Below, in pieces: positions 1-64,000 of a DNA stretch of 64,000 nucleotides. The stretch is from an uncultured delta proteobacterium. GTDB taxonomy: Bacteria > Myxococcota > Myxococcia > Myxococcales > Myxococcaceae. The notes under the pieces were generated by a model. That model saw nothing but the letters and a program-made list of their open reading frames with translations, searched no databases and was not told where the DNA came from. A program made the position numbers and the translations under genes. The stretch lies in assembly GCA_963796055.1 (NCBI GenBank), contig CAWCKH010000004.1:1856001-1920000 (forward strand), given 5' to 3'. How positions within the stretch are numbered: the first letter of the stretch is position 1; every line of letters starts with the position of its first letter.

Positions 1-27
1 GCGGACGCGTTCTGGCAGGGCCCGAGG

Positions 28-1446
28 TTGACCCGTTCGGATTCCCTGGTGTTCCTCGGCGCGACCGGAGATCTGGCGTACAAGAAGATCTTCCCCGCGC
101 TCCAGTCGATGGTGGAGCGGGGCACGCTCGATTGCCCGGTCATCGGGGTGGCCAAGGCCGGCTGGATTCTGGAGCAGCTGAAGGCGCGGGCGCACGAGAG
201 CGTCCAGAAGCATGGGCCCGGGGTGCGCGAGCCGGCCTTCTCCAAGCTCATGGGGCAGCTTCGGTACGTGGACGGTGACTATGGCGACCCGGCGACGTTC
301 ACCCAGCTGAAGTCGCTGCTCGGCGGCACGTGTGCGGCCACCCACTACCTGGCCATCCCGCCCACGCTGTTCGCCACGGTGGTGGAGGCGCTGAGCCGCT
401 CCAGCTGTGCCACCGGCGCACGGGTGGTCGTGGAGAAGCCGTTCGGGCGAGATCTCAAGTCGGCGGAGGAGCTGAACCGCATCCTTCACCAGGTGTTTCC
501 CGAGCAGTCGGTGTTCCGCATCGACCACTACCTGGGCAAGGAGGCGGTGGAGAACCTCCTCTTCTTCCGCTTCTCCAACACCTTCCTCGAGCCGATCTGG
601 AACCGGAACTACGTGGAGAGCGTCCAGATCACCATGGCCGAGAGCTTCGGGGTGGAGGGGCGGGGGAAGTTCTACGAGGAGACCGGGTGCATCCGGGACG
701 TGGTGCAGAACCATCTGCTCCAGGTCATCGGCTTCCTGGCGATGGAGCCGCCGTCGGACCTGTACTGGGAATCGGTCCGGAACGAGGTGGCGGACGTGTT
801 CCGGGCCATTCCCCCCATCCAGCCCCAGGACGTGGTCCGGGGGCAATTCGTGGGCTACCGGCAGGAGCCCGGGGTGGCGCCCAACTCGCAGGTGGAGACC
901 TACGCCGCGGTCCGGCTGCAAGTCTCCTCGTGGCGGTGGGACGGAGTGCCGTTCCTCATCCGCTCGGGGAAGCGCATGCCGGTGACCGCCACCGAGGTGA
1001 CGGTGAAGCTGCGTCGGCCGCCGCTGCGCAAGCTCACCCGGCGCGACGCGAACACCTTCCGCTTCCGGCTCGGGCCGGACATGAAGCTTTCCCTGAGCGC
1101 GCGGGTGAAGAAGCCGGGCCCAGAGCTGGTGGGCGAGACGGTGGAGCTGGCGGCGGTGAAGCAGCAGAGCAGCGACGAGGCGGACGCCTACGAGCGGCTG
1201 CTCACCGATGCGATGAACGGGGACGCGACGTTGTTCGTCCGCCAGGACGCGGTCGAGGCGGCGTGGGCCATCGTCGAGCCGGTCCTGGGGAGCGTCACTC
1301 CGCTGCACTTCTACGAGCCGGGCAGCTGGGGTCCGCGCGACGCCGAGCGTCTGGCGGCGGACCTCGGCGGCTGGGACGACCCGGTGGTGAGCGCGTCGGC
1401 GCCGACCGGCCCGGCGGCGGACGCCGGCGAGCGAGCGGGCCCCTAG
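28..1446 (+). CDS. zwf: Glucose-6-phosphate 1-dehydrogenase
   Basis: GATGDLA Rossmann motif, [14 protein letters not shown] active-site peptide, RDVVQNH. Confidence 0.97.
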
Positions 1447-1772
1447 TACCCGGCGGTCCGATCTGGAACCGAGGCGATCATCGCCCCGGTGAACACCACC
1501 CCACCGGCGTTGGCGGCGGCGAGCAGGAAGCCCCACCACACCGGGTAGAACATCTCCGACGCCGGGGCGAAGAAGGGCGTGATGAGTCCCGCGACGAAGC
1601 CGCCGAAGAGCCCCAGGCCCGTCGAGGCGAACATGGAGAGGGGCACCGTCCGGGCGCCGAGGATTCGCCAGAGTGGGTGGAGGAGGATCGGGCCGAGCAG
1701 CCCGATGACCGTCCCGATGGCGGTGAAGAGAAACGCCCCGATGCCAGACACCAGATGCGGCGTGAAGACCAT
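1443..1772 (-). CDS. Small hypothetical membrane protein (about 109 aa)
   Basis: Hydrophobic C-terminal part of ORF 1443..2807 starting at [18 protein letters not shown] upstream. Confidence 0.6.
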
Positions 1773-1868
1773 CGCTCTCCCTCTGAGGTGGCGCGCACAA
1801 TGCGTCGGTCCGGGCCGGATTTCCACAGGATCCGTCCGGGACCCGGTCGGCGCGGTACACTCCGGCCC

Positions 1869-2786
1869 GTGCCGCTGGAGCGGGAGCTCGGAGGCTACGA
1901 GATCGTCGGCCGGCTCGCGGTGGGCGGGATGGCCGAGGTGTACCAGGCCCGTCCGCTCGCCTCGACGACCCCGGCGGCGGGCGAGGGGCCCGAGGTGGTC
2001 CTCAAGCGGCTCCTCCCGACGTACCGCAACGACGGCGCGCACGTGAAGCACTTCATCGACGAGGCGAAGATCGCCGTCCGCCTCCAGCACCGACATGTGG
2101 TGAGGACCTTCCGCTGCTTCAAGTCGGGTGCGGACTACCTGATGGTGCAGGAGCTCGTCCCCGGACGGACGCTGGGCTACTTCCTCGAGCTGCTGATCCA
2201 GGCGGGAACGCCGATGCCCCTGCCGGCGGCGAACTACATCGGGTGGTGCCTGCTCGACGCGCTCTCGTATCTGCATGGGGGCATCGGCGCGACCCCGTCC
2301 GTCCCGCTGATGCACCGGGACGTGAATCCCTCCAACGTGCTGCTCTCGGTGAGCGGCGACGTGAAGCTGACCGACTTCGGAATTGCCGAGTTCGATGGCT
2401 TCCCGCGGGCCGACCCGGGGACGCTGCGCGGAACCGTCGCCTACATGAGCCCCGAGCAGGTGGTGGGGGAGATGATCGACGTCCGGAGCGACCTCTACTC
2501 CGTGGGGGTGATCCTCTGGGAGCTCATCGCCAACCAGCGCCTGTTCCCGCAGGCCAACGACCTCGATCTGGTGGTGCGGGTCCGCGACGCCCAGGTTCCA
2601 CTGCTCGAATTGGTCCGCCCGGGAACCCCCGAGTACCTCGCCCGGGTGGTGCGCCAGGCCACGTTCGCCGACCGCGACCGGCGCTTCCAGAGCGCGCCCG
2701 AGTTCGTCCGCGCGCTCCAGCTCGTGGCCCAGCGTAACGGCTGGCCGCTCACCGTCGAGGCACTCAACCCACTCCTCGGCCGTTAG
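1869..2786 (+). CDS. Eukaryote-like Ser/Thr protein kinase (catalytic domain only)
   Basis: LAVGGMAEVY, VLKR, HRDVNPSN, DFG, GTVAYMSPEQ, DLYSVG; GTG start inferred. Confidence 0.92.
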   Translation: MPLERELGGYEIVGRLAVGGMAEVYQARPLASTTPAAGEGPEVVLKRLLPTYRNDGAHVKHFIDEAKIAVRLQHRHVVRTFRCFKSGADYLMVQELVPGRTLGYFLELLIQAGTPMPLPAANYIGWCLLDALSYLHGGIGATPSVPLMHRDVNPSNVLLSVSGDVKLTDFGIAEFDGFPRADPGTLRGTVAYMSPEQVVGEMIDVRSDLYSVGVILWELIANQRLFPQANDLDLVVRVRDAQVPLLELVRPGTPEYLARVVRQATFADRDRRFQSAPEFVRALQLVAQRNGWPLTVEALNPLLGR

Positions 2787-2790
2787 GCCC

Positions 2791-2813
2791 GCAGAGGTCT
2801 CAGACACCTCTGC
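2791..2813. repeat. REP-like palindrome GCAGAGGTCTC-A-GACACCTCTGC
   Basis: 11-bp inverted arms with 1 mismatch between convergent genes; same motif at the IS target (9299/10618) and at 26242. Confidence 0.75.
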
Positions 2814-2856
2814 AGTGGCGACGGGATGCTCACCGGTGAGGGCAGCGCAACTCGTC

Positions 2857-4188
2857 TCAGGACGGAGACGTGCTCGGCTGCGTTCCGCCCTCGCGCGCGG
2901 TGGCGGCGGGTGCCTTGAGCCGGGTCATCCGCACCCGCCCCAGCCGCGGCCCCTGCTTCGAGGCGATGGTGAACTGCCAGCCGTCGTAGGTGAACTTCTC
3001 GCCCACCTCCGGGATGCTGCCCGCAAGCGAGCTCAGGTATCCGCCGAGGGTCTCGTACTCGCCTTCGGGCAGGGGAAGCCCGAAGGCATTGGCGAACTCG
3101 TCCACCTCGAGCATGGCGTCCACCAGGTAAGAGCCGTCGGGCTGCTGCTCGACGAGCGACTCGTGCTGCTCGAACTCGTCCGCGATGTCGCCGACGATCT
3201 CCCGGAGGATGTCCTCCAGCGTCACCACGCCCATGAACCCGCCGTACTCGTCGGTGACCATCGCCATGTGAATGCGGCGCAGCTGCATCTCGCGCAGCAG
3301 GTCGCCCACCGGCTTGATCCACGGCACGAACACCGCCGGCCGCACCAGATCTTGAAGGACGATGAGCTCCGGATGCTGCAGCAGCGGGATCAGGTCGCGC
3401 GCGTGGAGCACGCCCACGATGTGGTCGATGTCGTCCCGGTAGACCGGGATGCGGCTGTGGTTCTCCTCGGCGAGGATGCGGAGGAGCTCCGTCGGCGCCG
3501 TGGAGATCTCCACCGCGATGACCTCGGTCCGCGGGACCATCACGTCCCGGCAGCGCTTGTCCGAGAGCTCGAACACGCTGCGGATCAGCTCGGGCGCGCT
3601 GGCGTCCACCTTCTGGTTTGCCGCCTGGGCCGCGAGCATCCGCTCCAGCTCCTCCAGCGGCGGCGGCGGCGGCTCGAAGCGCGCCCGGATGCCGAACGGC
3701 CGGAGCAGGAGATTCACCCCGGTGAGGAGCACGCGGGCGAAGGGGCCCAGGATGGCGGACAGCAGCGCGGCCAGCCAGGCGAGGCGGAGCGCCGCGTTCT
3801 CCGGATCCGTGCTGGCGATGGCCCGGGCAGTCACGTCTGCCACCGTGGCCAACAGGCCCACGAAGAGCACGCCGGCCAGGGGAGCCGCGAGCGCGCCTGC
3901 GAAGCCTCCCAGCCGGGAGACGTCGAACTGCACCATCGCCGGCGGGGCGAGCGCCCCCACCCCGGCCGCCAGGAAGCCGCTGAGCACCATGCCGATGCGC
4001 AGCGAGGCGGCCGTCATCTCGCGCTGGGTGCGCAGCCGGAGCACACGCCGACCGGCCCTCCCGTGCTGGGTGGCCAGCTCCTTTGCTTTCAGGTCGGAAA
4101 CGCCCGAGAGCGCCGACTCCGTCGCGGCCATCAGGGCACGGACGATGAGGAGGGCGACGCACCAGGGCCACAGCGCCCACGACGGCAT
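2857..4188 (-). CDS. Hemolysin/CNNM family protein (DUF21 + CBS pair + CorC_HlyC)
   Basis: N-terminal TM helices, VMVPRTEV, HSRIPVY, DEYGG, VTLEDILREIVGDIADE, YETLGGY. Confidence 0.92.
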   Translation of the reverse strand: MPSWALWPWCVALLIVRALMAATESALSGVSDLKAKELATQHGRAGRRVLRLRTQREMTAASLRIGMVLSGFLAAGVGALAPPAMVQFDVSRLGGFAGALAAPLAGVLFVGLLATVADVTARAIASTDPENAALRLAWLAALLSAILGPFARVLLTGVNLLLRPFGIRARFEPPPPPLEELERMLAAQAANQKVDASAPELIRSVFELSDKRCRDVMVPRTEVIAVEISTAPTELLRILAEENHSRIPVYRDDIDHIVGVLHARDLIPLLQHPELIVLQDLVRPAVFVPWIKPVGDLLREMQLRRIHMAMVTDEYGGFMGVVTLEDILREIVGDIADEFEQHESLVEQQPDGSYLVDAMLEVDEFANAFGLPLPEGEYETLGGYLSSLAGSIPEVGEKFTYDGWQFTIASKQGPRLGRVRMTRLKAPAATAREGGTQPSTSPS

Positions 4189-4333
4189 CTCGGAACCGTT
4201 AGCATGCTGGACCCAACTGTGCTGGCAGACACTCTAACCCCGCATTACGACAGGGGTAGACGCCTCCTCGGTCGGCTGATAGAGGCGGCGCCGACGCACG
4301 GCGCGGGTCCGCGGCTGTCGCACCGGAGGTGAC

Positions 4334-4573
4334 ATGGTTGCACGGGTGTACGTGACGCTGAAGCCGGGGGTCCTGGACCCGGCCGGGAAGGCCGTGGAGG
4401 GCAGCCTGCACGCGCTCGGCTTCGGCCAGGTCTCCGGTGTCCGGCTCGGCAAGTACATCGAGCTGCAGCTCCCCGACGGCAACGGCGCGGAGGCCCGTGC
4501 CCAGGTGGAGGAGATGTGCCGGAAGCTCCTCGCCAACACGGTGGTGGAGAACTTCCGGGTGGAGATCGGATGA
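4334..4573 (+). CDS. purS: FGAM synthase subunit PurS
   Basis: [29 protein letters not shown]; upstream of purQ-purL. Confidence 0.96.
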
Positions 4574-5223
4574 AGGTCGGGATCGTCGTCTTCCCCGGCA
4601 GCAACTGCGATGAGGATGCTTTTCACGTGGCGGGGCAGGTCCTCGGGCACGAGCCCCAGATGCTGTGGCACAAGGACCACGACCTCCGCGGGAGCGAGCT
4701 GGTCATCCTCCCCGGCGGCTTCAGCTACGGGGACTACCTGCGCTGCGGAGCCATCGCCCGGTTCGCGCCGGTGATGGAGGAGGTCGCCGCCTTCGCCAGG
4801 AAGGGGGGTCCGGTCATCGGCATCTGCAACGGCTTCCAGATCCTCACCGAGGCGGGCCTGCTCCCGGGCGCGCTGCTCCAGAACGCCAACCGCCAGTACA
4901 TCTGCCAGGACGTGGTTCTCCGGGCGGAGAACACCCGGACCCGCTTCACCACCGGCCTGACCCCGGGCGAGGAGCTCAAGATCCCCATCGCCCACGGCGA
5001 CGGAAACTACTTCATCGACGACGAGGGCCTGAAGCGGCTCGAGGGCGAGGGCCAGGTGGCCTTCCGCTACGTCGGCAACCCCAACGGAAGCCGGGCGGAC
5101 ATCGCCGGCATCGTGAACTCCTCGGGGAACGTGCTGGGCATGATGCCCCACCCCGAGCGGAACGCCGAGCCACTGCTCGGCAATGCCGACGGCCGCCGGG
5201 TGCTGGCCTCACTCCTCCACTGA
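4570..5223 (+). CDS. purQ: FGAM synthase glutaminase subunit PurQ
   Basis: [39 protein letters not shown] overlap with purS. Confidence 0.97.
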
Positions 5224-5224
5224 C

Positions 5225-7447
5225 ATGGCCCTGAGCAAGGACGTCATCGCGCAGCACGGGCTCAGCGAGTCGGAGTACGCCCGCATCCTCGAGCACCTGG
5301 GCCGGGAGCCGAACCTCCTCGAGCTCGGAATCTTCAGTGTTCTGTGGAGCGAGCACTGCTCCTACAAGTCCTCGCGCCGCCACCTCCGCGGCTTTCCGAC
5401 GACGGGCCCGCGGGTCCTGGTGGGCCCGGGCGAGAACGCCGGTGTGGTGGACCTGGGCGACGGGCTGGCGGCGGCCTTCAAGATGGAGAGCCACAACCAC
5501 CCGAGCTACATCGAGCCCTACCAGGGCGCGGCGACGGGCGTGGGCGGCATCCTCCGCGACGTCTTCACCATGGGGGCGCGGCCCATCGCCTCGCTGAACT
5601 CGCTGCGGTTCGGCGACCCGTCCCATCCGAAGACGGCCTGGCTGCTGGACGGCGTGGTGCGCGGCATCGGCGGCTACGGCAACTGCATCGGCGTGCCGAC
5701 GGTGGGCGGGGAGGTCGCGTTCGACGAGAGCTACAACGGCAACTGCCTGGTGAACGCCTTCACCGTGGGGGTGCTGGAGTCGAATCGCATCTTCAAGGGT
5801 ACGGCCTCGGGCGTGGGGAACCCCATCCTCTACGTGGGGAGCAAGACCGGGCGCGACGGCATCCACGGGGCGACCATGGCCTCGGCCGAGTTCGACGAGG
5901 ACAGCGAGAGCAAGCGCCCCACGGTGCAGGTGGGCGACCCGTTCACCGAGAAGCTGCTGCTCGAGGCCTGTCTTGAGCTGTTCCGGACCGACGCCCTGGT
6001 CGGCATCCAGGACATGGGCGCGGCCGGCCTCACCAGCTCGTCGATCGAGATGGCGGGCCGGGCGGGGAGCGGCATCGAGATCGACGTGGCGAAGGTGCCG
6101 CGGCGCGAGGAGGGGATGACCCCGTACGAGGTCATGCTCTCCGAGAGCCAGGAGCGGATGCTCATCGTGGCCAAGCGGGGCTGCGAGGACGAGGTGCTCC
6201 GCATCTTCCACAAGTGGGACCTGGACGCGGCGGTCATCGGGCGCGTCACCGACGACGGCCGGGTGCGCATCCTCGACAGCGGGAAGGAGGTCGCGAACCT
6301 CCCGGTGAGCCCGCTGACCGACGGCGCGCCGCTGTACGACCGGCCGACCCGCCGGCCTGCCGAGCAGGATGCGCTCCAGCAGTTCGATCCGCTCTCGGTG
6401 TCTCCGGGTCGCGACCACGGCGAGACACTGCTCGCGCTGCTCGCTCGGCCGACCATCGCCAGCAAGGAGTGGCTCATCCGTCAGTACGACTACACCGTGC
6501 GCCTGGGCGCGGTGGTGCGGCCCGGGCCGGCGGATGCGGCAGTGGTGCGCGTCGAGCGGACGAAGAAGGGCCTGGCGCTGGCGGTCGACTGCAACGCCCG
6601 CTTCGTCTACCTCGACCCGTTCGAGGGTGCGCGGCTGGCGGTGGCCGAGTGCGCGCGGAACGTGTCCTGCGTGGGCGGCGAGCCGCTGGGCCTGACCGAC
6701 TGCTTGAACTTCGGCAACCCCGAGCGCCCCGAGATCATGTGGCAGTTCGCCGAGGCGACGCGGGGCATCGCCGCGGCCTGCCGCGAGCTGGGCGTGCCGG
6801 TGGTGAGCGGAAACGTGAGCCTCTACAACGAGACGGAAGGGCGGGCGATCCTCCCCACGCCGACCGTCGCGGTGGTGGGTCTCCTTCCCGACGTCAGCGC
6901 CACCTGCGCCGGCGTCTTCCGTCGCGCCGGGGACAAGGTGGCGGTGCTCGGCGAGACGCGCGGGCAGCTCGGCGGCTCCGAGTGGCTGCTGATGACCGCG
7001 GGGAAGATCGCCGGCCGGCCGCCGACGCTGGATGCCGCGCGGGAGAAGGCGTTGCAGTCGGTGGTCCGGGAGCTGGTCCGGAGCCACAGGGTCGCCTCCG
7101 CGCACGACACCAGCGAGGGCGGGCTGGCGGTGGCGCTGGCCGAGTCCTGCATGGCGAATGCGGAGGGGCCGATCGGCGCCCAGGTCACGCTCCCCGTCGG
7201 CTCGGTCGCGCCGCACGCGTACCTCTTCGGAGAGGACGCCTCGCGGGTCATCGTCTCCTACGCGCCCGAGCACGAGGCGGACATCGCCGCGGCCTGCAAC
7301 GCGGCCGGCATCCCGTTCGTCCAGATCGGCACCGTGGGCGGCGACCGTCTGGTCATCTCCGGACTGCTCGACGTGCCGGTCGCCCGCCTCTCGGACGCCT
7401 GGCGCAGCGGCATCCCGGCGCTCATGAAGAAGCCGACGCACCTCTGA
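5225..7447 (+). CDS. purL: FGAM synthase subunit PurL
   Basis: [53 protein letters not shown]. Confidence 0.98.
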
Positions 7448-7572
7448 GAGCAGCGCTCACGATCGCCTTCGCGGCACTGACCGGGTGCCAGTCGGAGCGT
7501 CTCTCCAGCCAGACCAGTTGGAGAATGAAGAGCGCGGTCGGATGATGGGCGGGTGCGAGAGGGTTCCGTGAC

Positions 7573-8238
7573 TTGAGGGAGTTATGGAAGCGAACCGGCC
7601 CGGCCCGGCCCCTGGTGCTCGCACTGCTCCTCTCGGTTGCAGGAAGCGCAAGGGCTCAGGACGTCGGTGATCGGTCCCCCGTCACCTTCGTCCTGGGCGC
7701 GGCCTCGGGCTACTCGGTTCCGCTCGGCTCACCTCAGAGTGGAGCCCCGGACGCGGTCAGCAACATCCTCAAGGGCTTCATCCCGATCGATCTCGAGGCG
7801 GGAGTCCAGCTCTGGTCCCACTGGCGCTTCCTCGCCTACGGCGGTCTGGGAACCCTGGTCCGGACGACCAGCAGCTGCGTCGACATTGACTGCGGCGGCT
7901 CCATCGCCCATGCCGGGGTCAAGGTCGGCTTCTCCGGCCGCATCTCCGGCGACTGGGTCCTGGTCGCCGGGCTCGGCGCAGGCTGGCATCGGATCGGACT
8001 CTCCGCCAAGACCGTGGACAACAGCACCGAGGCGACGGCCACCGGGGTGGAAGGGATCCTCGAGTTCGCCGCCCTTTACTCGATCGCCCCCGTCTTCGAG
8101 TTGGGCCCCTTCGTCAGCACCAGCATCGTTTCTTCGTCGGGCTGGACCAACGTCGTCAACGGTCAGACCACGCAGTCCGCCGGCAACCACGTCGACGGGT
8201 ATCTCAACTTCGGCCTCAAGTTGGAGTTCCGGCTTTGA
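7573..8238 (+). CDS. Putative outer-membrane beta-barrel protein
   Basis: Signal peptide (ARA|Q), amphipathic beta strands, C-terminal LNFGLKLEFRL. Confidence 0.7.
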   Translation: MRELWKRTGPARPLVLALLLSVAGSARAQDVGDRSPVTFVLGAASGYSVPLGSPQSGAPDAVSNILKGFIPIDLEAGVQLWSHWRFLAYGGLGTLVRTTSSCVDIDCGGSIAHAGVKVGFSGRISGDWVLVAGLGAGWHRIGLSAKTVDNSTEATATGVEGILEFAALYSIAPVFELGPFVSTSIVSSSGWTNVVNGQTTQSAGNHVDGYLNFGLKLEFRL

Positions 8239-8423
8239 AAGCCCCGGCTTCGAGGAGGAGGCGACGAGGGGCTCTCGCCGAGGTGGTGCAGGAGCTCGAG
8301 GGCGAGGGACGGCAGTCCGCGAGTTGAGGCGGGCTCGCCATCGGATTCCCGGCGGTCGCGATTCGCTTCAGCAGCGGAGCTGAGCGAGGCTGGACTCACC
8401 TTGCGATTGAGGAGGGACTCGAG

Positions 8424-9245
8424 ATGGCCTGGATACGCGCTACCCACTGGCTCCCCTTGCTGGCGGCAACCGCTGCCCTCGCAGCGCCGAGCGCGCCGCC
8501 GGTGCCTTCACTGAGCAAGGGGACGCTCGTCGACCTCACCCATCCCTTCGACGAGAAGACGCTCTACTGGCCGACCTCCCCCACGCGCTTCGAGTTGAAG
8601 AAGCTCTCCTTCGGTGAGACCCCCGGCGGCTACTTCTACGCCGCGAACTCTCTCTGCACGCCCGAGCACGGCGGCACGCATCTGGACGCGCCGATCCACT
8701 TCTCCAGGGACGGGAAGACAGTCGACCAGATCCCGGTCCGGCAGCTCATTGCCCCGGCGGTGGTGATCGACGTCAGCGCGAAGGCCGCCGCCGATCCCGA
8801 CTACCGCCTCTCGATGGAGGACGTGCGCAGCTGGGAGAAGCAGCACGGGAGCATCCCGCCGGGCGTGATCGTGCTGCTGCGCACCGGCTGGGGGAAGCGC
8901 TGGCCGGACAGGAAGCAGTACCTGGGCGATGACACGCCCGGCGACGCCTCGAAGCTGCACTTCCCCAGCTACGGAAAGGACTCGGCCGAGTACCTGGTGA
9001 ACCAGCGGCACGTCGGAGCGCTGGGTCTCGACACCGCGTCGATCGACCACGGACCCTCGAAGGACTTCGTCGTGCACCGGATCGCCAGCGCCGCCGGAGT
9101 TCCCGGGCTGGAGAACCTCTCCAACCTCGATCAGGTGCCGACGGTGGGCGCCTGGGTCATCGCGTTGCCAATGAAGATCGCCGGCGGATCGGGCGGGCCG
9201 CTCCGGGTCGTCGCGCTCCTTCCTGCCGGTGGTGAGCAGCGCTAA
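8424..9245 (+). CDS. Cyclase family metallohydrolase (KynB/isatin hydrolase-like) with signal peptide
   Basis: EHGGTHLDAPIHF (HxGTHxDxPxH), LLRTGW, DTASID, ENL, ALPMKIAGGSGGPLR. Confidence 0.9.
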   Translation: MAWIRATHWLPLLAATAALAAPSAPPVPSLSKGTLVDLTHPFDEKTLYWPTSPTRFELKKLSFGETPGGYFYAANSLCTPEHGGTHLDAPIHFSRDGKTVDQIPVRQLIAPAVVIDVSAKAAADPDYRLSMEDVRSWEKQHGSIPPGVIVLLRTGWGKRWPDRKQYLGDDTPGDASKLHFPSYGKDSAEYLVNQRHVGALGLDTASIDHGPSKDFVVHRIASAAGVPGLENLSNLDQVPTVGAWVIALPMKIAGGSGGPLRVVALLPAGGEQR

Positions 9246-9302
9246 GTCCTTCGAGTACCGGGGCAGCCCTCCGGTTCAGACCCGCTCGAGCGGACCGCGA
9301 GG

Positions 9303-9311
9303 TGTCAGACA
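9303..9311 (+). repeat. Left 9-bp target-site duplication TGTCAGACA
   Basis: Identical to 10606..10614 and abuts the left terminal inverted repeat. Confidence 0.92.
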
Positions 9312-10605
9312 CTGACGAATCCCCACTTCTCGTGAGGCAGAGCGCGAGGAAAGTCGGGAGCTTGAACGGCGCGTGGCCGCGACACGTCACGCTTGTTCTT
9401 GTGAGAAAACCAGGATCAGTAGACGCGGCCCGCGCCGCGCTTCTTGTCGCGCGTTTCACCAGCCCTCTGCAAGCAGTCCTCGACACCCGGCTCGTCAGCG
9501 CGCTGACGGTCGCAGTGACGGCGGCCTGCATGGGCGCCCAGCTGACGCTGACGTCCCTGGGGCGATGGCTTCCCGGACCAGCGCTTCGCAAGCACTCAGT
9601 GAAGCGCATCGACCGGCTCCTCGGGAACAACAGGTTGCACCTGAAGCTGGCGGCGTGTTGGGCAGCGCTGGCCGCCCTTCCCGCGAAGGGCCGCATCGTC
9701 CTCCTCATCGACTGGACGGGCGCCAACGACGGCAAGCAGTGGTGGGTGCTCAGTGCGTCCCTCGCCGCCGCTGGCAGAGCCATCCCGCTCTACGACGCCG
9801 TCTTCGGCAAGGGAGAGTACGACTCGGTCCGAGCACGGGAGACCTTCCTGCGAGAGCTCGAGCGGATTCTGCCTCCGTGCAGGCGAGTCATCTTCGTGGC
9901 CGATGCTGGCTTTCGGGTGCCCTTTCTCAAGCAGCTGGCTTCCCGCGGCTGGGACTTCGTCGTCCGTCTACGTGGCCGCCCCTACGTCCTGCTCAAGCGC
10001 ACCGGTGAGAGCTTCCGGCTGAAGGAACTCCGCCGTCGCGCAAGGCCAACGGCAGCGTCGCTCGGCCCGGCACAGGTTTGTCGAGGTAGCAAAGCCTTCG
10101 TGTGCCGCCAACTCGTGCTCTTCCGGACGCGGCGGAAGGGACGCAAAGCGAAGGACCGACTGGGCCGTGTCCGGAAGTGGCGACGGAGCCGTCACTACGC
10201 CTCCTCGTGGCGGGAACCGTGGGTGCTGCTCACGTCCCTGCCGGACGGCGCCGAGAGGATTCGGCAGCTCTACTCGATGCGCATGGCCATCGAGGAGACC
10301 TTCCGAGACATCAAGAACCCACGCCTCGGCATGGGTTTCGCCGGCTCCGCCTCACGCTCGCTCCCTCGGGTACGCGTCCTGTGGCTCATCGGCGCCATCG
10401 CCGCGAAGGTCTGCAGGGCGATGGGCGAGCACGCCGAGAAGATAGGCTCGTCCGCGGGCTTCAGGCCAACACCATCAAAGACCGACGGGTGCTCTCCGTC
10501 TTCCGTGCCGGGATGCTCGTCCTCAACATACTCCTCGCCCCCCTCCGGGACGCTCTTGGCGGTCCACCACCCCTACTGCTCGCATGAGAAGTGGGGATCC
10601 GTCAG
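9312..10605 (+). mobile_element. IS4-family insertion sequence, IS10-like (1294 bp)
   Basis: Terminal inverted repeats CTGACGAATCCCCACTTCTC and CTGACGGATCCCCACTTCTC (1 mismatch in 20), resembling the IS10 end CTGATGAATCCCC; 9-bp TSD; DDE transposase inside. Confidence 0.95.
9401..10587 (+). CDS. IS4-family DDE transposase with a frameshift near 10445
   Basis: LLIDWT, FVADAGF, YREK motif YSMRMAIEETFRDIK; C-terminal QANTIKDRRVLS continues in another frame; start codon uncertain. Confidence 0.88.
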
Positions 10606-10614
10606 TGTCAGACA
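10606..10614 (+). repeat. Right 9-bp target-site duplication TGTCAGACA
   Basis: Identical to 9303..9311. Confidence 0.92.
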
Positions 10615-11773
10615 CCTCTGAAGGGGCGGAAGAACTCCCGGATGTCCTGTGCCAGAAGCTCCGGCTCCTCCCAGGCGGCGAAGTGGCCGCCACGCGGCAT
10701 CTCCGTCCACCGACGGACCTCGTACCCGCGCTCCACCCAGCGCCTGGGCGGTGACGGCGCCTCGAGCCGGAAAGCGGGCGAACCCCATCGGCACGCGGAT
10801 CCGCTCACCCGGCCCGAGCTGCAGGGGCGTGAGCTTCGACTCCCGGTAGAGGCGGAGCGATGACGCGGCGGTGTTCGTGACCCAGTACAGCGTCACGTTC
10901 GCCAGCAGCTCGTCGAGCGAGAACCGCGCCTCGACGTCCCCGTCGCAATCGGCCCAGGCGCGGACCTTCTCCAGGATCCACGCCGCCAGTCCCGCCGGAG
11001 AATCGGTCAGCGCGATGCCCAGCGTCCCCGGCCGCGTGGCCTGCACATGCCCGTACGCGCCCTCCTCCTCGGACCAGTCCGCCTTGTCGGAGAGGAACCC
11101 GCGCTCCTCGGCGCTCAGCGTGGCCTCGCCCTCCACCCAGGGCCGGAACGAGCCGGGGATGTAGTTGAGGTGCAGCCCGATCAGGCGCTCCGGCGCATTT
11201 CGCGCCATCCAGGTCGAGATGCCCGCGCCCCAGTCGCCGCCCTGTGCGCCGAATCGTGGATACCCGAGCTGCCCCATCATCTCGATCCACAGGTCGGCCA
11301 CCGCTGCGTTCGACATCCCGGGTGACCTCGGACGCTCCGAGAACCCGTACCCGGGGATCGACGGAACGACCACGTCGAACGCGTCCTGCGCGGACCCCCC
11401 GTGTGCGGCCGGGTCGGCCAGCAGCGGCACGAGCCGGAGCATCTCGAACACCGATCCCGGCCATCCATGGGTGATGACCAGCGGCAGCGGCCTCGGCCCG
11501 CGCCCCTTCATGTGGATGCAGTGGATCGCGCATCCCGTCGACCCGGACCATGAACTGCGGGAACGCGTTCAGCCGGGCCTCGTGGACCCGCCAGTCGAAC
11601 CGGCTCTCCCAGTGGGTCACCACGCGCCGCAGCCAGGCCTGATCGACGCCCTCGCTCCAGCCCACGCCGGCCACCGGCTCGGGCCAGCGCGTCCCGGCGA
11701 GGCGCTCGCGCAGGTCGGCGAGCACCACGTGCGGGACGTTTGCACGGAAGGGCTCCACCGACCCTTGTTCCAT
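10608..11773 (-). pseudogene. Epoxide hydrolase (EHN + alpha/beta fold) with two apparent +1 frameshifts (~11528, ~10767); may be intact in vivo
   Basis: LRERLAGTRWP, HGWPGS, PSIPGYGFS, QGGDWG and GGHFAAWEEP motifs spread over three frames. Confidence 0.85.
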
Positions 11774-11876
11774 ACGGCAAACCGTAGGGCCGAATGCGGG
11801 ACATCACCAGCCCAGTGTGGCTCCGGAGGATCTTCGTCCCTCGAGCGCGGACCCGACCAGCGGGTCCCGGGCGGAG

Positions 11877-13229
11877 TCAGTCGCACATCTCGTGTCCGCA
11901 CGGCGGCTTCGCGGTCGGATCGCAGAGCTGGGCACAGCATTGCCCGATGTCCGTGCAGTGCTGGTGCACGTCCTCGTTGTCGATGCTTGGGCATGCGCGC
12001 CCGCAGACGCCGCAGTTGTTGGGGTCGCTCAGCGGCTTGCAGACCCCGCCGCACGGATCGGGATCGAACCCGGGGTTGCACTTCACGCCGCACTGGTACT
12101 GCTCGGTTCCCGCGTTCAGCGTGCAGGTGGGCACGGCGTTGACGATGGAAACCGTGCAGGGGCCCCGGCCGCCGCAGTTGTTCACCGTCCCGTAGTCCTC
12201 CTCGCAGCCGTCTGCGTCCTGATCGGTCGTGAAGTCGCGACAGCCGTTGCTGCGGTTCTTGCAGTCGTGCCACCGGGGCAGATCGCACTGGTACCGGCAC
12301 TCCCCCCCGGCGCAGGCGGGCGGGGCGCCCGCGGTGTTGAAGCTCGCCGCCAGGGTGCCCGGGCACGTCTTCCCGCACGCCCCGCAGTGGTTCAGGTTGT
12401 CGTCGACGCGGGTCTCGCACCCGTCCGTGTCCGTTCCCTCGGAGGTCTCCGCCCCGCCGTTGCAGTTCAGCCAGGGAGCGGTGCAGGGGAAGGTGCAGCT
12501 GCTGCTCGCGCAGCCCACACCCGTGTTCGCCTTCGGCTGACAGGCCGTCTGGCACGCTCCGCAGTGCTGCGGCGTCTGCAACGAGACGCAGGCGAAGCTC
12601 TCCGGACGCCCGTCCGGCCCCGGGCAACATGCCGGAGTCGCCCCAGAGCAGGGCCCGTTCTCGCCCCCGCACGAGCAGGTCCCGACGCACCGGTTCGTCG
12701 ACGTCCGCGAGCAGGTCTCGTCACAGCCCGGACCGCAGTGGGTGGTGTCGGCCTCGTAGGGCGGGTGGCCCGGGGCGGCGATGCAGGTTCCGAGCCTTCC
12801 GTTCAGGCAGACCCGCGTCCCGGCGATGCACATCGTCGCGTCGGGTACGCCGCACGGGCTGGCCGCCCCCTCCGAGCACGACACACCCAGCCTGAAGGCC
12901 TGCTGCGCGCGCGAGGTGCCGTTCGTGACCTGCACGACGAAATCAGCCGATGGCGAGACCACGTCCAGCGGCCTCCCCTCGAGGAGACCCGTGCTCTCAC
13001 CGATGCTCAGCCAGGTGGCCAGCGACGGGGGTAGCTGCGGCAGACTCCAGGAGAGCGAACCGCTCCCGCCCTGCGCCTGGAGCACCACGTTCCGCTCGCG
13101 GTAGTCCCGTCCCACCACAGCGTCGGGCAACGTCGCCGTCTGGATGCTCAGGTCCTGACCCGGGCCGGGCTCGACCGTCCCGCACGCGGCGAGCAGCGCG
13201 ACCGCCATCCACCGTGCCCCCAGCTTCAT
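11877..13229 (-). CDS. Cys-rich lipoprotein with Ig-like (He_PIG-type) domain and CGxCGxxC repeats
   Basis: Lipobox LAAC; TATLPDAVVG...LSIGESTGLLEGRP; repeated HCGACQTAC, HCGACGKTC, NNCGVCGRAC. Confidence 0.8.
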   Translation of the reverse strand: MKLGARWMAVALLAACGTVEPGPGQDLSIQTATLPDAVVGRDYRERNVVLQAQGGSGSLSWSLPQLPPSLATWLSIGESTGLLEGRPLDVVSPSADFVVQVTNGTSRAQQAFRLGVSCSEGAASPCGVPDATMCIAGTRVCLNGRLGTCIAAPGHPPYEADTTHCGPGCDETCSRTSTNRCVGTCSCGGENGPCSGATPACCPGPDGRPESFACVSLQTPQHCGACQTACQPKANTGVGCASSSCTFPCTAPWLNCNGGAETSEGTDTDGCETRVDDNLNHCGACGKTCPGTLAASFNTAGAPPACAGGECRYQCDLPRWHDCKNRSNGCRDFTTDQDADGCEEDYGTVNNCGGRGPCTVSIVNAVPTCTLNAGTEQYQCGVKCNPGFDPDPCGGVCKPLSDPNNCGVCGRACPSIDNEDVHQHCTDIGQCCAQLCDPTAKPPCGHEMCD

Positions 13230-13243
13230 GGCGCGGCCCCCTC

Positions 13244-13259
13244 TGCATTCCCATTGCCA
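13244..13259 (-). promoter_or_regulatory. Candidate sigma54 -24/-12 promoter TGGCAATGGGAATGCA
   Basis: GG-N10-GC spacing, directly upstream of the 13229 lipoprotein. Confidence 0.4.
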
Positions 13260-13291
13260 AGCGTAGCCCTGCTCGAAAATGCTCTGAAAGC

Positions 13292-13307
13292 TGGAATGTC
13301 GCGTGCA
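13292..13307 (+). promoter_or_regulatory. Candidate sigma54 -24/-12 promoter TGGAATGTCGCGTGCA
   Basis: GG-N10-GC spacing, upstream of the 13383 lipoprotein. Confidence 0.4.
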
Positions 13308-13382
13308 AGATCCCGGAGGCACCGGGCGCCGAGGACCCGGGAACTCCACGGGGTTCGTCCGTGCCGACGGACGGGGGGATGC

Positions 13383-15075
13383 ATGTCGAGACGGATCGCC
13401 GCAGGACTGCTGCTGCTCGCCGGCGCCGGGTGCACGTCCCTCGCCCCGGCGGCTGACTGCGCCAGCTCGGCGTGCCCCGATGGTCAGACCTGCGACCCGC
13501 AGACGCGGCTGTGCGTGGTGGATTCTGAGCCCGCAGATCACCGTGCTTTCACCCAAGGCGGACGCCGCGGTGAAGGATCCGGCCCTCGAGCTGCGGGGAA
13601 CAGTCTCCACCTGGTCCGATGCGACCCTGGTGGGGATGAGCTACCAGCTGGTCGATGCGGGGTCCGCGGGAGGCATTCCGGTCGACGGAGGCCTGTTCTC
13701 GCTCACCGTTCCCTTGCCGCCGCTCGACGGGGAGGACGTGCAGCTGGTCCTGCTCGCCCGTGACAGCCAGAACCGCGAGCGACGCGTCGCGGTGCCGCTC
13801 CGGGTGGACGACGTCCCGCCCCACCCCCGTTTCCTCCCGGCCGACGGCGAGCGCGGGGTCGATGTGCAGCTCACCGTGGATTTCGGCGAGCCGGTCAGCG
13901 GCGCCGGAGTCCCCGTGGTGCTCGTTCCCGGCGGCCCGACGGGGACCTACGACTCGACGCACCAGCGCTACGTCGTCGGCGGCCTCGGTCACGACACCGG
14001 CTACCGCGTCGACGTGGATGCCGGCGTGGTGCTCGATACGCTCGGAAACCCGAACCAGCCGGCCACCGCACGCTTCTGGACGGCCGCGCACCCTGCACAG
14101 ACCGGGACCATCGGCGGGCTGGAATCGGTCGTCTCGTTCGACCTCGCATCGGACGAGGACGGCGTGGTGACGCTCGCCATCGAGACCGCCAGCAAGGTGG
14201 TCTGGGGGTGGTTCAACCCCGCCGACGGACAGTTCGCGCAGCTCACCCTGCTCGATGTCGCCGCTCCGCCCCTCGCTGCTCTTCGCACGAGCACCGCGTT
14301 CCAGGCGGATGGCGGGGACCCGCTACGCATCGCCTCGGTCCTCCAGCGCGATGCGACGGACCGGATCGACGTGCGGACCGGGACCCTGTTCGCGACTCCC
14401 TCCGCGGCTTACGCGATTCCAGCCGGGCCTTCGTGCGCCGAGCCTGCGGCGGCACTCGGCACCGTGGGTCTGGTCAGCTCGACCGGGACGTACACCCGCG
14501 GGCCGTACTCGCTGGGCATCGGCTTCGTCCCCGACCGGCTCGCCGTCCGGTCCGAGCAGTTCTGGGAAGTGGTGGCGACGGACGCCCAGCACCGGTTGCT
14601 CCGGGCGTGGTTCCGCGCCAGCTGCGGCGTGGCCCCGATGGCGGAGATCCACGTCGAGTCGCCGGTGCGGACGGATCTCGCGGACGACCCGAAGTTCTCG
14701 CTGGCGTTGCCCCGTGCCGACCGGAGCCTCCTCGCCTTCGACACCCGGACCGGGACGCGGGTCGAGTCGTGTCGCAGCTGCGAGTCCGTCGCCGACGCGG
14801 GCGTCTGCCCTGCCCCGGTGGATCGGTCGGCGACCGGGGAGCTCACCGTCGCCTCCCGGCACGACGGCGGCCGGGTGCTCGGGGCCAGGAGGAATGCGAG
14901 CAACCTCGTCGAGCTCCTCGAGCGCGATCTCTCCAGCGCCTGTGACTCGCCCTGGGCGGTGCTCGCCACGGCGCCGGACAGTGCCTCCGCGGTGGCCTGG
15001 CAGCCCGCCATGTTCGGGCGCAAGCCGGGACTGGTCTACAGCACGGCGACGGACGTCCGGGTCTACGTTCCTTGA
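13383..15075 (+). CDS. Putative lipoprotein (Cys-rich N-terminus, Ig-like domains) with a frameshift near 13530
   Basis: MSRRIAAGLLLLAGAGC lipobox and CxxxxCPDGQTCD knot in one frame; PQITVLSP...VDFGEPV...DTLGNP Ig-like body in the 13303..15075 frame. Confidence 0.7.
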
Positions 15076-15081
15076 GACACC

Positions 15082-16536
15082 TCAGAACCGCCCGGCGAGC
15101 GCGACGGAGGTGGGCCCGGCGATCACGGCGGTGTTCGAAGCCTTGCCGTCGGTGAGCCAGAGCCAGAGCCCGGTCCCGATCGCGGCCGCGCCGACGGCGT
15201 ACCCCACGTAGGCCAGGGTCTGCTGCGTCTGCGCGTCGCTCCGGTATCCATCGACCGTCGCCACCTGCGAAGGGAGGGGCGCGCTCCCACCCGCATAGGC
15301 CTGGTTGAACTTGGAGGCGGAGTCGTTCGCCTTCAGCTGGAAGATGATCCCCAGGCCCAGCGAGACGGCCCCGGTCGCAGTCAGCGCGATGCCGGTCGGC
15401 GTGCGCCAGGTCCTCGGAGCGGTGGTCTGCACCTGGGTGACGGCCGCAGGAGGCGGGAGCGCGAGGATCGAGGCCTGGCCGGTGGAGGGATTCACCGCCA
15501 CGACGCGCTCGCCAGCCTCGCCGGTGACGACGAAGCGCGCCAGCTCGCCCAGGTCGTCCCCGCCGCTGCGCGCGCTCCCCAGCTGGATGCCGCCCTCCCG
15601 GGTCCGCTGGGCAGTCTGGGCATTGAGCACCGCGGCAGAGAGCCAGCTCGGTCCCGCCGTGGGCCGGTCGAGGCGGAGGACGACCAGCTGGTCCACCTCC
15701 AGCAGCAACGCCAGCTTCAGCGCATTCCCCAGCGGTGTCTCGCGGCCGTCGCGCGGCTGCTGCAGGCACGGGGCGCGCGAGGGCGGAATGGTCTGCTCGA
15801 ACGCCAGGTCGACCCGGAGGCTGGTGTCTTCCCGCAGCGACATCACGTGGGGGAAGGAGAACGCGTCCGGCCGGCCGACCAGGATCTGGTAGGTGCCCGG
15901 GACGAGCTCGAGCGTCGCCGGGGTGTGGCCGAGCGCAAACCCGTCGACGTACACCGCGGCGCCGGGTGGCTGCGACTGCACCGAGAGGCGGAGCTTGCGG
16001 GCGCGGGCCAGCTCGGCGCGCAGCTTGTTGAAGCGCTGGCGAAAGGTGGGCGAGAACGCGTCGGGGCTCATGACGTGGCGTGGGTCCACGCGGAGCACCG
16101 CCCGGAAGGCGTCGTCGGAGGCGTCGCGCCGGCGCTGGGCGCTCAGTGTCATGCCCCGGATGAGCTGGGCATCCCCGAACGTCTTGGCGCGCTCGGGGCC
16201 GGGCGGAAGACGCTCGAGCTCGGCCAGCGTCTGCTCGAGGAGCGAGAGCGAGTCGGGCACGCGGTCGTTGTAGAAGAGGTTCTCGGCGGTCGAGACCTGC
16301 CGGCGGACCTCGTCCAGGGTGTGGGTGGGCGGTGGGCCGACGCGGGCCTGGAACTGCTGCTCGGTCAGGAGCTGCGGTCCGACCCGGTCCGACAGCCGTT
16401 CCTCGAACTGGTGGGCGTACCGGAGAAGGTCGGGGTCGCGGCAGTCACCGAGCGCGACGAGCGCCATCCGTGGGGCCGCCACCGCAGCGGAGGACGCGAG
16501 CACCACACCGAGCAGCCACCCGCGAATCGAGACCAC
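15082..16536 (-). CDS. PEGA-domain/TPR-like envelope protein
   Basis: Signal peptide; helical TPR-like part; LSVQSQPPGAAVYVDGFALGHTP (PEGA); C-terminal hydrophobic hairpin ending AGRF. Confidence 0.82.
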   Translation of the reverse strand: MVSIRGWLLGVVLASSAAVAAPRMALVALGDCRDPDLLRYAHQFEERLSDRVGPQLLTEQQFQARVGPPPTHTLDEVRRQVSTAENLFYNDRVPDSLSLLEQTLAELERLPPGPERAKTFGDAQLIRGMTLSAQRRRDASDDAFRAVLRVDPRHVMSPDAFSPTFRQRFNKLRAELARARKLRLSVQSQPPGAAVYVDGFALGHTPATLELVPGTYQILVGRPDAFSFPHVMSLREDTSLRVDLAFEQTIPPSRAPCLQQPRDGRETPLGNALKLALLLEVDQLVVLRLDRPTAGPSWLSAAVLNAQTAQRTREGGIQLGSARSGGDDLGELARFVVTGEAGERVVAVNPSTGQASILALPPPAAVTQVQTTAPRTWRTPTGIALTATGAVSLGLGIIFQLKANDSASKFNQAYAGGSAPLPSQVATVDGYRSDAQTQQTLAYVGYAVGAAAIGTGLWLWLTDGKASNTAVIAGPTSVALAGRF

Positions 16537-16571
16537 GTCCACCCCCCTCAGCCCGTGACACCTGCACGACC

Positions 16572-16587
16572 TGGCATGCAGCTCGCA
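16572..16587 (+). promoter_or_regulatory. Candidate sigma54 promoter TGGCATGCAGCTCGCA
   Basis: TGGCA with GG-N10-GC spacing upstream of 16665. Confidence 0.35.
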
Positions 16588-16664
16588 AAGCGCCAAGCAA
16601 CGAAAATGCCGGCCCAGCGCGGGCGATGCTATGACCTTTCTCGGCGGATCCGAAGGAGGGGGGC

Positions 16665-17621
16665 GTGAACGGCTTGCGGCGGACAGCGCTATGCGGGTCG
16701 GTGCTGCTGGCCCTGAGCTCCCTGGCTGCTCCGCCGGGCGGGTCTGTTCCGGTGTTGGTTCCGCACCCGCTGGTCGTCGTGGGTGGGAGCGAGGATGACG
16801 CGGCGCGCTTCGGGCCCCAGCTCGACGCCGCGCTCTCCCAGAGGGACGTGCGGGTGGTGGGTCAGCAATGCGCGAGGCAGTTCGTTTCGGCGCGCTCGGG
16901 TGGCAGCTGTGCCGGCGACGAGCGGTGTCTGGCCGAGCTCGCCCGGTCCTGTGGTGGCCAGCGTGCTCTGTACGTGACCGTGTACCCGTTCCGTCCACGG
17001 ATGGTCTTCGTTGGGAAGCTGGTGCGGGCCGACGGGCTTCTCGAGCGGAGCGTCTCGAACCTGGAGGTCACCCGTCCGAAGGGCCGTCTCCGTCCGGAGA
17101 TGATCCGTCCAGGAATCGAGAAGGTGCTGACCGAGGGACTCCACGTGGAGACGCTGGATCTCCAGCCTCTGGTGGCGGCTCCGGCTGCCGGCGCGGTCGA
17201 GACCACGCCGGTGCCCTCCGCGTCCGAGGGGCGGGTCGAGGTGCCGCCCGCCGCGGTGGCTCCGGCGGCGTCGCATGGTCCGTCCGGGCAGCGAATTGCC
17301 GCGTACGCCTGTGTAGGTACCGGGGCGGTGGCCCTCGCGGTGGGGACGGCACTCTTCTTCGGTGCGAAGAGCGACGAGGATGCGTACCGCAAGATGCTGG
17401 ACCCTGACGGGCAGAGGCCGCCGACCCCGGAGGCTGCGGCGGCGCAGGACTCGCTCCGCGGAAAGTCCACGTCGGTGACGATCGCGCTCGTGGTGGGAGC
17501 GGCGCTGGTGGCGACCGGCGTGACGCTGTGGGTTCTGGATGGCAGCAACTCTGAGGGCGCACACGTGGAGCTCCGGCCGGGATTGGGAGGGGGCTCGCTG
17601 GTGATGGCCGGACGGTTCTGA
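16665..17621 (+). CDS. Exported hypothetical protein with C-terminal hydrophobic hairpin
   Basis: Strong RBS AAGGAGG, signal peptide, Cys motif (CAGDERCLAELARSC), Pro/Ala linker, ends SLVMAGRF. Confidence 0.75.
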   Translation: MNGLRRTALCGSVLLALSSLAAPPGGSVPVLVPHPLVVVGGSEDDAARFGPQLDAALSQRDVRVVGQQCARQFVSARSGGSCAGDERCLAELARSCGGQRALYVTVYPFRPRMVFVGKLVRADGLLERSVSNLEVTRPKGRLRPEMIRPGIEKVLTEGLHVETLDLQPLVAAPAAGAVETTPVPSASEGRVEVPPAAVAPAASHGPSGQRIAAYACVGTGAVALAVGTALFFGAKSDEDAYRKMLDPDGQRPPTPEAAAAQDSLRGKSTSVTIALVVGAALVATGVTLWVLDGSNSEGAHVELRPGLGGGSLVMAGRF

Positions 17622-17630
17622 GGAGGAACG

Positions 17631-19464
17631 ATGCGGACTGCAATCTCGACGTCAGGGGTGCTGGCCGCGGTGCTGCTGGTGGGAGCCTGCTTCGATCCCA
17701 CGCGTCCGTGCAGCACGGATGCAGACTGCGTGAACGGGTCGTGCGATCCGGGCACGAAGACCTGCGTGTCGGGTGGAAACCCGAACGACAAGACTCCGCC
17801 CGTGTTCTCGCTCGTGGTGGCGCCTCCGCCCGTGCGGCAGGCCACGGCGACCCTCACGGAGTACGACCCGGGCTCCCCCGACGGCGGTGCGGACGCCTTC
17901 CGTCGCGACGAGAGTCTGTCGGTCACCGTGACGTCCACGGACCACGACGTGGATGCCGGGTCGGTGAAGGTGACCGTGTACGGCGTCTCCGGGAACCTGG
18001 GGACCGGGTTGAACGTGCCGCTCGCCCCGTGCACACCCGGGAGCCCGGAGGCGTCGAATCCATTCTGCAGACTGGGGACGGTGTCCCTCGCACCGCTGCC
18101 GTTCGAGGCGTTCCGGGCGGTGGTCCCGCTGGAGGTCTCGGGGTCGGACCTCAGCAACAACCTCGGGAAGGCCGATGCCGGGGTGAACGTGACGCGGTGG
18201 AAGTGGAGGTACTCGGCGGGCGCGCCGATCTACACGACGCCGGCGATTGCGGACGATGGGACGGTGGTGTTCGGGACGAGTGACGGTGGGAGCGGGAGCC
18301 TGTACGCGCTGACTCCGAGTGGAGCGGAGAAGTGGAAGCCTGTCCAGCTCGGGCCGATAAGGCGAGCCCCAGTGATCGGGGCTCGCGGATGGCGGACCAG
18401 CCAAATTGTTTACGTCGCAACGGCGTCTGCACGACCGGGAACTCTATATGCATGCGACATCCGCGACATGATGGCGCGGACGCGGCATGTCTCAGCAGCG
18501 GCTGGTACTATGGCGCGCCATTCTTGGCCGGCCCCGCGCTTGTCAATCGATTTCCGCAATGGACTCGAAGGAGTCTCGCAGTTGCGAACGGCATGAAGCT
18601 GGCTATACATGCTGCGACCCGGTGCGCAGTTTGCCGGACGCAGCCTGCATCGTAGCCGTCGACACCGTGGCGACGCAGGGTACCTCATTGCGAACCTCGA
18701 TTGCCGGAGACGCGTACGGAGTCTATGTCGCCGGCGCAGACGGAACACGACTTCGCCATTCACGTTCGATGAGACGTCACGGAACTGGCTGAAGAACACC
18801 GAGCTGGCGCGGCGGAACAACGGTGGATCGGCCTCGTGGAGTAATCGGACCTCTTGCCAGTGCCTTGCGTTCATGACGCTGCTGGTCGACCGCTCGACCA
18901 GATGGGTCTTTCGAGTTGCAACGAGGCACCGGCAGGCGTCACCAAGTTAGGACCCGGATGGAGGCTTCAGGTCGATCCGGGCAGGACTGGTCATCGCTTC
19001 GCTCGCAGATCATCTTTCACCGCACGGACCTTGGTTCGCCCACTTTGTGGAGCTCATCGAATCGCCGCGGACATTTTCTCGCAGAGGAACTGGTTCGACC
19101 ATTCCGGAGGCCGCAACGAAGCGTATTCGGTGGTCGGGACGGCGGGTTCCTCTACTTCGCGACCAATGTCGGGACGCTGCAAGCTCGCGCAGGATCTTCG
19201 AGACAGTGCTTGGTCTGCATCTCTAACTTCAGAGGGCGATTAATGTCTTCGCTGGCGCTCGCCGACATGATCGCGAGAGGCAGGCAGCATGCTGGGCACG
19301 TGCTCTCGGGTGTTCTCGTATCTGGGTTCCACGAACGCGGGCAACCTCTTCGCTGTCGATCGTCGACAGCCCAGGTCTCGACCCCACCGCCCCGTGGCCC
19401 AAGTACCAGCACGACGTGCGCAACACCGGGAAACCCCACGACACCGATCCAGTCGTGCCCCTGA
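17631..19464 (+). pseudogene. Lipoprotein with PQQ-like beta-propeller; frame broken repeatedly after ~18350 (probably sequence errors)
   Basis: GAGGAGG RBS, lipobox VGAC, CSTDADC knot, RWKWRY..IYTTPAIADDGTVVFG..LYALTPSGAEKW; terminal APWPKYQHDVRNTG near 19390-19430. Confidence 0.7.
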
Positions 19465-19521
19465 AGCGCCGATCACGGCGATTCGCTTGAACGGCTCGGC
19501 CAGCGGCACTAGCAGCCGGGC

Positions 19522-20421
19522 GTGAGCTTTCACGACGGCGAGCTCCTGGTGCAGCAGCGCGCGGGAGTTCTCGCGGAGGCGAAGCGTGTCGGGCAGATGC
19601 TTCGGCCGGCGATCAGCCCCTCGGTGCGTGCCTTCTTCTCGGAGCGCCGGTTCGTCGTCCTCTCCGCGGCGACCGCCAGCGGCCGCGTCTGGGTGAGCGT
19701 GCTCGCGGGTGCGGCCGGGTTCCTCCAGGTCTCCGAAGACGGGACGCGACTGGACGTCGCGGTCGGTGCCCGGATCGACGACCCCATCGCCCCGGCGATC
19801 TACCCCGGAAACTCGATTGGACTCCTCGGGATCGACTTCGCCGCGCGTCGGCGAAACCGGGTGAACGGAACAGTACGCTCCGACGGCGTCGGCATCTCGA
19901 TCGAGATCCGCGAGGCTTTCGGGAACTGCCCCAAGTACATCCACGCCTACACGCCGCTTCCGGACGGTCCCACGGCGCAGGTCGCCTCGCAGTCCGGAAC
20001 CCGGCTGGACGCGCAGCAGCGGCGCTGGATCGAGCGTGCCGAGACGTTCTTCCTGGGCACCGTGCATCCCGAGGCCGGCGCGGACGCCTCGCACCGCGGA
20101 GGCGCTCCGGGCTTCGTCCGCGTGACCGGCCCGCGCGAGCTCCTCTGGGGCGACTACTCCGGGAACAGGCTCTTCCAGTCGCTGGGCAACGTCGCCGTGC
20201 ATCCGCCCGCGGGGCTGCTCTTCCTCGACCCGAAGACCGGTTCCACCCTGCAGCTCTCGGGCAAGCTGCAGATCGACTGGTCTCCGGAAGCCGCCGCGGC
20301 GATTCCTGGAGCGGAGCGCGTGCTGCGCTTCACCATCGAGCAGATCGTCGAGCGCCCCAGCGCGATTCCCCTCCGCTGGGCGCCCGGCGAGTCCTCGCCG
20401 TTCAATCCGCCGGCGCGCTGA
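19522..20421 (+). CDS. Pyridoxamine 5'-phosphate oxidase-like FMN-binding protein (duplicated domain)
   Basis: FHDGELLVQ, RRRNRVNG, EAFGNCPKYI, DASHRGGAPGFV, DYSGNRLFQSLGN. Confidence 0.88.
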   Translation: MSFHDGELLVQQRAGVLAEAKRVGQMLRPAISPSVRAFFSERRFVVLSAATASGRVWVSVLAGAAGFLQVSEDGTRLDVAVGARIDDPIAPAIYPGNSIGLLGIDFAARRRNRVNGTVRSDGVGISIEIREAFGNCPKYIHAYTPLPDGPTAQVASQSGTRLDAQQRRWIERAETFFLGTVHPEAGADASHRGGAPGFVRVTGPRELLWGDYSGNRLFQSLGNVAVHPPAGLLFLDPKTGSTLQLSGKLQIDWSPEAAAAIPGAERVLRFTIEQIVERPSAIPLRWAPGESSPFNPPAR

Positions 20422-20422
20422 G

Positions 20423-21055
20423 TCAGTTCTCCAGGGACGCGCGCTCGATCCGGTCCAACCGCAGGGTCCGGCGCTCGCCGCGCTCCAGGTCGTCGCAATG
20501 GACCATCGTCAGCGAGCGCTCCATCGTGAGCCCGCGCACGCGTATCCGTCGCTCGGTCACCGTTCCGTCGGAGGCCCGGTAACGGATCCGCGTCAGCCGC
20601 CGCTCGAACCAGGCGTCCTCCACCGCCTCGCGCACCCCCGGGGCCGCCGGGTGGGCCGGGATGCCCACGAAGCTCAGCTCGCGCATCAGCTCCAGCAGCT
20701 CGCGCTGGGCCGAGGCCGCCAGTGCCCCCCGGACCTTGTCGATGCCACCCTGCAAGGTCCGGGTGAAGGGCACCAGCCGCGCCCGGATCGCCCAGTCCCC
20801 GAGCGCAGAGAGCAGCGCCGCCTCGCGGGCAGTGAAGTTCACCGGGGGCAGGGTGTACGTCCGGTCCAGGGCGTAGCCACCGCCCCGGCCTCGCTCTGCC
20901 GAGATGGGCAGCTCGGCTTCACGCAGCGCGTCGAGGTCGCGGTAGATGGTCCGCAGCGTCACCCCGAAGCGGTCCGCCAGCTCGGCCGCCGTCACCCCCG
21001 TCCGACGGGCCCGGAGGTGCTCTGCCAGTGCGAACAGCCGTGCCTGCCGGCGCAT
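20423..21055 (-). CDS. YafY-like wHTH (HTH_11) + WYL transcriptional regulator
   Basis: TAAELADRFGVTLRTIYRDLDAL, GRGGGYAL, C-terminal RTLRLDRI. Confidence 0.88.
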   Translation of the reverse strand: MRRQARLFALAEHLRARRTGVTAAELADRFGVTLRTIYRDLDALREAELPISAERGRGGGYALDRTYTLPPVNFTAREAALLSALGDWAIRARLVPFTRTLQGGIDKVRGALAASAQRELLELMRELSFVGIPAHPAAPGVREAVEDAWFERRLTRIRYRASDGTVTERRIRVRGLTMERSLTMVHCDDLERGERRTLRLDRIERASLEN

Positions 21056-21063
21056 CCAACAAA

Positions 21064-21081
21064 CCTGACAGACACCTGACA
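21064..21081. promoter_or_regulatory. Direct repeat CCTGACA-N4-CCTGACA, candidate operator
   Basis: 7-bp repeat at 11-bp period between the divergent regulator and VOC gene. Confidence 0.45.
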
Positions 21082-21151
21082 CCGGCGCAATCCATCTTCC
21101 TGGCCGCACTCGCGATTTCCGCGGGGCAAACAGACAGCAACGGAGCAGGCC

Positions 21152-21523
21152 ATGGCCAACGCACTCACCTGGTTCGAGATCCCCACCGTCGACATGGACC
21201 GGGCGGTCCGCTTCTACGAGACCGTCCTCGGCGTCCACCTCAAGCGAGAGGTCTTCGGCGGCGTCCCGCACGCCCTCTTCCCGGCAGGGCAGAGCGACGC
21301 CGGTGGCGCCCTCATCCACGACGGGCGTCGCAAACCTTCCTCGGAGGGGACGCTCATCTACCTCGACGCCGCGGGAAAGCTCGACGCCTGCGTCGAGCGG
21401 CTCCGGGGCGCCGGCGGCACCCTCCTCATGCCCAAGACCGACATCGGCGACCCGGGCTTCATCGCCGTCTTCCGCGACTCGGAGGGCAACTCTGTCGCCC
21501 TCCACTCGCCGAGGAACGGCTGA
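21152..21523 (+). CDS. VOC/glyoxalase family protein
   Basis: WFEIPTVDMDRAVRFYETVLG, FRDSEGNSVALHS. Confidence 0.9.
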   Translation: MANALTWFEIPTVDMDRAVRFYETVLGVHLKREVFGGVPHALFPAGQSDAGGALIHDGRRKPSSEGTLIYLDAAGKLDACVERLRGAGGTLLMPKTDIGDPGFIAVFRDSEGNSVALHSPRNG

Positions 21524-21536
21524 GCGGGTGCGGCGC

Positions 21537-22109
21537 CTACCCGGCCCGGGCCCCGGTCACCCGGAGCGCGCAGCGGTAGCAGCGGTCGCGCCCCGCCCGC
21601 ATCCACCCCTCGCAGTCCGGGCAGCGGTGGAGCTGGTGCCGGTGCGCGTTGCGACACTGGGTGCAGATGAACAGCGCGCCCGCCGAGCCGAGCCGCATCC
21701 GCACCCCACCGGACAGCATCCGCGCCGGCCGCAGCCGCACCTGGTCCGCCTCCGATTTCCCGCAGCTCACGCAGCTGGGGAGCCGCTCGCTGCCGTCGCC
21801 TTCCGCCTCCGGGGGAATCGTCCCCGGCAGCGCCCGCATCGCGCACGCTGCGCAGAATGGAGAGCCGCGCGGCTTGAATCCGTGGCAGAGCACGTTCCCG
21901 CTCCGCCTCGGGCAGGCGTCGACCAGCGCGTCGGTCCGGAAGCCGAACGCCACCTCGAGCCGCAGGACCACGTCGTCGGGACCCTTCCCTTGCGCCATCC
22001 AGGCCGAGAGCTGCGTCTGCCGCGCCTCGAGCACCTTCGCCGCGCGGGCCTGCGTCACGCCGGCCAGACGCAGCGCCAGCCGCAGCTTGTGTCCTTCGTC
22101 GGTCGTCAA
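21537..22109 (-). CDS. Hypothetical protein: XRE-like HTH plus several CxxC zinc ribbons
   Basis: GAGG RBS before TTG; LRLAGVTQARAAKVLEARQTQLSAW; CAAC, CVSC, CTQC, CPDC, CYRC. Confidence 0.6.
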   Translation of the reverse strand: MTTDEGHKLRLALRLAGVTQARAAKVLEARQTQLSAWMAQGKGPDDVVLRLEVAFGFRTDALVDACPRRSGNVLCHGFKPRGSPFCAACAMRALPGTIPPEAEGDGSERLPSCVSCGKSEADQVRLRPARMLSGGVRMRLGSAGALFICTQCRNAHRHQLHRCPDCEGWMRAGRDRCYRCALRVTGARAG

Positions 22110-22415
22110 CGCGCCTCGCCCAGGGCAGGAGCAGCGGCTCCCACCCGGCCGGATCCCGGCCACAGAATGCCGCGGCGCACGCGTCAGGAAATGCGCCGTC
22201 GACACGAGTGTGAACCACTCGAAGCAGTGGATGTCGCGCAGCGGCCATCGCGCGCGCGACCGTCCACGCCACGACGACGGCCAGAACAACCAGCGTTCCC
22301 GGAATAACGAGACAGCAGCGCGAGACGCGGGCGTTCGCCCGACCGGCGCACGCCCCGAGGGACTCGAGTCCTCGGTGGTCGTCGGCGTCGGCGGAACCCG
22401 GCCCGAGCGCTTCCG

Positions 22416-24476
22416 CTACACGCCCCGCACACCCTGACGGGCGATGCCCCCGCGCACCCGCGCCTCCGGATCGAGCTCGGCGCGTGCGCGCGGGAGCACC
22501 ACCGTGAACAGCGAACCGGCCCCGGGCGCGCTCTCGACCGAGATGGTCCCCTCGAGCGCGGTGACGATCTGCCGGGTGATGTATAGCCCCAGCCCGAGCC
22601 CCGGGTAGTGCCGCCCCGAGTGGCCGCGCTCGAAGCGGGCGAAGATTCGCCCCAGCACCGAGGACTCCATCCCGATGCCCCCGTCACGCACCGAGAGCAC
22701 CACCTGACCGGGGTCGCGCTCCTCGAGCCGCAGCCGCACCGGCTTCCCACCGCCGTACTTCAGCGCGTTGCTCAGGAGGTTGGTGACGACCTGCTCCAGC
22801 CGCATCCGGTCCCACACGCCGGTACAACGCTCCGGCGCATCCACCTCGAGGGTGGAGCCCATCTCGGCGGCCACCGCGGAGTGCCGGGTGACCGCGTCTC
22901 GCACCACCTCGGCCAGATCCACCACCTCCAGCTGGAGCTGCAGCCTTCCCGCGCGGATGCGGGTCACGTCCAGCAGGTGGTCGACCAGGTTGGTGAGCCG
23001 CTGCACGTGTCGCGCGGCGATGCCCACGTCGGTGCTGACCTGGGCAGCGGGGAGCGTTCCTTGCCCGGCCTGCTCGGCCACCCGTCGCATGATGCCCAGC
23101 TTGAGGTTCAGGGGCGTCAGCGGGGTCCGCAGCTCATGGCTGGCGACGGAGAGGAACTCGTCCCGGAGCCGGATCGCCTCCCGGGCCTCCTCATAGAGCC
23201 GGGCGTTGTCCGCGGCCAGCGCCACGCGGCGGGACAGCTCGACCGCGAGCTCCTCGGAGAAGAGCCGCGGATCGGAGCCCCGGAGCTGGCCCAGGCTCAG
23301 CACCCCGAACACCTCGCCGCGGCGGATCAGAGGAACCGAGACCCAGCGGTCCAGCCCCAGACCGCCGGATCCATCGCCCCCCGCGCGCTCGAGCCGGGAC
23401 ACCAGCGTCTCGCTGGCGAGCACCTCCGGGATGCCGAGCCGGTCCAGCTGCTCCAGGCCGGACGCTTCGAGGAGTTCCGGAAGCGGAGACACCGCCGCCA
23501 GCTCGCGCACCGGCCCGTCCTCGCTGCGCAGGTGAACCGCGCACAGGTCGGCCGCGGTCGGCACCGCCAGCGCACAGACCCTGGAGAGGACCCCGCGGAG
23601 GTCCAGCGACGCCCCGAGCACGCTGCTGGCCTCGGAGAGGAACCGCGCCCGCTCCTCCCTCCGGCGCTGGTCGTCGACGTCGGTCGCGGTGCCCACCCAT
23701 CCCACCAGACGCCCCTGCGCATCGCGAGAGGGGACGGCCCGGCCCACATGCCAGCGATAGGCCCCGGTGAGCGAGCGCAGACGGTACGTCGCCTGGAACA
23801 CCGTCTCCTTCACCCAGGCCCGGTCGGCGGTGGCCCGGACCAGCGGGCGGTCCTCGGGGTGGACGATGTCCTCCCAGCGCCCGATCGCCTCCGGCGGGAC
23901 GCCCACGTAGTCCATCCACGCGCGGTTCGCGTACAGGACCTTGCCGCTCGTGTCCGCGGTCCAGACGATCTGCGGGACCGCCTCGGCCAGCGAGTGGTAG
24001 CGGGCCTCGCTCTCCCGGCGCTGGGCCTCGAGGGCGTGCTCGCGGAGCAGCGCCTCCTGACGCTGCACGGTCCGCCGGGCCTCGAACAGCGAGACGAAGA
24101 CCGACACCTTGGAGCGGAGAATCGCCGGGTCGAACGGCTTCACCAGGTAGTCGACCGCGCCCTCGGCGTAGCCGCGGAGGCTGGCCCCCGGATCGTGCGA
24201 GTTGGCGGTGAGGAAGATGATCGGCGTGCGCTCTCCGCCGCGCCGGCTCCTCAGCAGCCGTGCGGTCTCGAACCCGTCGAGACCAGGCATCTGCACGTCG
24301 AGGATGACGACTGCGAACTCCTGCTCCTCGGCGAGCGCCAGCGCGCGGGTTCCGGAGCTGGCCTGGATCAGCCGAAGGCCGAGCCGCTCCAGCACCGCGC
24401 TGAGCGCCAGCAGGTTGTCCGGGTTGTCGTCGACGAGGAGCACGCTCGTCGCCGAGGCCGTGGAGTCCGGGGCCAC
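22416..24476 (-). CDS. Hybrid sensor histidine kinase (REC-PAS-GAF-HisKA-HATPase)
   Basis: LLVDDNP, ILDVQMP, KPFD; PAS/PAC; SHELRTPL; NLLSNALKY, DGGIG, GLGLGL. Confidence 0.95.
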   Translation of the reverse strand: MAPDSTASATSVLLVDDNPDNLLALSAVLERLGLRLIQASSGTRALALAEEQEFAVVILDVQMPGLDGFETARLLRSRRGGERTPIIFLTANSHDPGASLRGYAEGAVDYLVKPFDPAILRSKVSVFVSLFEARRTVQRQEALLREHALEAQRRESEARYHSLAEAVPQIVWTADTSGKVLYANRAWMDYVGVPPEAIGRWEDIVHPEDRPLVRATADRAWVKETVFQATYRLRSLTGAYRWHVGRAVPSRDAQGRLVGWVGTATDVDDQRRREERARFLSEASSVLGASLDLRGVLSRVCALAVPTAADLCAVHLRSEDGPVRELAAVSPLPELLEASGLEQLDRLGIPEVLASETLVSRLERAGGDGSGGLGLDRWVSVPLIRRGEVFGVLSLGQLRGSDPRLFSEELAVELSRRVALAADNARLYEEAREAIRLRDEFLSVASHELRTPLTPLNLKLGIMRRVAEQAGQGTLPAAQVSTDVGIAARHVQRLTNLVDHLLDVTRIRAGRLQLQLEVVDLAEVVRDAVTRHSAVAAEMGSTLEVDAPERCTGVWDRMRLEQVVTNLLSNALKYGGGKPVRLRLEERDPGQVVLSVRDGGIGMESSVLGRIFARFERGHSGRHYPGLGLGLYITRQIVTALEGTISVESAPGAGSLFTVVLPRARAELDPEARVRGGIARQGVRGV

Positions 24477-24707
24477 GAGGTGGATCTTGTACCAGTCCGG
24501 TCAGGGTGCGGTTGCGAGCCGCGGACCGGCGCTGGCCCGCGCACACGCGCAGTGTTGAGCTTCCATCACCGCTCGATCGAGGCCCGCGACTTCCGCACCG
24601 TGGAGAACTCCTCCCACCCAGCCCGCGCGGAGGCGGGCCTGACGGGAGGGTACCGGCCGCCCCAGTGCGACCGAGGTGCGGCGCATGCATGATCGGGCGA
24701 TCCCCCG

Positions 24708-26198
24708 ATGGAGCAGGCGCAGCGGCGAGTGGACGTGGCGATGGAGACGCCCTGCGTGGGCTGTGGAGCCGCGCTCTCCGCGTCGCGTTGCCCGCAGTGC
24801 GGCGCGGCGCAGGCGCCCGGGGGGTACGTGGTGGAGCGGGTCCTGGCGGAGGGTCCGCACTCCCGGGTGTACCTGGCACATGACGCCGCAGGGCGTGCGG
24901 TGGCGCTCAAGGAGCTGCAGTTCTCCACGGTCCCTTCCGTCCAGGAGCTGGACGCGTTCGAGCGCGAGGTGGGAGCGCTCCGGTCCCTCCACCATCCGGC
25001 GATCCCTGCGTTCGCGGGGAGCTTCCGCGAGGGGACGGGCGTCGGGCTCCGGCTCTACCTGGCATCGGAGCACGTCGCCGGAGAGACACTCGCCTCGCGG
25101 ATCGCTTGAGGGCCGCTGGGGGCCGAGGAGGTACGGAGCGTGGCCGCGCAGCTCCTGGAGGTGCTCGCGTTCCTCCAGCGTCGCTCGCCGCCGGTGCTGC
25201 ACCGTGACCTCAAGCCAGCCAACGTGCTGTTGCGGCCCGACGGGAGCGTGGCGCTGGTGGACTTCGGAAGCGTTCGGACCCTCTCCGCCGACCGAACCCA
25301 CGGGTCCACCCTGGTCGGGACCTTCGGATACATGCCGCCCGAGCAGCTCGGGGGGACGGTGGACCGGACCTCGGACCTCTACGCGCTGGGGGCCACCTTG
25401 CTGCACGCGCTCACCGGGAAGCCGCCCGTGGAGTGGCTGGGCAAGGGCCTGGAGATCCAGGTTCCGTCCGACCTTCCTGCGCCGTTCGATGGACTGCTCC
25501 CCGCGCTCCTCGAGGTGGAACCGGCGCGGCGCCCGCGCGATACGGAGGCAGCCCGCGCGCTGCTCGAGGGCCGGACACGGGCACCTGCACGCCGCCCGCG
25601 CTTGCTCCTGAGCGGGGCGGTGGGGCTGGTCGGGGCAGCGGTGGTGGTGGGTGCCCTGTGGCTGGCCAGTGTCTCTCCGGGCCCGGTGCGGGTCGAGCCG
25701 AGCACGCCCCGGGCCGCCCCGACCGGCCGTGCCTGGCTCATGCGCATGCGGGGGCGCTGCAACGCGGTGGAGGCGGTGCTGCGGGAGCCGCCCCCGGCCG
25801 GCGCCGAGGGCGCGGGCGCCGGTGCGGCCTGCCTGGCGCTGGGCGGGAAGATGGAGGCGGCACGCAAGCTCATCGTCGCGCTCCCGCCCGGCGAGCGGGC
25901 CCAGGCCGCGGCGGTGGTCTTCGACGCGGGGCACCCGGTGGCGGACATGGGGGACGACGTCTCGGCAGCACCCATCATGCAGCTGGTGCTCGAGTTCTGG
26001 CCGGACAACTTCCAGGCGCTCTACCACGCGGGAATGTCCGAGTACGCGCTGGGCCGCCCCTCCCAGGCCGGCCCTCTGCTCGAGCGCTTCCTCGCGCTGT
26101 ACCACCTGGACGACGGCTTCACCCGCGCGGCGCGCCGGGCACTCCAGGGCATCCAGTACGGCCTCCCGGCGGAGATGGCCCCTCAGCCGGAGCACTGA
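24708..26198 (+). pseudogene. Membrane-anchored Ser/Thr kinase with N-terminal zinc ribbon, interrupted by an in-frame TGA at 25107..25109
   Basis: ORFs 24708..25109 and 25140..26198 are in the same frame: VALKEL, LHHPAIP | HRDLKPAN, DFG, GTFGYMPPEQ, TM helix, TPR-like tail. Confidence 0.85.
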
Positions 26199-26241
26199 TC
26201 GCTCGACCGTCCCGGCCGCGGGACCCACCGTCTCGACAGAG

Positions 26242-26260
26242 GGAAGTGTCAGACACCTCC
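26242..26260. repeat. REP-like palindrome GGAAGTGTC-A-GACACCTCC
   Basis: 9-bp arms with 1 mismatch; core TGTCAGACA equals the IS TSD; between convergent genes. Confidence 0.75.
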
Positions 26261-26329
26261 GCTAGATGGTCTCCCGGCCCTCCGGAGTCGCTCCGTCCTC
26301 GCCTCGGCTCGCGATGTGCAACTGCGAGG

Positions 26330-27250
26330 TCACTTGGCCCGGAGGGCCGCCGCAAGCAGCGGGACCACCGAGCGGACCTCGACGAAGCCGCCGGCCAGCG
26401 CGCGTGCACGCGGATGCGTGTCGGTCACGATGAGGCGGGTGAACAGCCCGCTCTTCTCGAGCACCGGCACCGCGTCCTCGGCGAGGACGCCGTGCGTGGC
26501 GAGCGCGGTGATCCGGCTGGCGCCGGCCTCCCGGTAGGCTTCCCCTGCGGCGATCAGCGAGCCCCCGGTGCGGACCATGTCGTCGTAGAGCATCACGTGC
26601 TGCCCGGCGACCCGGGCGCTCACCGCGAGCACCCGCGTCCCACCGGCGTCGCGGCGCTTGAAGACGAAGCTCGCGTCCACCCGGAGGTCGTTGGCCAGCC
26701 CCTCGACGTACTTCGCCCGGCCGGCGTCGGTACACGCCACCACGCAGCCACCCGGCGCATGCTCCCGGATCGCCTCGACGAAGAGCGGCCGCGCGGTCAC
26801 GTGGACCGGCCGCACCCCTCCCTCGAAGTAATAGGGCAGCCCGGCGGTGTGCAGGTCCACCAGCAGCACCCGGATTCCACCCCAGGGCAGCGGGATGGAC
26901 GACAGCAACCTGGCCCGGGTCTTCGCGGTGACGCTCTCGCCTTCCTTGCTCGGACGCTCCTGCGTCGAGTATCCGAAATAGGGGACGACCAGGGTCAGGG
27001 CGTGCAGCCCGGACTCGACCAGCGCGCAGGCGAGATCGTACAGCTCGAGCGTATCGGCGTCGGTCCCCGTCCCGCCGACGAGGGTCGCGTCGGCGTCCGC
27101 CACCGGGCTCGCCAGCCGGAGCCCCCGCTCGCCGTCAGGAAACGTCTCCCGCTCGATCTGCCCGGGCACGCCCACGCCCAGCGCACAGAGCGCCCCGGCG
27201 AGCGCGGCATCGGTCGCGGTCGAGAAGACCAGCCTCGCTCGCTCGCCCAC
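26330..27250 (-). CDS. prs: Ribose-phosphate pyrophosphokinase family protein
   Basis: FPDGE, PYFGYSTQER, VDLH, DAG, KRR, DDMVRTGGSL, ATHG. Confidence 0.88.
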   Translation of the reverse strand: MGERARLVFSTATDAALAGALCALGVGVPGQIERETFPDGERGLRLASPVADADATLVGGTGTDADTLELYDLACALVESGLHALTLVVPYFGYSTQERPSKEGESVTAKTRARLLSSIPLPWGGIRVLLVDLHTAGLPYYFEGGVRPVHVTARPLFVEAIREHAPGGCVVACTDAGRAKYVEGLANDLRVDASFVFKRRDAGGTRVLAVSARVAGQHVMLYDDMVRTGGSLIAAGEAYREAGASRITALATHGVLAEDAVPVLEKSGLFTRLIVTDTHPRARALAGGFVEVRSVVPLLAAALRAK

Positions 27251-27253
27251 GGG

Positions 27254-28278
27254 CTACCCTGCCCAGTCGAGGATGACCTTGCCGCTCTGCCCCGAGCGCA
27301 TCGCCTCGAAGGCCTCGGCGTACTGGGCCGCGGGGAAGCGGTGGGTGACGACCGGAGCGACGTCGAGGCCGCTCTGGAGCATCGCCACCATCTTGTACCA
27401 GGTCTCGAACATCTCCCGGCCGTACACGCCCTTGAGCACCAGGCCCTTGAAGATGACCTGGTTCCAGTCGATCGAGACCTCCGCCGGGGGAATACCGAGG
27501 ATCGCCACCCGGCCGCCGTGGTTCATCACCCCCAGGAGGTCCCGGAACGCCTGAGCGTTTCCGGACATCTCCATCCCCACGTCGAAGCCCTCGGTCATCC
27601 CCAGGCTCCGCATCACGTCGCCCAGGGTCTGGGTGCGCACGTCCACCGCCCGGGTCGCCCCCAGCTTCCGCGCCAGCTCCAGCCGGAAGGGGTTCACGTC
27701 GGTCACCACCACGTGACGGGCGCCCACGTGCCGGGAGATCGCCGCGGCCATCACCCCAATCGGTCCGGCCCCGGTGATGAGCACGTCCTCGCCCACCAGA
27801 TCGAACGAGAGCGCGGTGTGCACCGCGTTGCCCAGCGGATCGAAGAAGGAGGCAATCTCGTCGGGGATCTCCTGGGGCACCCGGAAGACGTTGAACGCGG
27901 GGAGCGACACGAACTCGGCGAAGCAGCCGGGCCGGTTCACCCCCAGCCCCAGCGTGTTCCGGCAGAGGTGCCGCTTCCCGGCGCGGCAGTTGCGGCAATG
28001 CCCGCACGTGATGTGCCCCTCCCCGCTCACCCGGTCGCCGACCTGGAACCCGGTCACCTCGGCCCCGAGCCGGGCGATCTCGCCCATGAACTCGTGGCCG
28101 ATCACCATCGGCACCTTGATGGTCCTCTGCGACCAGGCGTCCCAGTTCCAGATGTGGATGTCGGTGCCGCAGATGCTGGCCTGGCGGACCTTGATCAGCA
28201 CGTCGTTGGGGCCGATCTCCGGCACCGGCACGTCCTGCATCCAGATGCCGGGCTCGGCCTTGGCCTTCACCAGCGCCC

Positions 28279-28282
<4 letters not shown>
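27254..28282 (-). CDS. tdh: L-threonine 3-dehydrogenase
   Basis: [48 protein letters not shown]. Confidence 0.97.
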
Positions 28283-29469
<1,187 letters not shown>

Positions 29470-29715
29470 GGTGCGTGCTCTCTACACGGTTGGCCCCGGC
29501 CCGGCCACCGTCGTCCAGTGGCAACTGGCGCGTGGCGTCAGCGCTCCCAGGCGCCTGGGCGCTGGTCATTCCCGCCGCCCGCATGCAACCTCCGCATGGG
29601 AGGAGACGTGTGGCGAGCTGCGCTTCACGCTGGCGTGAGCGCATCGCCGGTGGAACGATGACCCCGCGCAGGACGGGAGCGGTGAGGGGACCCGTCCAGG
29701 AAGGGGAGGACGGTC

Positions 29716-29916
29716 ATGGAGGAGCGTCTCGTCGAGCTCGAGCTGCGGTTCACCGAGCAGCAGCAGCTTCTTCAAGAGCTGAGCGACGTGGTCTACGCCC
29801 AGGGCCAGAGCCTCGAACGGCTGGAGCACGAGCTGGCCGCCATGGGGCAGAAGCTCGCCGCCATGGAACCGGGGCTGGTGGACGCCACCGTCGCGGAACG
29901 GCCGCCGCACTTCTGA
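29716..29916 (+). CDS. slyX: SlyX family protein
   Basis: EERLVELELRFTEQ coiled coil, terminal ERPPHF, GGAGGA RBS. Confidence 0.88.
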   Translation: MEERLVELELRFTEQQQLLQELSDVVYAQGQSLERLEHELAAMGQKLAAMEPGLVDATVAERPPHF

Positions 29917-29944
29917 GCCCCGACCTCCCCCCGGGGCGGACGGT

Positions 29945-30391
29945 CTATCCAACCCGCGTGTTGATCTGGATCTTGCTCCTCAGGGTCTGATGCACCGGAC
30001 AGCGCTCGGCGATCTCCAGGAGCTTCGCCCGCTGCTCCTCGTTCAGCGCGCCCTCGAGGAACAGCACCCGGTCGACCACGTCCATCTTCGCCGCCTTGGT
30101 GTCGCAGTCGGCACAGTCCTGGGCGTGCACCTTCCGGTGCTGGAGCGTGACCCGCGCGCGCTCCAGAGGCCACTTTCGCTTGTCGGCGTAGATGCGGAGG
30201 GTCATCGCGGTGCACGCACCGAGGGCCGCGAGCAGCATCTCGTAGGGCGATGGACCCTCATCGGCGCCGCCCACCGGGATGGGCTCGTCGAGCACGAGGT
30301 GGTGACCGCCGACGTCGACCTCGATGCGGAACCCCGTGGCCGGCCCCGACACCACCACGCTCCGCGGCTCCTGACTCGGCAGCTCACCCAT
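29945..30391 (-). CDS. OsmC family protein
   Basis: DEPIPVGG, GPSPYEMLLAALGACTAMT, AERCPVHQTL. Confidence 0.92.
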   Translation of the reverse strand: MGELPSQEPRSVVVSGPATGFRIEVDVGGHHLVLDEPIPVGGADEGPSPYEMLLAALGACTAMTLRIYADKRKWPLERARVTLQHRKVHAQDCADCDTKAAKMDVVDRVLFLEGALNEEQRAKLLEIAERCPVHQTLRSKIQINTRVG

Positions 30392-30532
30392 CTCGATGAC
30401 CTCCGTCGCCCGGGGAGGCTAGCAGGTACGAGAGCATCCGGACGCACCCGAGCCGATCTCGTGGGCCGGGGAGGAGGACCGGTCGTCGGTCGATCCGTGC
30501 GGACGCTCGGCCAGGCGCGCGTCGCGTGCGGG

Positions 30533-32383
30533 TCAGGACCGGGAGACGACCCGCGGCACCGCCTGCGCCGCCTCGGCCCGCGCCTCGTCGAAGAGCGGCT
30601 TCAGCTCGGCGTCGGTGAGGGTCTCCGTCTCCAGCAGCAGCCGCGCGGCCTTCTCCAATGTCACCCGTCGCTGGGCGAGGAGGGTGCGGCACCGCTCGGA
30701 GGCGTTCTGGACGATCTCCCGGACGGCGAGGTCGATCTCCCGCGCGGTCTCCTCGCTGAACGTCCGGCGGCTGAGCCCCTGAGGCCCGAGGTAGGCCTGG
30801 CTGTCGTTGTCGTACGTTACCGGGCCGAGGCCGGGCACCATCGCGTACCGGGTGGCCATGCTCCGCGCGATGTCGGTCGCCTTCGCCAGGTCGTCGGCGG
30901 CCCCGGTCGAGGTGTGCTCGAACACCAGGAGCTCCGCGGACCGGCCCCCGAGGAGCACCACCAGCTTGCCCTCCAGCTCTTCGCGGGTCATGAGGTAGCG
31001 GTCCTCGGTGGGCCGCTGGAGCGTGTAGCCCAGGGCCCCGATGCCCCGGGGGATGATGCTGACCTTGTGCACCGGGTCGACTCCGGTGGTCGCCGCGGCG
31101 GCGAGCGCGTGCCCCATCTCGTGGAAGGCCACGATCTCCCGCTCGCGGGGGTTGAGGAGCCGGTTCTTCTTCTCCAGGCCGGCCACGATCCGCTCGATGG
31201 CAGCGTCGAAATCCTCCCGCTCCACCGCCTGGGCCTTGCGCCGGGTGGCGTTGAGCGCTGCCTCGTTGACCAGGTTGGCCAGGTCGGCACCGGTGAAGCC
31301 CGGGGTGAGGGCGGCGATCTGGTCCGGATCCACGCTGGCCCCGATCTTCACCTTCGCCATGTGGACCTTGAGGATCGCCACCCGGCCCACCCGGTCGGGA
31401 CGATCCACCAGCACCTGGCGGTCGAACCGGCCGGCGCGGAGCAGGGCGGGGTCGAGGATCTCCGGGCGGTTGGTCGCGCCGATCAGCACGATGCCCGCGC
31501 TCTGGTCGAATCCGTCCAGCTCGACCAGGAGCTGGTTCAAGGTCTGCTCCTTCTCGTCGTGCCCGCCGACCAGGCCCGATGCCCCGCGGGCCCGGCCGAG
31601 GGCGTCCAGCTCGTCGATGAAGATGATGCACGGCGCCTTGGCGCGCGCCTGCTCGAAGAGGTCCCGGACCCGGGCCGCGCCCACGCCGACGAACATCTCC
31701 ACGAACTCGCTGCCGCTGATGGAAAAGAACGGCACCTCGGCCTCACCCGCCACCGCGCGGGCGAGCAGCGTCTTGCCCGTCCCCGGCGGCCCGACGAGCA
31801 GCACGCCCTTCGGCATCCGCCCCCCGAGGCGCGAGTATTCCTCGGGGTTCTTCAGGAACTCGACCACCTCGGCCAGCTCGGCCTTCGCCTCGTCCACCCC
31901 CGCCACGTCGCTGAAGCGGGTCTTGACGTCGGTCTCGACGAAGACCTTGGCCTTGCTCTTCCCGATGGCCAGCAGCCCCCCGCCGCCCGCGCCCATCCGG
32001 CTGGCCATCCGACGCATGAACAGGACGTAGATGCCGAAGAAGATGAGGGTGGGCACCACCCACCCGAGCAGCGCCGCCACCCACGGGCTCTCGACGTCCC
32101 CGGTGAACTTCACGTGGGCCTTCTCCAGCGCGTCGGCGATGTCCTTGTCCACCCGCAGGGTCCGGAAGTGCGTCTTCCCCTTGTCGATCGGCTCCTTGAG
32201 CGTCCCCTCGAGCTGGTTCTCGCCGACCCGCACCTCGGCGACCTTCCCCTGCTCCAGCAGCTGGTGGAACTCGCTGTAGGGGATGACCGCCACCGTCTGG
32301 GTGGTGCGCACCCAGTTCTGGATGGCCAGCACCGCCAGCACCGCGATCAGCGCGTAGCCGATGTTGAATCGGGTCTTGTTCAC
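30533..32383 (-). CDS. ftsH: ATP-dependent zinc metalloprotease FtsH
   Basis: Two TM helices, [42 protein letters not shown] overlap with terC. Confidence 0.96.
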
Positions 32384-33339
32384 GACGTCGCCGTCCTTTC
32401 CTGAAGCGTCCGCCGCCGCCCGTTGGCCACCAGTGACGCGAGGATCGCGCCGCCGATCAAGATCCCTATCACCGCCAGCGATACGCCCACCGGGATCTTG
32501 AAGATGTCCACGATGGCCATCTTGACCCCGACGAAGACCAGCACCAAGGCCAGCCCCAGCTTCAAATAACCGAACTTCTGCACCACGCCAGCCAGGAGGA
32601 AGTACAGGGACCGGAGCCCCAGGATGGCGAAGATGTTGGAGGTGAAGACGATGAAGGGGTCCGTGCTCACCGCCAGGACCGCCGGGATCGAGTCCACCGC
32701 GAAGATGAGGTCGGTGAACTCCACCGCCAGCAGGGCCAGGAACAGCGGGGTGACCATCCTCCTTCCCTCGACCCGGGTGAAGAAGTGCTCGGTGTCCTGG
32801 ATGGGCGACACCGGCAGCACCCGGCGCGCCAGGCGGACCAGCACGTTGTTCTCCGGGTGCCCCTGCTCCCCGCGGGAGAGCAGCATCTTCACCCCGGTGA
32901 TCACCAGGAAGACCCCGAAGACGTAGATCGTCCAGTGGAAGCGGGCGATCAGCGCGGTGCCGGCGAGGATGAACGCCGCCCGCATCGCCAGTGCGCCGAG
33001 GATGCCCCAGAACAGCACCCGATGCTGCTGGTGCGCCGGGACGCCGAACGCGCCGAAGAGGATGACCATGACGAAGATGTTGTCGACGCTCAGCGCCTTC
33101 TCCAGCAGGTACCCGGTGGTGAACTCGAGGCCCCGCTGGGCGCCGTAGAAGTGGAAGACGCCCAGGGCGAACAACGCCGACAGCGCGATCCACACCCCGC
33201 TCCACGCCGCCGCCTCGCGCAGCGAGACCACGTGCGCCTTCCGGTGGAACACCCCCAGATCCAGGGCCAGCATCAGGCCCACGAAGGCCAGGAAGCCCAC
33301 CCACAGTGGCCAGCTTCCCAGCGAGACGGCGGACAGCAT
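32380..33339 (-). CDS. TerC/Alx family membrane protein
   Basis: LALDLGVFH, GYLLEKALSVDNIFV, DLIFAVDSIPA, TSNIFAILGLRSLYF. Confidence 0.95.
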   Translation of the reverse strand: MLSAVSLGSWPLWVGFLAFVGLMLALDLGVFHRKAHVVSLREAAAWSGVWIALSALFALGVFHFYGAQRGLEFTTGYLLEKALSVDNIFVMVILFGAFGVPAHQQHRVLFWGILGALAMRAAFILAGTALIARFHWTIYVFGVFLVITGVKMLLSRGEQGHPENNVLVRLARRVLPVSPIQDTEHFFTRVEGRRMVTPLFLALLAVEFTDLIFAVDSIPAVLAVSTDPFIVFTSNIFAILGLRSLYFLLAGVVQKFGYLKLGLALVLVFVGVKMAIVDIFKIPVGVSLAVIGILIGGAILASLVANGRRRTLQERTATS

Positions 33340-33416
33340 CGGACAGGCTCCTCCCGGGCGGTCCCGGCGTTCACCGGGGGGGCAGCCGGTCCGTTCGATG
33401 TGCGGCAGGAAGAACC

Positions 33417-33462
33417 TTCGGACAACCAGATAATTCAGGTAGGATGTATCGGTTTAGCCGAT
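33417..33462. promoter_or_regulatory. Tandem LysR-type T-N11-A boxes upstream of terC
   Basis: ATCGGTTTAGCCGAT (33448..33462, dyad) and TTCGGACAACCAGAT (33417..33431) in a locally AT-rich patch. Confidence 0.55.
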
Positions 33463-33755
33463 GGATGGCGAGGATGCCGGGCCCGCTCCCGCTGGCGCCG
33501 GGCGATGAGCCGCCGGAGCGAGGTCCGCATCCCGTGGCGGCGCATGAAGCGCTCCAGGCGCACCAGGGCCCCCCGCGCCCAGCGCACCTCCCGGCTGAGC
33601 ACCAGCAACCCGGTGCCCACCACCAGCCACCCCGGCCCGGGGAGGGGAATCAGGATGAAGCCGGCCACGACCAGCGCCCAGCCACCCACGAGGTTGGCCA
33701 GGCGCCGCAGCCGCGGAGCTCCTGGGTCACCAGCGGGCGTCGAGGGTCGCATCAC
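33435..33755 (-). CDS. PGPGW-domain small membrane protein
   Basis: ILIPLPGPGWLVVGTGLLVLSREVRWA. Confidence 0.8.
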   Translation of the reverse strand: MMRPSTPAGDPGAPRLRRLANLVGGWALVVAGFILIPLPGPGWLVVGTGLLVLSREVRWARGALVRLERFMRRHGMRTSLRRLIARRQRERARHPRHPSAKPIHPT

Positions 33756-33892
33756 GGGCTCTCACCGGCCAGCCGCCGGCCTGCCCGCCCATCGTGCGGA
33801 GGCGCCGGATGCGCTCGCGCATCGAGGGGTGGGTGGAGGATGCCCGGGAGCAGAACGGTCTGGAGCTGGTTCATGATGAAGGGCCACCGGTG

Positions 33893-34810
33893 ATGGACTG
33901 GCTCAACTACCACCACCTCTTCTACTTCTGGACCGTGGTCCGCGAGGGCGGTGTCTCGAAGGCGAGCAAGGTGCTGCGGCTCGCGCAGCCCACGGTCAGC
34001 GGGCAGATCAAGGCGCTGGAGAACGCCTTCGGCGAGAAGCTGTTCGAGCGCCAGGGCCGCTCCCTGGTGCTGACCGACGTGGGGCAGGTGGTCTTCCGCT
34101 ACGCCGACGAGATCTTCAGTCTCGGGCGCGAGCTGCAGGACACGCTGCGTGGCCGGCCGGTGGCCCGGCCCCGTCGGCTGGTGGTCGGCGTGTCCGACTC
34201 GGTGGAGAAGCGCGTGGCGCACCGGCTGCTCGCGCCGGCGCTCGAGGCCGAGGCGCCGGTGCAGCTGGTGGTCCAGGAGGCCCGGCCCGAGCGGCTGGTG
34301 GCCGAGCTCGCCGCCCACAGCCTCGACCTGGTCCTCTCCGACGCCCCGGCGCCCTCGCCGGTGCGGGCCTACAGCCACCTCCTGGGCGAGTGCGGCGTGG
34401 GACTGTTCGCCCGTCCGGCGCTGGCCCGGAGGCTCGCGCCCGGGTTCCCGAAGTCGATGGACGGCGCCCCGCTGCTGACCGCGGCCGACGGGGCGCCGCT
34501 GCAGCGCTCTCTGTCCCACTGGTTCGACTCCCGGGGGATCCGTCCACGGGTGGTGGGCGAGTTCCAGGACAGCGCGCTGATGGAATCGTTCGGCGAGGCG
34601 GGCGCCGGCGTCTTCCCCGCGCCCGAGGCGGTGGAGGCCGAGGTGCGTGCCGCGTTCGGGGTGGAGCGGGTGGGAACGCTCGATGGCGTGCGCGAGCGCT
34701 ACTGGGCGCTGACGGTGGAGCGGAAGCTGAAGCATCCGGCGGTGGTCGCCATCACCGAGACGGCGCGCGCCGAGCTGTTCGGGCGTCCACCGTCCCGCAC
34801 TGCCAGCTGA
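33893..34810 (+). CDS. nhaR: NhaR-like LysR family transcriptional activator
   Basis: MDWLNYHHLFYFWTVVREG, QPTVSGQI, YADEIFSLGREL, GEFQDSALM, ERKLKHPAV. Confidence 0.88.
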   Translation: MDWLNYHHLFYFWTVVREGGVSKASKVLRLAQPTVSGQIKALENAFGEKLFERQGRSLVLTDVGQVVFRYADEIFSLGRELQDTLRGRPVARPRRLVVGVSDSVEKRVAHRLLAPALEAEAPVQLVVQEARPERLVAELAAHSLDLVLSDAPAPSPVRAYSHLLGECGVGLFARPALARRLAPGFPKSMDGAPLLTAADGAPLQRSLSHWFDSRGIRPRVVGEFQDSALMESFGEAGAGVFPAPEAVEAEVRAAFGVERVGTLDGVRERYWALTVERKLKHPAVVAITETARAELFGRPPSRTAS

Positions 34811-34819
34811 TACCCGGGG

Positions 34820-36046
34820 TCAGCGACGGGAGCGTGCCCCGATGGCGTCGGTCATCAGGAGCCCGAAGACGATGCCCGCGGCGGTGAGGACCATCTGCAG
34901 CCCGGTCTCGATGCTCGTCGCCACGTCCCGGTCCACCAGCTCGAGCAAGCTCCGGTAGCCCACGCTTCCCGGCACCAGCACCAGCACGCCGGGGATGGTG
35001 ACCAGCCACACCGGCCGGCTACGGAACCAGGCGTTGAGGTGCGCAGCGATGCCGATCACCACCGCGCCCACGAAGGCCCCCAGCGCCGGGCCGAGGTTGC
35101 GGGAGACCGCGTGGCTCACCGCCGCCGCGAGCAGGGCCGAGCCCACCACCGTGGGCGCCTCGCGCCGGGGCGCGCGAAGCACCACCACCACTGCCAGCCC
35201 GAGCGCGGCCGCCCCGACGAGGAACGACCACGCGGGGAGCTCGACCGGCGGGACCCGCGCCGGGCCGAAGGCGCGCGCCCCGAGCGAACCGCCGAGCAGG
35301 GCGCCGATGACCAGCGCCAGGAAGCTCACCCCCGCCGCGCCGATCCCCGCCAGGCCGGAGAGGAGATTCCGGGTCTGCAGCTCGCGGACCGCCTGGGTCA
35401 GGGTGAAGCCGGGGAGGAGGATGATGATGGCCCCCAGCGTGGCCACGCGCGGATCCAGTGGCCAGATCCGTGCGGACGCGGTCTGGGCGATGAATCCGGC
35501 GAGGAACGCCGAGACCAGCTCGGCGGCGAGGTCCAGCTCGCGGATCCGGCTGCGCGCCACGGCGATGGCCCCCACTGCGAGCCCGGCCACTGCCGCGGTG
35601 AGCGCCTCGGGGGCGTCCTCCTCGAAGAGCAGCACCGCCCCCGCGGCGGCGAGGCAGTAGGCGAAGAGGACGAGCGGCGCCCGGTAGGGAGGCTGGGAGC
35701 GGGCGATGGCGTCGATCCGGACGCTCGCCTCGCGCGGGCCGATGCGCCCCGTCTTCACCTCGCGGGCCACGGCGTCGAGCCGGACGATGCGGTCCAGGTC
35801 CACGGGCATCGGCGTGACCCGGAGCAGCACCAGCCGTTGCTGGCCCGGGATGCCGATGGCGAGCTGGAGCTGGGTGGGGAGGCTCGACACCTGGACGTCG
35901 GCCATCCCCAGCTGCGCCGCGAGCTCGCTCACCAGCCGCTCGGTATCCTCGGCGCCGTATCCGCAGGCCTGCGCGCCGCGTGCGGCGGAGAGCAGGAGCG
36001 CCAGGGCCGAGTCGGCGTCCTCGGCCACCGGAGAGGCGGCGAGCAC
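34820..36046 (-). CDS. Threonine/serine exporter (ThrE) family protein
   Basis: SSLPTQL, VDLDRIVRLDAV, ILLPGFTLTQAVREL, LVPGSVGYRS; many TM helices; start inferred. Confidence 0.85.
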   Translation of the reverse strand: MLAASPVAEDADSALALLLSAARGAQACGYGAEDTERLVSELAAQLGMADVQVSSLPTQLQLAIGIPGQQRLVLLRVTPMPVDLDRIVRLDAVAREVKTGRIGPREASVRIDAIARSQPPYRAPLVLFAYCLAAAGAVLLFEEDAPEALTAAVAGLAVGAIAVARSRIRELDLAAELVSAFLAGFIAQTASARIWPLDPRVATLGAIIILLPGFTLTQAVRELQTRNLLSGLAGIGAAGVSFLALVIGALLGGSLGARAFGPARVPPVELPAWSFLVGAAALGLAVVVVLRAPRREAPTVVGSALLAAAVSHAVSRNLGPALGAFVGAVVIGIAAHLNAWFRSRPVWLVTIPGVLVLVPGSVGYRSLLELVDRDVATSIETGLQMVLTAAGIVFGLLMTDAIGARSRR

Positions 36047-36048
36047 CC

Positions 36049-37116
36049 CTATCCCCCGCGGGTGTGCATCTCGAGCCGCGGGTCCTGCCGGAGCTCGGGG
36101 GCAGCGGCGAGCGCGCCCCGCTGCTCGACTGCCAGGCGCTCCTCGGCCCCGCGGTCGGTGCGGGCGCGCCATCCGACCCTGAGGAGGGAGGCGATCTCCG
36201 CGTCGCTGGCCCCGCTGCGGAGCGCCGCCCGGAGGTTGGCGCCCGAGCGGGCGTAGAGGCAGGTGTACCAGGTGCCGTCGGCGGTGAGCCGGCTGCGGTC
36301 GCAGGAACGGCAGAAGGGGGTGGTGGTGGAGGCGATGATCCCGAACACCGTGCCATCGCCGAGGCGGAAGCGCTCTGCCGGGTCCGAGCCCTGCGCACCC
36401 ACCGGCTCGACCGGGCCCTGCCCCGCGGCGATCAGGGCCAGGAGCTCCGCCCGGGACACCACCTGCTCGCGGGTCCACCGCGTCGCGCCGCCCACGTCCA
36501 TGTACTCGATGAAGCGGATCTCGGCCCCGATGCTCCGGGCGAAAGCCAGCAGATCCAGCACCTCGTCGTCGTTCGTGCCCCGCACCACCACGGTGTCGAG
36601 CTTGAGCGGGAAGCCCTCGGCCCGTGCCGCCTCGATGCCGGCCAGCACCCGGGCGTGGAGGTGGGCGCGGGTCAGGGCCTGGAAGCGCTCGGGGCGGAGC
36701 GTGTCCAGGCTGACCGTGAGCCGCCGGAGGCCGGCCTCCCGGAGCTCGCGCGCGCGCTCGGCGAGCAGCACGCCGTTGGTGGTCATCGCCAGGTCCAGGA
36801 TGCCGGGGCGTGCGGCGAGCTCGCGGACCAGGGTGGTGATCTCCGAGCGGAGCAGCGGCTCGCCCCCGGTCAGCCGCACCTTGTCCACCCCCAGGGTGCA
36901 GAAGATGCCGGTGATCCGGTCCAGCTCCTCGAAGGTCAACAGCTCCTTCTTCGGGAGCCAGACGTAATCCGGCTCGGGCATGCAGTAGGCGCACCGGAGG
37001 TTGCACCGGTCGGTGACGCTCAGCCGCAGGCTCCTGAGCGGGCGGCCCAGTGCGTCGCGGAGGCGGTCGGTCGAGGTCGTGGGTCCGGCAGCAGTCACGG
37101 CAGGAACGTCAGGCAT
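36049..37116 (-). CDS. moaA: GTP 3',8-cyclase MoaA
   Basis: LRLSVTDRCNLRCAYCMP, TGGEP, FCRSCDRSRLT, C-terminal GG. Confidence 0.96.
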   Translation of the reverse strand: MPDVPAVTAAGPTTSTDRLRDALGRPLRSLRLSVTDRCNLRCAYCMPEPDYVWLPKKELLTFEELDRITGIFCTLGVDKVRLTGGEPLLRSEITTLVRELAARPGILDLAMTTNGVLLAERARELREAGLRRLTVSLDTLRPERFQALTRAHLHARVLAGIEAARAEGFPLKLDTVVVRGTNDDEVLDLLAFARSIGAEIRFIEYMDVGGATRWTREQVVSRAELLALIAAGQGPVEPVGAQGSDPAERFRLGDGTVFGIIASTTTPFCRSCDRSRLTADGTWYTCLYARSGANLRAALRSGASDAEIASLLRVGWRARTDRGAEERLAVEQRGALAAAPELRQDPRLEMHTRGG

Positions 37117-37164
37117 AAGCCAGGAGCGCCGCCCGCGCCAGGGTACGCTCCCGGGGCACCCTGA

Positions 37165-38178
37165 TCACATGGTGAGGACGACCCGGAACTCCGCTTTCCC
37201 GCTCATCATGCGCGCGTACGCCTCGGTGGCCTTCTCCAGCGGGTACTTTTCGATCATCGGACGGACGCCGGTCATTTCAGCGAAGCACAAGGTGTCCTCC
37301 GAGTCGGTCGGGATGCCCGAATACCACCCCTGGATGCGCTTCCTGCCGAAGACCAATTGCGCGGAAGACACCTCGATCGGGTCTGCCGGGACTCCCACCA
37401 CCACGAGAGTGCCGTTTGCTCCCAACCCGCCAACCACTGACGACATCGCCTTTCCGCTCGGCGCGGTCGCAAGAATCACTCGCGCGCCGCCGAGCTTCTG
37501 CAGCTCGCCTGCGGGATCTGTTTCAGCACTGTCGATATAGAGATCTGCTCCAAGCTTTCTCGCGAGCGCAGCGTTGCCAGGTCCACGGCCGATTGCCGCG
37601 ACGCGATACCCGAATTTCTTCGCGAACTGCACTCCCAGGTGTCCGAGCCCTCCAATTCCCTGGACGGCGACGAGCTCGCTCGGCATCGCACCGCTGTGCC
37701 GGAGCGCATTGAACGTCGTGATTCCGGCGCACATCAGCGGCGCGGCTTCGGCGGCGTCCAGCGACCCGGGCATCCGGGCCAGAGCTTCCACCGGTGCGAC
37801 CATGAATTGCTGATAACCACCGTCATAGGTGATTCCGCAGACGATGCTGCTCACGCAATTGGCGAAATCGCCTCGTCTGCACTGAGGGCACGTTCCGTCC
37901 TGGCCACCATGCCAGCCAACACCAACCCGGTCTCCTTTCGCCCAGCCCGTCACCCCTCCTCCGAGCGCATCGATCACGCCCGCGACTTCGTGTCCGGGCA
38001 CGCGCGGATAGGAGATTCCTGGAACGAGGCCTTCCTTGGTGACCACGTCGCTGTGGCAGACGCCACAGGCTTGAACGCGAATCCGCACCTGCCCCGTCTG
38101 GGGCTCCGGGATTTCACGATCGACCACCTCGAAGTTCGCCCCCGGCTTAGGTACCTGCACCGCCTTCATTCTCGCCAT
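37165..38178 (-). CDS. Zn-dependent alcohol dehydrogenase (AdhP-like)
   Basis: CGVCHSD, GHE, APLMCAGITTFN, GIGGLGH, FRVVL. Confidence 0.95.
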   Translation of the reverse strand: MARMKAVQVPKPGANFEVVDREIPEPQTGQVRIRVQACGVCHSDVVTKEGLVPGISYPRVPGHEVAGVIDALGGGVTGWAKGDRVGVGWHGGQDGTCPQCRRGDFANCVSSIVCGITYDGGYQQFMVAPVEALARMPGSLDAAEAAPLMCAGITTFNALRHSGAMPSELVAVQGIGGLGHLGVQFAKKFGYRVAAIGRGPGNAALARKLGADLYIDSAETDPAGELQKLGGARVILATAPSGKAMSSVVGGLGANGTLVVVGVPADPIEVSSAQLVFGRKRIQGWYSGIPTDSEDTLCFAEMTGVRPMIEKYPLEKATEAYARMMSGKAEFRVVLTM

Positions 38179-38270
38179 GGTCGCTTCCCTCTTCAGACAG
38201 GCCCACGAGACTGCCTAGCGCGCTGGTTGGCAGCCGATGCCAGTCGTGCGCGGGGCAGGTACGCCGGCGT

Positions 38271-38843
38271 TCAGTAAGCGACGAGGGACGGCGACATCTC
38301 CGCTGGCTCACCGCGAGCGCGCGCCGCGGCGAGGTCCTCGAGCAGGGTTCCCCCGTCGCCAGGGGTGGGCCTGGAGAAGACGATCGCCCGGTACTCGCCC
38401 GGGGTGTCGACCGGCACCGCGAGAGTGACGCCCTGCGCGCCGCGGGTGCACGCCGGCGAACCGGGACAGCGGTGCACCACTCCCAGCGCGTTCCGGTACA
38501 CCCGCAGCTCGGCGCCCTCGAAGCGCAGGCGCCACAGGGTGTGAACCGGCGCGCTCCCGTCCGGCCGGAGGGTGCCCTCCACCGCCGCGGTGACCCGGAC
38601 CGGGAGGGGCCGGTCCGGGGCATGCCGCGTGGCGACCAGCGCTCCCACGGCGGCGACCACCGCGGCCAGGGCCAAGGCTCCCAGGCGACGGTTGCGCTGG
38701 CTGTGCTGGATGCGGACCCAGACCCCGCTCTCCCAGCCGGGCGTGGGGGTGTTGCGCCGCCGGTCCTGCGGGCCGTGTCCGGAGAGATGGGCCACCGCCT
38801 CGCGAGGCGACGGTGCTTCCGGTGCGACCACCCCCGCCGTCAC
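38271..38843 (-). CDS. Hypothetical single-pass membrane protein
   Basis: Central TM helix [25 protein letters not shown]...HRCPGSPAC; start uncertain. Confidence 0.5.
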
Positions 38844-39048
38844 GGTGTGGTGTCGGGCAGCGGACCGTCGTCTTCAGGTTGGCCCGGGACGTCGCCGGCT
38901 CCAATCGGCGGCCATCCCGGAGGGCGCGCGCAGCCCCGCGACTCTGCGCAGCGTCCGGGGGGCGACCGGCCGCCCTAGAGATCTCGGGCGGCCGGTCGCG
39001 CCGTTTTTTCGCTGCACGCCGCCGTCGGCACGGACATTGTGCCCGGTC

Positions 39049-40065
39049 ATGGAACAGCGACCGCTGGGGAAGTCTGGGCTGAACGTCTCCCGCATGGGCC
39101 TCGGCTGCATGGGGATGTCGGAGTTCTACGGACCGGCTGACGAGACCGAGTCCCGCGCCACCCTGGAGCTGGCAGTGGATCGAGGCGTCAGCTTCGTCGA
39201 CACCGCCGACTTCTACGGCGCGGGCAAGAACGAGGAGCTGCTCTCGGACATCCTGCGTCGGAGGCGGCAGGAGATCGTCCTCGCCACCAAGTTCGGGATC
39301 GTCCGGGATCCGGCCGCGCCGAACGACGCCACGCGCCGGAAGCTCAACGGCAAGCCGGACTACGTCCGGAGCGCCTGCGAGGCGAGCCTGCGCCGGCTGA
39401 AGGTCGAGGTGATCGACCTCTACTACCTGCACCGGGTGGACCCCTCGACGCCCATCGAGGAGACGGTGGGGGCCATGGCCCAGCTGGTGAAGGAGGGGAA
39501 GGTCCGGGCGCTGGGGCTGTCCGAGGCGCCGGCGGACGTCATCCGGCGTGCGGCCGCGGTGCACCCCATCGCCGCCCTGCAGAGCGAGTACTCGCTGTGG
39601 ACCCGCGACCCCGAGGACGGACCACTCCAGGCCTGCCGCGCGCTCGGCATCACCCTGGTGCCTTACAGCCCGCTGGGCCGCGGCTTCCTCACCGGGCAGA
39701 TCCGCACTCCTGCGGACTTCGGCGAGGACGACTTCCGGCGGAACAGCCCGCGCTTCCAGGGCGAGAACTTCGAGAAGAACCTGACCCTGGTGGAGAAGGT
39801 GGGCGCGCTGGCGCGGCAGAAGGGCTGCACGCCCGGACAGCTCGCGCTGGCGTGGGTGATGGCCCAGGGCGACGACGTGGTGCCGATTCCGGGGACCAAG
39901 CGGCGCAAGTACCTCGAGGAGAACCTGGGCGCGCTCGAGGTCCGGCTCACCGCGGGGGACCTGTCTGGCATCGAGGCGGTGTTCCCCAGGAGCGCCGTGT
40001 CGGGTGGCCGGTACGCCCCGGGCACGGTGGGTACTCAGCCCCTGGCGCAGCCACGGCCAACCTGA
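39049..40065 (+). CDS. Aldo/keto reductase
   Basis: [45 protein letters not shown]. Confidence 0.95.
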
Positions 40066-40143
40066 GGCAGCTGCCAGCCATGCCTTGACCGCGCGGCCCC
40101 GGTGGCGTCGAGTTCGCGCTTCCGAGACACAGAGGAGGGTGCC

Positions 40144-40524
40144 GTGCTCGCCGATGCTCCGATGACGACGATTCTCCCGGTGGTGGATCTGGCCCGCGCC
40201 CGCGCGTTCTACGAGCAGAAGCTGGGGCTGAGCCGCGGCCGGGCCAAGCCCGATGGGAAGTACGAATACCCGGTGGGAAGCGGCGCGCTGGCGCTCTTCC
40301 AGCGCGGTGCCCCCACCCGGGCGGACCACACCGCGGTGAGCTTCGCGGTGCGCGACATCGGCGCGGCCATTCGCGAGCTCGAGTCCCGCGGGGTGGTGTT
40401 CCACGACTACGACCTGCCCGGTCTGAAGACGGTGGAGCACGTGTGCGTGCTCGGCTCGGAGAAGGCGGCGTGGTTCAGCGATCCCGAGGGCAACATCCTC
40501 TGCCTGCACGAGGACCTGGCCTGA
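40144..40524 (+). CDS. VOC family protein
   Basis: [41 protein letters not shown] before GTG. Confidence 0.88.
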
Positions 40525-41316
40525 ATGTCCGACGAGAACTGGGTGCTGACCACCCCGGCGCCTCCCGGCGTCCGTGAGGCGTACGGGCTGGCGCCCTCCC
40601 AGCACCTCTGGATCCGCCGGCCGCCGGGGAGCGGGCGGCTCCGGACCCTGGTGATGATCCACGGCGGATACTGGCGCGCGGCCTACGACGCAGCGCACGT
40701 GGGTCATCTCTGCGCCGACCTGGCGCGGCGCGGCTGGGCGACGGTGGCGCTCGAGTACCGCCGCATCGGGGAGCCGGGCGGAGCCTGGCCGGGGACGCTG
40801 GCCGACGTGAGCGCGGCCCTCGAGGCGCTGCCCGGGCTGGCCTCGAAGCATGGCCTGGATCCCGCCCGCTCCGTGTGGATGGGCCACTCCGCGGGCGGGC
40901 ACCTGGCGCTCTGGGCGGTGACGCGATCCAGCGCGCCCGGGTCGCTGAAGCGGCCGTCGTGGCGTCCGCGGCGGGTGGTCGGGCTCGCGCCGGTGTCGGA
41001 CCTGGTCGAGGCGGACACGCTGGCGCTGAGCGGGCACGTGACCCTCGAGCTGCTCGGTGGCACTGCCCGCGAGCAGCCCGCCCGCTACGCCGACGGCTCG
41101 CCCGCGGCGCACCTTCCGCTCGGGGTGCCGGTGGTGGTCGTCCACGGGACCAAGGACAACGTGGTCCCCCTGGCGATGAACCGGAGCTTCGTCGAGCGGG
41201 CGCGGAAGGCCGGGGACGACATCCGGCTGGTGATGCCGGAAGATGCGGACCACTTCGACGTCATCGACCCCACCTCGAAGGCGTGGGGGCAGGTGCTCGA
41301 GGCGCTCGGCCCCTAG
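40525..41316 (+). CDS. Alpha/beta hydrolase (HGGxW/GHSAG type)
   Basis: [32 protein letters not shown]. Confidence 0.9.
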
Positions 41317-41339
41317 CAAACCGTCGAAGAGGAAAGCCC

Positions 41340-41669
41340 ATGCGCCTGAGTGGAATTCCCTTCGGGGTGACGGACTGGTCCAAGGTCGAGCCTACCGAGC
41401 GCCCCGGTGACGCCGGGGTCGCGGTCTGGCGGACGCGGCACTTCGGCGACGTCCGCGTCCGGATGGTGGAGTACTCGCCCGGGTATGTGGCCGACCACTG
41501 GTGCGAGAAGGGGCACATCCTGCTCTGCCTCACGGGCGAGCTGAACACCGAGCTGGAGGACGGGCGGCGGTTCACGCTGAAGCCCGGGACGAGCTACCAG
41601 GTCGCGGACGGAGCGGAGCGACACCGGTCCTCCACCTCGTCCGGCGCGACGCTGTTCATCGTCGACTGA
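41340..41669 (+). CDS. DHCW-motif cupin fold protein
   Basis: [30 protein letters not shown]. Confidence 0.88.
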
Positions 41670-41734
41670 CGCCCGAGATGGAAAAGCCGCACGGCGCATC
41701 GTGCAGGGCCCCCTGAAGACCAGCACCGAGACGC

Positions 41735-42472
41735 TCACAGTCCCCGGATGAACCCACCGTCCACGGCGATGGCCTGCCCGGTCACGTACCCGGCCTGCTC
41801 CGAGGCCAGGAAGGCCGCCACCGCGCCCAGCTCCTCGGGTCGTCCGAGCCGCCGGGCGGGGATGTGCGCGGCGAGCGTCTCCTCCGGGATGCCCAGCTCG
41901 GCGATGCGGTCGGTGGACGTGTAGCCCGGGAGCAGCGCGTTCACCGTCACCCCATCCTCGGCCACCTCGGGCGCCAGCGATTTCACCAGCCCCAGGAGGC
42001 CGGCGCGCAGGCCGCTGGACACCGTCAGCTCCGGGATGGGCTCCTTGGCCGCGGTCGAGGTGATGAGCAGCACGCGCCCCCACCGACGCTCCTGCATGGC
42101 GGGCAGCGCCGCGCGGATGGCGTCCACTGCGCTCATCCACAGGGACTGGAAGCCCACCTGCCACATCTCCTCGGTGATGTCGGCGAACCGCCCCTTCGGG
42201 GGCCCCCCGGTGTTGGTCACCAGGATGTCCAGACCGCCCAGCCGCTTGGTCGCAGTCTCCACCAGGGTGATCGCCGCGCCCGGGACGCGGAGGTCGCAGG
42301 GCAGCCCCGCCTGTGCGCCCAGCTCGCGCGCGGCGGCCTCGACCCGCGGCTTGTTCCGCGCGCAGATGGCCACCCGCGCCCCCTCCGCCACCAGCGCCGC
42401 GGCCACCGCCCGCCCGAGCCCCGAGGAGCCCCCGAGCACCAGTGCCCGTCGATCACGCAGTCCCAGGTCCAT
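41735..42472 (-). CDS. Short-chain dehydrogenase/reductase
   Basis: GGSSGLG, NTGGPP, VNALLPG, VTGQAIAVDGG; last gene of the kynurenine operon. Confidence 0.92.
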   Translation of the reverse strand: MDLGLRDRRALVLGGSSGLGRAVAAALVAEGARVAICARNKPRVEAAARELGAQAGLPCDLRVPGAAITLVETATKRLGGLDILVTNTGGPPKGRFADITEEMWQVGFQSLWMSAVDAIRAALPAMQERRWGRVLLITSTAAKEPIPELTVSSGLRAGLLGLVKSLAPEVAEDGVTVNALLPGYTSTDRIAELGIPEETLAAHIPARRLGRPEELGAVAAFLASEQAGYVTGQAIAVDGGFIRGL

Positions 42473-43839
42473 CAGAGCCTCTCGCGCAGGAAGGGAGTGA
42501 GCCGCGCGGCGACCAGCGCCCGTGCCCGCCCCAGGTCGACCTCGGCCGGCGAGGCCACGCCCTCGGCCAGCTCGGACACGATGCCCGAAGCGATACGACC
42601 GGCGTCGTAGGCCACCCGGTAGGGCGTCCGACTGAAGGTCACCATCGCGTAGCGGGAGACGAACTCGCCGGGCAGCTCGGCCAGGAGCCGCTTCTCGATG
42701 GCCTTCTCCAGCCGGAAGCGCGGGTCGGCGGTGCTGGCGCGCATCTCGACGAAGTTCTCCACCGCCATGTCGGCGATGGCGTCGGCGTTGGGCCTTCGCA
42801 GCCGCTCGAACCGGGCGAAGACCTCGCCCCGCGCGGCGCCCTCGGCCTCCAGCTCGTCCAGCACCACGCAGTCCTCGAAGCCGCAGTTCATGCCCTGGCC
42901 GAAGAAAGGGACGATGGCGTGGGCTGCGTCTCCGAGCAGCAGGGCTGTGTGGCCGGCGTGCCACGCCGAACACTTGACGGTGACCATCGACCCGGTCGGA
43001 TTGCCGGCGAACTGGGCCTCCAGGTCCGTGAGCATCGGCTCGATGTCCGCGAAGTACTCCCGGAAGAACGCCCGAACCGCCCCCGGAGCCTCCAGGGTGG
43101 CGAAGCTCGGGGAGCCCTCGAAGGCGAGGAACAGGGTGCAGGTGAAGCTCCCGTCCTCGTTGGGGAGGGCGATGAGCATGAAGTCGCCACGCGGCCAGAT
43201 GTGCAGCGCGTTCCGCTCCAGCCGCCACCCGCCTTCCGCGGCGGCGGGCAGGGTGAGCTCCTTGTAGCCGTGGTCGAGCAGCGTCTCGGTCGAGGTGCCG
43301 CCGCGGGCCTCCACCACTGCGCGGCGCACCGCCGAGCCCGCCCCGTCGGTGCCGTACACCACCGCGCCCTCGACGTGCTGGGTGTGCCCGCCGTCGACCT
43401 CGACCGTGAGCTCGCGGCGCGCGGGGTCGAGCGCCAGCACCCGCCGCCGGAACGACAGGCGCACCCGGCCGGTCTGCTCGGCGGCATCGAGCAGCATCCG
43501 GTTGAGCAGCCCGCGGGAGATGGAGTGGATGCACTGGCTGTCGTCCTTCCCGTACGCCTGGAAGGTGAGGCCCCCGTCGAGGCCATGGATCATCCGGCCC
43601 GGCATGGGGATGGCGTGGGCGAGCGCATCCTGCTCCAGACCGACATGGGCGAGGGCGTGGAGCCCGCGAACGCTGATTGCCAGATTGATGCTCCGGCCGG
43701 CGGAGATCTGCTCGCGCCGCATGTCCGGCCGCCGCTCGAAGAGCTCCACCGCCTTCCCCCGCCGGGCGAGGAAGAGCGCCAGGAGCGAGCCGACCAGGCC
43801 CGCACCGGCCAGGACCGTCCGCTCACCCCCCCTGGACAT
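42472..43839 (-). CDS. kmo: Kynurenine 3-monooxygenase
   Basis: GAGLVGSL, GRSINLAISVRG, GYKELTLP, LHIWPR, GDAAHAIVPFFGQGMN. Confidence 0.95.
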   Translation of the reverse strand: MSRGGERTVLAGAGLVGSLLALFLARRGKAVELFERRPDMRREQISAGRSINLAISVRGLHALAHVGLEQDALAHAIPMPGRMIHGLDGGLTFQAYGKDDSQCIHSISRGLLNRMLLDAAEQTGRVRLSFRRRVLALDPARRELTVEVDGGHTQHVEGAVVYGTDGAGSAVRRAVVEARGGTSTETLLDHGYKELTLPAAAEGGWRLERNALHIWPRGDFMLIALPNEDGSFTCTLFLAFEGSPSFATLEAPGAVRAFFREYFADIEPMLTDLEAQFAGNPTGSMVTVKCSAWHAGHTALLLGDAAHAIVPFFGQGMNCGFEDCVVLDELEAEGAARGEVFARFERLRRPNADAIADMAVENFVEMRASTADPRFRLEKAIEKRLLAELPGEFVSRYAMVTFSRTPYRVAYDAGRIASGIVSELAEGVASPAEVDLGRARALVAARLTPFLRERL

Positions 43840-45091
43840 GGCCCCGGAGCACCTCGGCAAAGCGCACCACGTCGGCGAAGCCCGTGTAGAAGGGCGCGGG
43901 CGCGGCGCGGAGGATGTCCGGGGCGCGGAAGTCGCAGACCACTCCCGCCACCGCCAGGCGCTCCACCAGTCCGCGGGGGTCGTGGCCGATGCGCAGGGAC
44001 AGCTGCGCCCCGCGCTGGGCCGGGTCGTCAGGGGTGATGATCTCCACTCCCGGCATCCCCCGCACCAGCTGGTCCATGAGGCCGGTGAGCCGCTCGGACT
44101 TGCGCCCGAGCGCGGTCATCCCCACCGCGTCGAACAGCTCCATCGACGCCCGGAGCGCCGCCATGGAGAGGATCGGCGGATTCGACAGCTGCCATCCCTC
44201 GGCGCCCGGCATCCCCTGGAACCGCGGCCCCATCTCGAACCGGGTGGCCTCGTCGTGCCCCCACCAGCCCTCGAAGCGGGGCAGGTCCCGGCCGTCGTGG
44301 TGCCGCGCATGGACGAACACTCCACCGAGCGCGCCCGGTCCCCCGTTGAGGTACTTGTACGAGCACCACACGGCGAAGTCCGGTCCGTCGTCGTGCAGAT
44401 GGAAGACCAGGTTGCCCGCGCCGTGCGCGAGGTCGAAGCCGACCGTCGCCCCCACTGCGTGCCCCGCGCGGGTGACGGCCCCGACGTCGAAGGCCTGCCC
44501 GGTGAGGTAGTTCACGTTGCCGATCAGCACCAGCGCCAGCCGCTCGCCTTCCCGGGCGATGGCCTGGAGCAGATCCTCGGGCCGGAGCACGTCCTCTCCG
44601 GCCCGCGGCGCGAGCGGTACCAGCGCCTCTGCCGGATCGAATCCGTGGAAGCGGACCTGGCTGGCGAGCGCGTACCGGTCGGAGGGAAAGGCGCTGCCCT
44701 CGTGGAGGATGCGGTGACGCCCGGCGGTGGGCCGGTAGAAGGACACCAGCAGCAGATGCAGGTTGACGGTGAGGGTGTTCATCACCACCACCTCGTCGGG
44801 CTGGGCCCCGACGAGGCGCGCGGTGGGCGCGGTGAGGAAGCGGTGGTACGGAAGCCAGGGGGAGTCGCCTTCCAGGTGTCCCTCGACCCCGCGCCGGGCC
44901 CAGTCGTCCAGCACCTCCTCCACCCGTGCCCGCGCCGTCCGGGGCTGCAACCCGAGCGAGTTCCCGGTCAGGTACACCAGCGGCGCACCGTCCTGCCCTC
45001 TCGGGAGCAGGAAGGCGTCCCGCATCGGGCCCAGCGCATCACGTGCGTCGTGGTCCTCGGCGAGCCGCCGGCCTTCCTCGATGCTCAGCAT
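43823..45091 (-). CDS. kynU: Kynureninase
   Basis: YLTGNSLGLQP, MNTLTVNLHL, AFPSDRY, DLAHGAGN, WCSYKYLNGGPG, GWWG. Confidence 0.96.
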   Translation of the reverse strand: MLSIEEGRRLAEDHDARDALGPMRDAFLLPRGQDGAPLVYLTGNSLGLQPRTARARVEEVLDDWARRGVEGHLEGDSPWLPYHRFLTAPTARLVGAQPDEVVVMNTLTVNLHLLLVSFYRPTAGRHRILHEGSAFPSDRYALASQVRFHGFDPAEALVPLAPRAGEDVLRPEDLLQAIAREGERLALVLIGNVNYLTGQAFDVGAVTRAGHAVGATVGFDLAHGAGNLVFHLHDDGPDFAVWCSYKYLNGGPGALGGVFVHARHHDGRDLPRFEGWWGHDEATRFEMGPRFQGMPGAEGWQLSNPPILSMAALRASMELFDAVGMTALGRKSERLTGLMDQLVRGMPGVEIITPDDPAQRGAQLSLRIGHDPRGLVERLAVAGVVCDFRAPDILRAAPAPFYTGFADVVRFAEVLRGHVQGG

Positions 45092-46086
45092 GGCCGGCCC
45101 AGCCAGCGGAGCGCGTTTTCCCCCAGGAGCCGCGCCCGGGGGTTGGCGAGCTCGGGAACGGAGCGGATCAGCGCCCCCGGCTCGGGCTCGCCGAGCGGGA
45201 AGGGGTAGTCGCTCCCCAGCATCACCCGGTCCTCGCCGAAGAGCTTCACGATGAGCCGGAGCATGTCCGCATCGTGCACCAGGCTGTCCACCCAGAACCG
45301 CCCCAGGTAGGCCCGCGGGGGGACCGGGTTGTCCACCGCCACCAGATCGGGCCGGCAGTCGAACCCGTGCTGGATGCGACCCAGCGTCCCGGGAAAGGCG
45401 CCGCCGCCGTGGGCGAAGGCCACCCGGAGCGTGGGGAGCCGCTCCAGCACCCCGCCGAAGATGAGCGAGCAAATGGCCAGCGAGACCTCCGCGGGCATCC
45501 CCACCAGCCAGGGAAGCCAGTACTTCCGCATCCGCGCCTCGCCCATCATGTCCCAGGGATGGACGAAGACCGCGGCGCCCAGCTCGGCGGCGGCGACGAA
45601 CACCTCGAAGAGCGCCGGGTCGCTCAGGTTCCACTCGTTGACGTGGCTGCCGATCTGCACCCCGGCCAGGCCGAGGGACTTCACGCAGCGCTCCAGCTCG
45701 CGCACCGCCAGCGCGGGGGCCTGCATCGGCAAGGTCCCCAGACCCACGAAGCGCGCGGGCGCGCCGGCCACCACCGAGGCGAGGTGGTCGTTGAGGAACC
45801 GCGCCACCTCGGCGCCGTCCTCCGGCCTGGCCCAGTACGAGAACATCACCGGCACCGTCGAGAGCACCTGCACGTCCACCCCGGCGAGGTCGCAGTCGGC
45901 CAGCCGCGCGGCGGGCGCCCAGAGGTTCTCCTCCACCTCACGGAAGGGCTGTCCGTCGTCCCTCACCATCCGCGCGCGACAGGGCCCGGTGTGCTCGAGG
46001 CCGACGAAGCCGCCGTAGCCGAAGCGCTCCTTCCAGCGGGGCAGCTCGGGCGGAAGCAGGTGGGTGTGAACGTCGACGACCGGCAT
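45085..46086 (-). CDS. nbaD: Aminocarboxymuconate-semialdehyde decarboxylase (ACMSD)
   Basis: DVHTH, STVPVMFSYW, FVHPWDM, WLPWLVGMPAE, AHGGG, GSDYPFPLGE. Confidence 0.93.
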   Translation of the reverse strand: MPVVDVHTHLLPPELPRWKERFGYGGFVGLEHTGPCRARMVRDDGQPFREVEENLWAPAARLADCDLAGVDVQVLSTVPVMFSYWARPEDGAEVARFLNDHLASVVAGAPARFVGLGTLPMQAPALAVRELERCVKSLGLAGVQIGSHVNEWNLSDPALFEVFVAAAELGAAVFVHPWDMMGEARMRKYWLPWLVGMPAEVSLAICSLIFGGVLERLPTLRVAFAHGGGAFPGTLGRIQHGFDCRPDLVAVDNPVPPRAYLGRFWVDSLVHDADMLRLIVKLFGEDRVMLGSDYPFPLGEPEPGALIRSVPELANPRARLLGENALRWLGRPC

Positions 46087-46100
46087 TCGGCGTTTCGGTT

Positions 46101-46613
46101 TCAGGCGCGGGTGGCGCGCGTCCCGCACTTGCTGCAAGTTCTGGCCTTCTCGTCGCCGTAGAAGTGGTCGAACACCGGGGGCAGCTGCCGGACGATGTCG
46201 GTCAGGTGGATCGACTCTCGGTAGAGCTCGTTCCCGCATTTCTCGCAGACCCAGAGGAACGAGTCCTTCTCGTGCGGCAGCCGGCGGCGCTCGAGCACCA
46301 GCCCGATGGTGTTCGGAGGCCGCTGGGGCGAGTGGGGGACGTTGGGCGGAAGGAGGAAGATCTCCCCCTCCCGGATGGGAATGACTTCCCGCTGGCCGTC
46401 GACCAGGACGTGGAGGGCGATGTCCCCCTCGAGCTGGTAGAAGAACTCCTCGCCCTCGTTGACGTGGAAGTCGCGCCGCGCGTTCGGACCACCCACCACG
46501 GTGACCATGAACTCGCGGTCGGCCCAGATCTGCTGGTTGCCCACCGGGGGTTTCAGCAGATGCCGGTGCTCGTCGATCCACTTCTTGAAGTTGAGCGCTT
46601 GCAGCCTGGGCAT
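46101..46613 (-). CDS. nbaC: 3-hydroxyanthranilate 3,4-dioxygenase
   Basis: LKPPVGN, VGGPNARRDFHVNEGEEFFYQ, HSPQRP, two CxxC. Confidence 0.96.
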   Translation of the reverse strand: MPRLQALNFKKWIDEHRHLLKPPVGNQQIWADREFMVTVVGGPNARRDFHVNEGEEFFYQLEGDIALHVLVDGQREVIPIREGEIFLLPPNVPHSPQRPPNTIGLVLERRRLPHEKDSFLWVCEKCGNELYRESIHLTDIVRQLPPVFDHFYGDEKARTCSKCGTRATRA

Positions 46614-46615
46614 GT

Positions 46616-47035
46616 TCACTCCGGCATCGTGGCGATGCACTTCAGCTCGATGGCGATGGGCGTGGGGAGACGCGTCACCTCCACCGTGGTCCGGCACGGC
46701 TGGGCGTCCTTGAAGTACTCCGCCCAGAGCCGGTTGTAGACCGCGAAGTCGCTCTCCATGTCGGTGAGGAACACCGTCACGTCCACCAGGCGGTCCCAGG
46801 TGGTGCCTGCGTCCTCGAGGATGGCCCGAACGTTCTCGAACACGCTCTTGCACTGGATGGCGATGTCGTGATCGGTGACGTTGCCCTGCGCGTCCAGGGT
46901 CACCCCCGGGATGTCGTGGCTGCCGCGAACGCGCGGGCCGATCCCCGAGAGGAAGAGCAGATTGCCCACCCGGCGGGCATGGGGGAAGGCGCCCACCGGG
47001 GGCGCGGCGCGCTGCGAGGTCACTCGGTCCGGCAT
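46616..47035 (-). CDS. RidA family protein, probable 2-aminomuconate deaminase
   Basis: LLFLSGIGPR, VDVTVFL, PCRTTVEV, PTPIAIELK; operon context. Confidence 0.88.
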   Translation of the reverse strand: MPDRVTSQRAAPPVGAFPHARRVGNLLFLSGIGPRVRGSHDIPGVTLDAQGNVTDHDIAIQCKSVFENVRAILEDAGTTWDRLVDVTVFLTDMESDFAVYNRLWAEYFKDAQPCRTTVEVTRLPTPIAIELKCIATMPE

Positions 47036-47041
47036 GGGCCT

Positions 47042-48493
47042 TCAACCTCCGTGCAGGTGGATGCAGATGTTCTGGGGCTCGGTGAAGAAGCGAAGCGCTT
47101 CCTGGCCGCCCTCGCGGCCCAGGCCCGAATCCTTCATCCCCCCGAAGGGGGTGCGCAGGTCGCGGAGCATCCAGGTGTTCACCCAGACGATGCCGCTCTG
47201 CAGCCCGGCGGCGAACCGGTGGGCGCGGGTCAGGTCGGCTGTCCACACCGAGGCGGCGAGGCCGTAGCGAACTCCGTTGGCGGCCTGGAGAACCTCCTCC
47301 TCGGAGTCGAACGGCATCAGGGCCGCCACCGGGCCGAAGATCTCCTCCTGGTTGGACCGGCACCCGGGGTCGAGCCCCTCGACCAGGGTGGGCTCCACGA
47401 ACCAGCCCTCGCGGCAGCGGCCACCGACCTCGGCCCGCCTGCCCCCGGTGAGGAACCGGCCGCCCTCCTCGCGGGCCAGAGCGAGGTAGCCGAGCACCTT
47501 GTCCAGGTGGGCCCGGCTGACCAGCGCCCCCTGCTCGGTCTCGGGCAGGAGCGGATCGCCGAGCTTGAGGGCCCGGGTGCGCTCCACCAGGGCGTCGCGC
47601 ACCCGGCCGTAGACGCTCCGCTCCACGAAGATGCGCGGACAGCAGAGGCAGATCTCACCCTGGTTGGAGAAGGACGAGCGCACGGTGGTGGCCACCGCCG
47701 ATTCCAGATCCGCGTCGGCGAAGATGACCACCGGGTTCTTTCCCCCCATCTCCAGCGAGAGCTTCTTGAACTGCGGTGCGGCGGTGCGGGCGATCTCCGC
47801 GCCGGTGCGTGTGCTGCCGGTGAAGGAGATGGCCTTCACCTCCGGATGGCGCGATAGGGCGTCGCCCACCTTGGGGCCCAGCCCCTGCACGATGTTCAGC
47901 ACCCCCGGCGGCAGCCCGGCCTCGAGCGCGATGCGTCCGAGCCAGTGGGCGGTGATCGGCGTCACCTCGGACGGCTTGGCCACCACCGTGTTGCCCACCG
48001 CGAGAGCGGGCGCCACCTTCCAGGTCAAGAGGTACAGCGGGAGGTTCCAGGGCGAGATGGTGCCCACCACCCCCAGCGGATGCCGCAGCGTGTAATTCAG
48101 CGCGTGCGAATCCATGGGATGGCACTCGCTGGAGAGCTGGGTGGCGGCGTCGGCGAAGAACTCGAAGTTCAGGATGGCTCGGGGGATGTCGACCTCGGTG
48201 GCCACCGAGACGGGCTTCCCGCTGTCCACCGACTCGGCGCGGGCCAGCTCGAGCAGCGCCAGGCGCAGACCCTCGGCCACCTTGCGTAGCAGGCGGCTCC
48301 GGACCGGGGCCGGCGTGGCGCTCCAGGCCGGAAATGCGCGCCGGGCGGCCTCGACCGCCTGGGCCACGTCCAGGGCGTCCGAATCGGGCAAGGTTCCCAG
48401 CGGTCCGCCGGTGGCGGGCTCCCAGTTGGGGAGCGTCGCCCCGGAAACCGCCGGAACCTCGCGACCGTCGATGACGTTGAGGACGCCGTCCAT
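47042..48493 (-). CDS. 2-aminomuconate 6-semialdehyde dehydrogenase
   Basis: ISPWNLPLYLLTWK, FTGST, LEMGGKN, NQGEICLC, EEIFGP, LRDLRTPFGG. Confidence 0.9.
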   Translation of the reverse strand: MDGVLNVIDGREVPAVSGATLPNWEPATGGPLGTLPDSDALDVAQAVEAARRAFPAWSATPAPVRSRLLRKVAEGLRLALLELARAESVDSGKPVSVATEVDIPRAILNFEFFADAATQLSSECHPMDSHALNYTLRHPLGVVGTISPWNLPLYLLTWKVAPALAVGNTVVAKPSEVTPITAHWLGRIALEAGLPPGVLNIVQGLGPKVGDALSRHPEVKAISFTGSTRTGAEIARTAAPQFKKLSLEMGGKNPVVIFADADLESAVATTVRSSFSNQGEICLCCPRIFVERSVYGRVRDALVERTRALKLGDPLLPETEQGALVSRAHLDKVLGYLALAREEGGRFLTGGRRAEVGGRCREGWFVEPTLVEGLDPGCRSNQEEIFGPVAALMPFDSEEEVLQAANGVRYGLAASVWTADLTRAHRFAAGLQSGIVWVNTWMLRDLRTPFGGMKDSGLGREGGQEALRFFTEPQNICIHLHGG

Positions 48494-48569
48494 GAAGCCT
48501 CCGCCTCTCCTAGTATGCGCCACCCGGGCCGGCGCCGGGGGACCGGGCGGTGGGCGGAGGAACGTGAGA

Positions 48570-49340
48570 ATGGACATCGAGCGCCTGGCGGGTCATCTGG
48601 ACGACGCGCGGCGGCACGGCCGGGAGGTGGAGCGGCTGACGCTCGAGGCCCCGGACCTGGACCTCGCCCAGGCCTACCAGGTGATGGACGCGGGCATCGC
48701 CCTGCGCATGGCCCGCGGCGAGCGGGTCATCGGGATGAAGATGGGGCTCACCTCGGAGGCCAAGCGCCGCCAGATGTCGCTCGATGCGCCGATCTACGGC
48801 GTGCTGACCGACGCCATGGTGGTCCAGGGCACCTTCCATCTCCGGGGCACCTTGCATCCGAAGATCGAGCCCGAGGTCGCCTTCCGCTTCGCCCGCGGCC
48901 TCGCCGGGACGCCGGACCGGTCGGCTGTGCTCTCGGCGTGCACCGCGGTGGGCCCGGCCTTGGAGATCCTCGACTCGCGCTACCGCGACTTCAAGTACTT
49001 CAGCCTCCCGGACGTGGTGGCGGACAATGCGTCGTCCTCGCACGTCGTGCTCCCCGAGCGCTGGGTGGAGATCGAGGGTCGGGACACCTCGCGGGTGGAG
49101 CTGGTGATGTTCGTCGACGGGACGCCCCGACAGCGGGCGACGGGGGCGGCCATCTCCGGGGACCCGGTGCTGTCGGTGGTGCAGCTGTGCGCGCTGCTGA
49201 CCGCACGGGGCCGCTCGGTCCCGGCCGGGAGCGTGGTGCTGGCCGGGGCGGCCACCGTCGCCGAGCCGCTCGTGGCCGGGATGGAGGTCCGGCTGGACGC
49301 GGGGTGGCTGGGGAGCACGTCGGTGCGGGTCGAGCCGTGA
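48570..49340 (+). CDS. 4-oxalocrotonate decarboxylase / 2-keto-4-pentenoate hydratase family
   Basis: KMGLTSEAK, HPKIEPEVAF, LEILDSRY, DVVADNASS; divergent from the kynurenine operon. Confidence 0.88.
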   Translation: MDIERLAGHLDDARRHGREVERLTLEAPDLDLAQAYQVMDAGIALRMARGERVIGMKMGLTSEAKRRQMSLDAPIYGVLTDAMVVQGTFHLRGTLHPKIEPEVAFRFARGLAGTPDRSAVLSACTAVGPALEILDSRYRDFKYFSLPDVVADNASSSHVVLPERWVEIEGRDTSRVELVMFVDGTPRQRATGAAISGDPVLSVVQLCALLTARGRSVPAGSVVLAGAATVAEPLVAGMEVRLDAGWLGSTSVRVEP

Positions 49341-49723
49341 CCCGCCGCCGCCGCACCCTGGCGGTGGTCTCGGCCACGGTGGGCACCGCGCTGCTCGCCG
49401 GGTCGTTCGTGCTCATGTCCCGTGCGGAGGCGCCGCCCTGGGCGATGCTCGCCTGGGGTGCGGTGGCCCTGGTGGCCGTGGCGGCGTTCCTCGCCCGCTT
49501 CCGGGTCGATCGGGTGCACGAGGCGCTGTTCCTCGCCTCGCTGGTCGCGCTCGGGCAGACCTTGGCGCTGCACGCGGTGCTGATGGTCCTGCTCGGAGCG
49601 CGGCTTCCCCCGGCGCCGACGGTGCTCCGGCACCTGGTTGCCTTCGGGTTGCTGGACGCGCTCACCCTGGTGGCGGCGACGCTCGCCGGGCACTGGTTCC
49701 CGCAGCGGCCGCCGAGCCGCTAG
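49337..49723 (+). CDS. Small hypothetical membrane protein (about 4 TM)
   Basis: GTGA overlap with upstream gene; hydrophobic helices. Confidence 0.55.
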   Translation: MTRRRRTLAVVSATVGTALLAGSFVLMSRAEAPPWAMLAWGAVALVAVAAFLARFRVDRVHEALFLASLVALGQTLALHAVLMVLLGARLPPAPTVLRHLVAFGLLDALTLVAATLAGHWFPQRPPSR

Positions 49724-50634
49724 GAGCCGCGCGGCTGCTGCTGGGCCGCATCGAGGGTGAGCAGATCCTGCTCGAGCTGGCGGCGGCCGGTGACGTCGCT
49801 GAAGAAGACGTACAGCCCGCGCGCCGAGGGGACCGCGGTCACGCCGTACCAGCTCCCGCCGTTTGGCGCCCGGTCCTCGACGACGCGCAGGTACCCATCG
49901 GCGAGCGCCTCCTCGAAGGCCCGATGGAACGCCGTCCCCTGCAGCTCGGGGAACACCTCCCACAGCTCACGGCCGATGACCTCGGAGCGGGTGCGCTCCA
50001 GCATCCGCTCGGCGGCGGGGTTCCAGTGGGTGATGCGCCACTCCCGGTCCAGACCGCAGCACCCCTCGGGATTGGCCCGGAGCCAGCGATCCAGATCGGC
50101 GCGGGCGATGAGGGCGGCGGTCTCGGCCTCGACCTGGGTGGTGATGTCCGCGACGTAGGAGAGGATCATCGGAGGCTGTCCGGGTCGCCCGCCGATGGCG
50201 ATCCGCGTCCACTCGCAATGGCGAATGTCACCGGACCGGGTCCGGTTCCGGTTGCGGTGCACGAGGTGCCGATCGTGACCGGAGCGCAGGCGGTCGAGGA
50301 CCGCATCGACGAAGGGAAGGTCCGACTCGTGGACCAGCTCGAGCCCGTCGATGTGGCTGCCGAGCACCTCCGCCGCGGTCCAGCCGAACAATCGCTCGGC
50401 GGCGCCGGCCCACAGCCGGATCGTCCCCGCCGTATCCGTCTCGATCACCGCGACCGGCAGCGCCTCGAGATGTTCGAGGAGCGGATTGCCCTCGGGGGAC
50501 ATCTGGCTGAGGCGCGCGGGGGCCATTGCTGATCGCGCGGGATAATCGGTGGGGGGGCTGTCATCGGCCTGGACCGAACTGCGGGCGGCGTCCGTATCGA
50601 ACATCTCAGAGCTTTTCGGCTTTCTCACGAACAT
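49720..50634 (-). CDS. Tandem PAS-domain protein
   Basis: WAGAAERLFGWTAAEVLG and WNPAAERMLERTRSEVIG..VFPE; start uncertain. Confidence 0.82.
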   Translation of the reverse strand: MFVRKPKSSEMFDTDAARSSVQADDSPPTDYPARSAMAPARLSQMSPEGNPLLEHLEALPVAVIETDTAGTIRLWAGAAERLFGWTAAEVLGSHIDGLELVHESDLPFVDAVLDRLRSGHDRHLVHRNRNRTRSGDIRHCEWTRIAIGGRPGQPPMILSYVADITTQVEAETAALIARADLDRWLRANPEGCCGLDREWRITHWNPAAERMLERTRSEVIGRELWEVFPELQGTAFHRAFEEALADGYLRVVEDRAPNGGSWYGVTAVPSARGLYVFFSDVTGRRQLEQDLLTLDAAQQQPRGS

Positions 50635-50646
50635 GGAAAACTCCAG

Positions 50647-51715
50647 CTAGAACGCTCGGAGGTACTGCACCGGGACGCGCCGCGCCTCGGGGCGCCCCAG
50701 CTCCTCGGCGGCGTGCAGGGCCCAGTACGGGTCCCGCAGCATCGCGCGGGCGAGCATGACGAGATTCTGCGTCCCCGGCGCGGACGATCCCGTCGGCCTG
50801 GGCGGGGGTGTTGATGAGCCCCACCGCCGCGGTGGGCACCCGGGCCTCGGCGCGAATGCGTCGTGCGAAGGGGACCTGGTAGCCGGGCACCGCCTCGATG
50901 CGCGCGTAGGGCACGAGGCCGCCCGAGCTGCAGTCGACGAGGTCCACGCCCTCGGCGCCGAGCCGCCGCGCCAGCTCCACGCTCTCGTCCAGCGTCCAGC
51001 CGCCTTCCACCCAGTCGGTGCACGACAGCCGCGCGAGCAGCGGCAGCCGCTCCGGCCATTCGGCGCGGACCGCCCGGGTGATCTCCAGCGCCAGGCGGGT
51101 CCGCTGCTCGAAGCCGCCTCCGTAGCCGTCCTCTCGCCGGTTGGACAGCGGAGAGAGGAACTCGTGCACCAGGTACCCGTGGGCGAAGTGCAGCTCGACC
51201 AGGCGGAAACCCGCGGCCAGCGACCGGCGGGCCGCCGCGGCGAATGCCCGGATCACCTCGCCGATGTCCTCGAGCGACATCGCCCGCGGCACGACCGTGC
51301 GCTCGGAGAAGGGAATCGCGCTGGGGGCGATCGGCTGCCACCCGCCTTCCTCTGGCGGCACACCGGTGCCACCCTCCCAGGGCACGCGGGTGCTCGCCTT
51401 GCGTCCGGCGTGGGCCAGCTGCACGCCGGGCACCGCGCCGTGCGCGTCGAGGAAGCGAACGATGCGCGAGAGCGGCTCGAGGTGAGCGTCCTTCCACAGC
51501 CCCAGGTCCGCGGCGGTGATGCGACCGCGCGCCTCGACCGCGGTGGCCTCGGCGACGACCAGGCCGGCCCCACCCACCGCACGCGACCCGAGGTGGACCA
51601 GGTGCCAGTCGTTGGCGAAGCCATCGTCCGCGCTGTACTCGCACATCGGCGAGACACCGACGCGGTTGGAGAGGGTGACGGAGCGGAGGGTCAGCGGCTC
51701 GAAGAGGTGGGCCAC
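50647..51715 (-). CDS. NADH:flavin oxidoreductase (YqjM/NamA-like) with a +1 frameshift near 50765
   Basis: SPMCEYSA, QLAHAGRK, HFAHGYL; removing one base restores DLVMLARAMLRDPYWALHAA...PVQYLRAF-stop. Confidence 0.9.
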
Positions 51716-51742
51716 CGCCAGGACGTAATCCCGGCGCTCGGC

Positions 51743-52705
51743 TCAGGCCACCCGGTCCGGGGCGGGCCTGCCCGAGAGGACCGCGTCGACGTTGTCCAGC
51801 GCCCGGAATCCCATCGCTTCCCGGGTCTCGATGGTCGCGCTGCCCATGTGTGGCAGGAGGAAGGTGTTCTCCAGCCCGCGGTAGCCGGGATGGAGCGCCG
51901 GCTCGCCCTGGAACACGTCCAGCCCGGCGGCCCCCACCTGACCCGAACGCAGGGCCGAGATCAGCGCCTCGTCGTCCACCAGGTCCCCCCGGGCGGTGTT
52001 CACCACGATGGCCCCGCGGGGAAGCAGCGCCAGCCGGTGCGCGTCGAGCAGATGCCGCGTCTCCGGCGTCGACGGCGCATGCAGCGAGAGCAGCTCGCTC
52101 AGCGGCAGCAGCTCCTCCACGGTGGGGTGGAAGACGGCGCCCTCCTCGCGCTCGGGCGGCAGCCGCCGCTGGTCGGTGTAGTGGATCTCCACCCCGAAGC
52201 CCCGGGCACGCCGGGCCATGGCCTGACCGATGCGACCCATCCCCACGATGCCCAGGCGCTTGCCGCTCAGCTGACGCCCCATGAGCTGCGTGGGCGCCCA
52301 CCCGGTCCAGCCGCCCGAGCGCAGCAACGCCTGTCCCTCGTACGCGCGCCGCGCCGCCCCGAGCAGCAGGAGCAGCGCGATCTCCGCGGTGGCGTCGGTC
52401 AGCACCTCGGGGGTGTTGGTCACCACCAGTCCCCGGGCCCGCGCCGTGTCCAGGTCGAGATGCTCGGTGCCTACCCCGAAGCTGGCCACGATGCGGATCC
52501 GCGCCGGGAGTCTCAGCAGGACGCCGGCGTTCATCCGGTCCGCCACGGTGCACACCACCGCGTCCACGTCCTGGCTCCGGGCGACGAGCTCGTCGGCGAC
52601 CAGGGGCCGGTCCTCGGGATTGGCGATCAGCCGGTAGTCGCGGGCCGCGCGGCGCTCGACCGCCTCGGGCAACCTCCGGGTGAAGAGGACCGCGTGCTCA
52701 GTCAT
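51743..52705 (-). CDS. D-isomer 2-hydroxyacid dehydrogenase (glyoxylate reductase-like)
   Basis: NTPEVLTDATAE, GMGRIG, NTARG, GLDVF, LPHMGSAT. Confidence 0.93.
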   Translation of the reverse strand: MTEHAVLFTRRLPEAVERRAARDYRLIANPEDRPLVADELVARSQDVDAVVCTVADRMNAGVLLRLPARIRIVASFGVGTEHLDLDTARARGLVVTNTPEVLTDATAEIALLLLLGAARRAYEGQALLRSGGWTGWAPTQLMGRQLSGKRLGIVGMGRIGQAMARRARGFGVEIHYTDQRRLPPEREEGAVFHPTVEELLPLSELLSLHAPSTPETRHLLDAHRLALLPRGAIVVNTARGDLVDDEALISALRSGQVGAAGLDVFQGEPALHPGYRGLENTFLLPHMGSATIETREAMGFRALDNVDAVLSGRPAPDRVA

Positions 52706-53690
52706 TCACGTTCACGACCACCCGCCCGCGCACCTGTCCATCGACGATGCGCGGGGCGAACTCCACCAGCTTGGACATCGGCACCTCCTGGGTCACCTCG
52801 TCGAGGTGCAGCTTTCCCAGGTTGTCCACCAGCAGCTTCCAGGCGCGCGTCCGCTCCTCGGCCGGTGTCAGGTCCGAGTCGCAGCCGAGGAGCGCCACGT
52901 TGCGGAGGATGAAGGGGAACACGGTCCCCGGGAAGTCCGAGCCTCCGGCCAGCCCGCACGCGGCGACCGCGCCACGGTAGGCGGTCTGGCTGCAGAGGGT
53001 GACCAGCGTCTGCCCGCCCACCGTGTCCACGCCACCGCCCCACCGTTCGGAGGCCAGCGCCGGGCCCTTCTGGGCGAGCACGTCCCGGCCGATGATGTCC
53101 GTGGCGCCGAGCTTCCGGAGGTAGTCCGCCTCGGAGGTCCGGCCGGTCGAGGCGACCACCTTCCTCCCCAGCGCCGCGAGGAGCGCCACGGCGATCGAGC
53201 CCACGCCGCCTGCGGCGCCGGTCACCACGAACTCGCGGTCGGATGCCAGCGTGCCGTGGTCCTGCAGCGCCAGCACGCAGAGGGCGGCGGTGAAGCCCGC
53301 GGTGCCGATGGCCATCGAGGTGCGCGCGTCGAGCCCCCGCGGAATCGGCAGCACCATCGCTTCCTTCACCCGGGCGCGCTGGGAGAAGCCGCCCCACCAG
53401 CTCACGCCCAGGCCGTTCCCCGTCACCAGCACCGGGTCGCCGGGGCGGAACCTCGCCCCGGTGCTCGAGCGCACCCGGCCGGCGAGGTCGATGCCGGGCA
53501 CCATCGGCCACTTGCGGATGACCTTGCCGCGACCGGTGAGCGCCAGGCCGTCCTTGTAGTTGAGCGAGCTGTAGGCCACGTCGATGGTGACCTCGCCGGG
53601 CGGCAGCGCCGCCTCCTCGAGCGCCGCGCGCTTGACCTGCGTGCGCCCGTCCGCCTGCTCGGCGACCAGAGCCGTGAAGTTATCTGCCAT
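52698..53690 (-). CDS. acuI: YhdH/AcuI family MDR oxidoreductase
   Basis: YSSLNYKDGLA, PGIDLAG, IGTAGFTA, GAAGGVGS, PFILRNV. Confidence 0.88.
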   Translation of the reverse strand: MADNFTALVAEQADGRTQVKRAALEEAALPPGEVTIDVAYSSLNYKDGLALTGRGKVIRKWPMVPGIDLAGRVRSSTGARFRPGDPVLVTGNGLGVSWWGGFSQRARVKEAMVLPIPRGLDARTSMAIGTAGFTAALCVLALQDHGTLASDREFVVTGAAGGVGSIAVALLAALGRKVVASTGRTSEADYLRKLGATDIIGRDVLAQKGPALASERWGGGVDTVGGQTLVTLCSQTAYRGAVAACGLAGGSDFPGTVFPFILRNVALLGCDSDLTPAEERTRAWKLLVDNLGKLHLDEVTQEVPMSKLVEFAPRIVDGQVRGRVVVNVND

Positions 53691-53909
53691 AGCGCCGGTG
53701 ACCATCGATCCGGCAGAGACGAAACTCCAGTCGGAGTCCGGAAAAACTTGCTCTCTCCCGCTCGACCCCCGGGCTGCTCGCCCTCGCAGGAAGGGCCCGC
53801 GGAGCTTGGCCCGCCGTTCGCAAGGCGGACGACTCAGGGCGGCGTGGGGGTCGTGGGGCGTGGCGAGACGTGGACGGTCGCTTGCAGAGCGGTTGCTGAC
53901 CTCAGTTGG

Positions 53910-54887
53910 TCAGCGAGCAGGCACTGTCCACGTCTCCGTCCACGCGTTGGAAACGGGGCGTTCGGGGGTGACCCAGTCGCGGTCACCGTCCTGCTCGGGA
54001 AAGGTGACTGGCCGTCCGTCGAAGGTCTCGCGGCGCCCCGGATAGACGAACGTCCGCCAGGCGTAGCCGATGAGCGATCGCTGCTCGAGCGCCGGATGCA
54101 GCCCCGGCCGGATGTGCGCCGCGTGGGCCTCGGGCAGCAAGCTCCAGTGCAGGCCCGGCTCCAGGTGGTGCATGCCGTGGTAGCCGTTGTTGAGGGTCAG
54201 GAAGTTGAGCAGGGGGCTGGTGAAGTTCCGGGAGTGGTTGACCGGGTGCTCGGGGTCGCAGCCGTCGTGCCAGAAGAAGTTGATTCCCACGATGCCCAGG
54301 TTGGCCACCAGCTCCGGCACCAGCACGAAGCAGAGCGCCTTGCGCCAGTCGAGTGCGAGGACCGCGAGCTTGACGCCCCAGACGAGGACGATCTCCAGTC
54401 GGCGCTGGCGCCGCCAGTCCTCGGTGCCCTTGAGCGCGGCGTAGCGACGGTTGCCGCGGACGATGGCCGGGGAGACGGCGAAGGGGAAGGCGAGGAGGTT
54501 GAGCAGGTTCCAGCGGAAGCGCACCTTCGAGGTGCGCATCACGTCCTCGCGGGCCTGCAGGAAGCGGTGGTGCGAAAGGTTGTGCCCCGGGATGTAGTCG
54601 GTGATCGGGAATCCGTAGGACAGGCTGACCCACACCTGGAAGGCCGAGTTCATCCAGCGCCGGCGGAAGACCGGGCAGTGCACCGTGTTGTGCGCGACCA
54701 CCGCTGACAGCCATGACGTGTACGCCAGGACGCCCATCGCGACGAGCCAGGCCACCCCCGGGGGGGCCGCCACCCAGGCCAACACGGTGAGCGAGGCATG
54801 GGTCGTCAGCAGGAGCAGTGTCCGGCGATCGGCGGCAAATCTGAGGATTCCCGGGCGGTCGACCCGGACTGGCAGCGAAGACTCCAC
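53910..54887 (-). CDS. Fatty acid desaturase family protein
   Basis: His boxes HNTVH, HNLSHH, HGMHH; TM helices. Confidence 0.9.
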   Translation of the reverse strand: MESSLPVRVDRPGILRFAADRRTLLLLTTHASLTVLAWVAAPPGVAWLVAMGVLAYTSWLSAVVAHNTVHCPVFRRRWMNSAFQVWVSLSYGFPITDYIPGHNLSHHRFLQAREDVMRTSKVRFRWNLLNLLAFPFAVSPAIVRGNRRYAALKGTEDWRRQRRLEIVLVWGVKLAVLALDWRKALCFVLVPELVANLGIVGINFFWHDGCDPEHPVNHSRNFTSPLLNFLTLNNGYHGMHHLEPGLHWSLLPEAHAAHIRPGLHPALEQRSLIGYAWRTFVYPGRRETFDGRPVTFPEQDGDRDWVTPERPVSNAWTETWTVPAR

Positions 54888-54948
54888 GCCGCTGCACCAA
54901 AGCAGGGGCTTCCCGCGAATGTCGAGTCTTTTACAACCGGAGGTGCGG

Positions 54949-55488
54949 TCAGGGCTGGTCGTACTTCAGGAACGACACCACCCGGTCCGAGCCCAGCCGT
55001 TCGGCGCCCCCGAGGAACGCCAGCTCGACGAGGAAGGTGAAGCCGACCACCGTCCCCCCGGCCCGGCGGATCAGCTTCTCGGTGGCTAGGGCGGTGCCCC
55101 CGGTGGCCAGCAGGTCGTCCACCACCAGGACCCGGGCGTTCCGCACCAGGGCGTCGGTGTGGAGCTCCAGCGCGTCCTCGCCGTACTCCAGCCCGTAGGC
55201 CTCGCGGTGGGCCTTGCGAGGCAGCTTTCCGGGCTTCCGGACCGGCACGAAGCCACGACGCAGCGTGGCAGCTAGGGCCCCGCCGAGGATGAAGCCCCGG
55301 GCCTCGATTCCCACCACCTCGGTGACCTCCAGGGTCGCCACCCGCGCAGCGAGCGCGCAGACGACCCCGTGGAAGAGCAGCGGGTCGGCGAGCACCGGCG
55401 TGAGGTCCTTGAAGACGATGCCGGGCCTGGGAAAATCCGGCACGTCACGGATACGGGCTGCGACGGCCTCGAGCAGAGGAGGGCTCAT
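54949..55488 (-). CDS. apt: Adenine phosphoribosyltransferase
   Basis: PDFPRPGIVFKD, EARGF, RKPGKLP, LEYG, VDDLLATGGT. Confidence 0.96.
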   Translation of the reverse strand: MSPPLLEAVAARIRDVPDFPRPGIVFKDLTPVLADPLLFHGVVCALAARVATLEVTEVVGIEARGFILGGALAATLRRGFVPVRKPGKLPRKAHREAYGLEYGEDALELHTDALVRNARVLVVDDLLATGGTALATEKLIRRAGGTVVGFTFLVELAFLGGAERLGSDRVVSFLKYDQP

Positions 55489-55538
55489 GGACTGCCGGGC
55501 AGCATATGCCGCCCCCGGGGTGGTATAGGCGTCGCGCC

Positions 55539-56558
55539 ATGACCGAACCGGCCTCCAGGCGCGGGCGCCCCACGCTCGTGAAGGAACCTCTGCCGCTCGA
55601 CCACAAGCTCCTGGTCCGCATGCACGACCTGATGGTCGAGTCCCGGGTACTCGAGGAGCGGTTGATCCAGATGTACCGCCAGGGCCACGGGTACTTCTGG
55701 ATCGGCGGCCCGGGGGAGGAGGCGTTCAACGTCGCCCTGGGCCTGCTGATGAAGAAGGGCCAGGGCCCGGCCCACGACTACCTGCACGCGCACTACCGCC
55801 AGAGCGCCACCATGATGGCCCTGGGCGAGGACCCCATTGGCGCGCTCCGGCAGATGAAGAGCACCGCGAGCGATCCGTACTCGGGGGGCCGCAACTTCGC
55901 CGGCCACTTCAGCAGGCGCGAGTGGAACATCGTCCCGGTGTCGAGCCCGATCGAGGTGCAGTACGCGATGGCCCCTGGCACCGCGCTGGCCCAGAAGCGG
56001 CACGGGGGCGACGGCATCACCATCGTCACCGGCGGCGACGCCGGCACGGCCGAGGGCGACTTTGCCAGCTGCCTGGTGTGGAGCACCCGGCCGGGGAACG
56101 AGCTCCCGCTGCTGATCGTCGTCACCCACAACCAGTGGGGCATCTCCACCTCGGCGGCGACCCAGCAGGGCTGCAAGACCATCGCCGACCGCGGCAAGGC
56201 GTTCGGGATGCAGACCAAGACCATCGACGGGAACGACCCCATCGTCAGCTACCTCGAGCTGCAGAAGGCGATGGGCTACGTCCGGACGGAGCGGAGGCCG
56301 TACCTGCTCGAGGCCAACGTCTCGCGCCTCTATGGCCACTCCAGCGCCTCCGGGGCGAACTTCGTGACCGTGGAGCAGGACTGCATCGCCGAGTTTGAGA
56401 AGAAGCTCGAGGCCCACGGCATCCTCACCCGTGCGGAGATGGAGAAGGTCCGCGCGCGCTGGACCGAGGAGATCGCCGCCAAGGCCCGGCAGGTCCGCGA
56501 CGAGCCGCTCCCCGAGCCCTCCACCATCTGGAAGCACGTCTACGCGGAGGATCGCTGA
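55539..56558 (+). CDS. 2-oxoacid dehydrogenase E1 alpha (probably branched-chain)
   Basis: GPGEEA, HYRQ, TPP motif GDAGTAEGD...HNQWGIS, RLYGHSS. Confidence 0.9.
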   Translation: MTEPASRRGRPTLVKEPLPLDHKLLVRMHDLMVESRVLEERLIQMYRQGHGYFWIGGPGEEAFNVALGLLMKKGQGPAHDYLHAHYRQSATMMALGEDPIGALRQMKSTASDPYSGGRNFAGHFSRREWNIVPVSSPIEVQYAMAPGTALAQKRHGGDGITIVTGGDAGTAEGDFASCLVWSTRPGNELPLLIVVTHNQWGISTSAATQQGCKTIADRGKAFGMQTKTIDGNDPIVSYLELQKAMGYVRTERRPYLLEANVSRLYGHSSASGANFVTVEQDCIAEFEKKLEAHGILTRAEMEKVRARWTEEIAAKARQVRDEPLPEPSTIWKHVYAEDR

Positions 56559-57613
56559 TGGCCAGCATGGCGCAGGCCATCCGTCTGGCGCTGCACTACG
56601 CCGAGGAGCACCTGGGGGTGACCGACGTCTTCGGCGAGGACGTGGGCCCGCCGCTGGGGGGCGTGTTCACCGCGACGCAGGGGCTGAAGACCGCCTGGAA
56701 CAGCCCGCTGGACGAGCGGGGGATCATCGGTTGCGCCATCGGCCTGGCGCTCGCCGGGCAGCGTCCGGTCGCGGAGATCCAGTTCTGCGACTACATCTAC
56801 AACACCATCGACCTGCTCAAGATTGCCGGCAACACCTGCTGGGCGAGCGCCGGCGACTGGAACGTGCCGATGGTGGTCCGAACCCCGGTGGGCTCGGGGA
56901 TCCGCGGGAGCATCTACCACTCGCACAGCTTCGACGCGACGATGACCCACATCCCGGGGTGGAAGGTGGTGATGCCTTCCACGCCGCTGGACGCCTACGG
57001 GCTGCTGCTCTCCGCCTGCCAGGACCAGAATCCGGTGATGGTGCTGGAGCCGAAGGCGCTGCTCCGGATGAAGGGCGAGGAGCCCATCCCCGGTGAGCCC
57101 GGCGACGACCGGGTGCTCTCCAAGATGATCGACGCCCCGCTGGGCGACCGCTCGCAGTGGAAACCGCAGTGGCCGGAGGTTCAGCCGTACACGGTGCCCA
57201 TCGGGAAGGGAAAGCTGGTCCTCGCCGGCACCGACCTCACCGTGGTCAGCTACGGGCGCACCCTGCCGCTCTCGGTCAAGGCGGCCCAGACGCTCTCCAG
57301 CGAGGGCATCTCCGCCGAGGTGATCGACCTGCGATCGCTCTGGCCCTACGACTGGGAGATGATCCGCGAATCGGTCAAGAAGACCGGCCGGGTGCTGTTC
57401 GTCAACGAGGACACCGAGGTGACCAACTTCGGCGAGCACCTCCTCCGCCGAACGGCGGAGGAGCTGTTCTACGAGCTGCTCGCCCCTCCGCGGCTGCTGG
57501 CCGGGAAGTTCGTGCCCGGCATCGGCCTGGCCGACCCGCTGGAGATGGCGTCGGTGCCGCAGCTGGGCGACATCACCGAGGCGATGCGCGCGCTAGGGCG
57601 CGAGCAGCCCTGA
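56558..57613 (+). CDS. 2-oxoacid dehydrogenase E1 beta
   Basis: FGEDVG, GGVF, PLDERGI, EIQFCDY, HSHS, LEPKAL, IDLRSL. Confidence 0.92.
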   Translation: MASMAQAIRLALHYAEEHLGVTDVFGEDVGPPLGGVFTATQGLKTAWNSPLDERGIIGCAIGLALAGQRPVAEIQFCDYIYNTIDLLKIAGNTCWASAGDWNVPMVVRTPVGSGIRGSIYHSHSFDATMTHIPGWKVVMPSTPLDAYGLLLSACQDQNPVMVLEPKALLRMKGEEPIPGEPGDDRVLSKMIDAPLGDRSQWKPQWPEVQPYTVPIGKGKLVLAGTDLTVVSYGRTLPLSVKAAQTLSSEGISAEVIDLRSLWPYDWEMIRESVKKTGRVLFVNEDTEVTNFGEHLLRRTAEELFYELLAPPRLLAGKFVPGIGLADPLEMASVPQLGDITEAMRALGREQP

Positions 57614-57634
57614 AGCTGGTCCGGTCGATCGGGC

Positions 57635-58003
57635 TCAGATCTGGGAGTGCAGCCCGATCATGTTGCCCTCGGTGTCGTAGACCAAGGAGATGAAGCCGTA
57701 CTCGCCGATGGACATCTTCGGCTTCTCCACCCGGCCCCCGAGCTTTTTCGCCCGACCTTCCTGGACCGCACAGTCCTCGCACGTGAAGTAGACCAGGACG
57801 CTGTTCTTGCCCGAGGGGAAGCCTTCGTACTTGCACAGCGCGCCTCCGGAGCCTTTCCCTTCTCGCTCCATCGGGAACATCCAGTACTCGAGCTTGGGGT
57901 TGGGCATCTGTTCGAGCTTGAACCCGAAGACCCCCTCGTAGAACGCCTTCGCCCGCGTCATGTCCTGCACGTAGATCTCGAACCAACCCACTGGATTGCC
58001 CAT
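57635..58003 (-). CDS. VOC family protein
   Basis: NPVGWFEIYVQDMTRAKAFYE, DTEGNMIGLHS. Confidence 0.9.
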   Translation of the reverse strand: MGNPVGWFEIYVQDMTRAKAFYEGVFGFKLEQMPNPKLEYWMFPMEREGKGSGGALCKYEGFPSGKNSVLVYFTCEDCAVQEGRAKKLGGRVEKPKMSIGEYGFISLVYDTEGNMIGLHSQI

Positions 58004-58251
58004 GTCGTTCTCCTGCTTGTTCGGCCTCACTTGCTGGCGTCCGGTTCCAACCCCTTACGTCGGCGACTTCTCGAACCCCGACGCAGGAATGGTGGATGCG
58101 GGGACCTATCCCGATTTCTCGGTCGCTGGAATCTACGATTCGCCGACCTCGCCGTATCCGGGGCCAAGGCTCGAGCGGATGCTCGGCCGCCGGAGACGGA
58201 ACCGGTGTGGCCTGCTGGACTCTGGCACGCTGGTGCTTGCCTTCGCGATCC

Positions 58252-58656
58252 TCAGGCGCCGAGGGTCTTCCGGATCTCGTCCGGGACCCGGACCTTCTCC
58301 TGTCTCTCGTAGTTGATGAGCACCACCACCGCGCGGCCCCGGGCGACGACGCGCGCCGGGTCACCCGCGTGCCAGATCTCGTGCGCCAGGACGAGGCTGG
58401 TGTTCCCCACCCGCTCGGCCCGCATTCCCACCGTGATGCGCGCCGGATACTCCACCGGCTCCAGGTAGTCGTTCTCGATCCGGGCGAGGATCGGTCCCAC
58501 CGGCTCCCCGGGCACGGTGGCCATCCCGAGCCTCCGGAACAGGGCGATGCGTGCCGTCTCCGCCCAGGCGATGTAGCGGATGTTGTTCACGTGCCCGAGC
58601 GCGTCCATTTCGCCCCAGGCCACGTCCAGCGTCACCTCGATGGTCCACTCGCCCAT
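58252..58656 (-). CDS. Acyl-CoA thioesterase (4HBT/hotdog fold)
   Basis: WGEMDALGHVNNIRY, ETARI, VGNTSL. Confidence 0.92.
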   Translation of the reverse strand: MGEWTIEVTLDVAWGEMDALGHVNNIRYIAWAETARIALFRRLGMATVPGEPVGPILARIENDYLEPVEYPARITVGMRAERVGNTSLVLAHEIWHAGDPARVVARGRAVVVLINYERQEKVRVPDEIRKTLGA

Positions 58657-58800
58657 GGGGGCCTCCCGTCGCCCGCCCGTCACCCGGGCGGCCCGGCGCT
58701 CCTGCCGGACGTTTCTGTCGCTGCCGCCGCCTCGGCGCAATCCCCCGGAGCGCTCGCAAGAAACGTTGCACCGGCGAACCGGGAAAGACAGGATGGGGCT

Positions 58801-58975
58801 CGCCCTGCGGGGCGAAAAGGAGGTGATGCCTTGACCCAGAAAACTCAAGGCGTCGCCTCTCTGGGCGCGGCGTAGAGCAAGCAGGGCCGCGCGCACGAGA
58901 GCGGCGCACAGGCTTCAAGCCCGCCCCCTGGTGGCTGGAGGCGCAGTGTCTGGCCACCGGGGAGGCGGGTTCTTG
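58801..58975 (+). ncRNA. Candidate structured sRNA or small-ORF transcript
   Basis: Successive hairpins, perfect SD AAGGAGGTGAT, 14-aa ORF 58831..58875, terminal stem-loop followed by TTCTT. Confidence 0.45.
58918..58975 (+). terminator. Long GC-rich stem-loop with short U tract
   Basis: AGCCCGCC-CCCTGGTGGC pairs with GCCACCGGGG-A-GGCGGGTT; also faces the 3' end of the MATE gene. Confidence 0.55.
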
Positions 58976-59013
58976 CTGTCCGCCGTCCGCGCTCACTTCT
59001 GGGCATCCTCTCG

Positions 59014-60438
59014 CTAGACCGCCACCCGCTTCCACGCACCGCGCCGGAACACGGCCCCGCTCGCCACCGCGAGGAGGCTGAAGGCCGCCAGGCAGGCGAT
59101 GAAGGCCCCGGTGGTCCCGAGCCCGGCATGGACCGCGAGGACCCAGGCCAGCGGCAGCTCGAAGGCCCAGAAGCAGAGCCCGTTCAGCCAGGTGGGGGCC
59201 CAGGTCGCCCCGGCGCCGTTCAGCGACTGGGTGAAGGTCATCCCGTACGCGTAGAAGGCGAATCCGGCGGAGATGATGCGGAGCCCGCGGACGCCGTGGC
59301 CGAGCACCACCGGGTCGGTGGTGAAGATGTCCACGATCTGTGGAGCGACGGCGATGAACAGCAGGCCCACCGTCCCGAGGAAGACCGCGCCCACGTGGCC
59401 GGCCATCCATGCGGCGCGCTCGGCCCGGTCGGGCTTCTTCGCTCCCAGGTTCTGCCCCACCAGCGTGGCCGCGGCGTTCGCCAGTCCGAAGGAGGGGAGC
59501 AGGGCGAAGAGGATCAGCCGGATGGCGATGGTGTAGCCGGCGACCGCCTGGCTGCCGAACCGGGAGATGATCCGGACCAGGAAGATCCAGCTGGTCATCC
59601 CCACCACGGTCTGGAGCGTGCCCGCGCCCGAGAGCCGCAGGACGGAGAGCATCGTCCTCGCCTCGAGCCGCACGTGCCGCATCCGTACCGTCAGCCGCCC
59701 GTCCCCACGCGTCAGCCGGTACAGCTGGTAGAGCACGCCGGTGGTTCGCCCGATGGAGGTGGCCAGGGCGGCGCCCACCACGCCCATCCTCGGAAAGGGG
59801 CCGACGCCGAACACCAGGCACGGGCCGAGGACGACGTTGATGCCGTTGGCGAGCCACAGCACCCGCATCGCCGTGGCCGCATCCCCCGCGCCCCGGAAGA
59901 TGGCGTTGATCAGGAACAGCAGGCAGACCGAGACGTTGGCCCCCAGCATCAGCCGGGTGAAGTTCACGCCGTGCTCCAGCACCCAGGGCGAGGCGCCCAT
60001 CGCCCGCAGCAACGTGGGGGCGAGCACCGCCCCCGCAGCGGACAGCGGGATGCCGAAGAGCAGACCCAGGGCGATGGCCTGCACCGCCGTGCGCGCGGCC
60101 GCCTCCTGGTCCTTTTCCCCCATCCGCCGGGCGACCAGCGACATGGCGCCGATGGAGAGCCCGAAGGCCAGGGCGTAGACCATGGTCTCCATCGTCTCGG
60201 TGAGGCCCACCGTCGCCTGGGCCTCGGGACCCAGCCGCCCGACGAAGAAGATGTCGGTGACCGCGAACACCGACTCCATCACCATCTCCAGCACCATCGG
60301 GACCGCGAGGACGAAGATGGCCCGCCCCAGCGGCAACTCGGTCAGGTCGAGGTGGGTGCCGCGCAGCGCCTCCCGGATCTCGCCCCAGAGCGAGCCATCG
60401 CGGACGGGGCGAGCGTCGGTGTCGGGTACGGCGTCCAT
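59014..60438 (-). CDS. MATE family efflux transporter
   Basis: LAVPMVLEMVMES, DIFFVGRLG, RGAGDA, GAALAT, TLVGQNLGA. Confidence 0.93.
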   Translation of the reverse strand: MDAVPDTDARPVRDGSLWGEIREALRGTHLDLTELPLGRAIFVLAVPMVLEMVMESVFAVTDIFFVGRLGPEAQATVGLTETMETMVYALAFGLSIGAMSLVARRMGEKDQEAAARTAVQAIALGLLFGIPLSAAGAVLAPTLLRAMGASPWVLEHGVNFTRLMLGANVSVCLLFLINAIFRGAGDAATAMRVLWLANGINVVLGPCLVFGVGPFPRMGVVGAALATSIGRTTGVLYQLYRLTRGDGRLTVRMRHVRLEARTMLSVLRLSGAGTLQTVVGMTSWIFLVRIISRFGSQAVAGYTIAIRLILFALLPSFGLANAAATLVGQNLGAKKPDRAERAAWMAGHVGAVFLGTVGLLFIAVAPQIVDIFTTDPVVLGHGVRGLRIISAGFAFYAYGMTFTQSLNGAGATWAPTWLNGLCFWAFELPLAWVLAVHAGLGTTGAFIACLAAFSLLAVASGAVFRRGAWKRVAV

Positions 60439-60522
60439 CGTGACTCCGGAGGAGGCGTGTGGCTCTGGACTGCCGCGGGGGTCAAGCCGATCTGCGAGAG
60501 GCTCGTCCCCGGTCGCGAAGCG

Positions 60523-61029
60523 CTACAGCGGAGTCAGACGTCCATAGGACCGGTTCTGATACACCAGCGCCCGGTCGGTGTCACCCGGGTGAACGGCTGT
60601 GACCTCGGCCAGGACCAGCAAGTGATCTCCGCGTTCCTGCCGCTCGACGATGCGGGCGCTGAACGCACCGGTGGTGCCGGCGAGCAGAGGCGTGCCGTGC
60701 GCGTCCAGGGTCCAGGGGAAGCGCTCCCACGCGTCCCCCCGGTCCCGGTGGTGGCGGGCAAAGGCGTGGCTGAGGTCGGCCTGGCTCTCCGAGAGGAGAT
60801 TCACCGCCAGGTGGTCCGCGTCCTCGATCAGGTCATCCGCCCCCGAGTCCCGCCCCACGCCCAGGGCGAGCAGTGGCGGCTCGAGCGAGAGCATCATGAA
60901 CGCCGTGGCGGTGAAGCCGTCCACCTCCGGCGCCTCCGGGGTGATGGCGGAGGGCCGCCGGCGCGCGGTCACCACGGTGACCGTGGCCGCCCAGGTGCGT
61001 GCGAGGGAGAGAAGGGCTTCCTTGTCCAC
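60523..61029 (-). CDS. Flavin reductase family protein
   Basis: VTVVTA, GFTATAF, SLEPPL, AVNLL, GDHLL. Confidence 0.88.
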   Translation of the reverse strand: MDKEALLSLARTWAATVTVVTARRRPSAITPEAPEVDGFTATAFMMLSLEPPLLALGVGRDSGADDLIEDADHLAVNLLSESQADLSHAFARHHRDRGDAWERFPWTLDAHGTPLLAGTTGAFSARIVERQERGDHLLVLAEVTAVHPGDTDRALVYQNRSYGRLTPL

Positions 61030-61096
61030 CTGGCGTCAGCTTCTAGCCGCCCACGTGGAGCTTGACGAGCGGTCCGCGAAGCGCTCTTCCAGTCCC

Positions 61097-61951
61097 ATGC
61101 GGCTCGCGAGCTGGATTCATCGGGGACGGGAAGGTTTTGGACAGGTGGTCGAGGGCGGGGTGGTGGACGCGGTGCCCCGCCTCGACGGGCGCTACCCCAC
61201 CTTGAGGGCGGCGCTGGCCTCGGGGGCGCTGGGCGAAGTGCGCCGGGCGACCGAGGGTGCCTCGGCCGATCACGGGCTGGAGGAGATCACCTGGCTGCCG
61301 CCCATCCCCCATCCGGAGAAGATCCTCTGCGTGGGCATCAACTACGTCGCCCACCGCGAGGAGACGGGCCGCAGCGAGACGGAGTTCCCCACGCTCTTCA
61401 CCCGCTTCGCCAACACCCAGGTGGGCCACGAGCAGCCGCTGGTCCGGCCCCGGGTCTCGACCGAGCTGGACTACGAGGCCGAGCTCGCGGTCATCGTCGG
61501 CAAGCCTGCGCGCCACGTGCGACGCGAGGACGCGCTGTCGTTCGTCGCTGGCTACTCCTGTTACCAGGACGCGACATTGCGGGACTGGCAGCGGCACACC
61601 AGCCAGTTCACCCCGGGGAAGAACTTCATCGGCACCGGGGGGTTCGGCCCGTGGATGGTGACCGCCGACGAGATTCCGGATCCCTCCCGGCTGACCGTGG
61701 TGGGCCGACTGAACAAGACCGAGATGCAGCGCGCCTCCACCGATCTGCTCATCTTCGACATCCCCGCGCTCATCGCGTACATCACCACCTTCACCGAGCT
61801 GGTCCCCGGGGACGTCATCTCCACCGGGACCCCGGGCGGGGTCGGCTCGAAGCGGCAGCCCCCGGTGTGGCTGAAGCCGGGCGACGTGTTCGAGGTGGAG
61901 ATCTCCAGCGTCGGCGTGCTCCGGAACACCGTCGTCGACGAGCCACGCTGA
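61097..61951 (+). CDS. Fumarylacetoacetate hydrolase family protein
   Basis: KILCVGINY, LDYEAELA, RDWQ, GKNF, GDVISTGTPGGVG. Confidence 0.93.
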   Translation: MRLASWIHRGREGFGQVVEGGVVDAVPRLDGRYPTLRAALASGALGEVRRATEGASADHGLEEITWLPPIPHPEKILCVGINYVAHREETGRSETEFPTLFTRFANTQVGHEQPLVRPRVSTELDYEAELAVIVGKPARHVRREDALSFVAGYSCYQDATLRDWQRHTSQFTPGKNFIGTGGFGPWMVTADEIPDPSRLTVVGRLNKTEMQRASTDLLIFDIPALIAYITTFTELVPGDVISTGTPGGVGSKRQPPVWLKPGDVFEVEISSVGVLRNTVVDEPR

Positions 61952-62105
61952 GCTGCGCGCCTGTGGAGGCGCGGGAGTTGCGAGCCCGGGTGGTGCGCGA
62001 CCTGCCTGTTGCGCCGCGACGCTCGGCTGACCCCCCCTGTGGACTCGCAACCCCCCGTGTCGTGGTGTGTTCCGGACGGATCGGGGGTTGCAAGGTTTCC
62101 GCGGC

Positions 62106-62864
62106 GTGAACAGCCGGATCGTCCTCCTCGGGACCGCCCAGGACTTCTTCCTCCAGCTGCTGGAGATGCTGGTGCCGGGCGGTGCCCGGGACCACGCGCT
62201 CGAGGCGGAGGAGGTGGGCCAGCCCGCCCCGCCACCCGAGGCCGCCCCGTTCGAGGTCTGGTTCGCGTACCGCGGAACCGACGGGCTCGACGAGATCCGC
62301 CGCCTCCGTCGCATCGGGGCCTACCCGGCCGTGGTGCTGATCGACCTCGCGGAGGAGCCGGAGGACGCCCTGGACATTGCCGGCCGGCTGCTGGTGGACG
62401 ATCCCCGCCTTCAGTGCGTCCTGGTGGCCCCCAACGCCGACGAGGTCTGGGACCTCGCCGCGGATGCCCTCGGCCACCGGGACCAGGTGGTGGTGCTCAA
62501 GCGTCCCTTCGACGGCGTGGAGGTCCGCGAGCTGGCCCACGTGCTGGTCCAGCGCTGGACCGAGATGGACCGGGTGCTGTCGCGCGCGGCCCGTCTGGTC
62601 CCTGGCGAGACCGCCATCGTCAAGGCCGGCCCCACACCCACCCTGACCCCTTCCGCCGGGGTGGAGGTGCTCCGGGACGCGTTCCGGGCCATCCACGGCC
62701 TGGTGGCCGCGCTGAGCGCGCGCTGCGAGCTGCTCGAGCCGGAGGCCCGGGCCGAGGCGCTGCAGCGGGTCAGCGCGGTCTCGGAGGCGGTGGACCACCT
62801 CCGCCGCGTCGAGCACCTGGTGGAGCCGAAGCCGGCCCCGGCCAAGCCTGCCGACGACGTCTGA
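62106..62864 (+). CDS. Hypothetical protein with degenerate receiver-like domain
   Basis: AVVLIDL, DPRLQCVLV, VLKRPFDGVEVRELA resemble REC elements; start uncertain. Confidence 0.55.
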   Translation: MNSRIVLLGTAQDFFLQLLEMLVPGGARDHALEAEEVGQPAPPPEAAPFEVWFAYRGTDGLDEIRRLRRIGAYPAVVLIDLAEEPEDALDIAGRLLVDDPRLQCVLVAPNADEVWDLAADALGHRDQVVVLKRPFDGVEVRELAHVLVQRWTEMDRVLSRAARLVPGETAIVKAGPTPTLTPSAGVEVLRDAFRAIHGLVAALSARCELLEPEARAEALQRVSAVSEAVDHLRRVEHLVEPKPAPAKPADDV

Positions 62865-62873
62865 GGTGGCGGC

Positions 62874-63473
62874 TCACCACATGTAGCCGATGTACCCCTG
62901 CACGGTGATGCCGTTGAACTTGAAGTCCGTGATCGCCTGGTTCGGGTCCGTGGCGCTGGTCGCGGTGAAACCGGGGTTGAGCCAGAGATACTTCGCGTCG
63001 GCGCCGATCAGGAACTGGCCGAGGTAGAAGTCCACGCCGAACCCGCCCACGGCCTCGAAGGCCGCCTTGGTCTGATCTGCGCCCACGCCCTTGAGGGTGC
63101 TGATCGCCACGCCCGCTCCGCCCTCGAGGTAGGGGGCGACGAAGCCCAGCGGCAGCCGGAGCCGCCCGATGAGCAGGATCGGCCAGGCCTTGAAGTCGTA
63201 GTCGCTGGTGCCGGTGGTCAGGTACCCCACGTTGAGCTGCAGCCCGAAGATGCCCCAGTACCCGCCGAGCGCGCCGTCCACCTCGTACTTGGTCGGCCAC
63301 GTCTGCACCGACTCCCCGATCGCCGTGAACGGGTTGTTCGCGGTGGGGAAGTACGGCCCGAACTTCAGGGCAAAGTACGTGTTGTGTTCCTGGGCGGAGG
63401 CGACGGACGGCATGAGCGAGGCCGTGCTGACCCCCATCGTCACCAGGACCGCAAAGAGCGACTTCGAGTTCAT
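62874..63473 (-). CDS. Outer-membrane beta-barrel protein
   Basis: Signal peptide (ASA|Q), PYLEGGAG, GFGVDFY, C-terminal YIGYMW. Confidence 0.8.
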   Translation of the reverse strand: MNSKSLFAVLVTMGVSTASLMPSVASAQEHNTYFALKFGPYFPTANNPFTAIGESVQTWPTKYEVDGALGGYWGIFGLQLNVGYLTTGTSDYDFKAWPILLIGRLRLPLGFVAPYLEGGAGVAISTLKGVGADQTKAAFEAVGGFGVDFYLGQFLIGADAKYLWLNPGFTATSATDPNQAITDFKFNGITVQGYIGYMW

Positions 63474-63652
63474 CGATGACCCCTTCGGATGGTTCCGGCC
63501 GGGGCTCGCTTTCGCGCAGGGCCCCCCGGCTCGCAAGGAAAACCATCGTTGGTGGTCACGGCAACCGGTGGGCTGGCCGGAGCCACGGCGGCAGCGCGCT
63601 CACCGTGCAGGAATGCGCGAGGATTTGCGTGGGGTTAATTCCCGGACTCTCC

Positions 63653-64000
63653 ATGGCCGACCCGCTTGCCCATTTCCAGCCTGCGGTCCGTGACTGGTTC
63701 CGGGCCTCGTTCGCCGGGCCGACGCCGCCCCAGGCGCTCGGCTGGCCGGCCATCGCCCGCGGCGAGTCGGCCCTGCTGCTGGCGCCGACCGGCAGCGGCA
63801 AGACGCTGGCCGCGTTCCTGGCCTGCATCGACCGGCTGATGTTCGCCCCGCCTCCCCCGCGCGAGCGCCGCTGCCGGGTGGTCTACGTGTCGCCCTTGAA
63901 GGCGCTGGCCGTGGACGTGGAGCGCAATCTGCGCGCCCCGATCATCGGGGTGGCCAACGTGGCGGCCGGACGGGGCGATGCGCACATCTTGCCGACAGTC
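63653..64000 (+). CDS. lhr: Lhr-family DEAD/DEAH helicase (5' part, runs off window)
   Basis: WFRASFAGPTPPQALGWP, APTGSGKTLAAF, YVSPLKALAVDVERNL. Confidence 0.9.
   Translation, partial: MADPLAHFQPAVRDWFRASFAGPTPPQALGWPAIARGESALLLAPTGSGKTLAAFLACIDRLMFAPPPPRERRCRVVYVSPLKALAVDVERNLRAPIIGVANVAAGRGDAHILPTV

Follow-up and report, generated by a model that had tools for sequence, protein, structure and literature searches.

An IS10-subgroup element inserted at the axis of a genus-specific palindromic repeat associated with HUH Y1 genes in a myxobacterial genome

An insertion element of the IS10 subgroup was found at the centre of a palindromic repeat in the window (the whole stretch of 64,000 nucleotides that was analysed). 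The genome (5.53 Mb, about 70% GC) contains five full copies of this element, which are 99.8-100% identical, and all five lie at the axis of a copy of the same repeat family. Judged from these sequences, it is a real and well-supported repeat-homing element of the IS10 subgroup, whose interest is carried mainly by a pattern that extends over the subgroup. The features of the insertion and of the repeat family are listed in Table 1.

Table 1. Features of the element, its target palindrome and the associated repeats and genes (window coordinates unless C4 is given).
Feature	Position	Strand	Remark
Left neighbour, cyclase-family gene	8424..9245	+	convergent with right neighbour
Left arm of target palindrome, GAGG	9299..9302	+	GAGG before duplication in 5/5 copies
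Left 9-bp target-site duplication TGTCAGACA	9303..9311	+	palindrome core
Left terminal inverted repeat, 20 bp	9312..9331	+	begins 5'-CT
IS4-family (IS10 subgroup) DDE transposase gene	9401..10587	+	about 390 aa in intact copies
One C missing compared to the other four copies	10446..10447	+	frameshift in window copy
Right terminal inverted repeat, 20 bp	10586..10605	-	19/20 match to left
Right 9-bp target-site duplication TGTCAGACA	10606..10614	+	
Right neighbour, epoxide-hydrolase-like gene	10608..11773	-	ends inside palindrome
Right arm of target palindrome, CCTC	10615..10618	+	
Empty repeat copy	2794..2810	no strand	one mismatch in core
Empty repeat copy	26243..26259	no strand	one mismatch
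Repeat copies with soil-contig junctions, empty here	C4:2047901; C4:1005928; window 26243		
HUH Y1 genes	C4:2033298-2034215; C4:1006013-1006933		

The window copy occupies positions 9312-10605. Its placement at the palindrome centre, proposed in the earlier note, was confirmed, with GAGG-TGTCAGACA at 9299-9311 and TGTCAGACA-CCTC at 10606-10618. The length of 1,294 bp given there is correct for this copy, whereas the other four measure 1,295 bp. All five copies are bordered by a perfect 9-bp duplication, with GAGG before and CCT after it, at the palindrome axis. The duplications are TGTCAGACA, TGCCAGACA, TGTCAAACA (twice) and TGTCTGGCA, and the site pattern over the five copies is GAGG-TGYYWRRCA-CCT(C) with constant outer bases. 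The repeat is broken at the same position in 5/5 copies, which is, from sequence, the type 1 REP association of Tobes and Pareja. The constant sequences expected earlier could not be upheld: the NGTCNGACN consensus fits one of the five sites, and 10 of the 245 intergenic NGTCNGACN sites are inside the repeat; TGTCWGACA likewise fits one of the five duplications.

Further copies of the repeat had been noted near positions 2791 and 26242 and were recovered with one mismatch each. At up to three mismatches, the window holds four repeat matches compared to a mean of 0.28 in shuffled sequences. The epoxide-hydrolase-like gene to the right of the element is spread over three reading frames by two apparent single-base losses, and these two frameshifts are likely assembly errors. 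Its TGA stop codon (minus strand, 10608-10610) is located within the right duplicated 9-mer; since the duplication holds the stop codon, the insertion keeps it intact. Beyond this gene, the region 11877-15075 contains the gene of a large cysteine-rich repeat protein at 11877-13610 on the minus strand and, divergent from it, a lipoprotein-like gene of a type typical of myxobacteria. Inside the element no sigma-70-like promoter was found, and its 5' fold was not significant (z -1.5).

The transposase matches Pfam DDE_Tnp_1 and scores 251.7 bits against NCBIfam NF033591, above the IS4 cut-off of 152. With residues counted from the GTG at 9401, the catalytic triad D104, D168 and E298 aligns with D97, D161 and E292 of IS10. 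The alignment also gives a complete YREK motif (Y291-R294-E298-K305), defined for the IS4 family as Y-(2)-R-(3)-E-(6)-K (PMC2266710). The protein is collinear with the IS10 transposase, without extra domain, and 38% identical to it over 357 aa. Together with the anatomy, this bears out the IS10-like identity suggested earlier; an IS10 isoform, whose protein would have to be at least 98% or its DNA at least 95% identical (PMC2266710), was rejected. The size, the CT ends and the 9-bp duplications in 5/5 copies agree with the published description of the IS10 subgroup (length 1,200-1,350 bp, 5'-CT ends, 9-bp direct repeat; De Palmenaer et al., 2008, Table 1, PMC2266710). The predicted model (pLDDT 85.7) has the Tn5 transposase as its top structural match (Z 22.8, rmsd 4.2, 333 aligned residues), followed by a next match at 14.8, and a sequence search against solved structures gave nothing useful. 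In the tree, in which IS10 is the sole named subgroup member, the query is placed on a long branch.

The transposase is encoded in a single open frame in four of the five copies without programmed frameshift, a trait of the IS4 family. In the window copy a C is absent after position 10446, which shifts the frame of the last ~45 codons. The missing C is present in all four soil runs of one study and in run X7 of a second study. The loss is probably an assembly error, as five runs carry the C and the neighbouring gene has two frameshifts; a private mutation is less probable. The start codon is unsure, as the codon aligned with the ATG of homologues is GTA at 9419-9421, five bases after CAGGA. 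This GTA could possibly act as a near-cognate start that keeps the transposase low. The element of locus L024 also has GTA at this position, and three close homologues have no M there.

The target repeat AGGTGYYWRRCACCT was found in 23-122 copies in 12/12 congeneric genomes and in 0-1 copies in 28 others searched, and it is genus-specific. It is a self-complementary 17-mer, GAGGTGYYWRRCACCTC. A constant GTAG or CGTC tag was absent from 56 repeat contexts read by eye, for which reason assignment to the GTAG/CGTC-tagged REPs was rejected. The genome contains two HUH Y1 genes of 306-308 aa with PF01797 above cut-off and an NH(V/M)HL motif, and homologues are present in 13/13 genomes of the genus. 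Of 30 RAYT-like genes fetched in the genus, 26 are preceded by the repeat at a distance of 50-93 bp, and in 16 of the 30 loci it is also found downstream (within 300 bp; expected 0.01 per 300 bp). Three repeat subtypes were distinguished, and subtypes cluster around their own gene (21/31 and 10/15 within 100 kb). All three are used by the element, including one without nearby cognate gene in this assembly.

The HUH proteins reach 50-54 bits against NF047646, below its cut-off of 80. They read YVLAHG or YVFSHG, so the class 2 signature Y---NP is absent, and the repeat reads GGTGYY, not GGGGWSAS. In a genome of another genus (G222), true inverted repeats bracket the HUH homologues in five of the six loci printed, and these repeats begin like the arms of the target palindrome. 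From these sequence data the repeat is most likely both product and substrate of a RAYT/TIRYT-like system. The earlier description as a host intergenic repeat holds in that a repeat family is targeted, but this family is not anonymous and is tied to RAYT/TIRYT-like HUH genes.

The 306-aa myxobacterial HUH Y1 family (loci L001-L004, L195-L222, L263-L270) has a Y-x3-HG motif and fits no published class signature. It is present in several copies in G222 and is palindrome-associated in the genus studied here. The 17-bp palindrome resembles two outer ends of a HUH Y1 unit joined together. Many repeat copies (e.g. C4:1847309, 988226, 1011572) contain short tandem duplications of one arm and the adjacent DNA, which are possibly a trace of HUH-driven replication.

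Insertion sites were also seen in metagenomes. Soil contigs from four runs of one study, all of them one-sided unitigs and perhaps from the source sample, connect the element with three copies of the repeat that carry no insertion in the genome (Table 1). One of these sites, C4:1005928, is located directly after a RAYT-like gene, and for the copy at 26243-26259 a contig of soil run X4 joins the left flank to the left end of the element. At the known site C4:988462 a soil contig carries the element in the opposite orientation. Once the other copies were collected and their flanks aligned, as a check on the earlier note, 5/5 genomic copies were found at the repeat axis, with these three soil-contig junctions in addition. 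In another metagenome (L024), a 97%-identical element is bordered on its left by AAGG-TGCCAGACA. A more distant element is represented in a second study by two contigs, which align from 9298 and 9300, across the repeat arm.

Close relatives with flanks were confirmed neither in genome contigs (single-protein query) nor in viral contigs, and one was found in metagenome contigs. In the 12 congeneric genomes no transposase at E 1e-40 and no element ends were found, many of these assemblies being so fragmented that absence is not shown. An end-like match in G304 is flanked by coding-like sequence and was regarded as a chance hit.

For the distant IS10-subgroup relatives, target sites were rebuilt from 78 loci and further regions. 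The register was counted in 58 distinct sites whose 9-bp duplication is perfect, after two mis-called elements and all imperfect and 8-bp duplications had been dropped. Outside this genome and the IS10 clade, 20 of 46 sites read GG-(G/T)G across the left cut (the hyphen marks the cut), compared to a background of 1.4%. Twelve of 23 end-defined lineages have this register in at least half of their sites. Many of the relatives' sites are half-sites without hairpin, such as GG-GGTCAGAGT and GG-GGACAGACC. They are similar to the GGGGWSAS motif of the TIRYT terminal repeats, and several fit it. In one G313 lineage the GG-(G/T)G register is seen at just 1/6 sites.

Sixteen targets were compared with the Y1 loci of their own genomes. 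Five of them match with 0-1 mismatches (at most 5/200 shuffles; genomes G316, G325 and G339), and five others are the unspecific control (Alishewanella) and were all negative. In G325, G339 and G316 the target 13-mer is identical to an inverted repeat beside a TIRYT-type gene (0 mismatches, 0/200 shuffles), and in G339 and G325 the element adjoins this gene. The match was weak in G311 (17/200 shuffles), and none was found in G321. The Alishewanella genome is rich in GGGGTCAGATACC repeats, which its element avoids at 5/5 sites. Since abundant repeats are skipped there, the choice of target lies with the element. In G336 and G326 no PF01797 gene was found, though the elements there use the motif.

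Other palindromes are used as well. A relative in G162 (39% identical; L011, L019, L084, L169-L173) makes 8-bp duplications at the axis of an ACTCG-N8-CGAGT palindrome, as seen in two full copies and five further ends; eight empty palindrome copies are present, and no Y1 gene tied to this palindrome was found. At L053 a similar 8-bp duplication is located in a GGTGG...CCACC palindrome. In G336 (L094/L168) two copies of a Shewanella relative occupy one GGGGTCAGAGT site as a tandem, with a single 9-bp duplication between them, and two empty exact copies of the motif were found in that genome. Elements in G313 (L135-L143) lie beside attC-like CTAAC...CTAAG boxes at 6/7 sites, and insertion in G316 (L151-L153) is just before GTTAGG, also attC-like, at 2/3 sites. 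Targeting of attC is familiar for IS1111 elements; in the accessible parts of the literature searched, no paper on attC targeting by IS4-family elements was found.

The targeting habit is found in several supported clades of the tree, which leaves out L011, L034, L067 and L135. In this tree 43 rows are unresolved, as is the branching order among these clades, and the ancestral state is accordingly not established. The positions aligned with C134 and C249 of IS10, known as sites of target-specificity mutants, were considered as a specificity key and rejected: their residues differ without constraint and do not separate lineages that target from those that do not. The unspecific Alishewanella enzyme (L087 group) has lost most of the basic loop (residues 240-265 here), a single case.

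It is probable that the Tn5-like transposase recognizes its site of 13-17 bp by direct read-out of double-stranded DNA. Such a read-out by the protein is favoured by the constant outer bases, by the relatives' half-sites, by the fact that each of the three repeat subtypes is used and by the lack of a guide-like match: the 13-mer of the element that comes closest to the target has four mismatches, and an RNA guide was rejected for this reason. Following IS10 and Tn5 biochemistry, a transposase dimer would excise the element by cut-and-paste and capture the dyad-symmetric target with one subunit per half-site GG-TG, and the element ends would be joined 9 bp apart around the dyad axis. The central five bases would tolerate variation, which would make all three repeat subtypes usable.

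Because the HUH system would keep making intergenic repeats, the element would be supplied with renewable and harmless landing sites, and it would be a parasite of the repeats of another mobile system. With all five sites outside called genes, a safe-harbour benefit is plausible. Of the safe harbour proposed in the earlier note, the harmless placement is thereby supported, also by the stop codon that is kept, whereas an evolved strategy would be a matter of inference.

It is unlikely that targeting is protein-assisted, with the HUH protein or a host protein at the repeat recruiting the transpososome or bending the DNA. In its favour, the targets fall on Y1-gene repeats both in this genus and in three distant genomes, 3/5 copies are located at most 25 kb from a RAYT-like gene, and the attC-like sites of other relatives are also bound by integrases. 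However, the repeats are densest near RAYT-like genes in any case, and the subtype without nearby cognate gene is used like the others. Furthermore, the motif is used in genomes without PF01797 match, and the element of the TIR-rich genome ignores its repeats.

Targeting by structure, in which an extruded hairpin or cruciform is captured and the sequence matters only through folding, is quite improbable. The reconstructed sites of this genome all fold into a hairpin with a stem of 6-10 bp and a loop of 3-5 nt, and the tolerated variation falls in the loop. In addition, REP, TIR and attC are sites of single-strand-processing systems. On the other hand, the genome offers 559 intergenic dyads with a stem of at least 6, of which only the repeat family is used (P ~1e-6). 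If any intergenic hairpin-forming dyad were acceptable, 5/5 insertions in the repeat would have P <= 7e-6, and generic hairpin targeting was rejected by this count. The relatives also use non-palindromic half-sites in the same register, such as GG-GGTCAGAGT-AA.

Just as improbable is a read-out of the 9-bp IS10-style core TGYYWRRCA only, the overlap with the repeat being due to coincidence and selection against genic insertions. For IS10 itself, the target is given as a symmetric 9-mer. Using a crude gene call (4,697 genes, 85% coding), 6,213 NGYYNRRCN, 185 TGYYNRRCA and 77 TGYYWRRCA sites were counted as intergenic, and 48 of the 77 are within the repeat. The probability of 5/5 insertions in the repeat, for patterns derived from the insertion sites themselves, is 3.7e-11 if any intergenic NGYYNRRCN is acceptable, 1.5e-3 for TGYYNRRCA and 0.105 for TGYYWRRCA. 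The strict core is thus compatible with this genome alone; with eight sites, however, the last value falls to ~0.03. The GG just outside the duplication in 20/46 of the relatives' sites and the recurrence of matches to Y1-gene repeats with different cores in distant phyla also argue against it. Sequence data from this genome make the targeting of the repeat clear, and by themselves do not prove that the arms are read.

That the palindromes derive from the element, as footprints or carried flanks, would explain why element and repeat are always together at the junctions, but this is already contradicted, as every copy is bordered by a duplicated core of its own and by outer flanks unrelated to those of the others, the repeat is common in 12 congeneric genomes (many of them fragmented) in which no ends or transposase were found, and it lies at a fixed distance from Y1 genes.

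With direct read-out by the transposase as the preferred reading, a wider one is put forward tentatively, as a possibility that we would not yet call likely. The IS10 subgroup may largely consist of protein-only, long-site-specific DDE integrases which were repeatedly retuned to recombination sites that belong to other mobile systems (TIRYT/RAYT repeats, further palindromes, integron attC), the looseness of IS10 being the exception. If so, the subgroup would offer a natural collection from which to learn how a 13-17-bp target is encoded by a Tn5-fold enzyme, and a source for site-selective insertion tools. Target choice by Tn5/Tn10-type transposases is a long-standing question that has been approached mostly from two loosely selective enzymes. 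Close structural relatives with tight, lineage-specific targets in one register provide natural variants to map specificity residues, and compact site-selective integrases may be found among them. Finally, one mobile element lives here on repeats that are most likely made by another, by which the little-studied TIRYT repeats gain a second user.

The element shares with IS10/ISVsa5 the size range, similar 5'-CT ends, the 9-bp duplication, the DDE spacing and the YREK motif, at a protein identity of 38%. The target choice of IS10 is described as flexible (PMC10359306). Sites of the IS10 clade are degenerate in our sample (0/7 in the GG-(G/T)G register), whereas the element described here is confined to one repeat family.

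A fixed insertion point within a repeat family is also known for the REP-targeting IS110/IS1111 elements ISPpu9, ISPpu10, ISPa11 and ISRm19 and for the IS3-family element ISPsy8 (PMC1525189). IS110 elements are described as using a DEDD recombinase and an RNA guide. The RNA-guided IS110/IS1111 class was rejected for the present element, which has a DDE/Tn5 fold and no guide-like match to its 13-bp targets.

In TIRtron/TIRYT and RAYT-REP systems, the probable source of the target, a HUH Y1 gene likewise has a repeat beside it whose copies make up a genome-wide family. The GGGGWSAS motif was described by Di Nocera et al. (2013, PMC3733652), and the class signatures, including Y---NP of class 2, by Quentin et al. 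(2018, PMC6006769). In contrast, the repeat in this genus is the untagged 17-mer, and its HUH protein is without Y---NP and below the NF047646 cut-off. IS4 elements in TIRs are not mentioned in the accessible portions of these two papers. In the literature searched, most subscription journals and ISfinder aside, no report of IS10-subgroup elements in TIRYT/RAYT repeats was found; Figure 3 of PMC2266710, which gives a target consensus per element, may already show such a consensus.

The closest precedent in habit is ISRm22 of Sinorhizobium meliloti, an IS4-family element that inserts in REPs at the palindrome axis (Tobes and Pareja, 2006, PMC1525189). By this published case the finding is less new than the earlier note implied: an IS4 element in REP or repeat palindromes is already known, and it is the link to TIRYT repeats and the breadth across the subgroup that were not found in the literature searched. 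As in the present element, all copies of ISRm22 are located in a repeated palindrome at its axis. It differs in its subgroup, IS4Sa (De Palmenaer et al., 2008, PMC2266710), and in its direct repeats, reported to be 6 bp (PMC1525189) compared to the 9-bp duplication here. Furthermore, the present element targets the repeat of a 306-aa HUH transposase family, and its habit is shared by many IS10-subgroup lineages with different targets.
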